This document shows, piece by piece, positions 1 through 64,000 of a stretch of DNA of 64,000 nucleotides (position 1 is the first letter of the stretch; the number at the start of each line of letters is the position of its first letter). The notes beneath the pieces were generated by a model. It did not search any database. It was not told where the DNA came from and was given only the letters and a program-made list of their open reading frames with translations. The translations under genes were made by a program, and so were the position numbers. The stretch lies in the IMG/VR virus record IMGVR_UViG_3300034072_001021, positions 195,141 through 259,140 of that record. One strand, written 5' to 3'.

Positions 1-60
1 GATGATGAAGAAGAGGACTTCCTTTACGAAGAGGAAGAAGACGACGAAATCTACTGGTAA
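1..60 (+). CDS. 3' end of an upstream gene with an acidic C-terminus (partial)
   Basis: Frame 1 reads DDEEEDFLYEEEEDDEIYW then TAA at 58-60; the start lies outside the window. Confidence 0.5.
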   Translation, partial: DDEEEDFLYEEEEDDEIYW

Positions 61-68
61 GGTGTGTT

Positions 69-389
69 ATGGAAACCAAGAAAGACCAGCCGTGTAAGAT
101 CTTGCATTTTAAGCCAAGGCAATATACAGTGTCTATTGCAGATCTGGGTGCATCATTGATCTGTGATACATCGCTGTCTTCCATGGTTTCCGCAACCTGC
201 ATCTCGCCAATGTTGTCCGTCATTGTCTCTGATAAGTCTACCATTAGTACGGCATTGTCCGGAAATTCGGTAGACCTCAGAGACATCCTTGATCAGGCAG
301 CCAAGCTCCATGAAGACATAAACCCAGAATTGGCCAGTGCTTTCATGGAACTCCTTAACAAAATAAGGAAGGACGATAGCAATGAGTGA
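69..389 (+). CDS. hypothetical protein, 106 aa
   Basis: ORF follows the upstream stop after AAGGTG; overlaps the next start. Confidence 0.65.
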   Translation: METKKDQPCKILHFKPRQYTVSIADLGASLICDTSLSSMVSATCISPMLSVIVSDKSTISTALSGNSVDLRDILDQAAKLHEDINPELASAFMELLNKIRKDDSNE

Positions 390-759
390 CGATAAGCCCG
401 ATGACCTTCCGATCTCTGAGGCAGACATCAAACTCCTCAGTATTCAGATCGACCCGAATGATCCTGATCCAAACAAGACTGTCAGGACTATCTTGGGTAA
501 TATGGTGAGTCACACCGATGCCACTGTCCCACTTGGAATGAGTTACGAACAGAGTGCCAATTATGGCCCTGGTGATTCTTCCGGTATCGTGAAAACGGTA
601 ATCTCTGTAACGTACCACGGTCAGCAACACCGGATCGCGATTCCCTCTGAGTGTACTCTTAAGGAACTGTACATGGAAATTTCCCGTCAAGTCGCTGCGT
701 TCGACCCTAACGGTGAAATCTGCCTGGAACGCCAAGGTATGGCCACTGATGCTTGGTAA
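382..759 (+). CDS. hypothetical protein, 125 aa
   Basis: Coupled to the previous ORF and followed by a hairpin terminator. Confidence 0.7.
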   Translation: MSDDKPDDLPISEADIKLLSIQIDPNDPDPNKTVRTILGNMVSHTDATVPLGMSYEQSANYGPGDSSGIVKTVISVTYHGQQHRIAIPSECTLKELYMEISRQVAAFDPNGEICLERQGMATDAW

Positions 760-769
760 AAGACACAGG

Positions 770-803
770 GCATAGAGAGGAGGCTACGGCCTCCTCTCTA
801 TGC
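770..803. terminator. bidirectional hairpin terminator
   Basis: GCATAGAGAGGAGG / CCTCCTCTCTATGC perfect stem between convergent genes. Confidence 0.8.
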
Positions 804-805
804 TG

Positions 806-1915
806 TCACTCGAGATATTGCTTGATATTGCGGGCAATGTAGTCGGCCAAGTACTCAGCTACGTCAGCTGGGATCTGGTTGACCAGATACTTACCACTCT
901 CTGCCTCACGCAAGCTACGACGAATCCGATTCCGGTCTGCGTCGTTCTTTACGTTCTTACTGAGGTAATCGAAACGTAGCAACATTGCAATGCATGGAAG
1001 ACGTGCAATGGTCAGTGCCCAGATCGCTTGGTTGGTGTAGGCAATGTCGGGCATCTTGACGACCTGCAGAAGATTATCCTGACCAATCACCGGGATGTTG
1101 GCCATGATTTCCATGTAGGTGTGCGTCTGAGAGATGAACTTGTCCACCACATCCTTGAGCGCCTTCTCAACCCGAGGGTAGAAGTCTGCCAGATAGAACG
1201 GCATGTCGCTGTCCAGTCTGACGTAATCCTGACTGCCCAGAAGAGAATGCACGGTATTCAGAATAGCCACATCCAAATGACTGGTCAGCATATTGGGAAT
1301 GATGACCTGAGTAAGGAAGTGAGCCACTGGCTGAACGAAACCATCAGGAGCAGTGTTAGCCACTGTCATCCGCCACAAGTGGTACTGACATGCTAGAAGC
1401 GGGATATTGATTTCCACTACAGCAGTAGCGCCTTTAGCAAGACCCTTGATCTCGTTGGTACCGTCAAGTTCAATGATACCGCAACCACTGACTGGATGTG
1501 ACAGAACCCGGATAGGACTCATGTCTTTCCAGTTGAACCAGATCTGAGCAGGTGTGATTGTGTCATCAGCGATTGCAATGATGATCTCTTTTACACCTTT
1601 GCCATAGAAATAGCTGTCGGTGGTGACTCGGCCGTGGTGCGCCCCGTTACAGAACCCCATCTGACCAGCCAGACGATTCACGATGCTGGACACCCGTAGG
1701 TAGTAATCGGGAAGGTCACCGTCAAACTTGACATCTATCTGCCCAAGGATGCGCTGAAGGATATGGTCGCTCTTCAGGTAGCCTGGGTTCAATGCTCGGT
1801 AGCGTCGATACTGACCTACCTGTACATTAAGGATCTCTCGCTTAATGTTGTCAAAGGCCATCGTAGCAGTGTTTGTCTGCCGTAGCGTCAGGCCTGAATT
1901 GAAGAGTGCGTACAT
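806..1915 (-). CDS. conserved chimallivirus protein upstream of chimallin (phiKZ gp52-like by synteny)
   Basis: Long ORF; likely start MYALF at 1915 (ORF track extends to 1975); lies divergent from chimallin. Confidence 0.75.
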   Translation of the reverse strand: MYALFNSGLTLRQTNTATMAFDNIKREILNVQVGQYRRYRALNPGYLKSDHILQRILGQIDVKFDGDLPDYYLRVSSIVNRLAGQMGFCNGAHHGRVTTDSYFYGKGVKEIIIAIADDTITPAQIWFNWKDMSPIRVLSHPVSGCGIIELDGTNEIKGLAKGATAVVEINIPLLACQYHLWRMTVANTAPDGFVQPVAHFLTQVIIPNMLTSHLDVAILNTVHSLLGSQDYVRLDSDMPFYLADFYPRVEKALKDVVDKFISQTHTYMEIMANIPVIGQDNLLQVVKMPDIAYTNQAIWALTIARLPCIAMLLRFDYLSKNVKNDADRNRIRRSLREAESGKYLVNQIPADVAEYLADYIARNIKQYLE

Positions 1916-1980
1916 GGAAATGGTTCCATTGTTAATAAGTCTCAAAGGATAGCTAGACTTACAGCCAAACATCATTTCGT

Positions 1981-1992
1981 GTAAAAAATAAC
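1981..1992 (+). promoter_or_regulatory. GTAAAAAATAAC motif, putative middle/non-virion RNAP promoter element
   Basis: Identical 12-mer at 32644-32655 and a +1A variant at 10099-10111, all intergenic. Confidence 0.4.
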
Positions 1993-2153
1993 ATGTTTAC
2001 CCCTATTGTATAGGAGATGTGCTCCGGGCAGGGTTGTGACCCTGTCGCCAAGGGAGGGTATTTCCTTTTCCCGGTTTTTATCGGTGTACACGCAGTAAAA
2101 ATAAACCCCACCAACTGATACGATGAAGCACGGAATGTAAATTCCATTCGAAT

Positions 2154-2184
2154 TATTCATGTAGATACATTATCAACGTGAATA
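2154..2184 (+). promoter_or_regulatory. putative early promoter (ATACAT core)
   Basis: TATTCATGTAGATACATTATCAACGTGAATA upstream of chimallin; the same core recurs at about 10 intergenic sites. Confidence 0.65.
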
Positions 2185-2242
2185 GTGGAGCAACGCTTCA
2201 ACGTTCACTAGGCCTAGTAACAAAAACCCAAGGAGTGTTTCA

Positions 2243-4138
2243 ATGTCCGTCAACGATCCGCACAACGGTCAAGAATCCGTGAACACTGGCGCCGAGCAGC
2301 GTCAAGACCGTGCAGCCCCTCAGCAGCAACAGCGTCAGGCCCCGGTGGTTAACTCCATCCTCGACCTGAACCGTCTCCTGGGTGGCGGCATGTCCCGTCG
2401 CACCAGCGGTGAACAACTGATCGCCGCCATCGCCGCCTGCAAGTTCTGGTTCTCCGCTGACCGTCAACTGGCCGCCGCCGGTGGCATCGATCTGACCAAG
2501 ATCCAGGTGATCGGCCTGGAAGCTTCCGAGCACAACGTCGAGGTCTCCTCGGTCATCCTGGCCTACCCGGTCGAGTCCCAGGGCACCCTGCGTGTTCTGA
2601 CTCACTTCCTGGCCCTGGAATCCAGCCTGGCTGAAGAGAACCAGGTCCGTACCGTCAACCTGAACCATCGCGACTACCCGCTGCCGGTAGTGGTCTCCGA
2701 CTACATGACCGAGTCCTACATGGCTCTGGTCGATGAGATCGTGAAGAAGCACTTCGAGCAGTCCCGTCGCAACGTCGAAGTACAGCGTGCCGGCTGGCGC
2801 ACCGTCTCCCGCAAGGTCAACTTCTCCGAGCCGGAAAGCACCGAAGCCCGCAACGTCGTGTTCTACGCCCAGGCGGCCATCGTGGCCATGTACAACCACG
2901 TCTACGAGCGTGACCTGTACTTCAGCCTCGAGTGGCTGAGCAAGAACTCCACCCTCGAGATCTCGGTCGACATGTCCGGCCGTGAGGCCCACAGCGCCGA
3001 TGGCCTGCCGCGCCGCCGCGACATCGCGGTGAACGTAGCCGGTAAGGTGGCCAAGGGCGACCAGACTGCTTCGGTTGGCCTGGCCAGCCTGGGTGGTTAC
3101 GTCAGCCTGATGTACTCGCCGCCCCAGGACGAAGACCGCTGGAATCGCAACGTCCGTCGCGATACCCCGTACTTCACTCCGACCCTGATCATCAACGCCA
3201 TCGACACCGGCACCAACAGCATCACTGCTGAGCAGCTGCTGCTCGGTCTGGCCGGCGCTTCGGTGATCAGCTCCAACCAGGCGTGGGCTCAGACCTTCCT
3301 GCCGGGCGAAGTTGCCCGCGGTGAGATCGACTACCGTGACACCGGCCTCCTGGGCCTGCTCGGTCCGGACAAGACCGCTTTCGAGATCGAAGCACGTACC
3401 AACCTCGACACCGACAAGTGGGGTCAGTACTTCTTCTCCCTCGTGAACGAGAACCTGGCCTGGGCTATCGAACTCGAGGAGGGTGGTGACAACTCCTGGA
3501 TCATGGGTCTGCTGCTCGACGCTGCTTCCGACACCAGCCCGAACCGTGACGCCGTACGTCGTCTGTACGACTTCGCCGATCGTCTGACCAACAACAACTT
3601 CTCCCGTCGCGCTGCCGAACTGGACGTCACCGTCCCGCTGCAGCTGTCCGGTGCCCGTTACCTGACCGGTACCTGGATCGACGAGCGTGGTGAAGAGCGT
3701 GACCTGCGCGAGTGGGATCTGCTCCGTTGGATGGCCCAGAACCCGACCGACGAAGGCACCTCGGCCCTGAACTACCAGGACGTCATCGACCGCGTCGACC
3801 TAGACGTGGAAGTGCGCGTATCCGAGCAGTTCACCCAGCTGACCAGTGCTCTGGGCGCGTCGAACGTGAAGTTCAGCCGCTACGTCGACCTGGCGTACAT
3901 CAATCCGAAGTTCATCCAGGCCCTGGCCGCTGCTGTGGCAGACTGCAAGATCAACATCGATCAGCGCAGCGCTCACTACAGCTTCGGCGCTCGTCGTCTG
4001 CGTGGCAACACTCGCATCCGCGATTTCGTGGGTGGCGACCTGACCAACGGCATGCTGTCCAGCCGTCGGATCGGTGGCAACGAGCGTTCCCTGCGTGGTC
4101 ACGTGGGCAACGGCTTCGGCCATGGTTCGTCCTTCTAA
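2243..4138 (+). CDS. chmA: chimallin, phage nuclear shell protein
   Basis: 631 aa with a Q-rich flexible N-terminus; GTWIDERGEERDLREWDLL and NPKFIQAL match motifs recalled from known chimallins; directly upstream of the nvRNAP beta'-N gene; strong codon bias. Confidence 0.88.
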   Translation: MSVNDPHNGQESVNTGAEQRQDRAAPQQQQRQAPVVNSILDLNRLLGGGMSRRTSGEQLIAAIAACKFWFSADRQLAAAGGIDLTKIQVIGLEASEHNVEVSSVILAYPVESQGTLRVLTHFLALESSLAEENQVRTVNLNHRDYPLPVVVSDYMTESYMALVDEIVKKHFEQSRRNVEVQRAGWRTVSRKVNFSEPESTEARNVVFYAQAAIVAMYNHVYERDLYFSLEWLSKNSTLEISVDMSGREAHSADGLPRRRDIAVNVAGKVAKGDQTASVGLASLGGYVSLMYSPPQDEDRWNRNVRRDTPYFTPTLIINAIDTGTNSITAEQLLLGLAGASVISSNQAWAQTFLPGEVARGEIDYRDTGLLGLLGPDKTAFEIEARTNLDTDKWGQYFFSLVNENLAWAIELEEGGDNSWIMGLLLDAASDTSPNRDAVRRLYDFADRLTNNNFSRRAAELDVTVPLQLSGARYLTGTWIDERGEERDLREWDLLRWMAQNPTDEGTSALNYQDVIDRVDLDVEVRVSEQFTQLTSALGASNVKFSRYVDLAYINPKFIQALAAAVADCKINIDQRSAHYSFGARRLRGNTRIRDFVGGDLTNGMLSSRRIGGNERSLRGHVGNGFGHGSSF

Positions 4139-4163
4139 GTAAGGTCGGTCCGTTAAATAGTTT

Positions 4164-4200
4164 GGGGAGCTTCGGCTCCCCAGGCTATGTTCTTTTGTTT
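4164..4200 (+). terminator. intrinsic terminator after chimallin
   Basis: GGGGAGC-TTCG-GCTCCCC followed by T-rich sequence. Confidence 0.75.
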
Positions 4201-4223
4201 TAATCCCAACCACAGGAGCGAGC

Positions 4224-5687
4224 ATGAACAAACGCAATGGCATTTACTTGCGGGTGCTCAACTACGACACTATGTTCCGGCATATGTCGACCCAGGCAAT
4301 CCTCATGAACGACTTCAACATCGATCTGGAGAGCGACCGCCTGAAGTTGAATCGCCTCATTTATGCCAGCCTTGATGGTGACTCACTCAGCAACACAGCA
4401 AGCTGCGACTGTGGTGAAATCGTCGGCATGGATAATTACGGTGTGCGCTGTAACACCTGTCTGTCCACTGTCGTACCGATCACCGAAAAGCCGCTGGAAT
4501 CGAAGCTGTGGCTGCGCGTCCCTCCGGGCATCAAGGCGTTCATTAACCTGACCGTCTGGCGCATTCTTTCCAAGAACCTGACTCACTCCAACTTCAGTAT
4601 CCTCGAGTACCTGTGCAACCCCCGCTACCAACCGCCTGGCAATCTCGCGGTAGACAAGATGCGGAAACTGGAACGCCTGGAAATCCCTCGCGGCTACAAC
4701 CATTTCATCGAGAACTACGAAGCAATCCTGGTGGCGTTGTTCAAGGCCGGCCTGCTCGGGCCTTCTGCCTCGGCACGTCAGCGGCGCAAGATCATGCGCT
4801 TCCTCCAGGAAAACTACGACCGTACGTTCTCCGAGTACATGCCATTCCCGACACGCCTGGGCTTTATCCGGGAGAGCGCGAATAACCGCATCACGGCCGA
4901 CCCGAAGATGGTAGCAGCGATCAACGCCGCGCACATCCTCATCGGTATCGAGACTCGTGAGTCGGCTGAGAACCAGCCCAAGCTCACACAAGCGGTTAAA
5001 GAGGCTCGGGTAGTCACGGCGCTACAGGGCATGGATTCGTACTACAAGACTTTCGAGTCTGAAATCGTCTTCAAGAAACCGGGCATTTCCCGTAAGCTGG
5101 TATATGGCACCAAGCCGTACTTCAGTTTCCGGGCAGTGATTACCTCCCGCCAGAAGCCGCACCGCCAAGATGGATTGGAGCTGCCCTGGTCGTTGAGTAC
5201 GTTGCTGTTCAAGCTCCATCTGCAGAACAAGCTGATGGATCGGAACTACACGCCCAATGAAATGGAGGCGATGATCTACGAGAACACGCTGCGTTGGCAC
5301 CCTGAGTTGGATCGTCTGTTCAAAGAGCTACTTGCCGAGGCTCCGAATGGTACCATCCCAACGACCTTCGGGCGCAACCCGACGCTGACTCGCGGATCGA
5401 TTGGCTACAACCAGATCGACACCATCAAGACAGACCCGACGGATAACACCATCTCCCTGTCTCCGCTGAACCTGATCGACAAGAACGCCGACTACGATGG
5501 CGACGCGCTGTGGGGTGAGCTTCCGCTCGACCATAAGAACGCCAAAATCATGTCCCGCCTTGACCCGGTCACCGGCGTGATGGACCTCAATAAACCTTTC
5601 ACCGTCTCGCGAAACACGACGTTGCCGGCGCCGCTTATCGCGACCCTGACGAACTGGATCATTGAGGGCGACGCTGTATCGAAATAA
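4224..5687 (+). CDS. non-virion RNA polymerase beta' N-terminal subunit (phiKZ gp55-like)
   Basis: Zn-binding CDCG..CNTC, FGRNPTL, and catalytic NADYDGD. Confidence 0.92.
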   Translation: MNKRNGIYLRVLNYDTMFRHMSTQAILMNDFNIDLESDRLKLNRLIYASLDGDSLSNTASCDCGEIVGMDNYGVRCNTCLSTVVPITEKPLESKLWLRVPPGIKAFINLTVWRILSKNLTHSNFSILEYLCNPRYQPPGNLAVDKMRKLERLEIPRGYNHFIENYEAILVALFKAGLLGPSASARQRRKIMRFLQENYDRTFSEYMPFPTRLGFIRESANNRITADPKMVAAINAAHILIGIETRESAENQPKLTQAVKEARVVTALQGMDSYYKTFESEIVFKKPGISRKLVYGTKPYFSFRAVITSRQKPHRQDGLELPWSLSTLLFKLHLQNKLMDRNYTPNEMEAMIYENTLRWHPELDRLFKELLAEAPNGTIPTTFGRNPTLTRGSIGYNQIDTIKTDPTDNTISLSPLNLIDKNADYDGDALWGELPLDHKNAKIMSRLDPVTGVMDLNKPFTVSRNTTLPAPLIATLTNWIIEGDAVSK

Positions 5688-5702
5688 GGAGCAACCAAAC
5701 CG

Positions 5703-6326
5703 ATGGCAATTGCAGTCTATGCAAGCGACGATGACTACGGCTTCATGCGCTATGGTCTTCCCTCCACCAACGAGAGAAGCATGCTGCGTGACCGAATCGA
5801 GCACACCGCTCGCTCGCACGGGTTGCTGGATACGGACTTCTATCGCCGAGCGATAGATAAGTTCAACTCCATCGACTTCGAGCGCATTGAGCGCAAGATC
5901 GAGGCCGTCCGTCGTAAGGTGACCCACATCTTCGACCGCGACATCATTAAACCGATGTCGTCGATCGGGGAGTTCCAGCAAGCAGGTCCCAATCAAGCTC
6001 GCTGGCTCATGGCAAACCCACGGGCTAAGAAATTGTTCGAGCAAGATATGATCCATGGCTGGCGTGACATGTTCACCAATCGTAACCCAGGCCGTTATGG
6101 GGACGATGATCCTGACTACCAACAGGTGATGAACGGTCTTGCCCAGTTTGACGACGAGGGCAATGAGAAGTTCGTGCAGTATCTGCATCTCTACGATGAA
6201 GATGGCCGTACGGAACTCTCGTTCGCCGACCAAGTCAGGGTCAGGGACAGCATGTGGGCTAACTTCAACGCGTTCCTAGACGAGGGCCTTGACGACCCTT
6301 CGGACGAAAACAACGGTTCGTTGTAA
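5703..6326 (+). CDS. conserved chimallivirus hypothetical protein, 207 aa
   Basis: RBS AAGGAG, typical codon usage, core-block position. Confidence 0.8.
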   Translation: MAIAVYASDDDYGFMRYGLPSTNERSMLRDRIEHTARSHGLLDTDFYRRAIDKFNSIDFERIERKIEAVRRKVTHIFDRDIIKPMSSIGEFQQAGPNQARWLMANPRAKKLFEQDMIHGWRDMFTNRNPGRYGDDDPDYQQVMNGLAQFDDEGNEKFVQYLHLYDEDGRTELSFADQVRVRDSMWANFNAFLDEGLDDPSDENNGSL

Positions 6327-6336
6327 TAAGGAAGCA

Positions 6337-6365
6337 CAGCACATGCCTTGATGGTATGTGCTGTG
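6337..6365. promoter_or_regulatory. intergenic inverted repeat (terminator or promoter hairpin)
   Basis: ACAGCACAT-N11-ATGTGCTGT with a T-tract about 15 nt downstream. Confidence 0.5.
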
Positions 6366-6400
6366 TCTACCCTTAATTTCTTTTTTGTCCGAGGTGAACA

Positions 6401-6826
6401 ATGGCTAAAGTCGTCCCCGTCCTTGGTCCTGCAGGTTTTTCATCAGACCTCACGATCAAAGCAGATGAAGTCATGGCCAATTTCTACATTGGTCAACGAT
6501 CCCAGTCTGACATGTTTCGCGGGTTCACTGTAAGTCTGAGCGATATTATCGCCCGTTACGGTAACTCTGAAATCGAGGTAGTGCGTGAACTGCGCAGTAA
6601 ACTCGAACCCTATCTGGAGCGTCAGTTTGATGAGGTGACGCTGGATGTCACCAGCACATCTACCGACACCAGTATTCAAATACAGATCTCGGCTATGTTA
6701 CGAGACGGTAACAAGAGTGTCGATATTGCGCACGTTGTATCGTCAGCCGATTCGAAGATTCGATCCATCATCGATCTTCAAAATGACGGAAGGCCACTGC
6801 GTTTGGCTGACCAACTCTTCAAGTAA
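6401..6826 (+). CDS. conserved hypothetical protein, 141 aa
   Basis: RBS GAGGTG; stop overlaps the next ATG. Confidence 0.75.
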   Translation: MAKVVPVLGPAGFSSDLTIKADEVMANFYIGQRSQSDMFRGFTVSLSDIIARYGNSEIEVVRELRSKLEPYLERQFDEVTLDVTSTSTDTSIQIQISAMLRDGNKSVDIAHVVSSADSKIRSIIDLQNDGRPLRLADQLFK

Positions 6827-6837
6827 TGGAGCTTCAA

Positions 6838-7419
6838 ATGTCCGAGCACGAGCAAAACCAAGACAACCGCCTGGCCTCGCTGGAAGAGCGCGTAGCGCAG
6901 CTGGAAACCAGCCTGCTGCAGGCCAACGACACCATCATCGGCCTGCAACGCACCATCGTCGAAATCACCGCTGACCACGTGAACCGCATCTTCAACGATC
7001 AAGTCCTGCTGGACTCCATCGCTCAACGCGTTCTGGTCGCCGGCGCCAACGCCATCTCCTTCAAGGCCAAGGCCTCCCGTCAGCAAGCCCCCGAGCTGAT
7101 GGTCGTGGAAGGCTATCTGAAAGGCGCCATCCGCGTCACCCTGAACGATGAAGGCGTCCTGGTCGAGATGGAAGACAATCCGGGCAGCGGCAACTGGGTC
7201 ACTGGCGAAGAACTGCCGGAAGGCATGCGTTCCCCGGAAGTCGCCCACGTGTTCGGTGATCTGCTGATCTCCTACGGCGCCGAAGTCGGCAAGGCCTACT
7301 TCATCATGGAGAAGGGCGACATCGAAGCCGCACGTGCAGAAGCCAACAAGGCTGCACTGGCGCTGACTGGTCTGGGTGAAAGCAGCGAAGAACAACCTGC
7401 TCCCGAAACCACTCACTGA
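6838..7419 (+). CDS. hypothetical protein with N-terminal coiled coil
   Basis: GGAG RBS before ATG 6838; heptad LASLEERVAQLETSL; highly biased codons. Confidence 0.8.
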   Translation: MSEHEQNQDNRLASLEERVAQLETSLLQANDTIIGLQRTIVEITADHVNRIFNDQVLLDSIAQRVLVAGANAISFKAKASRQQAPELMVVEGYLKGAIRVTLNDEGVLVEMEDNPGSGNWVTGEELPEGMRSPEVAHVFGDLLISYGAEVGKAYFIMEKGDIEAARAEANKAALALTGLGESSEEQPAPETTH

Positions 7420-7426
7420 TCGGCCA

Positions 7427-7444
7427 GGGGAGGGAAACCTCCCC
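7427..7444 (+). terminator. GNRA-capped hairpin without U-tract
   Basis: GGGGAGG-GAAA-CCTCCCC in a short intergenic gap. Confidence 0.5.
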
Positions 7445-7463
7445 ATCCATTGGAGATAAGACC

Positions 7464-8054
7464 ATGCAACTGAACGAAAACGATTTCAGTGAACTGGAAG
7501 CCATGGGTCGTGATACCTGTGCTCGTCTGCGCGAATCCGACTTCGTCAAGCGCCTACTGCCGCACCTGATCCCGTCTGAAGACGGCGACACCAATCGTCG
7601 TGTCGACATCTACGTGGCAGCTGCTGGTCATGCCAATCGCATGATCGAGGTGGTCGCCGACAACAACCCTGAAAAGGTGTTGTATGTCGTTCCTCCACTG
7701 ATCTCTCAGACCCCGATGGTGATCCGTTCTGAAGACTCTCGCCCCGAGACTTCGGTCAACGTGCTGGCAGACGAGTTCGAAGTATCGATCACCACTCAGC
7801 ATCCTGGTTATGTCATTGACCAGTATGTCCGTCGTCTGGTAGACCTGGCGTATAGCCCGACCGACGCCATTTCCATGCTGTACTCGCGTATGTGGGCCTC
7901 GATCTACATGCGTTACAACATTCCGCTGGAACGCCTGTTTGGCGATCAGGCCGATGCCGTCCGGAAAGAGTTCAATCTGGATCAGACAGCAACGGCTGAA
8001 GAAAAGGGCCCAAAACTCGATGACTTCACCGAAGACGATTTCGAACCCATGTGA
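7464..8054 (+). CDS. conserved hypothetical protein, 196 aa
   Basis: RBS GGAG, acidic C-tail, core-block position. Confidence 0.8.
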   Translation: MQLNENDFSELEAMGRDTCARLRESDFVKRLLPHLIPSEDGDTNRRVDIYVAAAGHANRMIEVVADNNPEKVLYVVPPLISQTPMVIRSEDSRPETSVNVLADEFEVSITTQHPGYVIDQYVRRLVDLAYSPTDAISMLYSRMWASIYMRYNIPLERLFGDQADAVRKEFNLDQTATAEEKGPKLDDFTEDDFEPM

Positions 8055-8070
8055 ATTGACGCCCTTGGCC

Positions 8071-9213
8071 ATGGGTGTCATGAAAGCCAATCGCACTGAC
8101 AAGTTCTTTGCGACGGTCTCTGACATCCATCTGGCCCATCCTCGGACAAATACCTACCACATCATCGAGAGCCTCAGGCAGGCATTTCCCGATAATGCGG
8201 AGACAGGCAATCTAGATATCATCTTCTTTGCCGGTGATGTGTTTGACCGTCTGATGAATCTGCCTCAAGATGAGGTGGACGCCATTCAAGAATGGATCGC
8301 GGATTTCTTGAAGATCTGCGTGAAATGGAACATTCTGGTTCGTGTCCTCGAAGGTACGCCGAGTCACGACTGGCATCAGTCCAAGCAATTCGTTAACGTC
8401 AACTCGGCGTTGGAAATACAGGCCAATCTCAAGTACGTCGAAACCCTCAGCATTGAGGTGATCAATGAGCTTGGTGGTATGAGTGTCCTGTACGTTCCCG
8501 ATGAATGGAATGCCGATGCTTCAGTTACTTGGAGTCAGGTACAAGAACTCCTGAGTATTCATGGGATGCAGAAAGTCGACATCGCGTGCATGCACGGATC
8601 GTTCGACTACCAGCTCCCGATTCAGTCACCAAAGAACCACAACAGCGAAAACTACCAGTCCATCGTCAGGCACTATATCACGATCGGACATGTCCATATT
8701 CGCAGCGAGAATGGCATCATTCTGGCTCAAGGTTCATTGGATCGACTGTCGCATGGCGAGGAAGCTGCCAAGGGTCATTACAGGGCCTGCATTTCCCAAG
8801 ATGGCAATTACCATTGGTTCGTTGAAAACACCAATGCCAAGATCTACAAGACCTTGGATTGTCGGGAGATGGAGTTGACCGAAGTGTTCGAGACGATGGA
8901 GGAAATGGAGAACTTCCCTGACGGTTCTTACTTCCGCCTTCTTATCAAACGCGACTCGGTTGTGCACCATGGTCTGAAAGACCTCAGGAAGCGCTTCCCC
9001 CAGTTTACGATCACCACTCAGATGGATGAGCTTAAACGTGCAGAGGATGCCCATCTCCTGCATGCTTACGATCAGAACACGATCGTCAAGCCCATCACGA
9101 TCACCCCGACCAACGTCTGGCAGGTGCTCGACGAACACATGCGTAAGAAATACCCAGACATCCCCGCTAATCAAGCACAGTCGATTGCTAAGGTGCTTGA
9201 AAAGTATAAGTAG
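8071..9213 (+). CDS. SbcD/Mre11-like metallophosphoesterase nuclease
   Basis: Motifs SDIHL, GDVFD, GTPSHD, MHG, GHVH; start at 8071 or 8080 (track ORF begins at 7939). Confidence 0.9.
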   Translation: MGVMKANRTDKFFATVSDIHLAHPRTNTYHIIESLRQAFPDNAETGNLDIIFFAGDVFDRLMNLPQDEVDAIQEWIADFLKICVKWNILVRVLEGTPSHDWHQSKQFVNVNSALEIQANLKYVETLSIEVINELGGMSVLYVPDEWNADASVTWSQVQELLSIHGMQKVDIACMHGSFDYQLPIQSPKNHNSENYQSIVRHYITIGHVHIRSENGIILAQGSLDRLSHGEEAAKGHYRACISQDGNYHWFVENTNAKIYKTLDCREMELTEVFETMEEMENFPDGSYFRLLIKRDSVVHHGLKDLRKRFPQFTITTQMDELKRAEDAHLLHAYDQNTIVKPITITPTNVWQVLDEHMRKKYPDIPANQAQSIAKVLEKYK

Positions 9214-9221
9214 GAGTCAGC

Positions 9222-10091
9222 ATGGCCATCGATCAGTACGCCATGGAGGCCCTCTCCAGCCGGGAGAAGGGGCAAATACCCATCTCCATCGGCAGTAGTC
9301 TGGCCCTCGAGGGTGCTTTCGGCATCCTCGAGGATAACCACAATCCAAAACCAATCATCAACAATGTCGACGTCTTGTACGTTAACATCCGGACATTGAT
9401 CCGGAACATGGTCGGTTCGATTGCAGGAGACCATCTCCACAACGTTCTTCCTGAAGATCTGGCTAATACTCTGCTCAATGAACTAACCATCATTGAACAG
9501 GCTGTTAAGACAGTTTCCAACGGACGGGTTTCGGTAGTACCTTACCTGTGTAGCTATCGGAGTCTTCCCAGAAAGTTCCCGTTCGCTATCCTTAAAGCAG
9601 CTCGCACTGATCTTCAGCAGCAGGCAGCTATGAGGGAAGAGAACACGGTCATTGAGTTCAAGGAAATCGCTAAAGTCCACCACTACACCAACTTGGTGGA
9701 GACGGACATCGACCTTCCCAACGACTCTCGCCGTGTACTCCTCATGACCAACTACGCGGTTGATCTGCTTCAGCGTTATAAGTTCGGATCGGTGACGTTG
9801 CTGGAATCGCATACCGGCGCTACCAAGCCTCCGGCCTTATGGCACACCAAGCTGACCAACGGCAAAGAGTTGCCCAATATCCCGTTTGACCGGATGACCC
9901 TCCAGTTCTTCGGTGATGGTGGTAACTTATTTACAGGTTATCCAATCAAGTATCGTCGCATTCTGCTGGCGATTGCTGAAAAGAACCGCTGGACAGCTAT
10001 GACTACTAAGGACTATATCCTGAGTTCCGTGAAGAAGGCTTACGAGCCCGAATTGGAACGTCTGATCATCAGTCTTTACGCCAAAGCCTGA
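9222..10091 (+). CDS. conserved chimallivirus protein, possibly PIN/5'-3' exonuclease-like fold
   Basis: RBS AGGAG; PISIGSSLALE and VNIRTLIRN motifs; the fold is inferred only. Confidence 0.75.
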   Translation: MAIDQYAMEALSSREKGQIPISIGSSLALEGAFGILEDNHNPKPIINNVDVLYVNIRTLIRNMVGSIAGDHLHNVLPEDLANTLLNELTIIEQAVKTVSNGRVSVVPYLCSYRSLPRKFPFAILKAARTDLQQQAAMREENTVIEFKEIAKVHHYTNLVETDIDLPNDSRRVLLMTNYAVDLLQRYKFGSVTLLESHTGATKPPALWHTKLTNGKELPNIPFDRMTLQFFGDGGNLFTGYPIKYRRILLAIAEKNRWTAMTTKDYILSSVKKAYEPELERLIISLYAKA

Positions 10092-10098
10092 CGGCCAC

Positions 10099-10134
10099 GT
10101 AAAAAAATAACTCACAGACCCATGATGTGAGTGC
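10099..10134 (+). promoter_or_regulatory. A-tract motif plus inverted repeat, putative promoter
   Basis: GTAAAAAAATAAC followed by ACTCAC-N11-GTGAGT. Confidence 0.45.
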
Positions 10135-10160
10135 TCACTTCTTTAAAATTCGGAGGCGAA

Positions 10161-10928
10161 ATGAGCGAAGAACAAGGCGCCCGCGTCGAGACTATTCTGG
10201 ATGAACCCTCGCTGGTTCTGAAAGCCCGCAAGCAAGAAGGCATGGAAGGCGAACCGACCCTCCGCGCCGCGTATTACGAGAATAATCCGCGCTTCGTCGT
10301 CAAGACCAAGGTGCCGAACGATCGTAATAACGGCAAGATCGAAGCAGCGATGAGCAATCGCGCTTTCTTCGCTGTACTGCGTGCTGTGGAAATGCTGGCC
10401 AACTCGAAAGAGCCCGGCGTGATCTGTATGGACAACAAAGGTCACCGCTTCGTCGAGAAGAAACGTGATCCGAACCCGTCCATCATGAGCACCATCAAGA
10501 TCGAGAAGAACGCCGAAGGCGTGATGTCCATCTGCGTCAGCGCCGGCAAGAACCGTCCGTTGATCGAGTTCACGTTCCTGAACGAAACCTACCACCAGTT
10601 CCGCAGTGCCGAAGGCCCGATGCCAGTTGGTGTTGCTTCTCGTCTGTTCGCTCTCGGCTGGGTCGACACCATGCGCGAGTACATGACCCTGGTCATCGAG
10701 AAGAACTACAAACGCCCGGCCTGGATGGATCGTAACCGTCAAGGCGGTCAAGGTGGCGGTAGCTGGGGCGGCGGTGGTAACCGTCAAGGTGGCGGTAACA
10801 ACTGGAACGGCGGTGGCGGTCAGCAAGGCGGCAGTAGCTGGAATGGTGGCGGTGGCCAACAGCAACAGCAGCAAGCTTCCGTGTCCGGCGGCAATGATTT
10901 CAACTTCGACGACGACGTTCCGCTCTGA
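10161..10928 (+). CDS. putative single-stranded DNA-binding protein
   Basis: RBS GGAGG; G/Q/N/W-rich linker and terminal DFNFDDDVPL resembling the bacterial SSB C-tail. Confidence 0.65.
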   Translation: MSEEQGARVETILDEPSLVLKARKQEGMEGEPTLRAAYYENNPRFVVKTKVPNDRNNGKIEAAMSNRAFFAVLRAVEMLANSKEPGVICMDNKGHRFVEKKRDPNPSIMSTIKIEKNAEGVMSICVSAGKNRPLIEFTFLNETYHQFRSAEGPMPVGVASRLFALGWVDTMREYMTLVIEKNYKRPAWMDRNRQGGQGGGSWGGGGNRQGGGNNWNGGGGQQGGSSWNGGGGQQQQQQASVSGGNDFNFDDDVPL

Positions 10929-11049
10929 GTCCATGATTTCAAGGTAGAGACCAATCCATAAATCCCTAAAACGTTGATGCGTTTCGACACAGGAGCATGA
11001 ATTTGCTCCTGTGTCGCCTATACCCTTCGGCTGTATTTTATTCGAAGTG

Positions 11050-11081
11050 GTTTTGGCGATACATTATACCCTTGATCAAGT
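11050..11081 (+). promoter_or_regulatory. putative early promoter (ATACAT core at 11059)
   Basis: TTTTGGCGATACATTATACCCTTGA upstream of the gp68-like gene. Confidence 0.6.
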
Positions 11082-11095
11082 AACCATGAGGATTC

Positions 11096-12673
11096 GTGAT
11101 GCAGATTCAAATGAGGATGCCGGTCGAAGGGCCGCACGGGAAGATCGATATCTCCCACGGCGAAGAGACCCTTTCCTTGCTGATCGGCAGCTACCATTCG
11201 GCAGCTATCACAGACAAAGAGAACCTGTTCAAGGAGGTAAATGAATTCATCAACCGCATGCTCAGTGACGAAGAGCAGGCAGTGCTTTGGGGTATCTACT
11301 CCGACGTGCGCGAATACCTGGGTACCGATGGCATCGTAGGCTCCTACTTCGTTCGAGAGGAAATCGAGAAGCTGGTGCGGAAGATGTACTCCATCGTGAC
11401 TTATGACCGTCTGCGCAGTTACGTGGATCGGGCTAACTTCAAGATCCCTGGCGATGTCAGTGAGGTCTTCAAGGAGTACAACGATCGTGGTCGTGTGAAC
11501 TACCGCAATCAGACCTACATCCGTGCTGACTACATGGATCTGCAGGCGCTGGCGTTGGGTCTGCGCTTGATGGTGCCGATCTGGGGCGTATTCATCCAGA
11601 ACGTCTCTGGCGATCATGGCAATGGGTTTAAGGAATCCGAAGCCGTCAAGATGATCGAGATCGCCGGTGTGGTCAATTGGCCTCCGTACAAACGCATGCT
11701 CGACTACGTTGAAGCGTGTGTGGGCAAGGATACGTCAGCAATCTCCATGACCACCGTCATGGCTGGTCTGTCCAGTGAAGAAGTGCCGCGTCACCTGATG
11801 GCCATGGCGCTGGTGCGCAAGATCGCTGTAGGTACGATCTCCACTGGTAGCGAATCCGAGTCCATGGCTCGTAACCTGTTCAACTACGTCAATGGTACGC
11901 TCCAGCGTATGGACGGCCGCTTCCAGAGTGTCACGGGTATCGTGATGCCGAAGAAGAGTCGTGCAGTCGATAAGTCTGATGAGGATAACTCGTCTGTATG
12001 GGATGACTACTCGCAGACCACCGACATCACTGAAGGTTCTCGTCAGCTGATCGAAGTGTTCTCCGAGAAGGTTGAAACGATCATCATGCGTTCCAACGAG
12101 CCGGTCGACATCTCTCGTGTCCAACAGTGCATTGCCATCTGTTCGCGCCACGAGTCCCGTCCGATCCTGCCGTTCCAGAAAGCGTTGATCTTCTGGGTCA
12201 TTCGCAGTATCTCTCCTGATGCCCGTGATCTGCTGACCAAGCAGACCATGCTACGCCTGATGGGTATTGCTCAGGCGATCCTGGCCCACTGTGGATATTA
12301 CGAACTTGCCATTCTGATCTCCGCAGAAGAGCACATCAACGAAGAAGGCGTCTCGTTCATGCCGACCGAGACTCGTAACAAGATCACCAAACAACAGGCG
12401 GAAATCCTCGACCAACAGTATCCTTACTACCGTCAAGAAACGAAGCGCCAAGATCCAGGCAAGCGGAGCAACGTGGCAGTCACTGCGATCGACATGATCG
12501 TAGCTGAGATGTCGGGCATCGCCTGGAAACCTCATGCGCCGCGCGACATCGTGGAGAAGATCCCGATGCTGACGCAATCTGGTTACATGTATATCTCCGG
12601 CGACATCAAACGTCAGCTGGCCGATATGATAATCCGTATCAACAATACACTCAGGGGGCAACATGGAGCTTAA
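11096..12673 (+). CDS. nvRNAP promoter-specificity (sigma-like) subunit, phiKZ gp68-like
   Basis: 525 aa; size and position in the gp68-69-70-71/73-74-75 block. Confidence 0.75.
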   Translation: MMQIQMRMPVEGPHGKIDISHGEETLSLLIGSYHSAAITDKENLFKEVNEFINRMLSDEEQAVLWGIYSDVREYLGTDGIVGSYFVREEIEKLVRKMYSIVTYDRLRSYVDRANFKIPGDVSEVFKEYNDRGRVNYRNQTYIRADYMDLQALALGLRLMVPIWGVFIQNVSGDHGNGFKESEAVKMIEIAGVVNWPPYKRMLDYVEACVGKDTSAISMTTVMAGLSSEEVPRHLMAMALVRKIAVGTISTGSESESMARNLFNYVNGTLQRMDGRFQSVTGIVMPKKSRAVDKSDEDNSSVWDDYSQTTDITEGSRQLIEVFSEKVETIIMRSNEPVDISRVQQCIAICSRHESRPILPFQKALIFWVIRSISPDARDLLTKQTMLRLMGIAQAILAHCGYYELAILISAEEHINEEGVSFMPTETRNKITKQQAEILDQQYPYYRQETKRQDPGKRSNVAVTAIDMIVAEMSGIAWKPHAPRDIVEKIPMLTQSGYMYISGDIKRQLADMIIRINNTLRGQHGA

Positions 12674-14150
12674 CAAGATTCAGTTTCGCGAACGGCCGGG
12701 TTATCGCGAGCTGCATCTGCGGCCGTTCAATTCCAACGCAACGCGTGAAGATGTCGAGATCCTGAACGAAGTCACCCATGGTGGCGAGCGTCTGGAACCC
12801 TCGATCCTCTCTGGCGTGTCCGGGCGTATCATCAAGCCTTCCGCTACCACTTGCGGGGCTGTGAACATCGCCAACGGTTGGAGTGAACGTCGTCTGATGT
12901 TCGCAATGGAAGTCGTCCTCCGTCAAACGCGTACCGCAGTACAGCTGCTGGAGATCAGCGGCCACACCGATCACGTTGGCGCAGTTGACCGCGGTACTCG
13001 TGACGTGGCCCTCGACCGCGACATGCGCCTGTACTTCAACTCGATCACGGAGATCCGTCACAACTACATCGAGACGCCTCGTGCCGCAGGCTGGTCGAGT
13101 TCGGTTGGTCAGTGCGTACACGTCATCAGTCCTCACGTCCGTCCCGACTTCAGTGTCGATCGTTCGACTCAGGGCACAATGACCATGCGTCCGGAAGACA
13201 TCTTCCATTCAGATCCGCGTGATGTCCTGCAGAAGAGCTTCGAGCGTCATGTTCAGCGTGAAGGTAACTTCATGGACATGCGTCACAGTGTCGGTAGCCA
13301 AGGCCTCGTCCTGTCCGACCGTCGTAACGACACCACCACGCACTTCCTGCATCGTTCTCTGCGTGCGCTGAACACCGCACACCAGACCGGTGTAGAGCGT
13401 CAAGGTATCGAGTTCGACAACTCGGCCGTACTGCGTGATGCACGTGGTCAACTGCGTGAGCGTACGTTCGTAGGCTTTGCACCGTTGGCGGATCTGGCCC
13501 GTGACAGCAACATCATGAGCCAGGGTTTCGTTACGCTGGGTGAACTGATGGACATGAACCCGGACTTCGACTGGAATGGCGTTGAGGTGGCGTTCCTGCC
13601 GCCTGAGCTGCGTCATGACTACAGCGGTAGCACCAGTGACTGGCGTGGTCGTGACCATACCACCATTGCTGCGTCCCACATCGCTCGTGCGCTGCCAACG
13701 TACATGAACTACCACCAGATCGGTCTGTATCGTTCGCAGATCAACAACATGGGCTTTGGCGGCGAAGTGTCATTCTTGACCGACTCGTGCCGTGCTCTGA
13801 ACATCCACGATGAGATCGATCGGTCTCGCCTGGATGCGTTTGAGCAGCGTCTGCGTACTGAATTGTTCGAAGAGATGCTGCCGTGGGAAGGCTGCATGTT
13901 CGACATGAGCATCAGTGCCGAGCTGGGTCGTGACGTGTTCATCTCGTTGTCTCTGGACGGCGAACCGATGGCTGAGTTCGCATTCCCGCTCTTTGCAGAC
14001 TCCATGGTTGCTCCGGTAGTAGTTACCGACCATAGCCTGATCACCTCGATGGGTTCCACCATCAGCGGTATCGTGGATATGTTCGGCGATCGACTCGCTC
14101 GTGACAATCCCCTTCAACTGCCGCGAGGCAACACCCAGTACAAGTTCTAA
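12663..14150 (+). CDS. picA: probable phage-nucleus protein importer PicA/Imp1 (phiKZ gp69-like)
   Basis: 495 aa directly after the gp68-like gene; assigned mainly by synteny and size. Confidence 0.6.
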   Translation: MELNKIQFRERPGYRELHLRPFNSNATREDVEILNEVTHGGERLEPSILSGVSGRIIKPSATTCGAVNIANGWSERRLMFAMEVVLRQTRTAVQLLEISGHTDHVGAVDRGTRDVALDRDMRLYFNSITEIRHNYIETPRAAGWSSSVGQCVHVISPHVRPDFSVDRSTQGTMTMRPEDIFHSDPRDVLQKSFERHVQREGNFMDMRHSVGSQGLVLSDRRNDTTTHFLHRSLRALNTAHQTGVERQGIEFDNSAVLRDARGQLRERTFVGFAPLADLARDSNIMSQGFVTLGELMDMNPDFDWNGVEVAFLPPELRHDYSGSTSDWRGRDHTTIAASHIARALPTYMNYHQIGLYRSQINNMGFGGEVSFLTDSCRALNIHDEIDRSRLDAFEQRLRTELFEEMLPWEGCMFDMSISAELGRDVFISLSLDGEPMAEFAFPLFADSMVAPVVVTDHSLITSMGSTISGIVDMFGDRLARDNPLQLPRGNTQYKF

Positions 14151-14159
14151 GGAGCCGGT

Positions 14160-15548
14160 ATGGATCTTCACAAGTTCAACTCCAAGCTGCTCGGCTGCAT
14201 CGGTATCGCCGATGAAACCGGCAAAGGCCACCTGAGTCGTGTAATGGCGAATGGTTCGTCCATCCCGTTCACGATCGGCGGTAAGCGTGTCGTTCTTCCG
14301 ACCAAAGAGAACCTGCGTTCTCCGGAAGACAACACCATCGTCTTCCACCCGCTGTCCGAGAACATCACTCGCAGCGAGTCGGAAGTCCTCAAAGCCATGC
14401 GCGACACCATCATGTACCAGCTGACCGTGTGTTCTGTCACGCTGCTGACCGAGATGGCTCGCGTAGCCGCTACCCCGTCCGAGCACAAGCGCCTGGATGC
14501 TGCGTCGCAGCGTTACATGAAGAAGCTGGGTGACTTCGATGAACGCGCCTACGAGACCGTCCGTAAGGGCCTGGTTCGCGTTGGCCCGGAACCCGAGAAG
14601 CGCCTGATCTCCATCGCCCTGCGCAAAGGCAAGCAAGCCGACGGCGTGCTGCGTCGTGCCAGCTACAAGTTCCCGGTGCTGGACAGCGTCCTGGGCGATG
14701 ATCCCGATCTGCTCGGTGTCAAGTACCCTTCGAAGAAGGCCCGTCAAGCCATCCGTACGCTGTTCGAAGTGGTGCTGGGTGACGAGACCACCCGTGCTTC
14801 GTTCGACTACGGTAGCAAGAACCTGACGGCTCCGTACTTCGATGCGCTGATGAACGCGTTCTTCAACATGGCCAACCACCTGAACCAGGTGATCGAGACG
14901 CATCGTAAGCTGCTGGGCAAAGCCATCGACTCCGAAGGCAATGTCCTGGATCACGACGCTGCTGATGATCTGCTGTTCGACCTGTCCTGGTACGAGGGCA
15001 TGGACAACCTGGTGGAAATGCGTAAGCTGGTACCGCCGCAAGAAGGCAACGAAGGCAACATCATCGTCCAGGCACCGAAGGAGAAGGAAGATGCACCGGC
15101 TCGTGTAGCCGAGCGTATCGCTCCGCCTCGTGACCGCGCCCCGGCGCCCAGCCGGCAGGAATCCCGTCCCGAACCGGAAGACCTGCCGTGGGATACCGAT
15201 GATCGTGCTGCTCCGGTGATCCGTTCCGAACACCCGGTGTTGAAGCGCAAGTCCCTCGACGACTTCGGTCGCCGTGACGAGCGTGACAGTCGTGATCGCT
15301 ATTACGATGATCGTGATCGCCGTTACGACGACCGTCGCGACAGCCGTGACAGCCGCGATCGTTACTACGACGACCGTCGCGACAGCCGTGACTATCGCCG
15401 TGACGAGCGCCCGCCGGTACGCCGCATCGACTTGGGACTGGATACCGGTCGTGATCGTTACGATGATCGCCGTGACTTCCGTCGTGATGATCGTGGTCCG
15501 GCCCGTCGTGAATTCGGCGGTGGTACGCCGCGCACGATGCGCTTCTAA
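14160..15548 (+). CDS. phiKZ gp70-like protein with Arg/Asp-rich low-complexity C-terminus
   Basis: 462 aa, RBS AAGGAG, RDR/YDD repeats. Confidence 0.8.
   Translation: MDLHKFNSKLLGCIGIADETGKGHLSRVMANGSSIPFTIGGKRVVLPTKENLRSPEDNTIVFHPLSENITRSESEVLKAMRDTIMYQLTVCSVTLLTEMARVAATPSEHKRLDAASQRYMKKLGDFDERAYETVRKGLVRVGPEPEKRLISIALRKGKQADGVLRRASYKFPVLDSVLGDDPDLLGVKYPSKKARQAIRTLFEVVLGDETTRASFDYGSKNLTAPYFDALMNAFFNMANHLNQVIETHRKLLGKAIDSEGNVLDHDAADDLLFDLSWYEGMDNLVEMRKLVPPQEGNEGNIIVQAPKEKEDAPARVAERIAPPRDRAPAPSRQESRPEPEDLPWDTDDRAAPVIRSEHPVLKRKSLDDFGRRDERDSRDRYYDDRDRRYDDRRDSRDSRDRYYDDRRDSRDYRRDERPPVRRIDLGLDTGRDRYDDRRDFRRDDRGPARREFGGGTPRTMRF
15324..15392 (+). repeat. 27-nt exact direct repeat within the RD-rich tail
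   Basis: TACGACGACCGTCGCGACAGCCGTGAC at 15324-15350 and 15366-15392. Confidence 0.85.
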
Positions 15549-15555
15549 GCGGCAT

Positions 15556-15588
15556 AGAGGAGAGGGGCAACCCCTCTCCTCTTTCTTT
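15556..15588. terminator. hairpin terminator between convergent genes
   Basis: AGAGGAGAGGG-GCAA-CCCTCTCCTCT then TTCTTT. Confidence 0.8.
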
Positions 15589-15590
15589 GG

Positions 15591-15929
15591 TTAAATTCGT
15601 GCCTCAACTTGCCGGAACATCCGTTTAACGGTACCGACCATTTCAGGATTAGGTACCTTCAGTTCCTTGAAATCCTTTCGCATCTGGGTAGGACACGTGA
15701 ACCCATTGACAGCCATCATGATGATCAGATTTTCAACGGGGTATCCCAACTCAATCAGCAAGGAGGTAAAGTTGTATTCGAACTTGTGAACAATTCCTGG
15801 ATCAAGTGCTAAGTTCACAGAACCGGCCAACAGTAGCGATTTGTGAGCATGAACAAAGGTCAGGAATTCAGGCGAGTGATAGATGGTATTGCCTGAGCTT
15901 ACCATCATCGACATTAGCGATGCGCTCAT
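15591..15929 (-). CDS. small counter-oriented hypothetical protein
   Basis: 112-aa ORF filling the gap between the terminator and the next promoter. Confidence 0.65.
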   Translation of the reverse strand: MSASLMSMMVSSGNTIYHSPEFLTFVHAHKSLLLAGSVNLALDPGIVHKFEYNFTSLLIELGYPVENLIIMMAVNGFTCPTQMRKDFKELKVPNPEMVGTVKRMFRQVEARI

Positions 15930-15948
15930 CTAGAGTTCCTTGTTTGAA

Positions 15949-15981
15949 TTTTATTCAGCGATACATTATTCATACGGTAAG
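15949..15981 (+). promoter_or_regulatory. putative early promoter (ATACAT core at 15961)
   Basis: TTTTATTCAGCGATACATTAT upstream of the nvRNAP beta-C gene. Confidence 0.65.
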
Positions 15982-16011
15982 CTAATAATACCGATGTGTA
16001 AGGGGCACACA

Positions 16012-18210
16012 ATGAGTGACGAAAACCCAGACTATCATCAACTGTCGTCGTATGACGGCAACGTTCAGCTTCATCCGGAGCTGATGTCGTTGTATGGTCT
16101 CAATCCATTCATTCGTCACATCTCGGCTTCTCGAGCTGCGATGTTTACGAACAACCTTTCTCAGATGGTCGTCATCAAGAACCCGATGGCCAAACGCATC
16201 ATGTCCGGCATGGAGCGTCCGTTCGGGGAGACCACCTGTTCCATCGAATTCACCGATGATGTCGAAATTCTCGAAGTCATCCCACGATTCGCCCACACGG
16301 CAGGTGCTAACCGCATCCGCCATTCACCGCAAACAGCGGTGATCTACGAGAACCACGAGACCCACAAGATCGGCGTCAAGATGATTGTCGATTACCACAT
16401 CTCGCACCAGCACTTTGGTACCGAGTTCGTGCGTAACCGCGATGTCATCGACCAGCTGCGCCGCGGTGCACGGTTCCGTAAGGGCACCAAGCTCGCCCGT
16501 TCGCCATTGATCGATGATAATGGCAACTACTGCTACGGTCGTGAGACCAACGTGCTCATGTGCTCTGACGTGGCAGGGACTGAAGACGGCGTTAAGGTAC
16601 GCCGTGGCTACATCGAACAAATGGCTCCTACCGGTTTCGAGACCCGTGTCTTCGAGTTCGGTCGTGAGTACTTCCCCATCAATCAGTCTACTGTACCAGG
16701 CCAGTACAAGATCTTCCCGGACATTGGTGAACGTGTAAACAGCAGTGGTCTGCTGGTGGCTCTGCGTCGTTATGACCCCATCAGCGCCGTGGCCAACATG
16801 ACCAACGAAGCGCTGCTGCAGCCGGACTACATCTTCGACCGCAAACGTTTCGTGCAACACCTGGATGCGGAAGTGGTCGACATCAAAGTCGAACGCAACA
16901 CGTCCATCAATATCCCGCCCTTGCCAGTCGGGATGGAAGCGCAGTTGTTGAAGTACTACAACGCTGACACCGAGTTCTATCGGAAGATCGTTGACGTCTG
17001 GATGGATCTGCGTAAGAAGTGCAACCAGCGCAAGATCCAGCTGGAGCTGGAAGACGAGTTCAGTCAACTGGTGTACGAAGCTATCGGTCGTGTAGGGCCG
17101 GACTATCTGCGCCATGACGGCGGTTTCGGCCGTAGCGTTGATGAAACCATCAAGGTGGACAAAGTCTACCGTGGTGTCAAGATCGATGCCTGGCGCGTGG
17201 AGATCAAGTTCAAGTACCTGTCGATCCCCAACAAGGGCTACAAGATCACCGATATCGACGGCGACAAGTCCGTAGTGGTAGAGGTGGTTGATGATGAAGA
17301 CATGCCGCGCGATGAGAATGGCGTGGTGGTTGACATCGTCGTAGACCCCAACTCTCGCTGGAACCGAGTAACTCCGGCATCCCCCATCGAGATGGTGATC
17401 GGTGCATCTGGCCGTGATCTGGGTAAGCGCATCCAAGCCTCGTTCGGCTACGACATGAATGTCCAGCTGAAAGAAGAAGAGTGCGAAGATGCGGTGTATC
17501 GTCCTGAGAACCTCGAACTGGTCAAGGCAGCTTATGCTGAACTGCTCGAGTACTACAAGGTCGTAGCGCCATTCCAGTACGAAGACATGACAGATCCTGA
17601 GTTCCTGGCGAAGAACCCGGAGCACATGTACGATCATGTCAAGTCCGTGCTGCTGGATCACATGTACGGGCTGTATCTGTACATGCCGACCAACAACCCA
17701 GTCCATATGCCGACTGTGATCTCGACGATCCGCAAGCGCTGGCCGCCGTTCATTACCCCGGTGCGTTTCCGTGGTCGTGATGGCAAGATGAAAGTATCGC
17801 GCGAACCGATGCTGATCGGTCCGTCGTACTACATCAACCTGGAGAAGACCGCAGAAGACTCCTGGATGGCCGCTGCATCGTCGCGTTGCAACGTGTTTGG
17901 CACTACTGCGCGTCTGAGCAACAACGACAAGTACGACTCTCCCGGCCGCGAGTCCGGTATCCGAGTCGGCGAGTCTGAGATCCGCTCTGAGTCTGCTTAC
18001 TGTGGCGGTGAGGCAATTGCCGATCAGAAGGATGCCAGTAACAACCCGATTGCCCACAAGTTCGTGGCGCGTCGTGTACTTACCCATCCGACACCGACCA
18101 ACATGGAAGAGGCGCTGGATCGCAAGATCGTACCTGTGGGTGGTCATCGTCCGCTGGCATACATGCGGCACATGTTCGCATGCTCCGGTAAAGAACTGAC
18201 CAACGAATAA
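16012..18210 (+). CDS. non-virion RNA polymerase beta C-terminal subunit (phiKZ gp71-73-like)
   Basis: GTEDG, GYKITDIDGDKSVV, VDPNSRWNR, GIRVGESE correspond to conserved beta regions; RBS AAGGGG before ATG 16012. Confidence 0.92.
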   Translation: MSDENPDYHQLSSYDGNVQLHPELMSLYGLNPFIRHISASRAAMFTNNLSQMVVIKNPMAKRIMSGMERPFGETTCSIEFTDDVEILEVIPRFAHTAGANRIRHSPQTAVIYENHETHKIGVKMIVDYHISHQHFGTEFVRNRDVIDQLRRGARFRKGTKLARSPLIDDNGNYCYGRETNVLMCSDVAGTEDGVKVRRGYIEQMAPTGFETRVFEFGREYFPINQSTVPGQYKIFPDIGERVNSSGLLVALRRYDPISAVANMTNEALLQPDYIFDRKRFVQHLDAEVVDIKVERNTSINIPPLPVGMEAQLLKYYNADTEFYRKIVDVWMDLRKKCNQRKIQLELEDEFSQLVYEAIGRVGPDYLRHDGGFGRSVDETIKVDKVYRGVKIDAWRVEIKFKYLSIPNKGYKITDIDGDKSVVVEVVDDEDMPRDENGVVVDIVVDPNSRWNRVTPASPIEMVIGASGRDLGKRIQASFGYDMNVQLKEEECEDAVYRPENLELVKAAYAELLEYYKVVAPFQYEDMTDPEFLAKNPEHMYDHVKSVLLDHMYGLYLYMPTNNPVHMPTVISTIRKRWPPFITPVRFRGRDGKMKVSREPMLIGPSYYINLEKTAEDSWMAAASSRCNVFGTTARLSNNDKYDSPGRESGIRVGESEIRSESAYCGGEAIADQKDASNNPIAHKFVARRVLTHPTPTNMEEALDRKIVPVGGHRPLAYMRHMFACSGKELTNE

Positions 18211-18244
18211 TCGGGAGGGGCAACCCTCCCTCATGGAGATAACG

Positions 18245-20335
18245 ATGCGTCGAATCACTGCACGCAGTTTCATGAACCTCGACATCCATGCGATGTGGCC
18301 ACTGCCTGATGAAAAGATGGAAGTGGAATTCGATGACGGTGTCATCGAGACCAACACTCGCCGCATGGTGCTGAGCTGGTTCTGTTGGGAACTGCATCGT
18401 AAGTTCCCACTCACCCCGTTGAACAAATCCCACTATGTGGGCAATGGGTTCCCGAGTGCGGACATGGTGCCGAAAACCATCTCCAACATCGTCCACGACC
18501 TCCACTACACCTACTTCGGTGACGGTCATCCTGAGATCCGTGATCACGATGCTGTGTATGATCGTGAAGAGGTATGGCGGGTCGTTAAGGATGTAGGTAA
18601 CGAGATCTACAACGTCCTGTCGATCAACCTGGAAGAGTGGCAAGTATCGATCAACGCGTTCCATCTGGACGAGCTGTTCTGGTACGAACCTATCGTCAAG
18701 ATCCGCGACTCGCTGGAGCCTACCCAGATCTCCATCAGCCATGCGCTCGATGCAGCTGGGCAGATCCTGATGAAAGATCCGGCGATTCTGCACAACCCGA
18801 TCGTTCGGGGCCTGCGCAGTAAGCAGATCAAGATGGGCCAGTTCCTGCAGATCCTGGTGTGCCTGGGCTTCCGAGACGACCTGGATCAGACCATCTTCCG
18901 GAAGCCGGTGATCAAGGGCTTCTATGAAGGTCTGACCACCTTGCACGATATCATGATCGAGTCGTGCTCGGCCAAGAAGGCGCTGATGTTCACCAAGAAG
19001 CCTCTGCAGATCGTAGAGTACTTTAACCGTAAGATGCAGCTGTCTACGGTGGTGGTCGATAAGCTCCTCTGGGAAGACTGTGGGTCGGATCGCTACTCCG
19101 AGATCTACGTGGACTCCGTGATCCTGCCGCACCTGGAAGGTAAGCTGTACCTGGGCTCCAATGGTAAGCTGACGCCGGTACGTCAAGATGACCACAAGCT
19201 GGTGGGTAAAACCATCAAGATGCGCTCTGCGTTCAACTGCAAGCATCGTGGCGAAGGGGCTGTCTGTCGTGTCTGCTTCGGTGAACTGGCTTGGTCGATT
19301 CCTCGCTTCACTTCCCTCGGTCACACCTGTGCTACCGAACTGTGCCGTGAGGGTTCTCAGCGTACGCTGTCCGTCAAGCACTTGGACGGTAGTTCGATGG
19401 TGGAGGTCATCGAGATCCCGGAAGAGTATCAGTCGTACATCGAAGTCTGCGCAGCCAACACCGACGCCGATGGCGATGGTAACGTGGAACTGCAAGTGGA
19501 CGTCGAGCTACTCGGTGAAGAGATCCCGCAGAGTGCCGATGAAAGTTCGCTGATCAAGTTCAACTCGCGTATCGCCAAGATGACCCCCATGCTCATCCTG
19601 AAGTCGACTCCCGAGAAGAATATCGAGAACGCGTCCAACCTGGTGAACCTGAACAAGGACACCAACATCAAGCACCTGAACATCCATCGCTTCACTGCGT
19701 TCCGTGAAGTGCAGTTGCGGATGGTCAACCTGCGTGAAGAAGCCACTGAGGTCTACGTCCCGGTAAGCCAGGGTGCCCGTCTGGGTTCCTTGACCCGCCT
19801 GCTCCTGAACCACATTCAGGAAAATGGCTACACTGTCGACGAGAACGGTGACTTCTGCATCGACCTGAGCAACTGGGACTTCTCGTCCCCGGCGTTCAGC
19901 CTGCCGCGTCGTCATGCCAGTACGCTGGACTTCATGGCAGAGGTCGAGGCATTCATTCGCTCGCCGTCCAAGAAGTCTGAGCGCAATGGCTTTGCTGGCC
20001 GTATGCTCACCAGTTACACCGACCCTGTGACGGCACTGGTAGACTTCAGCGATCTGGTCAACTCAAAGCTGCGTGTTAACATCGCGCCCTTGGAGGTAAT
20101 CCTGCTGAGTCTCATGCGTCCTGCCGATGATCCTGACGACTATAACCTTCCGGATTACGATCGCCCGATCAAGTTCGAAGAACATCGTCGGCTGATCCAG
20201 GAACGCTCCGCTGGCCAGATCTTCGCCTACGAACGGCAACCGGACTACATCGAGGATGTCAACGCGTATTCGCCGCACAAGCGCACGCCCGGCCTGCTCG
20301 ATCCGTTTGTGTTCCCTGAGGTGATCAATACCTGA
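18245..20335 (+). CDS. non-virion RNA polymerase beta' C-terminal subunit (phiKZ gp74-like)
   Basis: EYFNRKMQL bridge-helix region, EDCGS, RSAFNC..VCRVCFG Zn site, QRTLSVKH trigger-loop region. Confidence 0.92.
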   Translation: MRRITARSFMNLDIHAMWPLPDEKMEVEFDDGVIETNTRRMVLSWFCWELHRKFPLTPLNKSHYVGNGFPSADMVPKTISNIVHDLHYTYFGDGHPEIRDHDAVYDREEVWRVVKDVGNEIYNVLSINLEEWQVSINAFHLDELFWYEPIVKIRDSLEPTQISISHALDAAGQILMKDPAILHNPIVRGLRSKQIKMGQFLQILVCLGFRDDLDQTIFRKPVIKGFYEGLTTLHDIMIESCSAKKALMFTKKPLQIVEYFNRKMQLSTVVVDKLLWEDCGSDRYSEIYVDSVILPHLEGKLYLGSNGKLTPVRQDDHKLVGKTIKMRSAFNCKHRGEGAVCRVCFGELAWSIPRFTSLGHTCATELCREGSQRTLSVKHLDGSSMVEVIEIPEEYQSYIEVCAANTDADGDGNVELQVDVELLGEEIPQSADESSLIKFNSRIAKMTPMLILKSTPEKNIENASNLVNLNKDTNIKHLNIHRFTAFREVQLRMVNLREEATEVYVPVSQGARLGSLTRLLLNHIQENGYTVDENGDFCIDLSNWDFSSPAFSLPRRHASTLDFMAEVEAFIRSPSKKSERNGFAGRMLTSYTDPVTALVDFSDLVNSKLRVNIAPLEVILLSLMRPADDPDDYNLPDYDRPIKFEEHRRLIQERSAGQIFAYERQPDYIEDVNAYSPHKRTPGLLDPFVFPEVINT

Positions 20336-20347
20336 GCTTAACAAATC

Positions 20348-20377
20348 GAAGGGAGGGCAACCTCCCTTCTTCTTTTT
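20348..20377 (+). terminator. intrinsic terminator
   Basis: GAAGGGAGG-GCAA-CCTCCCTTC plus T-tract. Confidence 0.8.
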
Positions 20378-20390
20378 CGTTTGGAGGTTT

Positions 20391-20456
20391 ATGGTGTATG
20401 TGGAAGGCGTGGGACTATATAGGATTTCTATGGACGTCCTTGGACTTGTTTTTTGA
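20391..20456 (+). CDS. possible 21-aa small ORF (MVYVEGVGLYRISMDVLGLVF)
   Basis: GGAGG RBS at good spacing; no other support. Confidence 0.25.
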   Translation: MVYVEGVGLYRISMDVLGLVF

Positions 20457-20513
20457 TAACAATGTAGGGATTCTTATGTAGAAAGGGTTTATGCGGGTTA
20501 ACAGGGCATTCCA

Positions 20514-22670
20514 ATGAAAATCGATGTGTATAGTCATGCCATCCGTGTAACTGATGTCATTACAGATCGCGACTTGCAAGCAATGATGTCGTTCTGTCGT
20601 CCGTTGGTTGAATACGGATTCGAGAAGAAAGGGAAGCGGTTTGTCCCTAAGGGTCTCCGTACATACGCGTCTGCAACACGTAATCGCAAAGAGTTCGGTT
20701 TTCATCGGAATCAACTGCAAGATTTGAAACGCCATTTGTTTCAGAATCATGGTTACGTGGAGCGACTCGTTCCGATAACTTATCATCCTATCGAAGAGAT
20801 CAAGGTCGAGAAAGTTGAATTTGAAATCCGCAAGATGCATTCTCCTCGTGAGAAGCAGGTGGGTATCATCGACTACGTACTGGATGATGAGAATCCTGCA
20901 TGGGATGCCATCATTAAGATGGTTACGTTGCAGACAGGTGGTGGTAAAGCACTGTCAGTAAAAACACCAGTACGTATACCTGGTGGCTGGAAGCTGATGG
21001 GTCAGTTGAAGGTGGGTGATGAGATCATTGCTCGCGACGGATCAACGACCACAGTGAAAGGATATTATCCTCAAGGCCCGAGAAAGATGTACCGGGTTAC
21101 ATTTGAGGATGGTCGATGGGTCGACGCTGACCTTGAACATCTGTGGTATGTCCAGACATTCTCTGGATGGAGGACGGTCACTACCGAGACCATCATGTCC
21201 ATGATGAGTCGTCGGGCCGCTGTGAGCATTCCGCTTATTGAGCCAGAACGAGATAAGCTCAGGGAGCGCTTTGTCTCCATTGTCAGAGCACTCGGAACTG
21301 CTAAAGACGGTACATTCACAGTTAAAACCACCGATGCCAACAAACTGGCCTATCAGGTCCGTTCTGTAGGCGGTAAAGCATCCGTCCGGGACATGGGCGA
21401 CGGGTATTCCGCAGTCACTGTGGAGAAGCGTCCCAAAGAAAGAACACTGGCTATCCGCTCTATTGTTCCAGTAGGTGTCGAGGAAGCTGCATGTATCGAA
21501 ATCCACCACGAAGAAAAGCTTTACGTTGTGAAGGACTTCATTGTCACCCACAACACCTTCGTGGCTCAGTACTGCATGAACCAGCTAGGTGCACGCACCA
21601 TCATCCACTTCAAGGGTGGTTACGTGCAGCGTTGGAAAGACGATCTGGAGGAAACCTTCAACTTCAAACGTGGGGAGTTCCTGATTGTCCGTGGCTCCAA
21701 AGATCTGGCAGCATTGCAGCAGATGAGTCTTGATGGTGACCTGAAAGCTAAAGTCATTATCATCACTTCGGCTACGATGCGTGATTACATCAAGGACTAC
21801 GAAGAATCCAACGGACATAGCAAGCAGTTCCCAATCAAGCCTATCGATTTCTACCCGAAATTGGGTATTGGCTTCCGGGTCACTGACGAACTGCACCAAG
21901 AGTTCCACAACAACTACAGGATCGACCTCTATACCCACGTGCCCAAGTCGCTTGGTCTGTCTGCCACCATGGTCAGCTCAGACGCTTTCAAGAACAAGGT
22001 GTACGACATCGCCTATCCGGTAATGCAACGGCATGACGGTGGCGGGTATCACGTTTACATCGGTGTGATGGCTGTACTGTATCACATGGATGAAGATGTG
22101 CGGATTCGTTACATGGGTGCCCAAGGGTACTCACACACGACATTCGAAGAATCGATCATGCGACATAAAGGCCTGCTGAAGAACTACCTCAAGATCATCG
22201 ATCATGCGATTTACCATCGCTTCGTTTCGGTGCGCGAGGAAGGTCAGTCTGCACTGGTGTTCTTCGCCAGGGTAGATATGTGCACGCTGATGGTCGAACG
22301 CCTGAAGAAGATGTACCCTGAACTGAACATCGTCCGTTACGTAGGTTCTGAGAACGATTCGTACGAAGACTTCTTGGAAGCAGACATTGCGGTATCGACG
22401 ATCGGTTCTGCCGGTACTGCTGTTGACAAGCCCAACCTGCGGTCGAGTTTCATGACCACAGCGATCGATTCGCGCCAATCTAACGAGCAAGTACTGGGTC
22501 GTACCCGTCCGCTTAAAGACTGGCCACACGTGACTCCTGAGTTCATTTACTTCGGGTGTCTAGAAATCGATAACCACATGAAGTACCACCGTAACAAGAA
22601 AACGTTCTTCCACAGCAAAGTGCTGAGTCATGGGGAAATGATTTCTCGTTACGCGTTAACCCTGAAATAA
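20514..22670 (+). CDS. SF2 helicase (phiKZ gp75-like), intein-containing
   Basis: Walker A QTGGGK/T split by an intein; motif II DELH, motif III GLSAT, motif VI QVLGRTR. Confidence 0.92.
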   Translation: MKIDVYSHAIRVTDVITDRDLQAMMSFCRPLVEYGFEKKGKRFVPKGLRTYASATRNRKEFGFHRNQLQDLKRHLFQNHGYVERLVPITYHPIEEIKVEKVEFEIRKMHSPREKQVGIIDYVLDDENPAWDAIIKMVTLQTGGGKALSVKTPVRIPGGWKLMGQLKVGDEIIARDGSTTTVKGYYPQGPRKMYRVTFEDGRWVDADLEHLWYVQTFSGWRTVTTETIMSMMSRRAAVSIPLIEPERDKLRERFVSIVRALGTAKDGTFTVKTTDANKLAYQVRSVGGKASVRDMGDGYSAVTVEKRPKERTLAIRSIVPVGVEEAACIEIHHEEKLYVVKDFIVTHNTFVAQYCMNQLGARTIIHFKGGYVQRWKDDLEETFNFKRGEFLIVRGSKDLAALQQMSLDGDLKAKVIIITSATMRDYIKDYEESNGHSKQFPIKPIDFYPKLGIGFRVTDELHQEFHNNYRIDLYTHVPKSLGLSATMVSSDAFKNKVYDIAYPVMQRHDGGGYHVYIGVMAVLYHMDEDVRIRYMGAQGYSHTTFEESIMRHKGLLKNYLKIIDHAIYHRFVSVREEGQSALVFFARVDMCTLMVERLKKMYPELNIVRYVGSENDSYEDFLEADIAVSTIGSAGTAVDKPNLRSSFMTTAIDSRQSNEQVLGRTRPLKDWPHVTPEFIYFGCLEIDNHMKYHRNKKTFFHSKVLSHGEMISRYALTLK
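20949..21554 (+). mobile_element. class-3 (Ala1, W-C-T) intein, 202 aa, with degenerate endonuclease remnant
   Basis: Starts ALSVKTPV..GW..MG.L.VGD; block B DADLEHLW; block F EAACIEI; ends IVTHN/T. Confidence 0.9.
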
Positions 22671-22672
22671 GC

Positions 22673-22696
22673 TAGGGAGGGGTCATCCCCTCCCTA
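22673..22696 (+). terminator. hairpin without U-tract
   Basis: TAGGGAGGGG-TCAT-CCCCTCCCTA. Confidence 0.55.
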
Positions 22697-22721
22697 TGCC
22701 CAACTACCAAGAGGAATGACC

Positions 22722-23681
22722 ATGATCGAGAAACACGAAGAACAGGTGCTGACAGTCATCAATCAAATGGCCCAGGTCATGGGCGATCCCAGCTACGTAT
22801 CGGCCTACCCTGCGCTGCACGGTATGTTCGTGAGCATGCGCATGGGTCTGGATGCACTCACTGGCACTATTCTTGGCAGTATGCGTCGAGAAGCGGTCCA
22901 TGGCATGGATCAGGCAGCAATGCTGTACAAGATCGTGACGGGTAAGTCGGCCGGCATTCCTGAAGGTTTCATCGAGAACTTCAACCCGCTCAACGGCATT
23001 TCCTCTTATCCAAAGCGTACGGTGTCGGGGATCGTCAACTACGCCAAGAAGTGGCACGGTCTGGACAATGAGATCCTGACGTTCAATCAGAACGGTACTA
23101 TCGCAGAGTACAATACCGAAGACAACTCGGTAAAAGTGCTCTTCGAGGGTTCCGATGCATACCTCGTGTTAGAGAGCGCTGATAGCAACCGCGCCAAGTT
23201 CCATTCCCCACTGATGTACGAGCCGCTGACCATTTCGGTAAATGTGCTGTGGATGGAGCAAACGTTCTCCAAACCCCTTATTGATTTACTGTGTGTACAA
23301 GAGCACATCGTGGACGACAGTAAGGAGGTTCTGGGCAACCTGTGGGATACGCCGGATGCACACTTCAAAACCCGAGAGATGCCGGAGGCTGGCACTCAAC
23401 TCAAGGTATTGTTGAGTGGTCGGATGTATGGTCGCGCTTGCCGTGGGTTCTGTCGCTTCAACTTCAACGGTTATCAGTTCACGCTCGAGACCGAGGAGTG
23501 CTGGGAACCCACGCGCCACCACAAGTTCAAAATCACCACGGTTACCATGGTAGACGGCGGTAGTACAGTTTACCAGTGGTACCATAACCCGATTCTGGTT
23601 ATGGATCTGCGGGACAATATCGAGCACATCATGAAAGACCTGCTCGATAAACATGAACTGGAAATGAAAGAGGAGTCCTGA
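22722..23681 (+). CDS. hypothetical protein, about 320 aa
   Basis: RBS GAGG; long ORF with phage-typical codons. Confidence 0.8.
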   Translation: MIEKHEEQVLTVINQMAQVMGDPSYVSAYPALHGMFVSMRMGLDALTGTILGSMRREAVHGMDQAAMLYKIVTGKSAGIPEGFIENFNPLNGISSYPKRTVSGIVNYAKKWHGLDNEILTFNQNGTIAEYNTEDNSVKVLFEGSDAYLVLESADSNRAKFHSPLMYEPLTISVNVLWMEQTFSKPLIDLLCVQEHIVDDSKEVLGNLWDTPDAHFKTREMPEAGTQLKVLLSGRMYGRACRGFCRFNFNGYQFTLETEECWEPTRHHKFKITTVTMVDGGSTVYQWYHNPILVMDLRDNIEHIMKDLLDKHELEMKEES

Positions 23682-23699
23682 TCCATCACAATCCATCGA

Positions 23700-23738
23700 T
23701 TCGAATTTATTTCAACAATACATAGTGCTGTTGAATAA
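23700..23738 (+). promoter_or_regulatory. putative early promoter inside an inverted repeat
   Basis: 24 nt identical to 39572-39595; TTCAACA-N11-TGTTGAA flanks ATACAT. Confidence 0.75.
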
Positions 23739-23763
23739 ACCAATCGAATCGATGGAGGTTCGC

Positions 23764-24006
23764 ATGAACATGCTCTATAAAAACATCAATGCGAACTTCC
23801 GCATTGTACTGGACTTCGGTATGGAATACAACCATGCCAAAAAGATCGTAGCTCGCCTTGCTGGCAAGATCATTCTTGACATCAAACATGACGGCGACGA
23901 TCATGTACGCATTGAGTACATCGAACACGGCATCAAAAACCGTGTACGCTTCAACAAAGTGATGGTCGAAGCTTATGACCTTGATGCTGCTCTGGCTGCA
24001 CTGTAA
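23764..24006 (+). CDS. small hypothetical protein, putatively early
   Basis: GGAGG RBS before ATG 23764; own promoter and terminator. Confidence 0.75.
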   Translation: MNMLYKNINANFRIVLDFGMEYNHAKKIVARLAGKIILDIKHDGDDHVRIEYIEHGIKNRVRFNKVMVEAYDLDAALAAL

Positions 24007-24016
24007 AAGGATTACG

Positions 24017-24061
24017 GCATAGAGGGAGGCTCAGGCCTCCCTCTATGTCTATTTCTTTTTT
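24017..24061. terminator. bidirectional hairpin terminator
   Basis: GCATAGAGGGAGGC-TCAG-GCCTCCCTCTATGT plus T-tract. Confidence 0.85.
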
Positions 24062-24077
24062 GGCTTACGGCAACAGC

Positions 24078-26948
24078 TTATAATCCGTAATATGCCAGCA
24101 CATTTTGACGGGACTTCTCGTTAGGGATGTCCTTCAGCACGTCTTCCCACTTGATCAGACGCTTCACAGCCAGGTCACGCTTTTCCGGATCAGCAGTCGA
24201 CATCAGCACCGAGGTCAGGTTGTTGAAGTTACGCAGGCCTTTGGTACCGATGGCCATCTGACCAACACCGGTGTAGATCTTCTTGGCCGAGCAGATATCT
24301 TTGCTGTGCTCGTGGAAGAAGTTCAGCAGCTCAGTCCAGCCTTGGACGAAGTCTTCGCCATCCAGACGCAGGACACGACTGATGCAGCGATCCAGCAGGG
24401 TCTGGTACGGCGCTGCTTTCACAGCGTTGTCACCAGCTTCATCACGACCTTTGGCGTAGCTCTTCAGGTCTTCGCTCACGAACTTGACAGTCATCGTCAT
24501 TGACTCCTCATGAATGTCACTGATACGCTTCTTAATGGAAGCAGCGTCCAGTTGGGTTGAAATACTGAACAGACGAGCAGCACGACTTGCAAGTGCAGCT
24601 TCATCTGTGTTGATGCCTGGAAGGATCTGACCACGGGCCCAAGCTTTGATCTCGCGCTTAGTCCAGTGTTCTACCTTACGATGGTCACGGTTCCGATCGC
24701 GGACGTAGATGCCCGACGGTGTGGATGGAACCCGAATACCGTTGAGAACATAAGATCTGGCATCTTCACGGTACCAGAAGACCGGTACTTTGAATCTGAC
24801 GTAGATCTCTTCCCAGAGGTCTTCTTCAGGCGCCTTCTCAGTAGCTGAGATTTGCTTTCGCAACCATGCCTTCAGTTCAGCGTCACGCCATTCGATTGGC
24901 AGCTTATTTGGACGAGTGGGATCATTGATGAACACACCGTCTTCGAGCGCCAATGGACGTACGTTGGATTTCAGATAATCAACAACCTCATCGACAGACC
25001 AGTGCACAGCACTTGTGTTGAACTGCACGCTAATCAAACGCTTTGCACGTTCGATGCACTCTGGATCACGCACCGAGAAATCAGCATGGACTTCGTCATT
25101 GGCCAAAGCCTTGATTTCGTCCCACGACCATGACAGAGGACTGTCCAACTTACGCAACCGATCTTCAACCAGAACACCGTTGGTGGTCTTGAGAGGGTTC
25201 ACCGAGTTGCGGTAGAAGTTGTAGATGTGATCGTCAGTCCAGTGCGGATCGATCCTGAACTTAGAACGGATAGCCAGAAGAACATCTGCTTCAGAGAAGT
25301 TAGATGCTTTCACATCACCTTTCAGATACCCGATCAACTCCTCCTCACTTGCGTAATTCGGATTTGTGATTTCAGGCAGTTCTTCAGCAGGCGTCTCACC
25401 ATTTGCAATGTAAGCAATCGCTTGCTCATCATTGTAACGGTCTGGCACTCGGAACTTGATCCGAGCAGAAAGCAGCACCAGGCTCTTGGGTTTGCTGGTG
25501 TTGGCCTTACCTTGAGCCCAGGCCTTCAATGTCTCTGTAGACCAGTCTGCCGGATGTTCCTTGTCACGGTTCCGATCATTGAGCAGTACGCCGCTGTTAA
25601 AGCCCTCTGGGAGCTTCCCTGTAGCGAAGTAAGCATGAAGGTCAACGTCTGTCCAGTTATCGACAGCTGTCGTACAACGCGCTCGTAGAGCGGCCATGAG
25701 CGTGGCATGTGTGACATTCATCCCCATGGGGATCAGACCCCACACCCAGCCGATCAGCTCAGACGCAGTCCATTCGGAGGCAGTCAGGAACTTACGCCGT
25801 TCGACATTGTCGATGACTTCCTTACCGATAGCGTGACAGAGTGCATTTACCAGTTCTTTATCTTCGGTAACGACCACGGAAACTTGAGAAGGTTCTTCGT
25901 GAACTTCCTCATTGACCACAATGGGTTCTTCCGACGTGCCCTCACTGACGACATCATCAACTGGGAGATCGTCTGCCGATGCAACTTCTTCGACAACGAC
26001 GGGTTCTTCGTCATGGTCTTCTTGGACGACCTCTGCTTCATCCTCGGTTGGATTACTTTCGGTAACCTCATCGATGACTTCCTCTTCTACCGGATAACGG
26101 GCAGCAAGTACAGCAGACGCTTCAGTATCACCACTTTCAATCAGACTGTTCAGTTGATCGTCCGAGTAAGAAGCGTAATCATGAGTGAAGCTCGGGACTT
26201 CTCCAGTGGACACCCAATGACGAAGCTCGTCGATACCCCAGAACCATTCACCACCAAAGTGACTGATCGCTGTCTTCAACAACTCGGGGTTATCGGACTC
26301 GATCTCACCGAGTACCCAAGCGTGCAGCTCAGGATCACTCCACTTGTCCGCCTCTTTATCGAGACGATTACGATCATTGACCAACACACCTGTGCTAGTC
26401 ATTGCCGGATAAACAGATTTCTGGATGTACTGGCAGTAATCTTCGAACGTGATGCCCATCGGCAACTCGAAACGGTTACATGCCTCATCAATGGCGTACA
26501 TCTGGTATTTCTCAGGGGTTCCGAAGAACCCCATGCCCAGATCAATCAACTCACTGTCATTCCAGTGAGTGGCATCTTTGACCCAGCGATCTGGATCGTT
26601 GACGTAGTTGCCGTTGATGGTCTTCTCAGGGACCTTCTCGAAGAGCAGCCAGTTGTCGAGGTCTTCTTCACCCCAACTTACAGCATCTTTATCTTCGAGC
26701 ACGGCCTTGGAACGCACTGCTACGTAGAACTCAGTGGTGCCGGTAGTGTAGTTGGTGAACAGTTCGCCAGACGCTAGGGCGTACAGTTCAGCCAGACTCC
26801 ACTCGTTGAGAGGTTTGGCCTCACGCTCAACGTCGCCCACCCAGAGACCGTTACTGGTCTTGGCTGGTTCTCTCCCGAACTGCTCGTACAAAGAGACTTC
26901 TCTCTTCGACCAAGCAGCAGGATAGCGGCCGTCGTATTTGTCGGACAT
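24078..26948 (-). CDS. 956-aa protein with tandem Trp-rich repeats and a distinct C-terminal domain (phiKZ gp79-like position)
   Basis: Recurrent GV(L/F)(V/I)NDxxR...W(S/T)xxELxAWxxG units; adjacent to the vRNAP subunit gene. Confidence 0.85.
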   Translation of the reverse strand: MSDKYDGRYPAAWSKREVSLYEQFGREPAKTSNGLWVGDVEREAKPLNEWSLAELYALASGELFTNYTTGTTEFYVAVRSKAVLEDKDAVSWGEEDLDNWLLFEKVPEKTINGNYVNDPDRWVKDATHWNDSELIDLGMGFFGTPEKYQMYAIDEACNRFELPMGITFEDYCQYIQKSVYPAMTSTGVLVNDRNRLDKEADKWSDPELHAWVLGEIESDNPELLKTAISHFGGEWFWGIDELRHWVSTGEVPSFTHDYASYSDDQLNSLIESGDTEASAVLAARYPVEEEVIDEVTESNPTEDEAEVVQEDHDEEPVVVEEVASADDLPVDDVVSEGTSEEPIVVNEEVHEEPSQVSVVVTEDKELVNALCHAIGKEVIDNVERRKFLTASEWTASELIGWVWGLIPMGMNVTHATLMAALRARCTTAVDNWTDVDLHAYFATGKLPEGFNSGVLLNDRNRDKEHPADWSTETLKAWAQGKANTSKPKSLVLLSARIKFRVPDRYNDEQAIAYIANGETPAEELPEITNPNYASEEELIGYLKGDVKASNFSEADVLLAIRSKFRIDPHWTDDHIYNFYRNSVNPLKTTNGVLVEDRLRKLDSPLSWSWDEIKALANDEVHADFSVRDPECIERAKRLISVQFNTSAVHWSVDEVVDYLKSNVRPLALEDGVFINDPTRPNKLPIEWRDAELKAWLRKQISATEKAPEEDLWEEIYVRFKVPVFWYREDARSYVLNGIRVPSTPSGIYVRDRNRDHRKVEHWTKREIKAWARGQILPGINTDEAALASRAARLFSISTQLDAASIKKRISDIHEESMTMTVKFVSEDLKSYAKGRDEAGDNAVKAAPYQTLLDRCISRVLRLDGEDFVQGWTELLNFFHEHSKDICSAKKIYTGVGQMAIGTKGLRNFNNLTSVLMSTADPEKRDLAVKRLIKWEDVLKDIPNEKSRQNVLAYYGL

Positions 26949-26958
26949 GGAATGATCC

Positions 26959-28260
26959 TTAGGTAAAGGCCTTATGAAGATCGAGTTCGGCCGTTTTCAG
27001 TTCCTTAGCGTGCGCCGAGGCCATCATGATATCCATGAACTTCGATGCGACAGAGGTGTTTTCAGCAGCCAGACCAAACGGAAGTGCAGCCAATGCCTCG
27101 CCTGCGCACTTAGCACAGAAACCATCGCCCGGCGTCTTACAGAATGCAGGCGAACGAGTCAGCACTGACTTACCTTCGAGTGATTTGGCACGGGCTTCAT
27201 CGAGCAACACCACTCCTTTATCTGTGATTTCCCACAGACCGGCGTAGTATTCGCCTTGACCCGGTTCGATATTGCGAACAATACCCAACTTGCTGCCACA
27301 ATCGTCCTCTGCAATGCTGGTGTTCTGGAACACACGCATGAAGAACTTCACGGCTTCACCGCCGAGAGCGGTCAGAGCACCACGATAGAAGGAACCGGCA
27401 CGAGTGGAGTTGAACATTGGCACTACTTTGGAGGTATCCCAGCCTTCGTTCAGGCTATTGACCACCAGTTCAGCGCTACCGCCCTCGTTAAAGCCAGCTT
27501 CAGGACCGTGAATCAGGAACATACGCTTACGAGCAGTGCCGAAAGTCTTGTTGGAAATCAAGAAACCCTCGGAAGGGTCGTCTTTGATCCACTTACGATC
27601 CATGTCGATCAGCTCATTCTGAATTTTCGAGACGACTACCGGGTCATGGAGACGATCTTCGTTCTCTTTCAGGCGCTGAGCACGCACATCTTTAACTTTC
27701 GGGTCGGTAGTCAGTGCTTTAGGTGACAACGTCGGCACAAAAAGCTGCACGAAACCAGCCAGAGCACCCACACAACGACCAAATCGCATGTACATCTTGA
27801 CCGGAATCTGGTCTTCAGTCGGTTCGACACCTGAAATCTCCGGATCATCGACCAATTTCTTGGCAATGATGCGCTCGATAGCCGAAATACTACACGGACC
27901 GACTTGATAACTGATGCGTTTACCGAACGGTTCGACCAGAGCGATCCAGTTGAACAGCAAATCGCCGTATGTGGAGGTCACTTCAGCCTCACAATTGGGA
28001 ATTGTGTCCGGTGTTACGGTAATTTGATCAGCCGGATAGTAGAGAGGGGTCATCGGCTTGGAACCATCGACCACAACCCACTCGTTTCCGTGATCGAGAG
28101 GTACGTACATCTCAGTGCTGTTGACGTTGTAGCGCACGTCGTAGGGTTGAGGCACGTAATCCTTCGGATCTTTGACGACACTGAACGCCCGAATGACCCA
28201 TTCCTTCCGGGCGTAGGCTTTTGCTTGCAGTGCCTTTACATAAAGCTCTTCGCGATTCAT
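26959..28260 (-). CDS. virion RNA polymerase beta' middle subunit (phiKZ gp80-like)
   Basis: EDDCGS, RSPAFC...FCAKCAG Zn site, bridge-helix-like GSFYRG...GG. Confidence 0.88.
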   Translation of the reverse strand: MNREELYVKALQAKAYARKEWVIRAFSVVKDPKDYVPQPYDVRYNVNSTEMYVPLDHGNEWVVVDGSKPMTPLYYPADQITVTPDTIPNCEAEVTSTYGDLLFNWIALVEPFGKRISYQVGPCSISAIERIIAKKLVDDPEISGVEPTEDQIPVKMYMRFGRCVGALAGFVQLFVPTLSPKALTTDPKVKDVRAQRLKENEDRLHDPVVVSKIQNELIDMDRKWIKDDPSEGFLISNKTFGTARKRMFLIHGPEAGFNEGGSAELVVNSLNEGWDTSKVVPMFNSTRAGSFYRGALTALGGEAVKFFMRVFQNTSIAEDDCGSKLGIVRNIEPGQGEYYAGLWEITDKGVVLLDEARAKSLEGKSVLTRSPAFCKTPGDGFCAKCAGEALAALPFGLAAENTSVASKFMDIMMASAHAKELKTAELDLHKAFT

Positions 28261-28263
28261 GGG

Positions 28264-29085
28264 TTACTCCGACAGCTGCTTCACACGACTCTTGACGTGC
28301 TTGAAGATTTGCTGGGTTGAGAAAATATCGTCATGCAGGTTCTCAACGTAGAACATGACTTCGTCTTGAAGCGCTTCGTTCGATACGTTGGTGTGCAGGG
28401 CGATCGAAATGAGGTCGTCTGCCACGACTTCCGGCTTCCCGGAGAGAAGACGTTCCTTGTTCTCATTGATGAGTGTCATCGGGTCTTCGTAGAGAACGCC
28501 GTTCTGAAGCGATTCCAGACCGATGGTCGTTGCAGTACCGACCAGATTCTGATGTTTATTCAGAACCTGTACGATTTCCTGCAGACCTTGTTTGGCAACT
28601 TCAGTGTTCTCGATATTTCGCTGGACAGTTTCATTGATAACAATGATGACATCCATCGGTACATCCAGAACGTACTCCATGAGTTCTTCAGGAATCCGAT
28701 TGGTCAGTAGCGCGAGGATGTCGGTGAAAATCTCAATGCTGTCTTCACCAGCCTCGATGATGGCTTTGATTTCTTCATCAAAGTCACTGGGCTTGAAATG
28801 AAGTGCATCGAGGATCTCTGCCAGAATGTCCATGCGCAGACGTTCGAGATCCAGACCAATGTTCATCTGCTGAAGCAGTGCAGCAACTTGGGTGTAGATG
28901 ATCCCGATGGCACGATCTGACAGGGTCAGTTGGTCGTGGACGTTAGCCTCCATCTTGAGGTTAACGATTTGATCACGCCACAGAACAGCGTCGTGTTTCT
29001 GAAGTGCAGCAGCCAATGAAGAAACCCCGGCCATCACTTCGGGACTTACGCGGTTGACGAGAATGTCCGAGAGTTCTTGAAACAT
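28264..29085 (-). CDS. conserved hypothetical protein, 273 aa
   Basis: Co-oriented with the vRNAP subunit gene; RBS AAAGGT. Confidence 0.8.
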   Translation of the reverse strand: MFQELSDILVNRVSPEVMAGVSSLAAALQKHDAVLWRDQIVNLKMEANVHDQLTLSDRAIGIIYTQVAALLQQMNIGLDLERLRMDILAEILDALHFKPSDFDEEIKAIIEAGEDSIEIFTDILALLTNRIPEELMEYVLDVPMDVIIVINETVQRNIENTEVAKQGLQEIVQVLNKHQNLVGTATTIGLESLQNGVLYEDPMTLINENKERLLSGKPEVVADDLISIALHTNVSNEALQDEVMFYVENLHDDIFSTQQIFKHVKSRVKQLSE

Positions 29086-29100
29086 CGGTGTTTACCTTTC

Positions 29101-29134
29101 ATAAAAAAAGTTTACTCAACCTAGTATGAGTAAA
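29101..29134. promoter_or_regulatory. divergent intergenic A-tract plus inverted repeat containing TATG
   Basis: TTTACTCA-ACCTAGTA-TGAGTAAA; TATG is the reported phiKZ late-promoter core. Confidence 0.45.
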
Positions 29135-29182
29135 AGTACAAATAATTGGCCGCCCTTAATTTAATAACACAAGGTCTGTGAA

Positions 29183-29587
29183 ATGAGTGAAGTGCCCAAG
29201 ACACCATACCAAAGTTTGGAACAGCTTAAAAACAGAGCGTTCAATAGCCTGTATCGTTATGCCCAGTCGACCCGTGACATCGCGGTTCACAACTGGTTAT
29301 CTGTCGAGCGTAAAGAACGTGCTCTCGTTCTAGCGGGCTTCATCAAGAAAGACCTTGGAGAATTCCGCATCCGTCACAGCAACCTCGGCGTTGACTTCGA
29401 CAAGCTGCCGGGCAAAGTCCGTCAGCACCCCCATCACCCCGAGATGCTGAAGATCGGTGGTCGATACATTACCTTAATCGATGAACTGGAAGCTACCGTC
29501 GGCGCACGTGTGCGTGAGATGGTCGAGCTGGTCACCTATGACATCGACGAAATGAACGAAACCGTCAAGAAACAGGCCCAATCATGA
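29183..29587 (+). CDS. hypothetical protein, 134 aa
   Basis: ATGA-coupled to the next gene. Confidence 0.75.
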   Translation: MSEVPKTPYQSLEQLKNRAFNSLYRYAQSTRDIAVHNWLSVERKERALVLAGFIKKDLGEFRIRHSNLGVDFDKLPGKVRQHPHHPEMLKIGGRYITLIDELEATVGARVREMVELVTYDIDEMNETVKKQAQS

Positions 29588-31191
29588 GTGACGAACAAAA
29601 CAACGAAGGCATGGAATCCATCGACGGCGATCCGATGGCAGAAAATGCAATCCCGAATGATGATGCGGCTCCTGCAGCTCTCTTCGAGGAAGCTACTGTC
29701 GCTGCAGCAGCGAACATCGAGAACGAAAACCATGTTGAAGGCAGCGAGATTGCTAGCCCGATCGACATGGAGCAGATCTGGGCGGATCTGGACAAGCCGA
29801 ATAGCCACGTCACGATGGATTCGACTCCGACCGTCCGTCGTAAGACCGATCCCAACAAGCCGTATCTGGCTGGTCTGAAGGTTGGTATCGAAGAGATGGA
29901 AGCAATCCTCCAATCTCGTGGCCTGACCAACCTGTCCGATGAAAAGATCGCCAACCTCAGTCAGGAAGATCAGCGCCTGATCAACCTGGCCCGTGCACTG
30001 TCGCCTATTTGGCAGAACGTGTACTTCGACGATCTGGACAAGACGGGTGACTGGCATCAGACCCTGCTGCACAACGAGACCAAGCTCTCGGCAGGTCGTG
30101 TACGCCCCGAGAACATGAAAGATCCGGTGCTGGCTATCCGGGCTACGTTCGGTCAGGGCTCGGTCGTTCAGGTTCCGCTGTGGAACACTGGCCTGTGGGT
30201 TTCTTTCCGTGCGCCAACTCTGCAAGAGCTGGCTGACTTCGATCAGCGTACGCGCATGGAGAAGATGAACCTCGGTCGTTCGAGTAATGGCATGTCCTTC
30301 TCGAACATCGAAGTGTACACTGTCGAGACCTATGCACGTTTCGCCCTGGAACATGTCGTCTCGGTCAACTATCAGTTCGAAACCGGCAACCATGTCGAAG
30401 AGCTGATGACTGTCATCAAGAACCGCGATTACCAGCAGGTAATCTGGGGTATGGTGATGGCGATGTATCCGGATGGTTATCCGTTCCGTCAGCCGTGTGT
30501 GGCCAACACCGACACCTGCAACCATGTGGATGAACTGGTCATCAACTTTGCTCGTATGGGCTTCGTTGATCGCAGCAAGTTCACCGAGAAGCAGGCGCTC
30601 ATGATGGCTTCCCGTAAGACCATCCGTGATCGCAAGTGGCTGGAAGAGTATCAGCGTGAGTTCACGTTCTTCGAGAAACGTATCGTCATCAACGATACCC
30701 TCACTGCTGTACTGCGCGTCCCGACACTGCACGACCAGATCACTGCCGGTCATCTGTGGGTGGAAGGTATCGCCAAGGCAACCAACGAAGCCTTCGGTGC
30801 TCGCCTGTCCGAACTGGAACGCTATCGCCACATCATGCGTTCGGGTGAATTGACCAACCTGCGTCAGCACAGCCACTGGATCGCCAACTTCGAACACGCC
30901 GTTGACCAAGACAGCGCACCGCGCATCATCGACGATTACGAGAACAAAGATCGTATTCTCGAAATGCTCAGTGAAATGCCTGACGTCAGCACCAAGCTGT
31001 CCGAAGACATCCTTAAGTGGATCGGTGAATCGACTGTCTCGTACGTGGCCATGCCGAAGTACAAGTGTCCGTCGTGCCAGAAGGAAGCTGAAGATCAGAG
31101 TCACCCGCACCTGATCCCGATTGACGTGAGCTACGTTTTTTTCACCCTAGCCGTGTTGAAAATCAGCCAAGTAGAAGGCGCGGCGGTGTAA
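29584..31191 (+). CDS. conserved protein with acidic N-terminus and C-terminal CPSC motif (possible tail/baseplate assembly factor)
   Basis: 535 aa; function inferred only. Confidence 0.8.
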   Translation: MSDEQNNEGMESIDGDPMAENAIPNDDAAPAALFEEATVAAAANIENENHVEGSEIASPIDMEQIWADLDKPNSHVTMDSTPTVRRKTDPNKPYLAGLKVGIEEMEAILQSRGLTNLSDEKIANLSQEDQRLINLARALSPIWQNVYFDDLDKTGDWHQTLLHNETKLSAGRVRPENMKDPVLAIRATFGQGSVVQVPLWNTGLWVSFRAPTLQELADFDQRTRMEKMNLGRSSNGMSFSNIEVYTVETYARFALEHVVSVNYQFETGNHVEELMTVIKNRDYQQVIWGMVMAMYPDGYPFRQPCVANTDTCNHVDELVINFARMGFVDRSKFTEKQALMMASRKTIRDRKWLEEYQREFTFFEKRIVINDTLTAVLRVPTLHDQITAGHLWVEGIAKATNEAFGARLSELERYRHIMRSGELTNLRQHSHWIANFEHAVDQDSAPRIIDDYENKDRILEMLSEMPDVSTKLSEDILKWIGESTVSYVAMPKYKCPSCQKEAEDQSHPHLIPIDVSYVFFTLAVLKISQVEGAAV

Positions 31192-31199
31192 GCATTCAG

Positions 31200-31622
31200 A
31201 TGAACCTCCATGTGGGCGATCGGAGGTTCGGTTACACGCAGCTACAGAACTACGAGGAACCCTCTGTTCTGGACAAGGTGCTGTCTTCGTCCGAAAAGAC
31301 GCTGGACAGCATTGCTGCACAAATTGTGACTACTGAATGCTACGACGATTATTTTGGAATCTACGGGAACAGTTCCCAAGGCGACAGCCCTCTATCTTTG
31401 ATAGGGATGCATGAACCTGAAGACCTGGCTCTCGTAGACCCGTACGACGTGTACCTTGAGCGGTACTTGGCTGCCAACGTACTTAAGTTTACGGGGATGA
31501 CGTTTCAAGAGTTCATGACTCTTACCAAAGATCGTGGTGAAGCTATCCTTCGGCGTTGCGATGCCATGGCATCGAAAGAAGACTCAGAAGTAGCCCATCT
31601 GGTTGCTGGAATGAAGCCATAA
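31200..31622 (+). CDS. conserved hypothetical protein, 140 aa
   Basis: Co-transcribed with the previous gene and followed by a terminator. Confidence 0.75.
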   Translation: MNLHVGDRRFGYTQLQNYEEPSVLDKVLSSSEKTLDSIAAQIVTTECYDDYFGIYGNSSQGDSPLSLIGMHEPEDLALVDPYDVYLERYLAANVLKFTGMTFQEFMTLTKDRGEAILRRCDAMASKEDSEVAHLVAGMKP

Positions 31623-31654
31623 AGGCAGGGGGTAAATCCCCCTGCTTTCTATTT
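31622..31654 (+). terminator. intrinsic terminator
   Basis: GCAGGGGG-TAAAT-CCCCCTGC plus TTTCTATTT. Confidence 0.7.
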
Positions 31655-31665
31655 CGAATTAAAGG

Positions 31666-31691
31666 AAGTTATACATTATAAAGATATAACC
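31666..31691 (+). promoter_or_regulatory. putative early promoter (ATACAT core at 31671)
   Basis: GTTATA-CATTATAAAGA-TATAAC inverted repeat around the core. Confidence 0.65.
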
Positions 31692-31750
31692 AACACCAAA
31701 CTCTATCTGGCTCGGGCCATCCTCGTTGGACAATCTCTACGGAGACTATA

Positions 31751-32197
31751 ATGTCATTGGACATCATCGAAGCCGATCTCTTCGATATCCAGGCAGATAC
31801 CAAAGTCATCACGATTAACCTCGTTGGTGCCATGGGTGCAGGTGTCGCAAAGACTGCCAGAGATACAATCCCTGGACTGTATAAGCATTACAAGAAGATG
31901 TATCCGACTATCACACCGGATCAATTCATCCAGTATACCTACGGTGGAGTGAAATACCTCCTCGTCCCCACGAAGATTGATTGGAAAGCTCCATCGCCTC
32001 GTGACCTCGTATTGTCCAACCTTCACCGGTTGGCGTATCTGACCCGACGCTATAACGGGTTTGGTACAGTAGCCTTGCCACCAATGGGGTGTGGTAATGG
32101 TGGGCTGGATTGGGAGAATGATATCGTGAATTTCTATCACGCGTTGTTCGACCACCATCCTAGTAAATTTATAGCAGTAATAAAACCAAACCAGTAA
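31751..32197 (+). CDS. macrodomain ADP-ribosylglycohydrolase (DarG/Poa1-like)
   Basis: ADLF, NLVGAMGAGVA, ALPPMGCGNGGLDW. Confidence 0.88.
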   Translation: MSLDIIEADLFDIQADTKVITINLVGAMGAGVAKTARDTIPGLYKHYKKMYPTITPDQFIQYTYGGVKYLLVPTKIDWKAPSPRDLVLSNLHRLAYLTRRYNGFGTVALPPMGCGNGGLDWENDIVNFYHALFDHHPSKFIAVIKPNQ

Positions 32198-32206
32198 GGG
32201 GAAACA

Positions 32207-32647
32207 ATGGAAACTGTACGTCTTACCAACATCGGCAAACACCATCTTCCGAATATCCCACATGACGCGCCGTTGATCAGTATCAACGACCGTTACTCTC
32301 CGGCTCCGGAGATCCCGAACCGTGACAAACGGCCTGTGCTGTTTGTCACGTTCTTTCCGGGTGACCACCTGACCAGTACCGAGCGCCATGAGGGCATGAC
32401 GCCAGACCTGGCCAAGAAGATCGTCAAGTTCGTGGAAGAGCACCGCGACAAGAAGCACATCTTCGTTCAGTGCGGTGAAGGTCGTATCCGTTCCTGGACG
32501 ATCTGCAGTGTACTGGAACGCATGCTCGACTTCACTGTTCATGATACCGAGCGTGCGACCATCAAGCAAGGCATGGTGGACAAATACACCCACCACATCC
32601 TGATGTCCACGATCGTGGATATGGAGCAGGCTGGTGAACTGCTGTAA
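32207..32647 (+). CDS. protein-tyrosine/dual-specificity phosphatase-like protein
   Basis: CX5R loop HIFVQCGEGRIRS; LISI N-terminal strand. Confidence 0.8.
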   Translation: METVRLTNIGKHHLPNIPHDAPLISINDRYSPAPEIPNRDKRPVLFVTFFPGDHLTSTERHEGMTPDLAKKIVKFVEEHRDKKHIFVQCGEGRIRSWTICSVLERMLDFTVHDTERATIKQGMVDKYTHHILMSTIVDMEQAGELL

Positions 32648-32655
32648 AAAATAAC
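32644..32655 (+). promoter_or_regulatory. GTAAAAAATAAC motif just upstream of structured RNA A
   Basis: Identical to 1981-1992. Confidence 0.4.
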
Positions 32656-32672
32656 GGCAGTAAGCTATATTT

Positions 32673-33098
32673 TGTAGAAGTGTCTGTCGCTCGAGTTGCC
32701 CCCGATAAGAGCGACAGACATGACTACACATCGTCCTTGCTGAATGAAGCCCGCGATGAAAAACAAGAGGCAGAAACAACGAGTGGGGTTAGTCGCCACT
32801 CTTGTCCAAAATGGTGAACTTACGGGGTAGCCTGAAAACTGTACCGGCTTAGTCAGCTGGTGAACCGTACGATCCTCTTCTGGATCTGGAGCGTAGCCCT
32901 CTCCATTCGGAGACGGTTAACTCCAGGGACTAATCCAGTTTTGGGTAAGTTGTTTGCGTATCTTTCTGCATAGCCTGACGAGGGCATAGCAGGACAGGAC
33001 GCACGCAGCCGTTGAGTCCTATAGATCCACCGGTGAGGCCGCCCGAAAGGGCCGCCGGGCTGCCGGGTACGGATTTGCTGGCCAGCCTATAGGACTCA
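32673..33098 (+). ncRNA. candidate large structured RNA A (about 425 nt)
   Basis: 12-bp stems 32681-32692/32709-32720 and 33013-33024/33087-33098, nested hairpins, a GAAA tetraloop, no credible ORF; strand inferred from flanking genes. Confidence 0.65.
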
Positions 33099-33131
33099 TA
33101 GTACTAATTCAACCACCATGAGGACGACCTC

Positions 33132-33302
33132 GTGATCCCAAGTGTGAATCTCTCCTCTCTGCGTCAGCTCAATCGTGATCGCGATTCGACGGACAACCGT
33201 CAGAAGACGCTTGATCGCGTTGCAGAGTACCGTGCTGCAGATGAGAAAGTCAAGCAGGTCTGTCAAGAGAAAGACCTCGAGATTCCTGAGATGCATTGTT
33301 AG
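33132..33302 (+). CDS. small hypothetical protein, 56 aa (not in ORF track)
   Basis: GTG start after GAGG; reads VIPSVNLSSLRQLNRDRD...EIPEMHC; stop overlaps the next RBS. Confidence 0.55.
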   Translation: MIPSVNLSSLRQLNRDRDSTDNRQKTLDRVAEYRAADEKVKQVCQEKDLEIPEMHC

Positions 33303-33311
33303 GAGTTTCTC

Positions 33312-33764
33312 ATGGAAATGTTCCTCGGTGTAAAGATCGTCGCAGCCAAACCCATGACCCGTCTGGAATACAACCAGTACCGTGGATGGGAACTGCCTAA
33401 GGACGAGCGTGGTGATGATGAAGGTTATCTCGTCGAGTACTTCGAGAGCGAACCCAACCATCCAGACCACAAAGGTTACATCAGCTGGTCTCCCAAAGAG
33501 CAGTTCGATAAAGCACATTACTCCATGGGCTTTGTGGGCGACCTACCTCCGTTCATTCAACGAATTCATGGTGAAGCTGCACAGCTCGTGCAAAACTGCA
33601 CCAAGATCACTGACTTCATTACCAAGTGCAATGAAGGACAGATCGAGAACATCAACCCACAGTACCTCGACCTCATGATTCGCCAACGTGCGGTCATGGA
33701 GACCCATCTGGGAATCCTGCGTGATCGTCTCGAAATGCTCGCTAAAGGGAAATCCACCCTATAG
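33312..33764 (+). CDS. two-domain candidate anti-defence nucleotide-sponge protein
   Basis: N-domain GVKIVAAKPMT..Y..YRGW..EGYLVEY..YISWSPKEQFDKA; C-terminal helical hairpin LMIRQRAVMETHLGILRDRL. Confidence 0.8.
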   Translation: MEMFLGVKIVAAKPMTRLEYNQYRGWELPKDERGDDEGYLVEYFESEPNHPDHKGYISWSPKEQFDKAHYSMGFVGDLPPFIQRIHGEAAQLVQNCTKITDFITKCNEGQIENINPQYLDLMIRQRAVMETHLGILRDRLEMLAKGKSTL

Positions 33765-33777
33765 TGTGCATATTACC

Positions 33778-34390
33778 GAAATACGAGTAATGGCAGAACA
33801 GACGGCAGCTATCACGGCGGCTTAAGGTGTTCTGTAAAGGGGTGGTTCCCGTTCCGTTACTGGTTTATCTTGAGATATACTCTGCCAATGGCTGACTGAC
33901 CGAGTGCACACTCCCTCAGGCTTCTGTAGCAAGAGAAGAACACAGCCAAGGGGCGGCGTTCTCAAGATTACAGGTGTTGGCTTCACCCAGCATCAAGTCC
34001 CAACGATTTATGGTAGCTTAAGTTCGAAGCGCCGATCGCCATTGTGCAGATAAGGCAGCGCGGATCGGATTGGGAGATTCCCGGTCGGCTACCACCCGTT
34101 AGGACATCCGTGTCCTTGATTCCATGTCAGTCGGCAACAGCTCTTCGTGGCAGTTCGCATTCAACGACTCGGCAGCCTACGTGGCGGCCAACTGGATAGA
34201 GGCACGGGTGTCCGTCTAAATCGGCAGACCTCGTGAGCTGTTGATCCAACCGACAACGATCAGAAACCTCCCTTCGTCGGGCGGCCAGATAGGTCATTAG
34301 TTGGTTGAAGACTCAGGGTGCCATCAGAACTGCACCCATGTACGCAAGTACATACCGAGGGGTTAAAGTCCCAAGCTCTGGCTCGTTTTC
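33778..34390 (+). ncRNA. candidate large structured RNA B (about 610 nt)
   Basis: Closing helix 33778-33787/34382-34390; helices 33867-33875/33960-33968 and 33891-33900/34126-34135; ends 3 nt before tRNA-Asn; no ORF of 60 aa or more in any frame. Confidence 0.7.
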
Positions 34391-34393
34391 AAT

Positions 34394-34468
34394 TCACGCT
34401 TAGCAAAGTGGTAATGCAGCAGACTGTTAATCTGCCTACCCCTGGTTCGAATCCAGGAGCGTGAGCCA
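34394..34468 (+). tRNA. tRNA-Asn (GTT)
   Basis: Acceptor TCACGCT/AGCGTGA, anticodon arm GCAGA-CTGTTAA-TCTGC, TTCGAAT loop, encoded CCA. Confidence 0.95.
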
Positions 34469-34469
34469 T

Positions 34470-34650
34470 ATCCGTAAACTACTGTTTCGACAGGAGGGGT
34501 GAAAATCCCAACACGGTGTCCCAGAAGTACCGGCGTAAGCTGGGTTCTCCGGGCCTTAACCTAGCTGGTTGACTGGTCGGTGCTTTGCATCTAAGTCCGC
34601 TTCAGGACATCAACTATAAATAGGGCTGGAGACAGCCCCATTTATTCTCT
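34470..34650 (+). ncRNA. candidate structured RNA C ending in a GNRA terminator-like hairpin
   Basis: GGGG-TGAAAAT-CCC T-loop-like element, GGC-GTAA-GCT, GGGCTG-GAGA-CAGCCC then T-rich. Confidence 0.4.
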
Positions 34651-34670
34651 TTCGTCAGAAAGGGAAGAAT

Positions 34671-34796
34671 TCAAGTGATTGGAAACCGTGCACCGTGTGA
34701 TTCGGGCTTAGCCTTAAGACACCATTAACGTCTGAGGGGTGATCCTTTACAACCGCATCTGCAGTTGTGGTGGTTTGACTCCACCCGCTTGTCTCA
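34671..34796 (+). ncRNA. tRNA-like element with expanded core
   Basis: T-arm GGTGG-TTTGACT-CCACC (34769-34785); CAAGTG/CGCTTG acceptor-like pairing. Confidence 0.35.
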
Positions 34797-34800
34797 AACC

Positions 34801-34887
34801 GGGGAGCCCCCAGAGGGTGCTAATCTAGCCCGCTACATCCGTACTCTCCCGTCGGGTACACCAGGGTGTCTGGCCTGCTCCCCACCT
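34801..34887 (+). pseudogene. degenerate tRNA-like element
   Basis: Perfect 7-bp GGGGAGC/GCTCCCC followed by ACCT; internal CCCG/CGGG and CCAG/CTGG stems; no TTC loop. Confidence 0.45.
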
Positions 34888-34892
34888 ATTTC

Positions 34893-34966
34893 GCCTCTAT
34901 AGCTGGAAGGTCAAGCAGCTCACTTGTAATGAGCCGATCTCAGTTCGATTCTGAGTGGAGGCACCA
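34893..34966 (+). tRNA. tRNA-Thr (TGT)
   Basis: Acceptor GCCTCTA/TGGAGGC, anticodon arm GCTCA-CTTGTAA-TGAGC, TTCGATT loop, encoded CCA. Confidence 0.95.
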
Positions 34967-34970
34967 TATT

Positions 34971-35341
34971 GGGACTGATCGGCGTCGTCACTGGTTATTC
35001 TGAAACCTAAATGCGCAAGCACATGGTTATGGATATAAACGATCAACGAAAGTGAAGTCGTTGCAATGACGAACGATCAGCCCCTCTCAAGCGCGCTTGT
35101 AAGAATGTACTCGGTTGCCGATCCAAAGTAACCCTCGTAAGGTGAATTCAGCGTATAGACCTCAGGATGAGGGAAAATGCCCGGACACGAGAGGAACACA
35201 TTCTTACAAGTGGATTATTTACCGTGTAGTCTCTCAGGCGGGACACTCTCCACAGGAGCCTTCGGCACCACCACCCCACCCTATAGTGACTGGTGACCTG
35301 TTGGTGTGGAGAGGCATGTTCGATTCTAGTGCACGGTACCC
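34971..35341 (+). ncRNA. candidate structured RNA D (about 370 nt, tmRNA-sized, tRNA-like ends)
   Basis: Starts 4 nt after tRNA-Thr; 13-bp perfect helix 35096-35108/35198-35210; GNRA and UUCG hairpins; GGGACTG/CGGT(A)CCC end pairing. Confidence 0.6.
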
Positions 35342-35477
35342 TATTTCGATGATCGGCCTCGACTGCTGGCAGTGTGCCCTCAGGGTTGTGGAGATAACCT
35401 GAACGGATGACGGCAGTAAGGGCGGTGTCCACTACCCTAGAAACTTGGGTCATCGAACGAACAAAAGGACAGTGAAT

Positions 35478-35933
35478 GTGAAATGGGTCACCTGGATCGT
35501 TTCGTTATTGTTCGTGTTTGTCATGCACTACGCCGACGCTTACCCTCTCACCGAGATCAAACTTCTCAGTGATGACGTGACCAGCGTTTATGATGGCGAT
35601 ACGCTCACTGTCCAAGTGCCCTACATTCCAGACGTGTTTGGTAAAGACCTCTCCATCCGGATTGTGGGTATTGACACACCTGAGATGCGTAGTACGTGCG
35701 CAACTAAGGAACAACGTGATCGTGAGAAAGCTTTGGCCATCAGGGCCAGAGACGTAGTGGTTGCCATGGTTACATCGGGTCATCGAGTGACCCTGACCAA
35801 CCTCGATCGAGATAAATACTTCCGTATGCTAGCAAGTGTTTATGTCGACGGACGAAGTGTTTCCGATGAGCTGATAGCTCAAGGACTAGCCGTCCCTTAT
35901 TCAGGCGACACCAAGATAGGCTGGTGTGGCTAA
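35478..35933 (+). CDS. thermonuclease (SNase-like) with N-terminal signal/TM anchor
   Basis: VYDGDT, IRIVGIDTPE, DKYFRMLA, LIAQGLA; hydrophobic WVTWIVSLLFVFVM; GTG start after AAAGGA. Confidence 0.9.
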   Translation: MKWVTWIVSLLFVFVMHYADAYPLTEIKLLSDDVTSVYDGDTLTVQVPYIPDVFGKDLSIRIVGIDTPEMRSTCATKEQRDREKALAIRARDVVVAMVTSGHRVTLTNLDRDKYFRMLASVYVDGRSVSDELIAQGLAVPYSGDTKIGWCG

Positions 35934-35944
35934 TGATTCCACTG

Positions 35945-35985
35945 GTTTTATTTTTGCAGATACATTACTCATCTGACAAATAACC
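35945..35985 (+). promoter_or_regulatory. putative early promoter inside a long imperfect hairpin
   Basis: GGTTTTATTTTTG-CAGAT-ACATTACTC-ATCTG-ACAAATAACC. Confidence 0.65.
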
Positions 35986-35995
35986 AATGGAGGTT

Positions 35996-36544
35996 ATGAT
36001 GGGTAAACTAACGGGCTGGACTGTCGACGACGAGGAAGAAGTATTCGTTCCCTGTCCAGACTATCCAGACCTTTTCGACATAGGTTCTAAAGGGACTCTT
36101 AGAAGCCGCCGTACTGGTAAAATCTTATCCCAAACCCCTGACCATAAAGGCTACCTTAGACATGCCACTAAAATAGGCGGTCGTTCAGGTAAGTCGATTT
36201 GCGTAAGGGTTCATGTTCAGGTTGCTAAAGCATTTGTTGGAAGAGAATCTGACGATCTGCAAGTAAACCATCTGACAGGCGATAAGGCAAAGAACGATTA
36301 TACATCTCTCGAATGGTGCACTGGTAGTCAGAACTTAGAGCATGCACATGCTACTGGCTTAATGCGTAATGCCAAGGGAGTTGACCATCCATTAGCAGCA
36401 CTTTCTCCCGAAGATGTTGCGGTTATACTTTCTCTTAAAGGGAAGGTTAGTCAGAGAGAACTCGGAAGAAGATTTGGGGTAAATAAATCAACCATAGCCA
36501 GAGTCCATAATGGAATCGGTTATGGTGAAGAAGACCCTAGCTAG
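35996..36544 (+). CDS. free-standing HNH homing endonuclease (NUMOD4-like N-terminus, HTH C-terminus)
   Basis: VHVQVAKAF..QVNHLTGDKAKN..LEWCT..QN; C-terminal SQRELGRRFGVNKSTIARV. Confidence 0.88.
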   Translation: MMGKLTGWTVDDEEEVFVPCPDYPDLFDIGSKGTLRSRRTGKILSQTPDHKGYLRHATKIGGRSGKSICVRVHVQVAKAFVGRESDDLQVNHLTGDKAKNDYTSLEWCTGSQNLEHAHATGLMRNAKGVDHPLAALSPEDVAVILSLKGKVSQRELGRRFGVNKSTIARVHNGIGYGEEDPS

Positions 36545-36588
36545 TACTCCGCCAAACAACACCACTCCAAACCAAAAGAGTAATTGAG

Positions 36589-36765
36589 ATGACCACCACT
36601 GTACGAGTTGAAGCTCACTGCGCTAACAACAAGCAAGTTGTCGTGACCATCCAGAACCGTGTTTCCGGTGAGGTGCATGAAACGTTCATCTTGCAGGACG
36701 GTGAAAAAGCTGATCGCGTTGTCTACGACGATCGTCAGCTGCTGACCCATGAAGAATTGAAGTAA
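36589..36765 (+). CDS. small hypothetical protein, 58 aa (not in ORF track)
   Basis: MTTTVRVEAHCANNKQVVVTIQNR...HEELK; phage-like codons; upstream AAGAG. Confidence 0.65.
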   Translation: MTTTVRVEAHCANNKQVVVTIQNRVSGEVHETFILQDGEKADRVVYDDRQLLTHEELK

Positions 36766-36772
36766 AAGTTTT

Positions 36773-36975
36773 GGGATCTTAGCATAGTCCTGTGGGCTTT
36801 TGACACGGGGTGGTTAATGCGCCTTGCGGTACTCTTATCGGTGTATAGGGCAGTAGCGCATGTGGGTGGTTCTGCATGTTAGCGAAATCCCACAAGACCA
36901 GTGGGTTAATCAGGAATCCGAACGGTAAGAAAAGACGCAAAGGAGAAGGGGGTTCGAATCCTCAATTTCCCGCCA
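36773..36975 (+). ncRNA. candidate RNA E: tRNA-framed 203-nt RNA with insertions
   Basis: 5' GGGATCT-TAGCATAG..TGGTTAATGC D-arm with inserted hairpin; 3' GGGG-TTCGAAT-CCTC and ATTTCCC-G-CCA. Confidence 0.6.
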
Positions 36976-37127
36976 AACACGCCTCCTCAGAAGGGAGCTA
37001 GCCGCCTCCGAGGTCCATCCGGAGGAGGGTTCGATGTGTAACACCCAGATGGACTGTTGTACGATCTGGACATGTACCAGCCGCAGCAAGTGACTACGGT
37101 TGAAGCAGTAACCGAAACAAGCCTCTG

Positions 37128-37156
37128 ACTCCCTGCTGGTCAAACCGGCAGGGAGT
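37128..37156 (+). terminator. hairpin terminator closing the RNA cluster
   Basis: ACTCCCTGCTGGT-CAA-ACCGGCAGGGAGT. Confidence 0.7.
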
Positions 37157-37190
37157 TATGCTCCTATTCCATAAACGCAAGGGGTAAACC

Positions 37191-37571
37191 ATGAATATCC
37201 AACACATTCGTCAAATCCACAAGAAAGATGTACATGCACTGTATATCTGGAACGGGGATACCGTATCCATGCTGGAGAATAACATCTCCGTCCAAGTCTA
37301 TGTCAACGAGACCCCCATCGAAATCGACAGTGATTCTGTCATGATCAACGATGATGGCTCTGGTTACATTTTCAACGTCCGCTCCAATGATGTTGAGTGG
37401 CTGAAAACCTACGTAAAGGAAATGTTCCCTCATTTGATCGATGTAGGTCACCCCGTCGTAGATGGTGAAATATTCGATACGTGGTTTGCTTTCGTGGATG
37501 AACGTGGCGCCAAGGTCATCAACAACGATGACGCTGGCTGCACCATCGTGCAGTGGCCTGCCAATGGCTAA
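37191..37571 (+). CDS. hypothetical protein, 126 aa
   Basis: RBS AAGGGG; overlaps the next start. Confidence 0.75.
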   Translation: MNIQHIRQIHKKDVHALYIWNGDTVSMLENNISVQVYVNETPIEIDSDSVMINDDGSGYIFNVRSNDVEWLKTYVKEMFPHLIDVGHPVVDGEIFDTWFAFVDERGAKVINNDDAGCTIVQWPANG

Positions 37572-37755
37572 GGATCGTTTCTCCGAAAGTACGGAAAGCA
37601 TCTACCGCAACAGCCGGTACGTAGTCTCTCGCGAATTCGGTATAGCACCGAATGGCAATCGTTTCAACGGCATGTGGGTAGTACGTGATATCAAGACTGG
37701 CGAGTACGTTGAGCATTCCGCTCATCGACACGACATGCTTGAGAAGTACGTATGA
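37564..37755 (+). CDS. small hypothetical protein, 63 aa
   Basis: MAKDRFSESTES...; followed by a terminator. Confidence 0.6.
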   Translation: MAKDRFSESTESIYRNSRYVVSREFGIAPNGNRFNGMWVVRDIKTGEYVEHSAHRHDMLEKYV

Positions 37756-37787
37756 GGGGAGGAGGGCGATCCCTCCTCTTCTTTTTT
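37756..37787 (+). terminator. intrinsic terminator
   Basis: GGGGAGGAGGG-CGAT-CCCTCCTCTT plus T-tract. Confidence 0.75.
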
Positions 37788-37798
37788 GCCTGATTCTT

Positions 37799-38392
37799 AT
37801 GACATTAACCAACTTGGTCACTGCTATGATTTCGATGGAAGCAGCAAAGAAAGAATGGCATCCTGAGTTCACTCCTTCCTTTACTCCGGAGGAGATGCTC
37901 AAGATGGGTGTCTTCGAAGGCAAGTACATCAATATCATCAAGGGTATCCCTAGCTCGTGGAAGAAACTTCCTAAAGTCGTAGGCCCGAAGGATGAAGCTG
38001 ATGTGGAGCTGAACTACTATAAGATCAAGTCACGTCAGCCTCTGTCTGTCTGGAAGAAGAACGGATGGATCATGACGGATGAAGGCGGATGGTTCCATTG
38101 GTACTGTCTCTACTATCTGGGTCGTCGTCTCGGCAAAGAAGATGACACTCAGGTAGGGCGCTGGAAGAGCTTTGTGGCACGTCACATGGGTCAAGTCAAA
38201 GCCAGTTGCCGCCTCAACGATGAGAAGTGCCATACTAAGCAACGTCAAGGTCTTCTTCAGTGGGCTTGGGATTCGACCACGGCGTTCACTGATGAACAAC
38301 GTGAGAAGAACCTCAAGCGTATGCTGAAGCTGACAGGAACATCTCTACCAGAAGTATCTCAGGAAAGCTTACCGCCTTCCTTCAGATGGTGA
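37799..38392 (+). CDS. conserved Trp/Tyr-rich protein with putative SME propeptide (candidate head-packaged cargo)
   Basis: FTPEEML.MGVFEGKY, GWF.WYC.YY.GRR, QVGRW..F..RH; N-terminal ISME/AA. Confidence 0.8.
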   Translation: MTLTNLVTAMISMEAAKKEWHPEFTPSFTPEEMLKMGVFEGKYINIIKGIPSSWKKLPKVVGPKDEADVELNYYKIKSRQPLSVWKKNGWIMTDEGGWFHWYCLYYLGRRLGKEDDTQVGRWKSFVARHMGQVKASCRLNDEKCHTKQRQGLLQWAWDSTTAFTDEQREKNLKRMLKLTGTSLPEVSQESLPPSFRW

Positions 38393-38430
38393 CATAATGA
38401 GAGGAGGGCATCTGCCCTCCTCTCTATGCC
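38393..38430. terminator. bidirectional hairpin terminator
   Basis: GAGAGGAGGGCA-TC-TGCCCTCCTCTC with TATGCC flank, between convergent genes. Confidence 0.8.
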
Positions 38431-38431
38431 G

Positions 38432-38785
38432 TTACGATTTGACTTCAGGTTCTTCTTTCTTGTGCTCACGACGATCTTGGATCACAGTAGGTTTACCACT
38501 GAATGCCACACCCGTCAGTATTGCACCAAAACTCAAATGGAATAGACCACCTCCAGACAACGTGTACGGCTGATACTGCCGATACATGTATTCGTAGAGA
38601 AGGTTCTTGAGCGCAGGTTCTAATCCATTGGTCATCGTGATGAAGTCAGCCACAGGCTCACGATGCCAACCTATCCAGCTTGGATATATAACGAAATCAA
38701 AAACACAGATGACGGTATAGATAAGAGCACACGCCGGTTTCCAGTTATCCATCATCCATTTAAACATAACTGCTATCCGATTCAT
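38432..38785 (-). CDS. holin-like membrane protein (GTA 3TM-holin-like)
   Basis: WKPACALIYTVICVFDFVIYP and YQPYTLSGGGLFHLSFGAIL. Confidence 0.7.
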   Translation of the reverse strand: MNRIAVMFKWMMDNWKPACALIYTVICVFDFVIYPSWIGWHREPVADFITMTNGLEPALKNLLYEYMYRQYQPYTLSGGGLFHLSFGAILTGVAFSGKPTVIQDRREHKKEEPEVKS

Positions 38786-38843
38786 GGTTGTGGTCTCGAC
38801 TGTAGAGTCATAGGATCTGGTTAACTCAATCGTCTAATCAAAC

Positions 38844-38875
38844 TTATTTTAACAGCACATGATGAACTTGAATAA
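38844..38875 (+). promoter_or_regulatory. variant putative early promoter (GCACAT core)
   Basis: TTATTTTAACAGCACATGATGAACTTGAATAA aligns with the 39572 promoter. Confidence 0.5.
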
Positions 38876-38898
38876 CAAGCCATAAGGTGGAGGAACTA

Positions 38899-39516
38899 AT
38901 GCTGAGTCAACGGAAGGTTGAGCAAGTACTTGCCAACCAGAGCAGTATCGCTCGGAAGCTTTACGAAATCATGACGGTCGATCAGAAATGGAGCGTCCAT
39001 CAGGTCTTGATCGAGTTCAAAAACGTTCACGGCAATATGCCAGAACGTAAGGTGATGTCGGGCTGCCTGAACGACCTTACCGACTCAGGCCTGCTGAAAC
39101 GCAGTGGAGCCGACCTGTACAGCAAAACACCTACCCGTAAGCCGTCTGTTTCTAAAGACATGGTAGCCAAGGTAGCCGACCCCATTGCTGTCAGTTCCCG
39201 CGCGCCGGTGGTGGCAGCTACTCCCAAACCGACTGTCTCCAAACCTGCAGCACCTGTCATCCCACATTCCACTGTTCCTAAAGAGGTTCCCATGGTCTCG
39301 AAGCCAGCATCCACTGCAAAACAAGTCAACAAAGATCCGCTGGAAGTATTGGCAGGTCTGGTCAACGAAGCTCTGGAAGCCAGCAATAAACTGGTAACCA
39401 TGGCGGCTGCTCTGGAGAGTGTGTCCTTGGAGCTGAAAGCCGAGCGTGAAAAGACCAAGGCATACTCCGAGAAGATCCAGCGTCTCGATGCCTTGCTGGC
39501 CGAGTTCAAGTCGTAA
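38899..39516 (+). CDS. hypothetical protein: winged-helix-like N-terminus, Pro/Ala/Lys linker, C-terminal coiled coil
   Basis: GGAGG RBS; LNDLTDSGLLKR wing-like motif. Confidence 0.75.
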   Translation: MLSQRKVEQVLANQSSIARKLYEIMTVDQKWSVHQVLIEFKNVHGNMPERKVMSGCLNDLTDSGLLKRSGADLYSKTPTRKPSVSKDMVAKVADPIAVSSRAPVVAATPKPTVSKPAAPVIPHSTVPKEVPMVSKPASTAKQVNKDPLEVLAGLVNEALEASNKLVTMAAALESVSLELKAEREKTKAYSEKIQRLDALLAEFKS

Positions 39517-39522
39517 TACCGA

Positions 39523-39546
39523 GGAGGGCGGGATATCCCGCCCTCC
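39523..39546 (+). terminator. hairpin terminator
   Basis: GGAGGGCGGG-ATAT-CCCGCCCTCC. Confidence 0.7.
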
Positions 39547-39571
39547 CTTATTACGTACCCTTATTTTTTTA

Positions 39572-39610
39572 TTCGAATTTATTTCAACAATACATGATGC
39601 TGGTGAACAA
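39572..39610 (+). promoter_or_regulatory. putative early promoter
   Basis: TTCGAATTTATTTCAACAATACAT identical to 23700-23723. Confidence 0.75.
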
Positions 39611-39635
39611 TCCCCGATGATCTAAGGAGATCACA

Positions 39636-40376
39636 ATGTACAACCAAAACGAATTTGAGATCAACGAACACGGTAACGTGATCGTGACCCTTGAAGAAGG
39701 CGCAGAAGTGAACTACGGTCGTCTGCGACTCATCACTTCTGAGTCAGGCCGGATGCTGGTTACGGATCTTCGTAACTATGGTGACGTAGTGGAGATCTTC
39801 GGATCTGAAAGCCTGTCTATGGAACTGTTCGATGGGCGCGCCAACTTCAAACTGACTATCCAGGTCGGTGATGAAGGGTTGGCGGGTACCTTCCGTTTCT
39901 GGCCAGTGGTCAATGAAGACGTCGATCCTCTCTGCCGACTGTTTGCTGTGCAAACAGGTAAGCGAGTGACGGTCGAATCGATGGCAAGGATTCTTGCTGC
40001 GTACGAAGGCTGGGATCGTGGACAGGAAAGTGTGGAGAAGTCACATGGACTCGACAACTATTACGAAGGAATCGACCCCGACGTAATTGAAGCTACCACC
40101 TGGCCACGCATCGAGATGACATTCGACCTGGCTAAAGCGATCCTTGCCGAAAGCATCCGTGATGAACTTCGCGATCATGCATTCGGTGATAAGGAACTCT
40201 ACTGGCGCAATAAGTACGGTCATCTCATAGCCACTGGCTATTACGGTCGAGATTCTACTGACTGTGCCATGGCCGGGTTTGATGTTCATTTCGATGGTGT
40301 CGAAGCTCGCGAGTTAGTGGGTCTTGGTACGTTGGGAGACGTTGAACGCAATGATTCGTTGGATGACAACGAGTAA
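39636..40376 (+). CDS. hypothetical acidic protein, 246 aa, putatively early
   Basis: RBS AAGGAG, own promoter. Confidence 0.8.
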   Translation: MYNQNEFEINEHGNVIVTLEEGAEVNYGRLRLITSESGRMLVTDLRNYGDVVEIFGSESLSMELFDGRANFKLTIQVGDEGLAGTFRFWPVVNEDVDPLCRLFAVQTGKRVTVESMARILAAYEGWDRGQESVEKSHGLDNYYEGIDPDVIEATTWPRIEMTFDLAKAILAESIRDELRDHAFGDKELYWRNKYGHLIATGYYGRDSTDCAMAGFDVHFDGVEARELVGLGTLGDVERNDSLDDNE

Positions 40377-40431
40377 GTAATAACTCGGGGTCGATATCGA
40401 CCCCGATTACCCTTAGACCTGAGGAGGTCAC

Positions 40432-40839
40432 ATGTCTCAACAAGCAATTATCTATGCACAGGCTCTTAACTTCACATGCACAATCGAAGATAAGAAAGTG
40501 TTCATTACTGCACTGGCGTTCTCGCTGTGCATTTTGTTGATCAGTATGCTCGCGACATCCTATTGGAAAGGCACCCCTAAAGGTGCTTTCAGTCGCATCA
40601 ACCTGATCACCATGTTCTTCTGTATCCTTGGCACCGGTTTCTACCTGCAAGACCAAGATCGGGTATGTGAGTTCGCTCTCATTAACGAGAAAGGCACATG
40701 GATGCAAAAGGATGTTCGTACGATGTTCAGGCCATTTGAAGGAGTTCAATTGATCCTGATTTACGACGAGCATGACAAACGGTGGGTGGCAACACCACCT
40801 GTCGATAAACTCCTGATGTCTCCGACGAACGGTCGTTGA
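40432..40839 (+). CDS. hypothetical membrane protein, 135 aa
   Basis: RBS GAGGAGG; two hydrophobic segments. Confidence 0.7.
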   Translation: MSQQAIIYAQALNFTCTIEDKKVFITALAFSLCILLISMLATSYWKGTPKGAFSRINLITMFFCILGTGFYLQDQDRVCEFALINEKGTWMQKDVRTMFRPFEGVQLILIYDEHDKRWVATPPVDKLLMSPTNGR

Positions 40840-40917
40840 CAAGCAATGGAGTTGCTGTAAAATGGAGCATGGATGAGAATTATCTCATCCATGTAAAATC
40901 AATCTAACGGAGAAATT

Positions 40918-41124
40918 ATGAAGAATGGTAAAAAGAAGAACGGCAAAGCCGTAATCAAGGAAGAAAAACAAGTAGCTAAAAAGCTAGTGCGTAAGGTCAA
41001 GAAATTGATCGTCAAACACAAATGGAAGATAACCAAGTTTGCAGTGATGGGGGTTTACAGAAATTGGGACGTCATAGAACCGCAACTTGCAATATGGATG
41101 GAGGTCATCAAGACTCTGTTCTAA
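40918..41124 (+). CDS. small Lys-rich protein, 68 aa
   Basis: RBS GGAG; followed by a bidirectional terminator. Confidence 0.6.
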   Translation: MKNGKKKNGKAVIKEEKQVAKKLVRKVKKLIVKHKWKITKFAVMGVYRNWDVIEPQLAIWMEVIKTLF

Positions 41125-41139
41125 TGGAAACAACATAGT

Positions 41140-41195
41140 GACCACTGCAGAGGTTAGCGCCTCTGCAGTGGTCTACTGTGCTTTTTTCTTTTTTG
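41140..41195. terminator. bidirectional terminator
   Basis: 14-bp stem GACCACTGCAGAGG/CCTCTGCAGTGGTC plus T-tract. Confidence 0.85.
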
Positions 41196-42920
41196 TTACG
41201 CCACGTTTTTCAGTTCATCATTGAACAGTTCGAGCAGTTCGAAAGGATCAGGTGCCTTCATGACTTCGGTCATGATCTCAATTGAGTTCACAGGCCCACC
41301 AGTCAAGTTAACACCCACCAACCGTTGTTTGCTAGGTGTCACACCTGCGATACGACACACCTCGTACATGGTGGTCATCTTCGACAGGTTCATGATGATC
41401 TCGCCGTTTGGATACGTCGAACCGATGTCGGCGTCGGACGTATAACGACGTACGAAACTGTGCACGGTGGGGAGGTCCCTTACCATGCAAATGCCATTTC
41501 GTTCCACACTGTGCGTTGGTAGTGTGACGATCCACTCATCCTTACCCAGCAGCAGGTTATCCAATTCATCGCTCATGCGATCGCTGAGAGTGCCTGCAAC
41601 CATGCCATCCTTAAGCATGTCGAAGTAGAACGCATTGACGTTACGCTTCGGGTTGGAGTTGAAGATACTGTACTCGGACGACTCAGACAGAATACTGATC
41701 TGAGTGTTGAGGTCGGTGACCTTCTCATCCAGCATTTCCACACTAATACAGTCGTATACGTTATAGACTACGTAGTTGACTTTGTAGTCCTTCTGCATCT
41801 GCATGTGCCATTCGACACTACCAGGGTGCGCAGACGAATCACCAGTAGGGAAGTAGAGTTTGCCCCATTCCTCACCTAAGTTCTTCTTCAGGATTGCATC
41901 CAGAGCGTAGCTAGGCTCCTTACCCTTAGCACGACGGATATTACGGTAAACCGCAGCCGAGTCAATCCAGATGTGCGAGGACGGAGTATCGACCACATGC
42001 CAACGGTCGTACCATGCCAAGTTCTCTGACTTACCGTCAGCTTTCACTTTCTGGTCAGGACCACGACGGTAATGGAAGTTACGGAACTCCCGTGGCACTG
42101 AAGGATCAGAGAAGACATCGGCCAGGTTGTAACCACCACGTTCCAGCTCACGGATCATGACGGTCATGTCGAAGTCCATGTTCCAGAAGCTAACGAAGTC
42201 AGGCTTCCAGTCATGGCATCGATCGATACACCGCTTGATCATATCGCCACCAGACTTCATGATGACGATCTCGAACTCCACGCCACGTGGTTTGACGATG
42301 TGACCTAGATACTGGTTCAGAGCGTTCTTGATGGTGTTGATCGGATCGGGAATACCTTCGATCCAGGTATCAAGAATAGTCACAACCGCCTTGTTCTTGA
42401 ACGTGACGGTCGAAATGATCACATCTTTACCGTCACCGTTCCACATGTCGGTTTCGGTGTCGAGTACGGCCACTTGGTTGTGCTTGAACAGACCTGGCCA
42501 TTTCTCTTGATACTGGCGCTTGATCAGTGTTGCAGGAGAGATGTCGGCACCGTAGATGTATTGATTACGGCACAGGGTCTTCAACTGCTGATTGGGGTTA
42601 CCATATCCCAGGCGCTTGACGATGCTCTTGTTCAGATCGCGCTGAGTGCTTTCGCACTTCAGTAGACGATCTTCATACTCGACTTCTTTTTTGTCGGTAT
42701 GGTTGCGGTATTTTTCTTTTGTGATCCAGAACGGCCGAGGGCGGTTCTTGTAGAAGCGTAGGCGTGGAACTGTAGTACCGTCTTTAAGGTGAACAATTTC
42801 CTTGACGGTTAGAAGGTCATCGGAGTCGTTGAGTGCATGTGTCGAGTAGATCGCGTGCTTACATTCAATTCCCAAAATGTCCTCTTGGGAGATCTTTGGT
42901 GCAACCGATGTTTCAGACAT
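41196..42920 (-). CDS. split family-B DNA polymerase subunit: 3'-5' exonuclease plus motif A (phiKZ gp82-like)
   Basis: ExoI VLDTETD, ExoII WNMDFD, ExoIII YNVYD, motif A DADIGSTYPN. Confidence 0.88.
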   Translation of the reverse strand: MSETSVAPKISQEDILGIECKHAIYSTHALNDSDDLLTVKEIVHLKDGTTVPRLRFYKNRPRPFWITKEKYRNHTDKKEVEYEDRLLKCESTQRDLNKSIVKRLGYGNPNQQLKTLCRNQYIYGADISPATLIKRQYQEKWPGLFKHNQVAVLDTETDMWNGDGKDVIISTVTFKNKAVVTILDTWIEGIPDPINTIKNALNQYLGHIVKPRGVEFEIVIMKSGGDMIKRCIDRCHDWKPDFVSFWNMDFDMTVMIRELERGGYNLADVFSDPSVPREFRNFHYRRGPDQKVKADGKSENLAWYDRWHVVDTPSSHIWIDSAAVYRNIRRAKGKEPSYALDAILKKNLGEEWGKLYFPTGDSSAHPGSVEWHMQMQKDYKVNYVVYNVYDCISVEMLDEKVTDLNTQISILSESSEYSIFNSNPKRNVNAFYFDMLKDGMVAGTLSDRMSDELDNLLLGKDEWIVTLPTHSVERNGICMVRDLPTVHSFVRRYTSDADIGSTYPNGEIIMNLSKMTTMYEVCRIAGVTPSKQRLVGVNLTGGPVNSIEIMTEVMKAPDPFELLELFNDELKNVA

Positions 42921-43047
42921 GTTCGTTCCTTTACAGAATTCTTTTCAGAGCTAAACCTCTAGGCAAATTATAATGCCGACCAGTAACAATTTACACCAAT
43001 CTCTATGATTGGTCCTTACGCCACACCCTCCATAAAGAGATTCTGTC

Positions 43048-44379
43048 ATGAACAAAGCCCTTCAGGCATCGATGGAAGCCATCGATTTTCAGCGTAACTC
43101 TACGCTGATTAAAGAACTCGCCATGCAGTTCGATTCGGCAATGAAAAATCCGACCACCGAAGTCATCAAATCGATCGCTCCGGCTCTCGAGAAGATTGCG
43201 AACAAGCACACTGGCATGAAGTTCCGCTTCAACTTCGTTCGTGGCGACGGACACAATGCTTTCGTTATCCCGCCACAAGCTGACCAGGCCAACCCCATGC
43301 GCCCTGATGCAGTCGCTGAGCGTGTTCGTCGACTGGGTCGTCCTGCTTCTGAACAAGAACTGTTCAAGGGCACTGTCGACATCAAGACGGGTAAGGTGAG
43401 CGGTATCTATTCCGAGATCCCGGTAGACATCTTCCTGGCTGTTGAATTCTTCAATGGTTCTCTGGGCCAGAATTTCAATGGCGAACACCTGGCTGCGATT
43501 ACCGCCCATGAAATGGGTCATGGTTTCGGTTATTTGCGTTATCTCGGTCAGATGGTGATCAGTAACGTGGTGGTCGCCGAGATTGCCCGTCGTCAACACG
43601 AAGGTACCGACAACAAGATCGTGCAAGAAGTCGTCAAGGTAGCCGAACAGAAGACTGGCTGGCGCCTGCGTGATCTGGGCACTATCAATCGTGATACCGA
43701 TCCTCTGGTCATCCAGCAGATCGTCATGGCAGGTATGGTCGAGAGCATTCGTTCCGAGATGGGAACCAAGTTCTACGATCGTCGTGCGTTCGAGTTCACA
43801 GCTGATCAGTTCGTGGCTCGTCATGGCGGTGCTGCTCTCATCGTAGAAGCTCTCGATGCGCTGTACAAGTACTATCCGGGCGGCATTCGCGAATATCGCG
43901 GTCGTACGTCGAACATCATGGCGTCAATCACTGGCTACTGCATGTTGCTCGTCAGCACTCTGGGTACTGGCGTCGGTGTAGCTGCCATGGGTCTCATCAA
44001 CCCAGTAGCGGGTGCCACACTGTTGATTTACAGTGTCCTGGGCGTCGTAGTCACACTCTTCGGTAACGTCGATGACGGTATCTATGACCCGATTCCCAAG
44101 CGATTCGCTGCCATGCGTCGTGAACTGATCGCTTCCTCCAAGGATCAGAACCTCACCACTGCTCAGCGCGCCGAAATCATTCGTCAGATCGAGTCTATCG
44201 ACAACATCCTGGACAAGATGACGGACAAGTCCTACTTCGGTCCGCAACTCATCGGCGAATGGCTGGTGGGTGTGTTCACAGGCCGTCCTGCTGAACAGAA
44301 GTTTCAACGTATGCTCGAAGAGCTGGTCAACAACCGCCTCTACGAAATGTCCAACAAACTCCAAGCTAAAACGGTGTAA
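43048..44379 (+). CDS. probable virion protein with zincin (HEXXH) motif and hydrophobic segments
   Basis: AITAHEMGHGF, EFTADQF, N-terminal ASME site. Confidence 0.8.
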   Translation: MNKALQASMEAIDFQRNSTLIKELAMQFDSAMKNPTTEVIKSIAPALEKIANKHTGMKFRFNFVRGDGHNAFVIPPQADQANPMRPDAVAERVRRLGRPASEQELFKGTVDIKTGKVSGIYSEIPVDIFLAVEFFNGSLGQNFNGEHLAAITAHEMGHGFGYLRYLGQMVISNVVVAEIARRQHEGTDNKIVQEVVKVAEQKTGWRLRDLGTINRDTDPLVIQQIVMAGMVESIRSEMGTKFYDRRAFEFTADQFVARHGGAALIVEALDALYKYYPGGIREYRGRTSNIMASITGYCMLLVSTLGTGVGVAAMGLINPVAGATLLIYSVLGVVVTLFGNVDDGIYDPIPKRFAAMRRELIASSKDQNLTTAQRAEIIRQIESIDNILDKMTDKSYFGPQLIGEWLVGVFTGRPAEQKFQRMLEELVNNRLYEMSNKLQAKTV

Positions 44380-44381
44380 GC

Positions 44382-44816
44382 ATGAACATCCAGAAACTGC
44401 TGCAAATCCTCGATACCTGCGAGAAGCCCGAACTGCGTAAGGCTTTCCTGGAATCGACCCTGGCCATCGAGCTGGGCTACTCGGTGACCTTGCCTTCTTC
44501 CAAAGTGGAATCGGTGGTGGCTTATTTCGAGCAGTTCCATGCCGAAGCTGTCAAGCGTGTCATCGGCGAAATGAACGAGATGTATCCGATCGCCGTGAAC
44601 GTGGTGTACAACATGGCTGTGGACGTGTTCCGCAACCGCTACGCCATCTGCCACGAGCCGATGCTCCTGAGCTGTGAAGACATCGCCGCTCAACTGTCCC
44701 GCCCGGCCTTCGCTGCATCGGTAGATGCTGCACATGCTGAAGCTGTCCTGTGCAAGAACTCCTCGCTCCTGCGCAGTGACATCGGCCAGTTCATCCGCCG
44801 GTTCATCACTCAGTAA
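44382..44816 (+). CDS. hypothetical (probable virion) protein, 144 aa
   Basis: Co-transcribed within the structural cluster. Confidence 0.75.
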   Translation: MNIQKLLQILDTCEKPELRKAFLESTLAIELGYSVTLPSSKVESVVAYFEQFHAEAVKRVIGEMNEMYPIAVNVVYNMAVDVFRNRYAICHEPMLLSCEDIAAQLSRPAFAASVDAAHAEAVLCKNSSLLRSDIGQFIRRFITQ

Positions 44817-44864
44817 TAGCCGTGTAGGGGAGCTAAGGCTCCCCTGCCTATTTGGAGATTGTCA

Positions 44865-46274
44865 ATGGACATGGTTTCTGAAAGCGGTGCTATCACCGAT
44901 GTGAATGAAATTGCTGCAGCACTAGGATTGACCCCGGAAGTGATCAAGGCCGAAGACGAAGCCGTTATGGCTACTTCGCTCGAAGATCTCCTCGAGGCAA
45001 TCAACCAGACAGAGGAAATGGTTGCTGGTGAAGATGTCGATATCGACGTTCTTACTCCAGCCATGGAATCCATCCTCAATATCGCAAACGAAATCCAAGG
45101 CGCTGGCGCTATCTCCCGTGCTGACGCTATCACTCTTCGTCAGATGACCACTTCTCTCGAAGGGTTCCAGGATCTGTTTGCAACGATGCCGATGAACTCC
45201 TTCACCGAAATGCCATCGAAGGTAAACTTCGATGCATCGATGGAAGGCATCTTCGGTGACATCGGCCGCAAGATCGTAGAGTTCGTTAAAGCTATCGTTA
45301 AATGGCTGCGTGAACGTGCTAAGGCGTTCATCGGGTTTTTCCGGAGTAACCGCGTCAAGGTTAAACAGACCGAAGAAGCGGCAAAGAAAGTAGACGACGC
45401 GCTTGAGGCATCGGTTAAAGCAATGAAAGCCACTTCCAGCGAGATCGATGAGATTCTGGCAAGTGGTTTGTTCACTGCGTCTGCTAATGCTCAGGCTGCC
45501 GACAACATCAGCAAGACAGCTGAATCGCTCCGTGCACAACGTGCTCAGTTCGATGAACTCCGTCGTAAGCTCGGTGAGAAGAACGTTGGCGGCTGGGCAA
45601 ACGGTGTTAAGGCCCGTACTCAGGCAAGTTCGTTCCAGCTCGATGTACCGATGTTGGCTACATCCCTGGCATACGGTTCTCGTTCGGGTGGCGTTGCTCA
45701 TGCGGTATTGTCCCTCCAACTCATCGCTATGAAACTTGGTCGCAATGCGATCGACTCGACTAAGAACGACGTAGCGCCAGGGCTGATCGAGGACATCGTA
45801 GCTCTGGACAAGAAGCTGTTCGAAGAAAGCAAACTCACTAAACCAGACAACACAGTGGACAGTGTGGCAAAAGCCATCAGGGACATTGTCTCTCGGCTAC
45901 GTGAAGAAGCTGCTGATGTTGACGTGTTGACTGTAAGTGATCCGGAAAATGAAATCCGAAAAATCATCTCGTCTTTCAACACAGCTCAACTGTCCGGCAA
46001 AACAGACACCATGGGCAAAGCAGTTATCACTTCTTCTGAAGCAGCCAACAAGCGCATCACTGCTCTTGAGGCAGAGATCATCAAGGCAAACAATGCTGGC
46101 GAGAAGCTGGTTGAAAACGATGAGCGGATTGTTCAAGTCCGTCGTCTGAAAACCATCGTCAAGTCATTCGAGGACGTTGAGTATATCTTCACTTCGATCA
46201 TGGCGGCGTTTGCTAAGGTAACCACCATCGGTGGTAATCTGGCTAAGAACCCCGGTTCTGCAAAAGCAGCATAA
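44865..46274 (+). CDS. internal head protein with acidic propeptide
   Basis: SLE, SME, SLE and ASMEG sites precede the helical mature domain. Confidence 0.8.
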   Translation: MDMVSESGAITDVNEIAAALGLTPEVIKAEDEAVMATSLEDLLEAINQTEEMVAGEDVDIDVLTPAMESILNIANEIQGAGAISRADAITLRQMTTSLEGFQDLFATMPMNSFTEMPSKVNFDASMEGIFGDIGRKIVEFVKAIVKWLRERAKAFIGFFRSNRVKVKQTEEAAKKVDDALEASVKAMKATSSEIDEILASGLFTASANAQAADNISKTAESLRAQRAQFDELRRKLGEKNVGGWANGVKARTQASSFQLDVPMLATSLAYGSRSGGVAHAVLSLQLIAMKLGRNAIDSTKNDVAPGLIEDIVALDKKLFEESKLTKPDNTVDSVAKAIRDIVSRLREEAADVDVLTVSDPENEIRKIISSFNTAQLSGKTDTMGKAVITSSEAANKRITALEAEIIKANNAGEKLVENDERIVQVRRLKTIVKSFEDVEYIFTSIMAAFAKVTTIGGNLAKNPGSAKAA

Positions 46275-46276
46275 AG

Positions 46277-46310
46277 GCATAGAGAGCAGCCCTAGGGCTG
46301 CTCTCTATGC
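46277..46310. terminator. bidirectional hairpin terminator
   Basis: GCATAGAGAGCAGCCC-TA-GGGCTGCTCTCTATGC. Confidence 0.85.
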
Positions 46311-46312
46311 TG

Positions 46313-49231
46313 TTACACCGAGTGTGCGTAGAAGTCGATCTCGATACTGTCTTCGACACCGTAGGTGGCGTTAGGTAGCGCTACCAGCTTCTTCGCAATG
46401 CACAGGCGAGACGACTCGTCAGCCATGGAGATCAGATCGTAGTTACGACTGCCGCCAAGGTTCTTCAGAGTCACACCCAGTACATCGGTACCCATCACTT
46501 CCTTCAACTTGGTTTCAAGACCGTTGCGGGTCACTTGAAGCTCCTTGAATTCAGCAGTGATGGTCTTACGAGTGCTACGACGAATCTCTTCTTTCAGTGC
46601 CTCGTTTTGAAGCACAGACGGAGTGACGTAGTACTTGATCTCCAGGTGTTGACCAGCCTGGATATTGGTCTCGACGCTCTCATCAACAATCGCCTTGACC
46701 AGACCCACAGTCGCTTTCGGATGGAACCACAGAATGGTGTTCTCCAGGAGCTTATCGCGGATTGGTTTCAGAGTGATGTTTACCCATTCAACGATCTGGT
46801 CAGGAACTGTGTCCTTGTATTCCAGGTCAGTTTGGGTGTTGACGAAGTAGTAGACGCCGTCCAACAGGCAAAGTTCCACTTGACGCAGGACTGCCCGTGG
46901 AGATGCAACGATCGGAGCACCATTCTGAAGAATGATGTCGCCACGGCGATGCAGGTAAACCACCTGGTCGTTCTCGATCACCGTTTCTCCTACACGGTGT
47001 TCGTAAACGATGTACGGCTTGTCGTCCTGATCGCGTTCGATCACGATGGCGCCCGTTTCCGGATCGCGTGCAGGGATATTGCTGGTGTAGATCATCGGTA
47101 CATCTTCATCGTACCGCAAGTACTGCTCTTCACCCACAGTCGAACGAGCACGTGCCCACAGACCATCGAGAGAAGAACCCAGCTTCAGAGTTACCTGTTC
47201 GTGGTAGAGACCAGTGACCTCAGTACCAATCAGGAACTTGCCCATGTCGTTGTCAATGGTGGTTTCTTGACCATCTTCCACGACTGTGTTATCCACACCG
47301 TAGAAGATATCGAAGACTGTGCTCATCTTGGCAGGATACGGATGAGGTGCAACACCTTCACCTTCGAACCCGTCCAGATAAACGTAGTCATTCGAATCAA
47401 CATCCCAAGTCGAACCAAACTGGAACTCGAAGATCCATTCCTTGCTTTCGATGTCACGACCCACCAGATTACCGTTGAGATAAACTCGTGACACTTCACC
47501 CGGAGGAACGTAAGCCAGCTGAGCTACGAGAGCATCATCTTCCAGATCTTTAAGGGTATCAGTGCTGTCGGTCATGACCTGCAGTGCCCAACCATTCTCA
47601 GTCCGAATGAACCGATGAGTGTTGGTGCTCACGCCCACCCCCAGTGTCCCGTTGTCCGTCACGAAGAACCGACGCGTGATCTCTGGAGAGCCGAAGTAGT
47701 ACGGCCGTACTTTGAACACGTTGTTGGTGATGTCGTAAACGTAATGGAACGGAGTGTAGAAGTAGTTGTGATTGCGGACATTGTCGATCAGCAAGTCACT
47801 TGGCAACGACATGATCGTATTTCGCGATTCACGATCAACAATCGACAGATAACCACCTTCGTCCTTGTACAGAGTCGAAGGCAGGATGGTGATGCGTTGA
47901 CCGTTGTCCATCACGTCTGCCATGGACAGAATTTCAGAGATGGATTTATTCAGCGGTACGACGTTGGCACCAATGCCGGTCGAGATCTCTTTGATGTCGG
48001 GGATCGGAAGTTCCCGACTGGCAGCGTAGAGACGATTGGTGACGTTGTCGATGTCAGTCACGCAGCTGAACCCAGCATCTGTCAGTCGATCCAGTTGAGT
48101 CTGGATCTGCACATTGGTGATCGGGATCTCGATGTTACCGAGAGCGTTGTTGATCACCCGCTGCTTCAGCTTCTCGAAGCTGATGGCGTTACTACCACCG
48201 GTGGCAGGAAGACCTGCAAGGAAGTAGCTACTAACCATACGCGACGTGGGGCCTGTGTATTTGCCGTTGTCGTCGTTATCGTAGTCGAGATACTCAACCG
48301 TGAACATGTCGGCGCTGTAGCCCTGCACAGCGAGTTCTAGAGCCCCTTTGGAGCTGTAGATATCGATCCGCAGGGCACGGTTCACCAGGCCATTACTGAA
48401 ATACACCTGAGGCACACTGACGTTCAGTTCACCAGCATTATTCAGCTGCAAAACAGCAGTCGGTGTGTACGGGTCATAGACCTGATCACTGTGCGTGGTC
48501 TTGATCTCTTTCCACTTACCGTTGGCTTCCATGTGATAGACACGGCAGTAGTAGAACGAGTCGTTGAACGCGTACGACTTGCTGAAGACCTTGGCTGCAG
48601 ACAGTTGAGCTGTGTAGCTCTTCATGTCCAACTGAACGACCGGAACTTCCATCTGGATGAATTCACGACGTTCACTGTTGTAGTTGACGATGTTCCAATT
48701 GACGTTGTTCGTCTCCAACTGTTTCATCGGACTCGGCTTCGAGTTGTCGAACACGATCTGCATACCGCCGTGAGGCATCACACGGACTTCGATCGGATAC
48801 AGCGACATGAAAGGGACACCACCTGCCCAGACCTTGGTGTGACGAGGGATGACAATCTTCTTCATCCCAGCTTCACCAGTCTCGACTGCCTTGGCCATCA
48901 ACTCTTCCTTGTCATAGACCATGAGGATCTCACTGGTCGACGGAGAGGAGAAGACGTTCAGGTAATCGACATCGCTCATGTGACGATACAGTTCTTCACG
49001 GGACATGGCCAGTTCAGGGTACTGTACACGATTGAGGAACTCGTCCTTACGGGCTACGTTAGCGAACAACGTAGCTGAGAATTCCATCAGGTAAGCGAAG
49101 GCGTTGTTGGAGTCCACGATCTGAACTTCATTGTTGGTGATGGTCTCGACGTATTCGATACCTGCACCAAAGATGGACATCGGATTGAGCTTCGCCTGCT
49201 CGATCATCTCGTCCAATTGACGTCTTGACAT
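46313..49231 (-). CDS. large virion structural protein, probable baseplate (phiKZ gp87-like)
   Basis: 972 aa, beta-rich; counter-oriented pair typical of this cluster. Confidence 0.75.
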   Translation of the reverse strand: MSRRQLDEMIEQAKLNPMSIFGAGIEYVETITNNEVQIVDSNNAFAYLMEFSATLFANVARKDEFLNRVQYPELAMSREELYRHMSDVDYLNVFSSPSTSEILMVYDKEELMAKAVETGEAGMKKIVIPRHTKVWAGGVPFMSLYPIEVRVMPHGGMQIVFDNSKPSPMKQLETNNVNWNIVNYNSERREFIQMEVPVVQLDMKSYTAQLSAAKVFSKSYAFNDSFYYCRVYHMEANGKWKEIKTTHSDQVYDPYTPTAVLQLNNAGELNVSVPQVYFSNGLVNRALRIDIYSSKGALELAVQGYSADMFTVEYLDYDNDDNGKYTGPTSRMVSSYFLAGLPATGGSNAISFEKLKQRVINNALGNIEIPITNVQIQTQLDRLTDAGFSCVTDIDNVTNRLYAASRELPIPDIKEISTGIGANVVPLNKSISEILSMADVMDNGQRITILPSTLYKDEGGYLSIVDRESRNTIMSLPSDLLIDNVRNHNYFYTPFHYVYDITNNVFKVRPYYFGSPEITRRFFVTDNGTLGVGVSTNTHRFIRTENGWALQVMTDSTDTLKDLEDDALVAQLAYVPPGEVSRVYLNGNLVGRDIESKEWIFEFQFGSTWDVDSNDYVYLDGFEGEGVAPHPYPAKMSTVFDIFYGVDNTVVEDGQETTIDNDMGKFLIGTEVTGLYHEQVTLKLGSSLDGLWARARSTVGEEQYLRYDEDVPMIYTSNIPARDPETGAIVIERDQDDKPYIVYEHRVGETVIENDQVVYLHRRGDIILQNGAPIVASPRAVLRQVELCLLDGVYYFVNTQTDLEYKDTVPDQIVEWVNITLKPIRDKLLENTILWFHPKATVGLVKAIVDESVETNIQAGQHLEIKYYVTPSVLQNEALKEEIRRSTRKTITAEFKELQVTRNGLETKLKEVMGTDVLGVTLKNLGGSRNYDLISMADESSRLCIAKKLVALPNATYGVEDSIEIDFYAHSV

Positions 49232-49243
49232 GAGTCACTCCAA

Positions 49244-50467
49244 TTAAACAGTTGTGGCCGTAGTGGTGGTCTGAGCTGTGGTTTCTTCGGCCATCATCGT
49301 GTTAGGAAGTTTGGGGCCGTCTGCAGGATACGCTTTGGTGAACACCCCTTTACGGATGCTCTCGTATTCTGACTTAGGAATCCACCATTCCAGCTCGTTG
49401 TCATTCATCATGTTGATCCAAGGAAAACCCTTATAGTTAAAAAGCTTCCTTTCGTCTGATGGAATCTTGACCATCGCTTTCTGGCGCTGTCCATCGCCCA
49501 TGTCCGGATTGAACATGACGACGACTTTATTGAACTCCCACAGGGTTATGGGGTCGTTGTATTCTGCAACTGTACATTCAAATGTTGTTTGTACAGATTT
49601 GTTGTTTTCGTTGTAGGGGTTGTCACGCTGGTAGTTGAACGACGTACCCATGGAAAGACCCACTGGCATTGCCGCGCCACACGCAGCCCACTTCTGAACG
49701 AACTTGCCAGACCAGTCCATCGAGAAACGATAGATGCGGGTCATGTAATCAATTTCATTCTGGACGATGTTGTAACCGGCAGGCAGAATCTTGGTGCCCA
49801 GGTACACACCCCCTATGTAAAGAAGCCACGTAAATAGCGTCAATGATATAGGGTCACCTAGTGTGTTTTCAAAGGTACAGTCCAGTGAAAAACGACCATT
49901 GATCTCAGCAATTGAGTCGTTCATCATCCACACTTCCTTGGCCATACCTTCGTTGGTAGAGTATGCATGGAGTGTCAGATCGGGCCACCCGGACATGTTG
50001 GTCAGGGTGTTGCTGAGAAGCGGCATAAAAGCTTGTTTGTTGTCGAAGATCTGATTGTCTTTAGGAGACTCATCACGATCATCCCAGCCATCCGGCCAGA
50101 GCATCCGACGGACGATTCGTCCGTAAGAATCGGGCTTGGAATTGGCCAAAACTGTCAATTGACGCATCGCCATGATGTTATCGTATGACAGGTTCAAATT
50201 TGGACGTGTAAAGAACGTCAAACCCTGCATGTCAGTGTTAGCGGGAACGGCACTGCCTTGCTGAGTTCTGTTGTACCCTCCAAGCAAATCTTGGAACCTT
50301 GAACCAAAGGCGCCGCTGCCTTGTTCTCTGGTGAGCCGGCTCATTAACGCATTATCACCATCGAAGCCACCATTCTTAGCGATGGTGTCTAGGATTTTGA
50401 GCATGCCGTTACCGAGCGTATCATCGCCCTGGTTACCGGTTTTAACCTTGAAATACTCACTCATCAC
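49244..50467 (-). CDS. virion structural protein, tube/baseplate-like (phiKZ gp88-like)
   Basis: 407 aa; FFTRPNLNL motif; synteny. Confidence 0.72.
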   Translation of the reverse strand: MMSEYFKVKTGNQGDDTLGNGMLKILDTIAKNGGFDGDNALMSRLTREQGSGAFGSRFQDLLGGYNRTQQGSAVPANTDMQGLTFFTRPNLNLSYDNIMAMRQLTVLANSKPDSYGRIVRRMLWPDGWDDRDESPKDNQIFDNKQAFMPLLSNTLTNMSGWPDLTLHAYSTNEGMAKEVWMMNDSIAEINGRFSLDCTFENTLGDPISLTLFTWLLYIGGVYLGTKILPAGYNIVQNEIDYMTRIYRFSMDWSGKFVQKWAACGAAMPVGLSMGTSFNYQRDNPYNENNKSVQTTFECTVAEYNDPITLWEFNKVVVMFNPDMGDGQRQKAMVKIPSDERKLFNYKGFPWINMMNDNELEWWIPKSEYESIRKGVFTKAYPADGPKLPNTMMAEETTAQTTTTATTV

Positions 50468-50493
50468 ACTGTACCTTAAATAAGGAACTTTCC

Positions 50494-51792
50494 ATGAAAT
50501 CGACAGTCTCTAACGAGGGCCTGGTCCTCGGCGGGGTTTTGGCCAAAGGTGCCATTAGTGTGGCTGGAGGCCTGCTCGTTAAATACGGCCCTCAAATAGC
50601 CAAGACCATTGCTGAAAAGGTTACCGACATCGCCGGTACCAAAGCAATTGAACGGGCTAAAGAACAACTGGCCAATAGCAACGGAGTGGGTTCCGATCTC
50701 GTTCGCTTCACACAATCTGCACGAGTTGAGCCGATTCTTCTGATGGACAAGAACGCAGTCAACGTACCGTTCATTCAGGACGTGGTACACACTGCCTTCA
50801 ATATGTTCACCGGCTACTGGCTGTTGGCGGTTTCGCTCGATGCCAAGATCAACGGCATTTCCGTCGGTCGTCGTCTGGACAAGTTTGCCACTGATCGTTC
50901 GCTGGGCGATGCCACGCTTACCATGCTCACCGAGAGTACTGGTTTCGGTAAAACATCGATGGAAAGTTTCGGTCTTCCGTTCATTGAAGAGATTCTTCAA
51001 GAAGAAACTGCATCGATGGAAGCAGTCGAAGACAAGGCAATGGCCGAAGCTGCCGAAGCTGCCGCTGAGCTTGCAGGTGAGAAGAAAGAAGAAGAAAACA
51101 AAATCACTGGTGGTACTGGTGTAACCAACGCTGCCAAGTATGTCGAGAAGATCACCAACCTGGCTGTTGGTAGCGTCATCGACGTATCGATCAAGGAAGA
51201 TGGTAAGGAAGCCGTCGTTCCGGTAACCATTCGTCTGCGTGTCGCTGGCATGCCGTCCGACGTCATGGTTCAGACCCTGGCTGTAGGTGGTAAGGACGTT
51301 ACCTTCCGTAGCCGCTGGCGCGCCTGGCGTGCTGGTGAGATCGGTTTCTGGTCTGACTTCGTTCTGGCCATGGATCGTGTTGACGCTCACCGCGCTGCCA
51401 TGATGAAGGATGAGACCGGCTACTACAAGGCCGTGTATGGTCGTGCGACCAACAACCAACTGACCCAGGAAATCCTGAAGAACGGCCCATCCCTGTCGAC
51501 TGCCAGCTCCATCATCGTGATGACTGAGCAGACTGCCAAGGATCTGGAACGTCGCATCAGCGGTGAACTGAAGAACTTCAAGACCCGCCAGGGTATCTTC
51601 GGTCACACCTACTCGATGCTCATGATCATCGTCGATCCTGACTGGGAGTCGGTCACCATCTACACCCGTGGTATCGAAATGCCGACCAAGCTGACTGCTC
51701 GGGACATCAAGACTGCCGGCAAGTCCGACAGTAAAGAACTGATGGAAATCCTCAAGAGCTACCAGCTGGGCCGCGCTCCGGGCCGGTTCTGA
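50494..51792 (+). CDS. inner-body/head protein (phiKZ gp89-like)
   Basis: 432 aa; SNE and SME sites; synteny. Confidence 0.72.
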   Translation: MKSTVSNEGLVLGGVLAKGAISVAGGLLVKYGPQIAKTIAEKVTDIAGTKAIERAKEQLANSNGVGSDLVRFTQSARVEPILLMDKNAVNVPFIQDVVHTAFNMFTGYWLLAVSLDAKINGISVGRRLDKFATDRSLGDATLTMLTESTGFGKTSMESFGLPFIEEILQEETASMEAVEDKAMAEAAEAAAELAGEKKEEENKITGGTGVTNAAKYVEKITNLAVGSVIDVSIKEDGKEAVVPVTIRLRVAGMPSDVMVQTLAVGGKDVTFRSRWRAWRAGEIGFWSDFVLAMDRVDAHRAAMMKDETGYYKAVYGRATNNQLTQEILKNGPSLSTASSIIVMTEQTAKDLERRISGELKNFKTRQGIFGHTYSMLMIIVDPDWESVTIYTRGIEMPTKLTARDIKTAGKSDSKELMEILKSYQLGRAPGRF

Positions 51793-51820
51793 TCCCTCTC
51801 TCATTAGGAAATAAGAGAAA

Positions 51821-52708
51821 ATGAAACTCCTCGACTATGTTCGAAAACTGGGCAAATCTCTGTCCAAGGATGAGCTGCGTGAATCCATCCGTGTATTCAT
51901 GCAGGGTCTCCAGAAAGCCATCGAAAGCTTCATGAACGCCGAGACCACGGTTCAGTCGTTCAAGTCGAAAGCCGGCCGCGACTTCGAAGCCAACTTCGAC
52001 AAGGCGATTCGTCGTCCCCCGAAACTGTCGGTGTTCGGCTACATCCGTCAAGTGATGGCCAACATGGCCGTGACTGCTGAGATGCTGTCGGCGCTGGCTG
52101 ACAAGCAATTCGGTCAAGACGTCGTCGTCGAAGGCATTACCTACAAACGTGCAGAACTCCTGCGCACTATCGGGTACATGGACTTCGTGGTGTCGTACTC
52201 GATGCAGTTGCTGCATTATCTCCTGGTCGCTGAGGCGTCTGTGGTATCGAAGAGTCATGCCGATGGTCAAGAGCGTCCCAAGCCCGAACTGGCTTGGCTG
52301 ATGAACAACCAGAAAGCCTACCTGACCCTGCTGACTACCTTTGCTCGCCCCAGTCGTGAACTGGCTACGCTTCTGGATGCCATTCCGGACATCGCCATCG
52401 GTGACGATGACGAGCGTGTGATCGTTCCTCAGGTCGGTATCAACAAGATCGACCCGCTGAAAAACAACTTCATTCCGCTGGTCACCAAAGGTGCGATGTC
52501 GATCGGCCTGGCCTGGGTTCACTTCCAGGTACATCGTTACGAGCGTCTGAAAGAAGATGCTCGCTCGATCCAACTGCGCCTGGAACAACTGCGTCTGCAA
52601 GCCGAAGGCAAGCAAGATGCTCAACTCGAGCGCACCATCGAGAAGTACGAGCAGTACCTGAACCGTACTGCTGAGAAAATCGCCAAGATGGAGGAGAAGT
52701 GGACATGA
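51821..52708 (+). CDS. inner-body/head protein (phiKZ gp90-like)
   Basis: 295 aa with C-terminal coiled coil; synteny. Confidence 0.72.
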   Translation: MKLLDYVRKLGKSLSKDELRESIRVFMQGLQKAIESFMNAETTVQSFKSKAGRDFEANFDKAIRRPPKLSVFGYIRQVMANMAVTAEMLSALADKQFGQDVVVEGITYKRAELLRTIGYMDFVVSYSMQLLHYLLVAEASVVSKSHADGQERPKPELAWLMNNQKAYLTLLTTFARPSRELATLLDAIPDIAIGDDDERVIVPQVGINKIDPLKNNFIPLVTKGAMSIGLAWVHFQVHRYERLKEDARSIQLRLEQLRLQAEGKQDAQLERTIEKYEQYLNRTAEKIAKMEEKWT

Positions 52709-53232
52709 CAGTCCTACGTACCCATCGCGGTTTCGTTCTGGACAGTCGGTCTTCTCATCCGGAAGGCTACATCGACCTCCCGCTGGTAGATACCCTCTAT
52801 CAGCGCATGGAGGCCACTCATGACTGGCACGATGATTTCGAATATCTCGAGCAAGTTGTGAAGGCTGCCAAGCAGCTGCTGTTCACGAAAGACGACCGGT
52901 TCATCCTGACATCTCAACTGAAAGAACCGCTTCCTCATTGGGTTCTGAAGTTCACGTTGTCGACTCTGGACTTCCTGAACGGGAAACCTCGCCAGCTCAG
53001 CCTGGAGAATTTCCGTGATCTTATGGTGTTCCATCCGCAAGATGCCGTCACGCACGATCACTCCAAAGCGATCCGTGACAACAACTACGGCTGGATGTTC
53101 CAGGCTACCCCCGGTGACATCGTCTCTGCGTGGTTGTCCCAGGAAGATGGTTTGACTGATCTGGTGATGTCACTTTACCTGATCGGCGGTAAGTTGCCGA
53201 GTGATTGGCATTCCAAGTCTGAGGCTCTCTGA
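52705..53232 (+). CDS. conserved hypothetical protein (phiKZ gp91-like position)
   Basis: ATGA overlap with the previous gene. Confidence 0.75.
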   Translation: MTVLRTHRGFVLDSRSSHPEGYIDLPLVDTLYQRMEATHDWHDDFEYLEQVVKAAKQLLFTKDDRFILTSQLKEPLPHWVLKFTLSTLDFLNGKPRQLSLENFRDLMVFHPQDAVTHDHSKAIRDNNYGWMFQATPGDIVSAWLSQEDGLTDLVMSLYLIGGKLPSDWHSKSEAL

Positions 53233-53333
53233 GCCTCAGATTCATCCCTACACCTATGGTGTGCAGAGGTACACGCGTTGTCCTAGGTTCAACCGTACCT
53301 CTTTCTTTGTTTGCAAACATGGAGAACAACCCA

Positions 53334-54575
53334 ATGCGTAACAGCATTCTGCAAAGCGCCCTTTCCGTATCCCTGGAGTCCGATGACCTCCCGATGGAAG
53401 GCGCCGAACTGAACCCGGTCACCGAGACCACTACCGTTCAAGTGGACGAAGTCCTGGAAGAAGTGCGTGAAGCCGGCGATGCCGTCGAAGAGCACGAAGA
53501 AGCCGTCGAAGAACTGGACGGTGCTGCCGAGTCCCTCGAGTCCCTGATCGCCTCCCTGGAAAGCGCCATCGCCGATGGCGGCATGTCCCCGCAGACCGCC
53601 GACGTTCACAGCCGCGCCATGGCCAACGCCGTTCGTCGCCTGCCGATCGATGCCAGCCAGTTCACCGTCTCCAACGAGTCCTTCGGCGGCACCGGCGACA
53701 AGCTGGTTGCTTCGCAAGAAGCTCTGGAAGGCGCCAAGGCCATGCTGTCCAAGATCTGGGCTGCCATCAAGAACACCGTGATCAACGCCTGGAAAGCCGT
53801 GGTCAACTTCGTCCAGACCCTGGGCAAGTCCGCCGCCGCTCTGAACAAGGCCGGCAAGCTGCTGATCGCCAGCGCCAACTCCGTGAAGGGTGACGCCAAG
53901 GGCAAGAAGATCGACGCCACCGGCGTAGCCAAGCTGCTGCACGTGAACGGTGACTTCGACGGTAACGTTGCCGGCAAGCTGGCCACCATCGTTTCCAACG
54001 GCGCTCAAGTCGTGAACTCTGCCAAGGTCGCTCAGTCCGAGCTGACCAAGCTGGCTGGCGCCATCGCCACCGGCCGCACCACCACCGAAGAGCAAGCAGC
54101 TGGCCACGAAGCCATCCTGAAAGCTCTGCCGAAAGGCGCTCTGCCGGGCGGTCGCGAGATCGTCGAAAGCGAAGGTGGCATGCCGAAGCTGACCGCCAAG
54201 GTCGATCTGAAGCTGGCCAAAGTCGAGCTGGACGTGCCGGACGCTGCCGCCATCAAGGGCATCGGCCAGGGCATCATCAAGATCGCCCAGTTCATCGAAG
54301 ACTACGACAAGAAGTACTTCAAGGGCCTGCAGAAGTCCATCGACGAGTTCGTCACCAAGCAGGACAAGCTGATCGTCCGCATGGAGCTGGAAGACAAGGC
54401 CGAGACCGCCAAGGTTCGTGCTGAGCTGAACGGCTTCAAGAAGATCTCTTCGATCGCTCGCGCTGTCGGCCCGGACTACCTGGGCTACGCTGCCAACGCC
54501 GCCAAGGCCTCCTTCAACTTCGGTAAGAAGGCTCTGGCTGCCCTGGGTGGCAAGGCTGAAGCTGCCGCTGCCTAA
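53334..54575 (+). CDS. probably abundant internal head protein (gp93/gp162 paralog family)
   Basis: Acidic propeptide with SLE, SNE, ALE sites; extreme codon bias; RBS GGAG before ATG 53334. Confidence 0.8.
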   Translation: MRNSILQSALSVSLESDDLPMEGAELNPVTETTTVQVDEVLEEVREAGDAVEEHEEAVEELDGAAESLESLIASLESAIADGGMSPQTADVHSRAMANAVRRLPIDASQFTVSNESFGGTGDKLVASQEALEGAKAMLSKIWAAIKNTVINAWKAVVNFVQTLGKSAAALNKAGKLLIASANSVKGDAKGKKIDATGVAKLLHVNGDFDGNVAGKLATIVSNGAQVVNSAKVAQSELTKLAGAIATGRTTTEEQAAGHEAILKALPKGALPGGREIVESEGGMPKLTAKVDLKLAKVELDVPDAAAIKGIGQGIIKIAQFIEDYDKKYFKGLQKSIDEFVTKQDKLIVRMELEDKAETAKVRAELNGFKKISSIARAVGPDYLGYAANAAKASFNFGKKALAALGGKAEAAAA

Positions 54576-54594
54576 GCAGTAGCAACCTCGCGCT

Positions 54595-54628
54595 AGACCT
54601 ACCGGCTTCACGGCCGGTAGGTCTTTTA
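54595..54628 (+). terminator. intrinsic terminator
   Basis: AGACCTACCGGC/GCCGGTAGGTCT plus TTTT. Confidence 0.8.
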
Positions 54629-54688
54629 TTCCGTTTAGACGAATTCTATGGTGAATTGCCCTACTTAATTTTCTCAGAGAACTTTCCT

Positions 54689-55948
54689 ATGTCCGAGCAA
54701 GACCTGCTTACTCCGGTAGGCGACATTAGCGAGGGCTTCTACGATATCCTGGAGTCTCGTCGAGAGATTGTGGAAGGGAATGCTGAACTCGAATCTTTGT
54801 TCAATGCGACAGATGCACTCGAGTCACTTTCCAACCACCTCGACACCTACGACGTCGTTTCCACGGAACATCGGCAAGCACTTATCGTCAGTTTCGAAAA
54901 CCTGGTGGCAGGTAGTGGTCTGACAGTCAATGACATCATCCCTGAACTGGATGGTCATGCGGAAGGTCGTGTTTCCACTGAAAGCCTCAAGGACAAGCTC
55001 TACAATCTGTGGAAACGGATCGTAGCAGCCATCCTTGCAGTACTGGCTTCAATCAAGCGGTTCTGGAACAAGGTAGCATCGTTCCGTGGCCGTCTGCACA
55101 TGCATGCCGAACACATGGCCAAACTGGGTGCTGTCAGGAAACTGGCAACCATCAAGAACCCAGAAGTGACCATGGGCATCGAGATCAAATCGTTCATCCA
55201 GGGTGACCGTCCGATCTATGATCCGGATGGTGTCATTCGTGCACTGACCGCTGCTCTTGATCAGTACAAGACCTTTACCGACATCTACGGTAAAGAGATG
55301 GTCGGCATTGGTAGCCATTTCGAATCGATCCTCACGGGTAGCAAGTCTGGTCAAGAAGCCCTGCTCGATACCTGTGCCGTGTTCGAAGGACTGCCAATTA
55401 CCAAAATAGCCAGTAAGGTGAAGGCACTCGTTTATCGAGATCCTCGCTTTGGCAATCGCCTGACCATGGCCGCTCCTCCGGTCATCGGCGGTTGGACGCT
55501 GTTCTTTATCACGCTCGAGAAAGAGCAAGAAGAACTGAAAGAAACCAACCTGATTGCTTACGCCATGGCACTGCGCACTGTCGGTGTGAAGTTTGCGTAC
55601 AGTAACCCGAACGGTTTCAACATCAATGGTGGTAAGATGAAGACTGCTCACGGTAGCCAGGTACAGACCATGGCACTGCGAGTTATCGACATCCTCAATA
55701 CCATCGAAGCTCAAGAGAAGGCTGCTGCTGTCTCTCGTATCGAGGGTCAGATCAAAGCAGTGTTGCGTGGTGGCGAACGTTATCAGGCCCGTGTCTACGA
55801 TGGCAATGGTCATGATCAGAGCGTCCTGCGGTTTGCACGTAACTACGCCTCCTGGGCTATCGGGCCGGTTGACCAAATGGCAACAAATCTCCTTTCCGTA
55901 TCTCGCAGTGTACTCATGTACTGCAAGAAGTCTCTCGAACACAACTGA
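54689..55948 (+). CDS. internal head protein paralog
   Basis: ALES and STES sites followed by LYNLWKRIVAAI, the shared post-propeptide helix. Confidence 0.8.
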   Translation: MSEQDLLTPVGDISEGFYDILESRREIVEGNAELESLFNATDALESLSNHLDTYDVVSTEHRQALIVSFENLVAGSGLTVNDIIPELDGHAEGRVSTESLKDKLYNLWKRIVAAILAVLASIKRFWNKVASFRGRLHMHAEHMAKLGAVRKLATIKNPEVTMGIEIKSFIQGDRPIYDPDGVIRALTAALDQYKTFTDIYGKEMVGIGSHFESILTGSKSGQEALLDTCAVFEGLPITKIASKVKALVYRDPRFGNRLTMAAPPVIGGWTLFFITLEKEQEELKETNLIAYAMALRTVGVKFAYSNPNGFNINGGKMKTAHGSQVQTMALRVIDILNTIEAQEKAAAVSRIEGQIKAVLRGGERYQARVYDGNGHDQSVLRFARNYASWAIGPVDQMATNLLSVSRSVLMYCKKSLEHN

Positions 55949-55959
55949 GGTCTCAACGA

Positions 55960-57375
55960 ATGAAACCCTCCCTGGAATCTCTGCTCCAAGACTCCTTGAG
56001 CGAACTCAAGGACATGAATGGCGCGAACCTTCCGGCACAGCCGGGCCCTGTCGAATCGCTGGACGTGATCACTCACGAACAAGTACGTCAGGAAGTGCTC
56101 GACCATATCAACGGCGAGCGTGACTCGGTCGAGAACGAAGTCAACAACTTCGACGCTGATGCATTCATCGAGCAGAACGCCATCGATCACGGTCGTCTTC
56201 GTCAAGAGATCGGTGAAGTGCGTGAACTGGTCGGCTCCGTGGTATCTGCCATGGAAATGCTGTCCTGCGTCACCTCCATGGAAAGCATCGACGAAGGTGC
56301 TGTCGCCATGGCGAACACCGCACTGGGCACCATCGCTGTCCAGACCGCTCAGGACAACATCCCGGCCTTCGTGGTCGAAGATGGCAAGATGACTACTGCT
56401 TCCATGGAAAGCGTGGTTGACTTCATCGTCACTTCCCTGAAGAAGATGAAGAAGTGGATCAAGGAGAAGTGGGACAACATCGTCATCGGCTGGCGCCGTG
56501 GTATCCGTACCGACCAAGTGACTCGCCTGCGTATCGAAGCCATCCAGAAGCGCATTGCTTCCATCGGCGGTGACTACGGTATCCCGGTCAAGCAGATGCG
56601 CTACAACCCGGAAATGGTCGGCTACCTCTATCGTGACGGCTCGCCGATCGCGTTCGAGAAGAGCGCCCTGACTGCTGCTCTGGCTGAAGCTATCGAGTAC
56701 ACCTCCTGGGCTAACAAGAACCTCGCTGCCGACGCCTCCAAGCGCAGTCTGGCCATCTCCGACAACGTCGGTAAGGTGTTGATGACTCGCGACGGCGTTG
56801 AAGCCGAGAAGATGCTGCGCGAGATGTTCAAGGAAGTGAGTGGTAAGAACCCGTCCGAAGCTTTCCTGGCCTACGGTAAGGAAGTCACTGGCGGTGCTAC
56901 CTTCCTCGACCCGCACGCTGCAGCTGGCCGACCGAGCCGTGATGTCGAGTGGATCGCTGAGCTGGCGGACTATATCCGTGTACCGTTCGGTCACGTACGT
57001 TTCCGCAAGTCTGGCCAGTTCTCCACCAAGGCCAACACCCTGGAAGAGATCAGCGCGGCCCTGGAAGTCGCCATCGAAGCGATCGAAAGCGAAGCCTACA
57101 ACGACTACAACTGGTATAACGAGATCTCCGGCGCCTGGAACTCGGCTTACCAGATGTACGACCGCATGATCAACACTGTGAACGGTGTGTACCTGCCGCA
57201 CATGAACAACGAACTGTGGCGCGCGCTCGACGTCGCCTGCAGTGCCATGTTCGTGATGGTGGAGCGTGCCTACTACCAGACGATCTACATGCGTTCCCCG
57301 TCGTTCCGTCTGATCCAAGGCCTGGTCTACGTCTGCGAAGAGCAGATGAAAGCCTACGCCGCTGTCAACCGTTAA
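55960..57375 (+). CDS. internal head protein paralog
   Basis: SLES and SMES x2, then VVDFIVTSLKKMKKWIKE. Confidence 0.8.
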   Translation: MKPSLESLLQDSLSELKDMNGANLPAQPGPVESLDVITHEQVRQEVLDHINGERDSVENEVNNFDADAFIEQNAIDHGRLRQEIGEVRELVGSVVSAMEMLSCVTSMESIDEGAVAMANTALGTIAVQTAQDNIPAFVVEDGKMTTASMESVVDFIVTSLKKMKKWIKEKWDNIVIGWRRGIRTDQVTRLRIEAIQKRIASIGGDYGIPVKQMRYNPEMVGYLYRDGSPIAFEKSALTAALAEAIEYTSWANKNLAADASKRSLAISDNVGKVLMTRDGVEAEKMLREMFKEVSGKNPSEAFLAYGKEVTGGATFLDPHAAAGRPSRDVEWIAELADYIRVPFGHVRFRKSGQFSTKANTLEEISAALEVAIEAIESEAYNDYNWYNEISGAWNSAYQMYDRMINTVNGVYLPHMNNELWRALDVACSAMFVMVERAYYQTIYMRSPSFRLIQGLVYVCEEQMKAYAAVNR

Positions 57376-57383
57376 TGCGACAT

Positions 57384-57420
57384 ATACAGGGGAGCCTAAG
57401 GCTCCCCTGTATGCCGTTTT
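57384..57420 (+). terminator. hairpin terminator
   Basis: ATACAGGGGAGCC-TAA-GGCTCCCCTGTAT then GCCGTTTT. Confidence 0.8.
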
Positions 57421-57427
57421 GATTCGA

Positions 57428-57461
57428 CTATTTTTCAACAATACATAGTGGTGTTGAATAG
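57428..57461 (+). promoter_or_regulatory. putative early promoter
   Basis: TTTCAACAATACATAGTGGTGTTGAATA, one mismatch to 23710-23737. Confidence 0.75.
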
Positions 57462-57502
57462 GAAGAATGATCTTCCATAACCATGCCTAAGGAGGCTACG
57501 CG

Positions 57503-58096
57503 ATGATTTACAATAGCAGTCTGAAAAGCGTTTTCGACCGTATCAATGCTTTCGCCGATGGCGACCGCATTGTGTTTTCGGATGAGACTGGTCTCATCCA
57601 TTATGGTGTGATGCAGTGCACCGCGGTGGCAAATGTCGACGTAAGTTCGACACTGCTCCATCGTATTGCCAAGGCGACCGGCCACCCTCTTATCAAAGAG
57701 AGCGGTCGGAATACCCTGCAGCTTGATCATAATATCAAGCTGCATGAGGGCACTAACCTGGGCTCGGTGCATGTCAAGGAAGGGTATTACGTATATCCTT
57801 TCGAGAACACCAAAGCTCGTCTCAAGATCAATGGGTATAAAGGTCCTCTGGATCTCCCTGGGGTCAAAGCACCGGCTTCTCTCAAAAAGGAGGAGAAGGT
57901 TCCGACATGGGGCGAGTTGTCGGAAGCTGAGATGGACTATGAAGCACGCTGCAAGCGTGCCGACTGGTACTATAGTTTCTCTGACGACCAGCGGGTGTGG
58001 CGAGCTGGCAAAGCCGAGTGCGAGGCTTTGCAGAAAGAAGCCATGTCCAATGGCGGGAACTATGATCTGATCTACAAGTACTACAGTACTCGTTGA
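57503..58096 (+). CDS. hypothetical protein, putatively early, inserted in the structural cluster
   Basis: RBS AAGGAGG; own promoter and terminator. Confidence 0.8.
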   Translation: MIYNSSLKSVFDRINAFADGDRIVFSDETGLIHYGVMQCTAVANVDVSSTLLHRIAKATGHPLIKESGRNTLQLDHNIKLHEGTNLGSVHVKEGYYVYPFENTKARLKINGYKGPLDLPGVKAPASLKKEEKVPTWGELSEAEMDYEARCKRADWYYSFSDDQRVWRAGKAECEALQKEAMSNGGNYDLIYKYYSTR

Positions 58097-58105
58097 TCGT
58101 CATAG

Positions 58106-58150
58106 GTAGGGTGGCTGATGCCACCCTACTCCCGTTTCTTTTTTCTTTTA
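58106..58150 (+). terminator. intrinsic terminator
   Basis: GTAGGGTGGC-TGAT-GCCACCCTAC plus long T-tract. Confidence 0.85.
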
Positions 58151-58192
58151 TTGCCCGATTTTATGACAATCTTCATTGACGGGGAGTCCCCC

Positions 58193-59851
58193 ATGCCCAA
58201 CCTGATTATTCCGATACCGGTCACATTAGATTCAGTCTCCCGCAGGGTGGCTAAGTCTGTAATCGATAATGTCATGCGTATCACGAATATCGACCAAACT
58301 ACACGTGTGGAGATTCGTGGCGAGCAAGGTATGGCTTCCCAGCCTGGCTCCGAAATCGAAGACAAAGGCATCACCAACCGCTTTATTCATGAAGGTCGTG
58401 TGATGGTGTCGTTCCGTGAAACCTACGTTGATACCGAAGTGATCAACGCTGAGGTGCGTCACCCCTACGCCCAACCTATTTTTTCTGATCCCTCAATCGG
58501 GGTAATGATCAAGCCTATCTACAGCAACACCGAGATGGAACTGAACTTTACCTACCGGGCAAAGAGCAAACAAGAAGCCATCGTCTGGCGTGACGACGTC
58601 AAAGTGAGAATGGGTGACAACCGTCAATCTCACCTCCATGAAGTCGACTATCATTTCCCAGTACCAGGTTTCTGCGCTAAGCTCCTGATGCACATCCATT
58701 CTCTTCGTGAGAACGTGGCGGGATACGGTGAGTCGTTGGGCGAGTACCTCAAGCGTCATTACACCAAGCGTGCTACAGTCCTGGTCAATCAAGCAGGCGA
58801 TCTGGAAAACAGTCTGCTGGTGATTGCTGAGAAGCAGCTGGGTGTACAGGGTTGGTTTGACTTCGATCTTCCTGTTGAGGAAGAAAAGAATGAAGAAGGT
58901 CCAAGCTACCTGATCCAGTTCAACTACAAGTTCAGTTACAACAAGCCCGTCGAAGTCAATGTGCTCTATCCGCAAGTGGTGCACAACCAACTGATCTCGA
59001 CTGACTTCTTGGTGACTCGTCCTCGCACTGAAGATCCTCTTCAACTGCCGACGTACAAGAGCGATTACCGGTTTGCTCTGGATCACTTCGACTATCTGGC
59101 GCGGATTCCTCCTCGTGCCATTGGTGGTGTCGCTATCCCGGCATTTGACGAATGGATTCCCAAGCAGATCGTACCCTACACCACGACGTTCATGAGTATC
59201 ATGGTGGTGTTTGAAGCCAAGGATCTCAATCTGGTGATTGGCTCCAAGGAGATTCAGGATATCGGGTTCGAACCTGACATCCTGCAGTTCATGCGTGTCG
59301 CCGGCAGTAAGATGGTTACACTCGGCCGTTGTCCGATCCACTTCTCATTGTTCCGGGGCGATGAGTACATCGCCGACGGCGACCTTGATGTAGTGGTCAT
59401 GGATCATGCGTTTGAGATCCGTACTAAGACACCGGTTGACCTTCGTCAGAACTACCATTTGCGGATGGGGTTCTGTACTGAAATCTCCAAATACACCGAT
59501 GAAGCTCTGATGAGTCTCCATCACAATGGTTTCGTTGCTCTGCGGTTGTTCCAGTCTGTGGTCAATCGACTGGATGTTGAAGACGCTCAAGCCAACTGGA
59601 TGACCGAGGATGGTAAACTGAGTATCGAATACATCAAGCGATTCTTCGCCATGCTTCGCTATCAGCGCATCGGCTACAACAGTGACCCTGGTCATAACCC
59701 AGGCGATCGTCCTGGTTATTCGACTGGTGTTAACAACGACCGTGAGAATGAAGAGAGCTGGTTCGAGAACGATCGTAACTTCGGTTACCGCATGGACACT
59801 CCGTACGTCGAGATCCTGACGATTATCGCTCAGAACAAGAACAGAGGCTAG
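58193..59851 (+). CDS. virion structural protein (phiKZ gp98-like position)
   Basis: RBS GGGGAG before ATG 58193; long ORF; synteny. Confidence 0.75.
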   Translation: MPNLIIPIPVTLDSVSRRVAKSVIDNVMRITNIDQTTRVEIRGEQGMASQPGSEIEDKGITNRFIHEGRVMVSFRETYVDTEVINAEVRHPYAQPIFSDPSIGVMIKPIYSNTEMELNFTYRAKSKQEAIVWRDDVKVRMGDNRQSHLHEVDYHFPVPGFCAKLLMHIHSLRENVAGYGESLGEYLKRHYTKRATVLVNQAGDLENSLLVIAEKQLGVQGWFDFDLPVEEEKNEEGPSYLIQFNYKFSYNKPVEVNVLYPQVVHNQLISTDFLVTRPRTEDPLQLPTYKSDYRFALDHFDYLARIPPRAIGGVAIPAFDEWIPKQIVPYTTTFMSIMVVFEAKDLNLVIGSKEIQDIGFEPDILQFMRVAGSKMVTLGRCPIHFSLFRGDEYIADGDLDVVVMDHAFEIRTKTPVDLRQNYHLRMGFCTEISKYTDEALMSLHHNGFVALRLFQSVVNRLDVEDAQANWMTEDGKLSIEYIKRFFAMLRYQRIGYNSDPGHNPGDRPGYSTGVNNDRENEESWFENDRNFGYRMDTPYVEILTIIAQNKNRG

Positions 59852-59855
59852 TGAA

Positions 59856-61253
59856 ATGCCAATCCCAGAAATCCCGAACATCGACACCGTGCAACCCACT
59901 CCTGAGGTTGCTCCTGTCGTGATTCAACCGCCGACGTTCAAGTCGGCTACGGTGGACACTGATCTGGTCAACTACGACCAGCTCACCACCTACGTGGCGG
60001 GTCAGGCATGGTACGTCGATTACTTCAAACGTGTGCGGGGTCGTGATGACGACAACCGCCCGTATGAAGCCGATCTCCATGCAGTGTACCAACAGTACAG
60101 TCTGATCAAAGGGTTTGAGTTCAAGGTTACCAGTCCTCTGGCTCCTTCCCAAGATGCCACCACCAAGGACATGTCCCTGAAAGGCACCGCCAATGTCTAC
60201 GGTATCCTGATCCCTAACGAGGGTGACGTATTCCTGGCCGACATTGGCGATGGTCGCGAAGGCATGTTCACGATCACTCGTTCCACCCGCATGTCCCACT
60301 ACAACTCGACGATCCATGAAGTCGAGTATTCGATGACGCACCAAGGTTCTAAAGAACTGCGGGACGATATCATGTCGAAGACTGTCGAGGTGTCCGTCTT
60401 CCATAAGGACTTCCTCGATACTGGGAACATGCCGTTGCTGTCCGAAGAGCAGACTGCTCTGGTCAACAACATGAAGGAGCACTACGGTCGCCTGATAGCG
60501 CTGTATTTCCACGACTTCTTCTCTCACAACTACAAGACGCTTCTGGTACCCAACCAGCATGTAGTCACCTACGATCCGTTCATCGTCCGTTACATCAAGA
60601 CAATCTTGACGACCGACGATCATCCAGTCATGCGCCACATCAAAGAGTTCAACGTGCAAGGCGATCAGACCATGTACGAGTTCACTCTGTGGAACTGCCT
60701 GGAATCGATGGATCATAACCTGCTGGCTATGAGCGTTCATAAGGCCGGTCTGGTGGATGTCAAGCAGTTTTACAACGGTAAACCGACCCTGAACAGTGTG
60801 TATTACACCGGTGTCGGCTGTGTGGTGTATCCGGATATGTCTCCAACGACCGTAGACGCTGGCTACTGCGGTTTTAGCGATCCGATGCTAGAGGACATCG
60901 TCCGCGGTGCAGCACGCTTCAGAGAGCTTAATAGGCTGTTTAAATCCACATTGGAAATGGACAAGTCTGTTGAGATCTACGAGGTGGGTTCGCCTGAGAA
61001 CACTCCACAGATCAAGCGCGTTACTGTTGACGATTACTACGTCTTCAGTGAGCAGTTCTATCGTCATACCGGCGAGATCAAACTGTCCAAGCTTGAAGCC
61101 GTGACTATGGCCGCTCTGAAAGGAGAAGCCATCGACATCCGTATCCTCAACGAACTGTGCACCTGGGCACCGAAGTGGGATAACGTGGAACGGTTCTACT
61201 ACATTCCGATCCTGCTTCATCTGCTTAAGGTCTACAAGCGGAGAATCAAGTAA
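59856..61253 (+). CDS. virion structural protein (phiKZ gp99-like position)
   Basis: 465 aa; PNEGDVFLADIGDGR motif. Confidence 0.75.
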   Translation: MPIPEIPNIDTVQPTPEVAPVVIQPPTFKSATVDTDLVNYDQLTTYVAGQAWYVDYFKRVRGRDDDNRPYEADLHAVYQQYSLIKGFEFKVTSPLAPSQDATTKDMSLKGTANVYGILIPNEGDVFLADIGDGREGMFTITRSTRMSHYNSTIHEVEYSMTHQGSKELRDDIMSKTVEVSVFHKDFLDTGNMPLLSEEQTALVNNMKEHYGRLIALYFHDFFSHNYKTLLVPNQHVVTYDPFIVRYIKTILTTDDHPVMRHIKEFNVQGDQTMYEFTLWNCLESMDHNLLAMSVHKAGLVDVKQFYNGKPTLNSVYYTGVGCVVYPDMSPTTVDAGYCGFSDPMLEDIVRGAARFRELNRLFKSTLEMDKSVEIYEVGSPENTPQIKRVTVDDYYVFSEQFYRHTGEIKLSKLEAVTMAALKGEAIDIRILNELCTWAPKWDNVERFYYIPILLHLLKVYKRRIK

Positions 61254-61826
61254 ATGTCGCTGCGCGATGCAGAGAGCATACGGAAACACATCTTCGGAGG
61301 GAAGACCTACCTCTACGCCATTCCTGGCTATCACCGTTACTCGAAAGAGTACAACCAGATCGTAGGTCATCTGAGTACCGGCAGTGCGAAAGGCGACATT
61401 GACGCCATGAACGAGTACGTGAACGTCGGTGGTTCGATCGCTGATATCTTGCGCCTGTTTGAAAAGGGCGCAGATATCAAGTTCCAAGATCCGAGAGACC
61501 TCGTAGAAATCTACGAGGTCATTGTGGCTCACGTCAACAACTGGGTACATTACGTCAACACCGACCCGAACGTCAAAGACGCACCTCTGAAGTCGCTTCA
61601 ACTGATGACAGAGTTTGCTGAATGCATTCGTGATCGTGTCATTGGCTACAAGCCCAAAGTCGAAGACATTCCTGAACTCAACCGTGTTAAAGCGCTGTTC
61701 GGTTCTGTGGGTGGTATCGAGGCTATCTTCTCCGACACCAACGTTGGTGAAGAAGTGCACTCGCCATCACCCATGGTGGATCGCATTGCAGAGATGCTCA
61801 ACAAGCGTAAACAAGGTAAGTTCTAA
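61254..61826 (+). CDS. conserved hypothetical protein, 190 aa
   Basis: Abuts the previous gene. Confidence 0.75.
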   Translation: MSLRDAESIRKHIFGGKTYLYAIPGYHRYSKEYNQIVGHLSTGSAKGDIDAMNEYVNVGGSIADILRLFEKGADIKFQDPRDLVEIYEVIVAHVNNWVHYVNTDPNVKDAPLKSLQLMTEFAECIRDRVIGYKPKVEDIPELNRVKALFGSVGGIEAIFSDTNVGEEVHSPSPMVDRIAEMLNKRKQGKF

Positions 61827-61843
61827 TCTCAACAGGTGTTACC

Positions 61844-63217
61844 ATGGAATTCACCCAAACCTCACTTGGTGAGGAGTATAGCCTCATTCAACAGCAGAAG
61901 TTCGACACCTATGCTGAGTATGAGGCCGCCTTCATCACTGACGAAGGTGAGTACCCTGTAATTACGGTAGTCAGTATCGAATGGATTCGTGATTACCGTA
62001 ATGCATCTGCCGATGAGACACAGATCACCGTAGGCATTGAGTGGGGCAAGTATCTGAACCGGGTCTTGCCGTTCAAAGAGAACCTGAAGATGCGGGTGAC
62101 CAAACGGATCATCAACCGCAATGGGTTTGAACTCCCACTCCCCATGATGGAACAGACATTCATTGCTCACCTTCCTCAGGAAGAGGAAACTGACGCCATG
62201 GGCAATCGCCCAGAGACAGCCAGTGAGCGAGTGTCTGATCTGATGGGTATCAAGAAGGTCAGTGTGCAGTTGGAGGAAGAAGCTTTCTCCAGGACGCGTT
62301 CCGAAATGGTCGGTGGCGTCTTCCGTGACTCGAGACCGTATGACATCTTGATTGCGTTGCTCAACAACTCGATCAAGAACATGGATCTGGATAAAGAGAA
62401 CTCCATCAAAGGGATCTCCGCAGTCCCGCCCAACAACATGCAGAAGCGTTCGCACACAGTTCTTCCGCATGGTGTCCCGCTCGTAGCAGTGGCCAACAAA
62501 CTCCAGAAGCAATTCGGTGGTATCTACAACTGTGGTATTGGTTGTTATCTGCAGAAGGGCTTCTGGTACGTCTGGCCTCTGTACAACTACAAGTTGTACG
62601 ACACTGCTGAAAAGACAGCGTTGTTCATTCTCCCTCCCAGCACCCGCTATCGAGGGATCGAATACACCTATCGTAAGAACGGCACTAACTTCGTGGTCAT
62701 GGTCACGGGTGGTTATTCGAAGGTAGACCCTTCTGAAGGCAAGTTGCTGAACGAAGGTAATGGTACGCGCTTTGCCAACACTGATGTCATGATGGAATCA
62801 TTCGTCAGCGTGAAGGGTAACAAGGCAACTGCGTTCCGTAACAACAACGCTAACGAGTACGAAGCTGTTCCCAGAAAGGGCACTAAGATGAATCGGGTGA
62901 CTGACGACATGGCTCAGTCGAATCCGTTCAATGAGGCGTCTAAGATTGCCGAGCGCAACGCTGCTTACGTGATCATGAACTGGGAAAACAGCGATCCAGA
63001 CCTTATCTTCCCCGGCCTACAGGCTGAAGTGGCCTTCATCGCTAACGGTAAAGAGCATTTCATCAATGGTGTTGTCGTGCATGCTCATGCATACTCGGCT
63101 CTGGCAGGTAAAGGTATCCATCAGAAGGCACATCAGGTCACTACCCAGGTAGTCGTGATGATTGATCGTCTGGCTCCGTCTTACAAGGCGTTTCTTGACA
63201 GTCAACAAAACGAATAA
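61844..63217 (+). CDS. probable baseplate hub/tail-tip protein (phiKZ gp101-like)
   Basis: 457 aa; GIYNCGIGCYLQ and NSDPDLIFPG; synteny. Confidence 0.7.
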   Translation: MEFTQTSLGEEYSLIQQQKFDTYAEYEAAFITDEGEYPVITVVSIEWIRDYRNASADETQITVGIEWGKYLNRVLPFKENLKMRVTKRIINRNGFELPLPMMEQTFIAHLPQEEETDAMGNRPETASERVSDLMGIKKVSVQLEEEAFSRTRSEMVGGVFRDSRPYDILIALLNNSIKNMDLDKENSIKGISAVPPNNMQKRSHTVLPHGVPLVAVANKLQKQFGGIYNCGIGCYLQKGFWYVWPLYNYKLYDTAEKTALFILPPSTRYRGIEYTYRKNGTNFVVMVTGGYSKVDPSEGKLLNEGNGTRFANTDVMMESFVSVKGNKATAFRNNNANEYEAVPRKGTKMNRVTDDMAQSNPFNEASKIAERNAAYVIMNWENSDPDLIFPGLQAEVAFIANGKEHFINGVVVHAHAYSALAGKGIHQKAHQVTTQVVVMIDRLAPSYKAFLDSQQNE

Positions 63218-63226
63218 AAAATAATG

Positions 63227-63258
63227 AAACAGTACATTATCATGACGATAGTGCACTG
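63227..63258 (+). promoter_or_regulatory. variant putative early promoter (GTACAT core)
   Basis: ACAGTACATTATCATGACGATAGTGCACTGT, imperfect hairpin. Confidence 0.5.
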
Positions 63259-63275
63259 TATTGAGGTCCACAGCT

Positions 63276-64000
63276 ATGGAAGATAAACATACGCTGGGGC
63301 GTGTAGAGGTCAAAGCAGGAGAAATACTTACCTTTACTTACGATGATCCTTCCCCAGCCAATCGTCGTCATGTCACCGTGGTTGCTCTTTCCGATATTAA
63401 CCTAAGTGATGAGATGGCCGCATTTTACGACCAGCTGGATCGATCGTCCGATGACATTTACACAGAGAACGCTTTGCCTGCTTTCGTGGAATGGCTCTGT
63501 GATAAACGTCTTCTTCATGTCGGTACCGAGGTGTCTGTTCACCTCGGTACTGTCGGAAGACCTGCAGCAAGACTCGCAGGCGAACATCGGTTCAAAATCA
63601 ATCCAGAATCATTCTGGGAGGAGAAACTCAGCCATCGTTACATGAGTAACTCCTTTGTCGTCTACAACCATCAAGAACACATGCTCACCGTCATGATGGG
63701 CATTGAAGCACCGTTCTCGATTCTTGCAGATATCATCAACCTCGAAGGAAAGCACCTCGGCATCCTTCATCTATCCGTTCTGTCTAATGGTCGTCACACG
63801 ACTCTTAGTTCAGAAGACCTGGAGGTTATACGTTCGGCGTTGCAAGCCGACATATCGCTTCATGTGCAAGAGATCAGTGCTCTGGTAGAGCGTGTTACTC
63901 TCTTGACCAATCCAGAGTTTGGCTTGAACAGCTTCAACATACACTTCGAAACCCCTTCACCCACCGAAAGAAAGTACGAGAAACTAAAGGACCCTGCTAA
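63276..64000 (+). CDS. hypothetical protein, runs off the window (more than 241 aa; not in ORF track)
   Basis: ATG at 63276 after GAGG; frame MEDKHTLGRVEVKAGE... stays open to the end of the window. Confidence 0.75.
   Translation, partial: MEDKHTLGRVEVKAGEILTFTYDDPSPANRRHVTVVALSDINLSDEMAAFYDQLDRSSDDIYTENALPAFVEWLCDKRLLHVGTEVSVHLGTVGRPAARLAGEHRFKINPESFWEEKLSHRYMSNSFVVYNHQEHMLTVMMGIEAPFSILADIINLEGKHLGILHLSVLSNGRHTTLSSEDLEVIRSALQADISLHVQEISALVERVTLLTNPEFGLNSFNIHFETPSPTERKYEKLKDPA

What the first reader, a model, noticed from the sequence alone, without database searches (positions are those of the whole stretch)
33778..34390. RNA B: about 610-nt closed, pseudoknotted multi-domain RNA abutting tRNA-Asn
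Seen: the two ends pair (GAAATACGAG 33778-33787 with CTCGTTTTC 34382-34390, 9 bp with one bulge). ATCTTGAGA/TCTCAAGAT (33867/33960) and GCTGACTGAC/GTCAGTCGGC (33891/34126) cross each other, implying a long-range pseudoknot. Additional stems include CAGAACA/TGTTCTG, TGGTAGC/GCTACCA, CCGATC/GATCGG and GTAC-GCAA-GTAC. The size is in the ROOL/OLE/GOLLD range, but I recognise no diagnostic motif.
Basis: partly seen in the sequence, partly recalled or inferred. Interest (0 to 1): 0.8.

Follow-up and report, generated by a model that had tools for sequence, protein, structure and literature searches.

The report
Modular structured RNAs beside phage tRNA
The 610-base stretch is real, conserved, folded RNA that no database describes. 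It looks like a string of separate folded modules ahead of a tRNA gene in a nucleus-forming Pseudomonas jumbo phage, not one closed, knotted giant RNA.

Summary
The window is a 259-kb jumbo phage related to Pseudomonas phage pPa_SNUABM_DT01. It encodes chimallin and split RNA polymerase subunits.

Relatives show strong compensatory change on the + strand:
- Module A (33770-33874): 17 of 23 pairs changed on both sides.
- Hairpin B (33867-33968): its outer stem has 9 of 9 pairs swapped in DT01.
- Hairpin C, and three-way junction D (34006-34104).
- Module E (34098-34220): 21 of 30 pairs changed across 13 sequences.

Three claims do not hold:
- The "closed" end pairing is no better than in shuffled sequence.
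- The long-range pseudoknot is at chance level, is not kept in DT01, and both its arms sit in conserved local helices.
- The RNA is not one fixed unit. Close relatives lack A+B or the 3' third, have D and E in reverse order, or carry E alone just before a tRNA array.

My best reading is a tRNA-island transcript made of autonomous structured RNA modules, separated from tRNA-Asn by RNase P. That mechanism is inferred. The function is unknown, and no transcript data settle it.

The parts
33770..33874 (+). Module A, a 5' three-way junction. P1 is roughly 33787-33793 with 33854-33861. P2 is CAGAACA 33794-33800 with UGUUCUG 33828-33834. P3 is the small hairpin GGG 33840-33842 with CCC 33848-33850, inside the invariant AAAGGGGTGGTTCCCGTTCC at 33836-33855.
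   Evidence: Covariance model R1 scores 87 bits here. It scores 52-105 bits in L006, L020/L012/L015, L016 and L035, and 12 bits in DT01. 87.6% of cells are paired, against 38-52% when partners are slid. 17 of 23 pairs change on both sides, and 0 of 500 shuffles match this.
33867..33968 (+). Module B, a long branched hairpin. Outer stem is AUCUUGAGA/UCUCAAGAU. Inner stems are CUGA/UCAG and GAGU/ACUC. The sequences UACUCUGCC and GGGGCGG are conserved.
   Evidence: The DT01 homologue is L029:7104-7209. The outer stem keeps 9 of 9 pairs, all changed on both sides. The inner stems keep 4 of 4 pairs each, with 2 compensatory pairs each. The comparison rests on two sequences.
33973..34011 (+). Module C: hairpin GGUGUUGG-CUUCAC-CCAGCAUC, then the conserved single strand AAGUCCCAACGAUUUA.
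   Evidence: In DT01, 8 of 8 pairs are kept and 4 change on both sides. The loop CUUCA and the tail GUCCCAACGA are conserved.
34006..34104 (+). Module D, a three-way junction. Closing stem is GGUAGCU/GGCUACC, followed by ACC(C). It has a variable hairpin (CCGAUC/GAUCGG) and a conserved hairpin GAUUGGGAGAUUCCCGGUC.
   Evidence: Model R3 scores 111 bits here, 54-110 bits in L012, L037, L035 and DT01, and nothing elsewhere. 20 consensus pairs, 3 of them compensatory. It is highly conserved in sequence.
34098..34220 (+). Module E, a long stem (GGACAUCCGUG/CACGGGUGUCC) enclosing three small helices. It includes GGCAGCC-UACGU-GGCGGCC.
   Evidence: Model R2 finds 13 distinct sequences. 88.2% of cells are paired, against 35-44% when slid. 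21 of 30 pairs change on both sides, and 0 of 500 shuffles match this. Inner helix E2 (34129-34133 with 34165-34169) is 76% paired.
34214..34355 (+). Module F, hairpins seen only in the window's own lineage.
   Evidence: Predicted by minimum-energy folding only. It is absent from DT01 and L012. No diverged homologue was found, so it is untested.
34356..34380 (+). Motif G, GAGGGG-UUAAAG-UCCCAAGCUC, just before tRNA-Asn.
   Evidence: Similar motifs lie before the tRNA in L035 (GGAGAGGUGAAAGUCCUCAGC) and L006 (GAGGGGUAGAUCCCGUUCC), and after tRNA-Asn in the window at 34494-34511. This is sequence resemblance only.
33778..33788 (+). 5' arm of the predicted terminal stem. Its partner is 34381-34390.
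   Evidence: It is in the minimum-energy fold with pair probability 0.79-0.96. The duplex is no better than in shuffled sequence, and DT01 has no counterpart.
34381..34390 (+). 3' arm of the predicted terminal stem, 3 nt before tRNA-Asn.
34394..34468 (+). tRNA-Asn (GUU) with an encoded CCA. Its 5' end defines the likely 3' end of the RNA.
   Evidence: ARAGORN and Rfam, 66.8 bits. A strain variant replaces the sequence from 34395 onward.

Best explanation
RNA B is the leading part of the phage's tRNA-island transcript. It is a head-to-tail string of independently folding RNA modules on the + strand: A, a three-way junction with an invariant 20-nt core; B and C, hairpins; D, a three-way junction; E, a long branched hairpin; and F/G, which are specific to this lineage. 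These modules behave like the tRNA genes around them. Each is a self-contained unit that is kept, lost, duplicated or reordered among DT01-like nucleus-forming Pseudomonas jumbo phages. Recombination around free-standing HNH endonuclease genes probably helps drive this.

Shown: the modules, their structures, their strand and their mosaic inheritance.

Inferred: the string is transcribed together with tRNA-Asn. Host RNase P cutting at the tRNA 5' end (34393/34394) frees its 3' end. Modules D and E end in a G-started stem followed by ACC, so they may also be cut out as separate small stable RNAs.

The function is not known. My guess is stable small RNAs, or processing and stability elements of the tRNA precursor. 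Because the island sits next to an anti-defence (Sequestin) gene, a role against host defences is possible.
For: Structure:
- Covariation supports A, E, and B and C. D has consensus pairs.
- Many G-U pairs appear in + strand helices, and folding is asymmetric between strands. This fits RNA on the tRNA strand.

Modularity:
- L012 carries C(part)-D-E at 97% identity, without 33778-33999 and without 34227-34610. The adjoining ORF is only 83% identical.
- Metatranscriptome contigs show another A+B deletion variant, and a variant in which everything after 34395 is replaced.
- DT01 has A-B-C-D-E and then tRNA-Asn, with no F/G.
- L035 has A-B'-G, a disrupted tRNA-Asn, an HNH gene, and then E-D. Its sister contig L037 has an intact tRNA-Asn followed by E-D.
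- L015 lacks about 230 nt that L006 has.
- In DT01 and five other lineages the E match ends 4-8 nt before the first tRNA of an array.

Other points:
- No tRNA-like score is found inside RNA B at E up to 10.
- Sequestin is an experimentally shown anti-Thoeris sponge family, and the upstream gene carries that domain.
Against: - No direct transcript evidence. The runs were contigs without direction, and some probably hold phage DNA.
- Module A, where present, is always first in the string. Its 20-nt core is invariant for an unknown reason, which could reflect a tertiary or protein contact that ties modules together.
- The minimum-energy fold closes the ends with high probability.
- F and G could not be tested.
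- RNase P cutting at D and E is inferred from a sequence pattern only. ACC follows the stem in 5 of 5 D sequences but only 6 of 13 E sequences.
- B and C rest on two sequences.
Confidence: 0.6

Rival explanations
1. One reading: one closed, pseudoknotted RNA of about 610 nt that works as a single ornate machine, in the manner of ROOL or GOLLD, possibly forming multimers.
For: - Size, phage origin and position beside a tRNA match what is reported for GOLLD and ROOL.
- The overall fold z-score is -3.8.
- The terminal stem is in the minimum-energy fold.
- Module A is always the first element in the lineages that have it.
Against: - The terminal duplex is at chance level.
- The pseudoknot is not conserved, and its arms are used in local covarying helices.
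- Module content and order differ among close relatives, and homologues range from 230 to 613 nt.
- There is no match to the ROOL or GOLLD models.
Confidence: 0.15
2. A purely cis-acting leader. The modules are not products in their own right. They are structures in the precursor that protect it from nucleases or guide correct cutting and folding of the downstream tRNAs.
For: - In DT01 and five other lineages the E match ends 4-8 nt before the first tRNA.
- G-type motifs flank tRNA-Asn on both sides.
- phiKZ tRNAs have their own early start sites.
Against: - In L035 and L037, E and D lie after the tRNA-Asn gene and about 140 nt or more before the next tRNA-like gene.
- L016 has A and E with no tRNA in 2.4 kb.
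- The conserved internal loops of E and the invariant core of A suggest specific recognition beyond a simple protective hairpin.
Confidence: 0.15
3. Decayed tRNA genes: the region is debris from an old tRNA array with no present function.
For: - It lies inside a tRNA island.
- A clear half-tRNA remnant exists nearby at 35266-35376.
- Module D has a 7-bp G-started stem, then UA, and ends in ACC, like an acceptor stem.
Against: - Helices are maintained by compensatory change across lineages whose flanking proteins are 57-65% identical.
- D-E are more conserved than the neighbouring gene.
- No tRNA model score at E up to 10.
Confidence: 0.05
4. DNA-level elements such as a replication origin, promoters or homing sites, rather than RNA.
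For: - It is part of a 1.7-kb non-coding block.
- A 13-nt exact direct repeat lies at 33754 and 35276.
- An HNH gene lies nearby.
Against: - Pairs are kept through G-U wobbles that would be A-C mismatches on the other strand.
- Base composition is ordinary.
- No iterons were found.
Confidence: 0.03

Closest known systems
GOLLD and ROOL RNAs (large ornate bacterial and phage RNAs)
   Same: They are large, highly structured and non-coding. They are often in phages or prophages and next to tRNA genes, with which they may be co-transcribed (PMC5737381). Their function is unknown.
   Different: There is no match to their Rfam models. [quoted passage not shown] Here the units are hairpins and three-way junctions with no conserved pseudoknot. 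Content and order vary between close relatives. The hosts are Pseudomonas jumbo phages.
Stable RNA species 1 and 2 of the phage T4 tRNA gene cluster (from my own knowledge, not checked here)
   Same: They are non-tRNA stable RNAs encoded among phage tRNA genes and made from the same precursors. The T4 cluster also holds a homing endonuclease gene (segB) and is mosaic among relatives.
   Different: The T4 RNAs are about 120-140 nt each. No sequence or structure comparison was possible with the tools. Processing of the present RNA is untested.
Non-tRNA hairpin substrates of bacterial RNase P, such as the 4.5S RNA precursor and phage P1/P7 C4 RNA (from my own knowledge)
   Same: Modules D and E are G-started stems. 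They are followed by ACC in 5 of 5 D sequences and 6 of 13 E sequences. This resembles the stem-plus-RCC signal.
   Different: Cleavage is not shown, and the pattern is not universal in E.
tRNA genes and pseudogenes in phage tRNA arrays
   Same: Same location, same strand, and the same unit-wise gain, loss and shuffling.
   Different: No cloverleaf, and no tRNA model score.

Membership tests
ROOL (Rfam) | Scores against the curated ROOL covariance model | tested here: not met
   No hit at gathering score or at E up to 10 in the window. None at E up to 1 in six related loci.
ROOL (Rfam) | [quoted passage not shown] | tested here: not met
   The conserved units are hairpins and two three-way junctions. 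The one proposed pseudoknot is not conserved.
ROOL / GOLLD | Found in phages or prophages, near tRNA genes | tested here: met
   It is in a jumbo phage, 3 nt from tRNA-Asn.
GOLLD (Rfam) | Scores against the curated GOLLD covariance model | tested here: not met
ROOL / GOLLD | Forms RNA-only multimeric assemblies (cryo-EM papers found) | not testable with these tools
   Needs biochemistry or cryo-EM.
tRNA or tRNA pseudogene | Cloverleaf detectable by the Rfam tRNA model or ARAGORN | tested here: not met
   Only the two annotated tRNAs score, and nothing within 33765-34393 does at E up to 10.
Phage tRNA-cluster stable RNAs (T4 species 1/2 type) | Encoded within a phage tRNA gene cluster on the tRNA strand | tested here: met
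Phage tRNA-cluster stable RNAs (T4 species 1/2 type) | Co-transcribed with tRNAs and released as stable RNA by host processing enzymes | not testable with these tools
   The only run data were undirected contigs.
RNase P hairpin substrates | Stem starting at G+1, followed 3' by R-C-C | tested here: inconclusive
   D: GGUAGCU...GGCUACC + ACC in 5 of 5 sequences. E: ACC in 6 of 13, AUC in 2 of 13, other in 5 of 13. Cleavage is untested.

The most novel reading that the evidence does not exclude
DT01-like nucleus-forming jumbo phages carry a previously undescribed class of structured RNA genes embedded in their tRNA islands. These RNAs would act in trans. They might be decoys or sponges for host factors that recognise tRNA-like RNA, such as tRNA-cutting defence nucleases or RNase P. 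Alternatively, like ROOL and GOLLD, they might be building blocks of a higher-order RNA assembly, nucleated by the invariant core of module A.
Probability: 0.15. Interest if true: 0.85.

Novelty: new variant of a known kind. Interest (0 to 1): 0.58.

Why it matters
Large structured RNAs beside phage tRNA genes, such as GOLLD, ROOL and the T4 stable RNAs, have had no known function for decades. This set has at least three covariation-supported modules that are in no RNA database. It occurs in a clade that includes a cultured phage of Pseudomonas aeruginosa (pPa_SNUABM_DT01), so deletion, probing and processing experiments are feasible. Natural variants that lack single modules already exist, which gives ready-made comparisons. 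The position next to a proven anti-defence gene family, in a phage that shields its DNA inside a protein nucleus but must export its RNAs, raises the possibility of an RNA-level role in the contest between phage and host.

Tried and rejected
- Rfam at gathering and permissive thresholds, on the window and six relatives: only tRNAs.
- blastn of the region against 50,697 GenBank phages: only the ORF and tRNA-Thr matched. Module-by-module blastn against the fetched loci was too insensitive, so covariance models were needed.
- Self-comparison of 33700-35500 for internal duplications: none beyond 13-18 nt.
- Flanking Sequestin-fusion protein as a synteny probe: most homologues are in unrelated small phages without the RNA. 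The 535-aa neighbour worked instead.
- The 17-mer and 19-mer of module A in viral, metagenome and genome collections: found only this phage clade plus chance hits in coding DNA.
- Second copy of module A in the window: none. L006 does have one.
- Modules A and E around the phiKZ tRNAs: none. Module D was also searched there with default filters and gave nothing.
- CCACCCTATAGTG as a general promoter motif of the window: no.
- Sigma-70 promoter and terminator scan: at background level.
- Long-range pairing of the invariant GGGGUGG with ACCACCC (34091), as in the minimum-energy fold: rejected in favour of the local P3 hairpin. L035 changes GGG/CCC to GGA/UCC.
- Read laying: contigs only. The table of variant letters was cut off before RNA B, so the 90%-identical variant contig (33801-34275) could not be used for covariation.

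Full report
WHAT THE WINDOW IS. The window belongs to IMG/VR contig IMGVR_UViG_3300034072_001021, which is 259,140 nt long. It encodes a chimallin-type nuclear shell protein (2243-4138) and split RNA polymerase beta subunits. It is therefore a nucleus-forming jumbo phage. Its nearest cultured relative is Pseudomonas phage pPa_SNUABM_DT01: a 535-aa neighbouring protein is 63-64% identical.

RNA B lies in a 1.7-kb block without credible ORFs (33765-35444). The block sits between a gene carrying a Sequestin domain (33312-33764) and a staphylococcal-nuclease-like gene (35445-35933). Sequestin is an experimentally shown anti-Thoeris sponge family. The block also holds tRNA-Asn (34394-34468) and tRNA-Thr (34893-34966) on the + strand.

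CHECK OF THE OBSERVATION. The + strand folds better than shuffled sequence (z -3.8), while the - strand gives z -1.9. No Rfam family other than tRNA matches the window, even at E up to 10, or six related loci at E up to 1.

- The duplex between the first and last 35 nt is -14.7 kcal/mol. Dinucleotide shuffles average -14.9, and 49% are at least as good.
- A 10-bp complement with at most one G-U arises 0.8 times per shuffle. The region has 3, and 7% of shuffles reach that.

FINDING RELATIVES. GenBank phages gave nothing for the RNA by blastn.
- The protein next door led to a syntenic contig, L006. Its RNA shares an exact 20-nt block, AAAGGGGTGGTTCCCGTTCC.
- Searching for that block found L012, L015, L019, L020 and L016 in metagenomes. 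In viral contigs and genomes it found only chance hits.
- The 535-aa neighbour then opened the whole clade: DT01 (L029), L030-L037 and L038-L052.

THE MODULES AND THEIR SUPPORT.
- Module A (33770-33874) is a three-way junction made of P1, P2 and a small hairpin P3 inside the invariant block. Across seven sequences, 87.6% of cells are paired, against 38-52% when partners are slid. 17 of 23 pairs change on both sides, and no shuffle reaches this. L035 changes P3 from GGG/CCC to GGA/UCC. This favours the local hairpin over the long-range pairing that the minimum-energy fold draws.
- DT01 has 412 nt between a small ORF and tRNA-Asn (L029:7016-7427), and this lines up with A-B-C-D-E.
Two inner stems have 2 compensatory pairs each.
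- Module C: hairpin C has 4 compensatory pairs.
- Module D (34006-34104) is found in four lineages, five sequences in all with the near-identical L012 copy. It has 20 consensus pairs, 3 of them compensatory, and is highly conserved in sequence.
- Module E (34098-34220) is found in 13 distinct sequences. 88.2% of cells are paired, against 35-44% when slid. 21 of 30 pairs change on both sides, and 0 of 500 shuffles match. The stem of E has 7 compensatory pairs between the window and DT01.
- Many pairs are kept as G-U on the + strand, so the selected molecule is RNA of the tRNA strand.
- F (34214-34355) has no diverged homologue and rests on folding alone.
- Motif G (34356-34380) resembles motifs that sit just before the tRNA in L035 and L006, and just after tRNA-Asn in the window.

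THE PSEUDOKNOT. Its 5' arm (33891-33900) lies in B, where CUGA/UCAG covaries. Its 3' arm (34126-34135) overlaps helix E2, which is 76% paired across 13 sequences, against 14-60% when slid. By my reading of the aligned DT01 segments, only about 5 of the 10 positions would pair there. E also occurs without any B in L012, L016, L030, L032, L033, L035, L037, L039, L043, L046 and L047. I therefore regard the pseudoknot as a chance complement.

NOT ONE FIXED RNA.
- L012 has a cassette whose ORF is 83% identical to the window's. Its C(part)-D-E segment is 97% identical, yet it lacks 33778-33999 and 34227-34610. L005, whose ORF is 91% identical to L012's (its protein is 91% identical to the window's), does have the start of module A. 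L012 therefore looks like a recent deletion form.
- Contigs from public runs show another variant that joins the 5' leader to 33992. They also show a strain in which everything from 34395 to 34617 is replaced by 576 other bases, so the 3' limit of RNA B is a mosaic boundary.
- DT01 lacks F and G.
- L015 lacks about 230 nt that L006 has.
- L035 has A-B'-G, then a tRNA-Asn broken by an HNH endonuclease gene, then E followed by D. This is the reverse of the D-E order in the window. Its sister contig L037 has an intact tRNA-Asn, no A-G, and again E then D.
- In L030, L032, L033, L039, L043 and L047 there is no module A. Instead there is a terminator, a conserved promoter-like hairpin, a small hairpin, E, and then the tRNA-Tyr that starts an array. 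In all but L039 the E match ends 4-8 nt before that tRNA; in L039 the match is only 15.6 bits and is not counted.
- phiKZ itself has none of these modules around its tRNAs.

HOW IT MOST LIKELY WORKS. The modules behave like the tRNA genes around them, as self-contained units in an array. The simplest reading is one precursor transcript carrying modules and tRNAs.

It is established knowledge that bacterial tRNA 5' ends are made by RNase P. A cut at 34393/34394 should therefore free the 3' end of RNA B. This step is inferred, not shown.

D, and in part E, end in a G-started stem followed by ACC. This is the kind of signal RNase P uses on hairpin substrates, so they may be released as separate small RNAs. 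This too is inferred.

The function is unknown. The invariant core of A suggests a specific partner, either protein or RNA. The neighbourhood (a Sequestin sponge, a nuclease, HNH genes, variable content) is that of an accessory or anti-defence island. The available run data cannot show transcription or transcript ends, because they are undirected contigs and some probably hold phage DNA.

COMPARISON WITH WHAT IS KNOWN. The RNA shares phage origin and tRNA adjacency with GOLLD and ROOL. It fails their models and lacks a conserved pseudoknotted multi-junction core. The closest functional analogy, from my own knowledge, is the pair of stable RNAs in the T4 tRNA cluster. It is not a tRNA remnant by any score, although a true half-tRNA remnant lies nearby.

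VERDICT. This is a real and undescribed set of structured RNA modules.

Noticed in passing
window 34469-34892: The spacer between tRNA-Asn and tRNA-Thr is also structured (z -3.3). It starts with a small three-way junction carrying GAGGGGUGAAAAUCCC. It holds a terminator-like hairpin at 34623-34638 that is a mosaic boundary in two other strains. Its 3' half (34668-34774) has diverged homologues in L015:712-831 and L012.
   Followed up: partly
window 33754-33766 and 35276-35288: An exact 13-nt direct repeat, CCACCCTATAGTG, brackets the whole ncRNA/tRNA island. It is not a general motif of the window. The first copy overlaps the stop codon of the upstream gene.
   Followed up: partly
window 35266-35376: A degenerate copy of the 3' half of tRNA-Thr plus its trailer (GTTCGATTCT, TGATCGGC.TCG).
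   Followed up: partly
window 35987-36544; L035 13410-13958: An HNH/NUMOD4 endonuclease gene. A homologue with the same upstream region sits inside a broken tRNA-Asn in L035, L036 and L048, while the sister contig L037 has the intact tRNA.
   Followed up: partly
window 33312-33764: The upstream gene carries a Sequestin (PF21825) anti-Thoeris sponge domain in its C-terminal half. Relatives of its N-terminal half carry DUF2829 (PF11195). Relatives carry 263-289-aa fusions of the same kind.
   Followed up: partly
window 2243-4138, 15940-20335, 26959-28260: A chimallin-like nuclear shell protein and split RNA polymerase beta subunits. The phage belongs to the nucleus-forming jumbo phages.
   Followed up: no
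L015 225-306: A tRNA-like element right after the short RNA. It has a normal D arm and T arm, a GAAA tetraloop where the anticodon loop should be, and no matching acceptor 3' strand. It scores 29.3 bits, at the tRNA threshold.
   Followed up: no
L033 12700-12835 (also L030, L039, L043, L047): A conserved hairpin, AATCGTGTAAAAAAATACACGAT, followed by TATAGTCTATGTGAAG. It lies between a terminator and module E and is a candidate promoter of the tRNA island in relatives that lack module A.
   Followed up: no
L029 8106-8304; L016 (minus strand) 1778-1975; L012 2842-2961: Another conserved non-coding element (GGTCCATCC...GACTACGGT...). It is 95% identical between DT01 and a compost contig and lies at different places in the island.
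   Followed up: no
window 31629-31640, 22679-22689: G+C-rich hairpins of the form GGGGT..ATCCCC directly after gene ends. They look like terminators and are unrelated to the module A motif.
   Followed up: no

What the first reader, a model, noticed from the sequence alone, without database searches (positions are those of the whole stretch)
34971..35341. RNA D: tmRNA-sized RNA with tmRNA-like 5' start but no canonical tag or Ala identity
Seen: it begins GGGACTGAT 4 nt after the tRNA-Thr CCA, contains GAAACCTAAATGCGCAAGC and AAGTCGTTGCAATGACGAA, and has a perfect 13-bp helix (35096-35108/35198-35210), CTCTCCAC/GTGGAGAG, and a 3' TTCGATT loop followed by CGGTACCC that pairs with the 5' end (one bulge). 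Known: E. coli tmRNA starts GGGGCTGAT, is about 360 nt, and has TAGTC-GCAAACGACGAA at the resume site. However, there is no G3:U70 pair, the T-stem is poor, and no frame ends in an ALAA-like tag. Inference: a diverged tmRNA derivative or mimic (for example an SmpB or ribosome-rescue modulator), or an unrelated RNA.
Basis: partly seen in the sequence, partly recalled or inferred. Interest (0 to 1): 0.7.

Follow-up and report, generated by a model that had tools for sequence, protein, structure and literature searches.

The report
Not tmRNA: modular phage RNA insert
The supposed tmRNA-like gene is a 375-base, strain-specific insert next to a tRNA gene of a giant (phiKZ-like) phage; it is built from three separately folding RNA pieces, one of them a new conserved RNA fold and one a decayed tRNA copy, and nothing ties it to tmRNA.

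Summary
ARAGORN finds no tmRNA, even with relaxed thresholds. Rfam RF00023 has no match at E<=10, while its controls match. The proposed 5'/3' end helix has probability <0.001. The phage has no SmpB. The likeness to E. coli ssrA is at chance level (rank 51 of 103,606 genome windows).

Positions 34967-35341 are an exact insertion after the CCA of tRNA-Thr. Two close relatives (L006, L032) have the empty site. The insert is bounded by a ~50-nt diverged direct repeat (tRNA T-loop, 3' end and trailer), which explains both "tmRNA-like" ends.

The insert has three modules:
- **D1** (34971-35084) is an orphan hairpin domain.
- **M** (35094-35215) is a ~117-nt three-way-junction motif. It occurs in five related phage lineages at different sites. 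The two complete genomes checked have one copy each. 14 of its 24 pairs show compensatory changes. It matches no Rfam family.
- **D3** (35220-35341) is a tRNA-derived cloverleaf with its own 7-bp acceptor helix. A homolog sits at another site in L032.

Three RNA libraries contain this region but not the flanking genes. The closest analogue is the T4 tRNA cluster, with its stable species I/II RNAs and homing endonuclease. The function of M is unknown.

The parts
34893..34966 (+). tRNA-Thr(UGU) with encoded CCA. The insertion begins at the next base.
   Evidence: ARAGORN; Rfam tRNA 58.2 bits. It is identical in relative L006.
34943..34994 (+).
   Evidence: the repeat finder D3/D4, spacing 374-375. 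Local alignment. Score 64 against 26.4 +/- 4.8 in 1000 shuffles, 0 as high.
34967..35341 (+). It is absent from close relatives.
   Evidence: Empty site in L006 and L032...GGCACCA|TGTTTCGATGATCGG.... L005/L007 carry an HNH_3 gene plus a replacement tRNA at the same site.
34971..35084 (+). Module D1: an independently folding domain closed by GGG.CTGATCG (34971-34981) with CGATCAG.CCC (35074-35084). It is an orphan.
   Evidence: MFE of the whole and of the part (z = -2.8). No homolog in any fetched locus. A variant strain in run X9 lacks 34797-35112.
35094..35215 (+). Module M: a conserved three-way-junction RNA motif. It has an outer helix 35096-35108/35198-35210, two inner helices, hairpins CCT-CGTA-AGG and CCTCA-GGA-TGAGG, and conserved unpaired AAGTA, GRATAG, GGAAAA and GGAA.
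   Evidence: Covariance model R1 scores 116.8 bits here and 91-111 bits in L005/6, L009/11, L013/22/24/25/27 and L031. 14 of 24 pairs have compensatory changes, and 93.4% of cells are paired against 29-44% when the partner is slid. One copy each in the phage's own genome and in G001. A variant junction at 35216 in run X4 coincides with the end of the model match.
35220..35341 (+). Module D3: a tRNA-derived cloverleaf-like element.
- Acceptor helix TACCGTG/CACGGTA (35220-26/35332-38).
- U8, A9, G10, G18 and G19 at the canonical tRNA positions.
- D-arm 35229-35244.
- Long arm 35246-53/35306-13 with a ~52-nt variable insert.
- T-loop TTCGATT 35319-25, flanked by a mismatched stem, then CCC.
   Evidence: Folds. 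Homolog at another site in L032 (nhmmer E 1.5e-15), with conserved ends, a replaced middle and the helices kept. Natural variant 35232 T>C turns a U.G pair into C-G. Not called as a tRNA by ARAGORN or Rfam.
35318..35365 (+). Direct repeat, copy 2: the D3 T-loop and 3' strand plus the start of the ancestral trailer (TATTTCGATGATCGGCCTCGACTG).
35342..35471 (+). Ancestral tRNA-Thr trailer and leader of the nuclease gene. It is present in relatives that lack the insert, and the same RNA-library contigs that cover D3 also cover it.
   Evidence: nhmmer matches to L005-L008, L023, L032 and L033. Contigs 35181-35408 (X17), 35186-35434 (X20) and 35149-35474 (X24).
35472..35933 (+). Staphylococcal-nuclease-type (SNase, PF00565) gene downstream. 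It was used as the anchor to fetch relatives.
   Evidence: phrog_452 endonuclease. 92 homologs, all but one carrying PF00565.
34660..34682 (+). Relic of the 3' end of a second, L006-type copy of M (AAGGGAAG...ATTCAAGTGATT). The rest of that copy and its small zinc-ribbon gene are missing here.
   Evidence: Alignment of window 34469-34900 with L006 3151-3800. M in L006 lies at 3453-3578.

Best explanation
RNA D is not one gene and not a tmRNA. It is a 375-bp strain-specific cassette inserted directly after the CCA end of tRNA-Thr. The site lies in the ~1.7-kb tRNA/non-coding-RNA island of an uncultivated phiKZ-like jumbo phage (259 kb).

The cassette holds three RNA modules, each closed by its own helix:
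- **D1** is an orphan domain.
- **M** is a ~117-nt three-way-junction motif kept by selection in a small clade of related phages.
- **D3** is a decayed tRNA copy.

The ~50-nt diverged direct repeat at the cassette borders is the footprint of recombination at tRNA-like sequence. This island is constantly reshuffled and homing-endonuclease genes pass through it. The repeat also produces both of the 'tmRNA-like' ends.

How it most likely works (inferred):
- The island is transcribed as one long precursor, as in the T4 tRNA cluster.
- RNase P and 3' endonucleases cut at tRNA-Thr and at the tRNA-like D3.
- The well-folded pieces survive as abundant stable RNA.
- M is the functional part and acts as a trans-acting, probably protein-binding, structured RNA.
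- D3 serves at most as a processing signal, and D1 is passenger sequence.
For: **Shown**
- Insertion: exact empty sites in L006 and L032. The same site holds an HNH_3 gene plus a replacement tRNA in L005/L007. The border repeat is significant.
- Modularity:
  - Each module folds separately.
  - M occurs alone between two small genes in L009.
  - D3 occurs alone at another site in L032.
  - Variant strains break at 34796/35113 and at 35216.
- M is a real RNA structure: 14 of 24 pairs have compensatory changes. Its 8 G.U cells fit only the + strand. Indels of 2 and 16 nt rule out coding.
- M has one copy in each of the two complete genomes checked. The window keeps a relic of an L006-type M at 34660-34682 and carries a divergent M in the cassette. 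This suggests one M is retained.
- RNA presence: metatranscriptomes X17 and X20 and the 55-Mb RNA library X24 contain 34992-35474 or parts of it, and none of the flanking genes.
- Among strains the cassette and its trailer carry 0.3-1.8% differences, against 3-7% in the neighbouring genes (table 8).
- Phage context: split RNA polymerase beta subunit. The nearest GenBank relative is Pseudomonas phage pPa_SNUABM_DT01.

**From the literature**
- The T4 tRNA cluster is a ~1.75-kb transcript. It yields eight tRNAs plus stable species I and II RNAs and hosts the homing endonuclease SegB (PMC2330249).
Against: - Transcript ends, strand and processing sites were not measured. Logan contigs have no direction, and their ends depend on coverage and strain branching.
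- X24 and similar libraries are labelled 'RNA?' and may carry DNA.
- M was found in only five lineages, with 8 distinct sequences. The alignment was fitted to the model.
- M is absent from DT01 and from several related loci, so it is not essential to the group.
- In three lineages an unrelated ORF starts 0-20 nt after M, which would also fit a cis-acting role.
- Nothing here shows what M binds or does.
- D3 is not recognised as a tRNA by any model.
- The low divergence of the cassette could reflect recent spread rather than selection.
Confidence: 0.6

Rival explanations
1. Diverged tmRNA or tmRNA mimic. The 5' and 3' ends would pair into a tRNA-like domain that engages SmpB or the ribosome.
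For: - The length is 371 nt.
- It starts with GGGACTGAT, and two further strings are collinear with E. coli ssrA. Global score of D1 against ssrA 1-130 is 43.5 versus 15.8 +/- 7.8 in shuffles.
- A T-loop heptamer sits near the 3' end.
Against: - ARAGORN finds no tmRNA, at default or relaxed thresholds.
- RF00023 has no match at E<=10, while its controls match.
- The terminal helix has P<0.001 and costs +13.3 kcal/mol.
- There is no G3:U70 pair and no tag frame.
- The phage has no SmpB.
- The ssrA likeness ranks only 51st of 103,606 windows of the same genome.
- Both ends are explained by an insertion repeat.
- The piece is absent from near-identical strains.
Confidence: 0.02
2. Recombination debris. 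The whole cassette would be non-functional scar sequence (a pseudo-tRNA plus fragments) that is merely co-transcribed with the tRNAs.
For: - D1 has no homolog.
- D3 fails tRNA models.
- The island is mosaic, with breakpoints in many runs and homing-endonuclease genes coming and going.
- The cassette is dispensable in L006 and L032.
Against: - M keeps its fold through compensatory changes across five lineages, with one copy in each of the two complete genomes checked.
- D3 keeps its helices despite a replaced middle.
- The cassette is less variable than the neighbouring genes.
Confidence: 0.15
3. M is a cis-acting 5'-UTR element (riboswitch, thermosensor or protein operator) that controls the ORF that follows it.
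For: - In L009 the conserved GAGAGGAA lies 9 nt before the ATG of a 61-aa gene.
- In L013/L024 and L031 an ORF starts within ~20 nt after M.
Against: - The downstream ORFs are unrelated to each other.
- In the window and in L005/L006 no ORF follows M.
- In L031 a terminator-like hairpin follows M.
- No known riboswitch model matches.
Confidence: 0.1
4. M is a self-cleaving or otherwise processing ribozyme that cuts the polycistronic island transcript.
For: - It has a compact junction with conserved unpaired purine-rich strands.
- Contigs from two independent metatranscriptomes begin inside M, at 35181 and 35186.
Against: - Other libraries read across that point: 35049-35199 in X28 and 35149-35474 in X24.
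- No ribozyme family matches.
- Contig ends are not RNA ends.
Confidence: 0.08
5. The cassette is a small selfish mobile element (a tRNA-derived miniature element, or the remnant of a homing cassette) that targets tRNA 3' ends.
For: - There is a clean insertion exactly after the CCA, with a tRNA-like repeat at the borders.
- D3 is a clean 129-nt insertion at another site in L032.
- Divergence is low.
- The neighbouring HNH gene is strain-specific.
Against: - The cassette has no integrase, transposase or endonuclease.
- Only two insertion sites were seen for D3 and one for the whole cassette.
- There is no target-site duplication at the L032 site.
Confidence: 0.15

Closest known systems
Phage T4 tRNA gene cluster with stable species I and II RNAs and the SegB homing endonuclease (PMC2330249)
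   Same: - A ~1.7-kb island on one strand holds tRNAs interleaved with structured, stable RNAs of unknown function.
- The whole is presumably made from one precursor.
- Strains differ in gene content, and homing-endonuclease genes sit between or inside tRNA genes.
   Different: - There is no sequence or model similarity to the T4 RNAs that I could test. They are not in the libraries used here.
- The host phage is a phiKZ-like jumbo phage with its own RNA polymerases.
- Processing and stability are inferred here, not measured.
tmRNA (Rfam RF00023 and ARAGORN models)
   Same: - The length is about 370 nt.
- It lies next to tRNA genes.
- There is a T-loop heptamer and an acceptor-like 3' strand.
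- Three short strings are collinear with E. coli ssrA.
   Different: - No model match.
- No end-to-end acceptor helix.
- No G3:U70 pair.
- No tag reading frame.
- No pseudoknot signature detected.
- Polymorphic presence among near-identical strains.
Elements that integrate at tRNA gene 3' ends (att duplication of the T-loop to 3' end segment)
   Same: The insertion is bounded by a direct repeat that starts in the T-loop and runs past the 3' end of the tRNA, and the tRNA gene stays intact.
   Different: - The cassette is only 375 bp and has no integrase.
- The repeat copies are only ~80% alike.
- The second copy belongs to a separate tRNA-derived module (D3), not to a displaced half of tRNA-Thr.
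GOLLD and ROOL large ornate RNAs (PMC5737381; 10.1101/2024.12.08.627333)
   Same: They are structured non-coding RNAs of unknown function that are often found near tRNAs and in phages.
   Different: - M is about 117 nt, not 580-800 nt.
- Neither family matches at E<=10.
- There is no evidence that M forms multimers.
tRNA-like processing signals (mitochondrial tRNA punctuation; mascRNA at the MALAT1 3' end). From my own knowledge.
   Same: A tRNA-like fold embedded in a longer transcript could recruit RNase P and so define the ends of the neighbouring RNA. This is the role proposed for D3.
   Different: This is not shown here. D3 has a defective T-stem and no variable loop, and RNase P cleavage is untested.

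Membership tests
tmRNA | Match to the family covariance model or a dedicated detector | tested here: not met
   RF00023 and its clan have no match at E<=10 in 521 nt, in 5 kb or in the whole 259-kb genome, while the control genomes match. ARAGORN -m finds none, also with -ps. The same ARAGORN run finds E. coli ssrA.
tmRNA | tRNA-like domain formed by pairing of the 5' and 3' ends, with a G3:U70 alanine identity pair | tested here: not met
Position 3:70 is G-C in that helix and C-G in the local D3 helix.
tmRNA | Internal tag reading frame with a resume codon and a stop, ending in a degradation tag | tested here: not met
   ARAGORN reports no tag. The frames through AAGTCGTTGCAATGACGAA have no ALAA-like end (read).
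tmRNA | SmpB partner, aminoacylation and CCA end | not testable with these tools
   The phage genome has no SmpB gene (PF01668) and no CCA-adding enzyme. Binding of host SmpB was not tested. The genomic 3' end reads ACCC, not ACCA.
tRNA (for module D3) | Cloverleaf recognised by tRNA models, with an anticodon loop | tested here: not met
   There is no Rfam tRNA match at E<=10. ARAGORN finds none, with or without introns. The anticodon-loop position holds a 52-58-nt insert, there is no variable loop, and the T-stem has 2 mismatches.
tRNA-derived element (for module D3) | Significant similarity to a tRNA, with tRNA landmark residues in register | tested here: met
   A 50-nt alignment to the T-loop, 3' end and trailer of tRNA-Thr scores 64 against 26 +/- 5 in shuffles. 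There is a 7-bp acceptor helix, and U8, A9, G10, G18, G19 and R26 lie at canonical positions counted from 35220. The T-loop reads TTCGATT.
Group I intron | Match to the intron core model, with splice junctions in flanking exons | tested here: not met
   RF00028 has no match at E<=10. No RNA-library contig joins 34966 to 35342. The insert lies after the tRNA, not within it.
Y RNA-like (YrlA) / Ro60 system | Ro60 (TROVE) and usually RtcB encoded nearby, with a tRNA-like module inside a Ro-binding stem | tested here: not met
   The genome has no TROVE and no RtcB. No Rfam match.
Stable RNAs of phage tRNA clusters (T4 species I/II type) | Non-coding, structured, encoded among tRNA genes on the same strand, and accumulating as RNA | tested here: inconclusive
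   The first three features are met. Accumulation is suggested by three RNA libraries that hold this region but not the flanking genes. However, the strand, the ends and the abundance were not measured.

The most novel reading that the evidence does not exclude
M would be a new class of functional RNA, a ribozyme or a specific protein- or ligand-binding RNA, private to a clade of phiKZ-like (presumably nucleus-forming) jumbo phages. It would be kept at one copy per genome while it hops between positions of the tRNA island. D3 would be a tRNA-derived miniature mobile element, a kind of element not described in phages.
Probability: 0.2. Interest if true: 0.65.

Novelty: new variant of a known kind. 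Interest (0 to 1): 0.42.

Why it matters
- It removes a false lead: this phage does not encode a tmRNA or a ribosome-rescue modulator.
- It shows how an insertion next to a tRNA gene can imitate tmRNA ends.
- It defines a new RNA motif (M), supported by covariation, and a tRNA-derived module (D3) in uncultivated phiKZ-like phages.
- It shows that the tRNA island of these phages is a modular, rapidly reshuffled set of structured RNAs and homing-endonuclease cassettes, much like the T4 tRNA cluster.
- These RNAs appear in wastewater and aquatic metatranscriptomes where the phage's flanking genes do not. They are therefore probably abundant and stable in infected cells, and M is a reasonable target for finding a new phage RNA function.

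Tried and rejected
- **tmRNA.** Rejected; see the membership test.
- **Homology of D1 to ssrA.** It looked significant against shuffles (z about 3.5). It is at chance level against real windows of the same genome (rank 51 of 103,606).
- **Known RNA families.** Rfam finds only tRNAs, at the gathering threshold and at E<=10, on the window and on nine related loci.
- **Coding.**
  - The ORFs across M (35115-35402 on + and 35148-35453 on -) are rejected because homologs differ by 2-nt and 16-nt indels.
  - D1 is not a recognisable relic of the small zinc-ribbon gene that precedes M in L006 (tblastn E>1).
- **Promoter idea for CCACCCTATAGTG.** There are only three copies in the genome, and it is not conserved beyond close strains.
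- **Wider family searches for M.**
  - No match in GenBank phages by blastn.
  - None in 185,579 prokaryote species genomes with the strict pattern.
  - In IMG/VR, only G001 besides the own record. The 16 other hits of the loose pattern were chance.
  - JGI metagenomes gave the source contig plus one new lineage, L031.
  - M is not in DT01, L015, L018, L020, L023 or L033, even with filters off.
- **D3 3' end.** No match in IMG/VR or in prokaryote genomes, so no host tRNA donor was identified.
- **Wasted scans.** Two related-loci scans, with the baseplate protein and with its alignment, gave nothing useful.
- **Other tRNA-like ends.** A genome-wide scan for T-arm plus acceptor pairs found only the two real tRNAs.
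- **Literature.** Papers on phiKZ and 201phi2-1 transcriptomes describe no such RNA.

Full report
**Context.** The window is bases 195141-259140 of a complete 259,140-bp IMG/VR phage genome with direct terminal repeats.
- The phage has the split RNA polymerase beta subunit of phiKZ-like jumbo phages.
- Its nearest GenBank relative is Pseudomonas phage pPa_SNUABM_DT01, at 63% protein identity in a baseplate protein and with a syntenic neighbourhood.
- The finding lies in a ~1.7-kb stretch without credible genes (33765 to about 35471). This stretch holds the genome's only two tRNA genes, tRNA-Asn 34394-34468 and tRNA-Thr 34893-34966, both on the + strand.
- A staphylococcal-nuclease-type gene (35472-35933) and an HNH endonuclease gene (35987-36544) follow.

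**The observation.**
- The 371-nt stretch folds better than shuffles (z = -2.8).
- The fold is three separate domains, each closed by its own helix:
  - 34971-35084 (D1).
  - 35220-35341 (D3).
That pairing has probability below 0.001 and costs 13.3 kcal/mol when enforced.
- The same 3' strand instead forms a perfect 7-bp helix with TACCGTG at 35220-35226, at probability 0.86-1.0.

**The tmRNA link.**
- ARAGORN finds no tmRNA in the window, in the whole genome, or in the excised region with lowered thresholds. The same program finds E. coli ssrA.
- Rfam's tmRNA models give no match at E<=10 on 521 nt, on 5 kb or on the whole genome, while the control genomes match.
- There is no G3:U70 pair and no tag frame. 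The phage has no SmpB.
- I took E. coli ssrA from the K-12 record and aligned it. D1 against ssrA 1-130 scores 43.5, versus 15.8 +/- 7.8 for shuffles.
- Among 103,606 real 125-nt windows of the same phage genome, D1 ranks only 51st. The resemblance is what a reader scanning this much sequence should expect by chance.

**What makes the ends look tRNA-like.**
- A ~50-nt direct repeat, about 80% identical and spaced 375 nt apart, links two segments. It scores 64 against 26 +/- 5 in shuffles, with 0 of 1000 as high.
  - 34943-34994 holds the T-loop and 3' end of tRNA-Thr plus 28 nt.
  - 35318-35365 holds the TTCGATT loop, CACGGTACCC and the next 24 nt.
The second contains its counterpart TTTCGATGATCGG.
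- I fetched relatives through homologs of the nuclease gene.
- Two close relatives, L006 (about 95% identical) and L032, have the empty site. Their tRNA-Thr CCA runs straight into TGTTTCGATGATCGG..., which is window 35342 onward.
- In L005/L007 the same place holds an HNH_3 homing-endonuclease gene with a replacement tRNA-Thr, inserted into an older tRNA-Thr gene whose two ends remain.

**The cassette is modular.** Contigs laid on the locus show further strain variants.
- One variant lacks 34797-35112 (leader, tRNA-Thr and D1), so that M follows the upstream RNA directly.
- Another variant joins 35216 to 36976.
- Breakpoints at 34789-34796 recur in four runs.

**Module M.**
- M (35094-35215) is the only module with distant homologs:
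  - L009-L012, between two small real genes and downstream of tRNA-Ser.
  - L013/L022/L024/L025/L027.
  - L005/L006, at a different place upstream of tRNA-Thr.
  - L031.
- A covariance model built from six sequences scores all of them at 91-117 bits and nothing else.
- On eight distinct sequences, 93.4% of cells pair, against 29-44% when partners are slid. 14 of 24 pairs show compensatory changes, and no shuffle reaches the observed covariation.
- Indels of 2 and 16 nt exclude coding. G.U pairs fit only the + strand.
- Conserved unpaired strands are AAGTA, GRATAG, GGAAAA and GGAA.
- The phage's own genome and a second complete genome (G001) have exactly one copy each. DT01 has none.
- The window keeps a relic of the 3' end of an L006-type M at 34660-34682 and carries a divergent M in the cassette. 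This is consistent with selection for one working copy.
- M matches no Rfam family. It is absent from GenBank phages and from prokaryote genomes at the sensitivity used.

**Module D3.**
- D3 (35220-35341) is tRNA-derived:
  - Counted from 35220, it has a 7-bp acceptor helix.
  - U8, A9, G10, G18, G19 and a purine at position 26 are in register.
  - It has a D-arm, a five-to-eight-pair stem in the anticodon-stem position, and the T-loop heptamer of tRNA-Thr.
- It is also defective:
  - A 52-nt insert sits where the anticodon loop should be.
  - It has no variable loop.
  - Its T-stem has two mismatches.
  - No tRNA model recognises it.
- L032 has a homolog (E 1.5e-15) as a clean 129-nt insertion at a different site, just upstream of the nuclease start. 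Its ends are conserved, its middle is replaced and its helices are kept.
- The common natural variant 35232 T>C converts a U.G pair of the D-stem into C-G.

**Module D1.** D1 has no homolog anywhere I looked.

**Expression.**
- Two libraries labelled metatranscriptomic contain parts of this locus and none of the flanking genes. X17 (wastewater) holds 34615-34786 and 35181-35408. X20 (aquatic, random-primed) holds only 35186-35434.
- A 55-Mb wastewater RNA library (X24) holds 34726-34791, 34992-35142 and 35149-35474, and again no flank.
- The region is therefore very likely an abundant, stable RNA.
- Contigs have no strand, and their ends are not RNA ends, so the boundaries remain unmeasured.
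- Among strains the cassette and trailer differ by 0.3-1.8%, while neighbouring genes differ by 3-7% (table 8). This fits either constraint or recent spread.

**Mechanism, with shown and inferred steps.**
- Shown:
  - The insertion polymorphism.
  - The border repeat.
  - The three folds.
  - Covariation in M.
  - Independent distribution of M and D3.
  - Presence in RNA libraries.
- Inferred:
  - The island is one precursor, as in T4, where a ~1.75-kb transcript yields eight tRNAs and the stable species I and II RNAs and also carries the segB homing-endonuclease gene (PMC2330249).
  - RNase P and 3' endonucleases cut at tRNA-Thr and perhaps at D3.
  - M is the functional, trans-acting part.
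  - The shuffling is driven by recombination at tRNA-like sequence and by repair of homing-endonuclease cuts.
- I give the composite explanation 0.6. Within it:
  - "Not a tmRNA" is about 0.97.
  - "Strain-specific modular insertion" is about 0.9.
  - "M is a functional structured RNA" is about 0.75.
  - The specific mode of action is below 0.3.

**Comparison and novelty.**
- The closest known system is the T4 tRNA cluster with its stable RNAs. GOLLD and ROOL share the tRNA and phage neighbourhood, but neither their size nor their models fit (PMC5737381).
- The Y-RNA/Ro60 reading is excluded by the absence of TROVE and RtcB. Published phiKZ and 201phi2-1 transcriptome papers describe nothing comparable.
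- I rate the finding a new variant of a known kind. The kind is tRNA-island stable RNAs in a phage; the variant adds a new motif with covariation support and a tRNA-derived module.
- Interest is moderate (0.42). The tmRNA idea that made it attractive is wrong, but M is a clean, testable new RNA.

Noticed in passing
window 33765-34393: There is a 630-nt non-coding stretch ('RNA A') upstream of tRNA-Asn. About 355 nt of it are conserved upstream of tRNA-Asn in Pseudomonas phage pPa_SNUABM_DT01 (L004 14767-15093, nhmmer E 6e-15). Its core, 34007-34100, recurs in the L009 and L013 lineages. It matches no Rfam family.
   Followed up: partly
window 34469-34796: 'RNA C' lies between the two tRNAs.
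- Its 3' part, 34615-34786, is one of only two pieces of the locus present in metatranscriptome X17.
- It ends in a T-arm-like hairpin, GGTGG-TTTGACT-CCACC.
- Recombination breakpoints fall at 34789-34796 in four runs.
- The 7-mer CGCTTGT at 34787 recurs at 35094, the edge of M.
   Followed up: partly
window 34797-34892: The leader in front of tRNA-Thr is conserved in front of tRNA-Thr in distant relatives (L013/L024 at E 2e-12, L009 at E 7e-5). It may be a processing or promoter element.
   Followed up: no
window 35987-36544: The HNH endonuclease gene after the nuclease gene is strain-specific. Variant contigs replace 35720-36975 with about 600 other bases or skip it, and several runs have no coverage there.
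   Followed up: partly
L005 3075-3864 (also L007): This is a homing-type cassette. A complete 87-nt replacement tRNA-Thr plus an HNH_3 gene sits inside an older tRNA-Thr gene, whose first ~30 nt and last ~10 nt remain on either side.
   Followed up: partly
L005 1949-2479, L006 2665-3195: A NUMOD4-domain gene (176 aa) occupies the place where the window has tRNA-Asn plus 150 nt, so these close relatives lack tRNA-Asn at this position.
   Followed up: no
L006 3239-3427; L018 846-1022: This is a small conserved zinc-ribbon protein (58-62 aa, CPKC...HAC). In L006 it lies immediately upstream of M. The window has lost it together with most of that M copy.
   Followed up: partly
window 35066-35076; L005 about 2694-2703; L009 about 3652-3662: The octamer ACGAACGA lies 20-30 nt upstream of M in three lineages. 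In L006 and L009 it overlaps the ends of unrelated ORFs in different reading frames. A similar heptamer recurs inside M. It could be a 5' extension of the motif or a protein-binding repeat.
   Followed up: no
window 33754-33766 and 35276-35288: The exact 13-mer CCACCCTATAGTG occurs twice in the island, and a near copy lies at genome position 66149, all on the + strand. The first spans the stop codon of the upstream gene. The second lies in the variable insert of D3.
   Followed up: partly
L023 96-1273: A LAGLIDADG-type ORF is followed by a 99-aa thymidylate-synthase fragment in a related phage. This looks like an intron- or endonuclease-interrupted thymidylate synthase gene.
   Followed up: no
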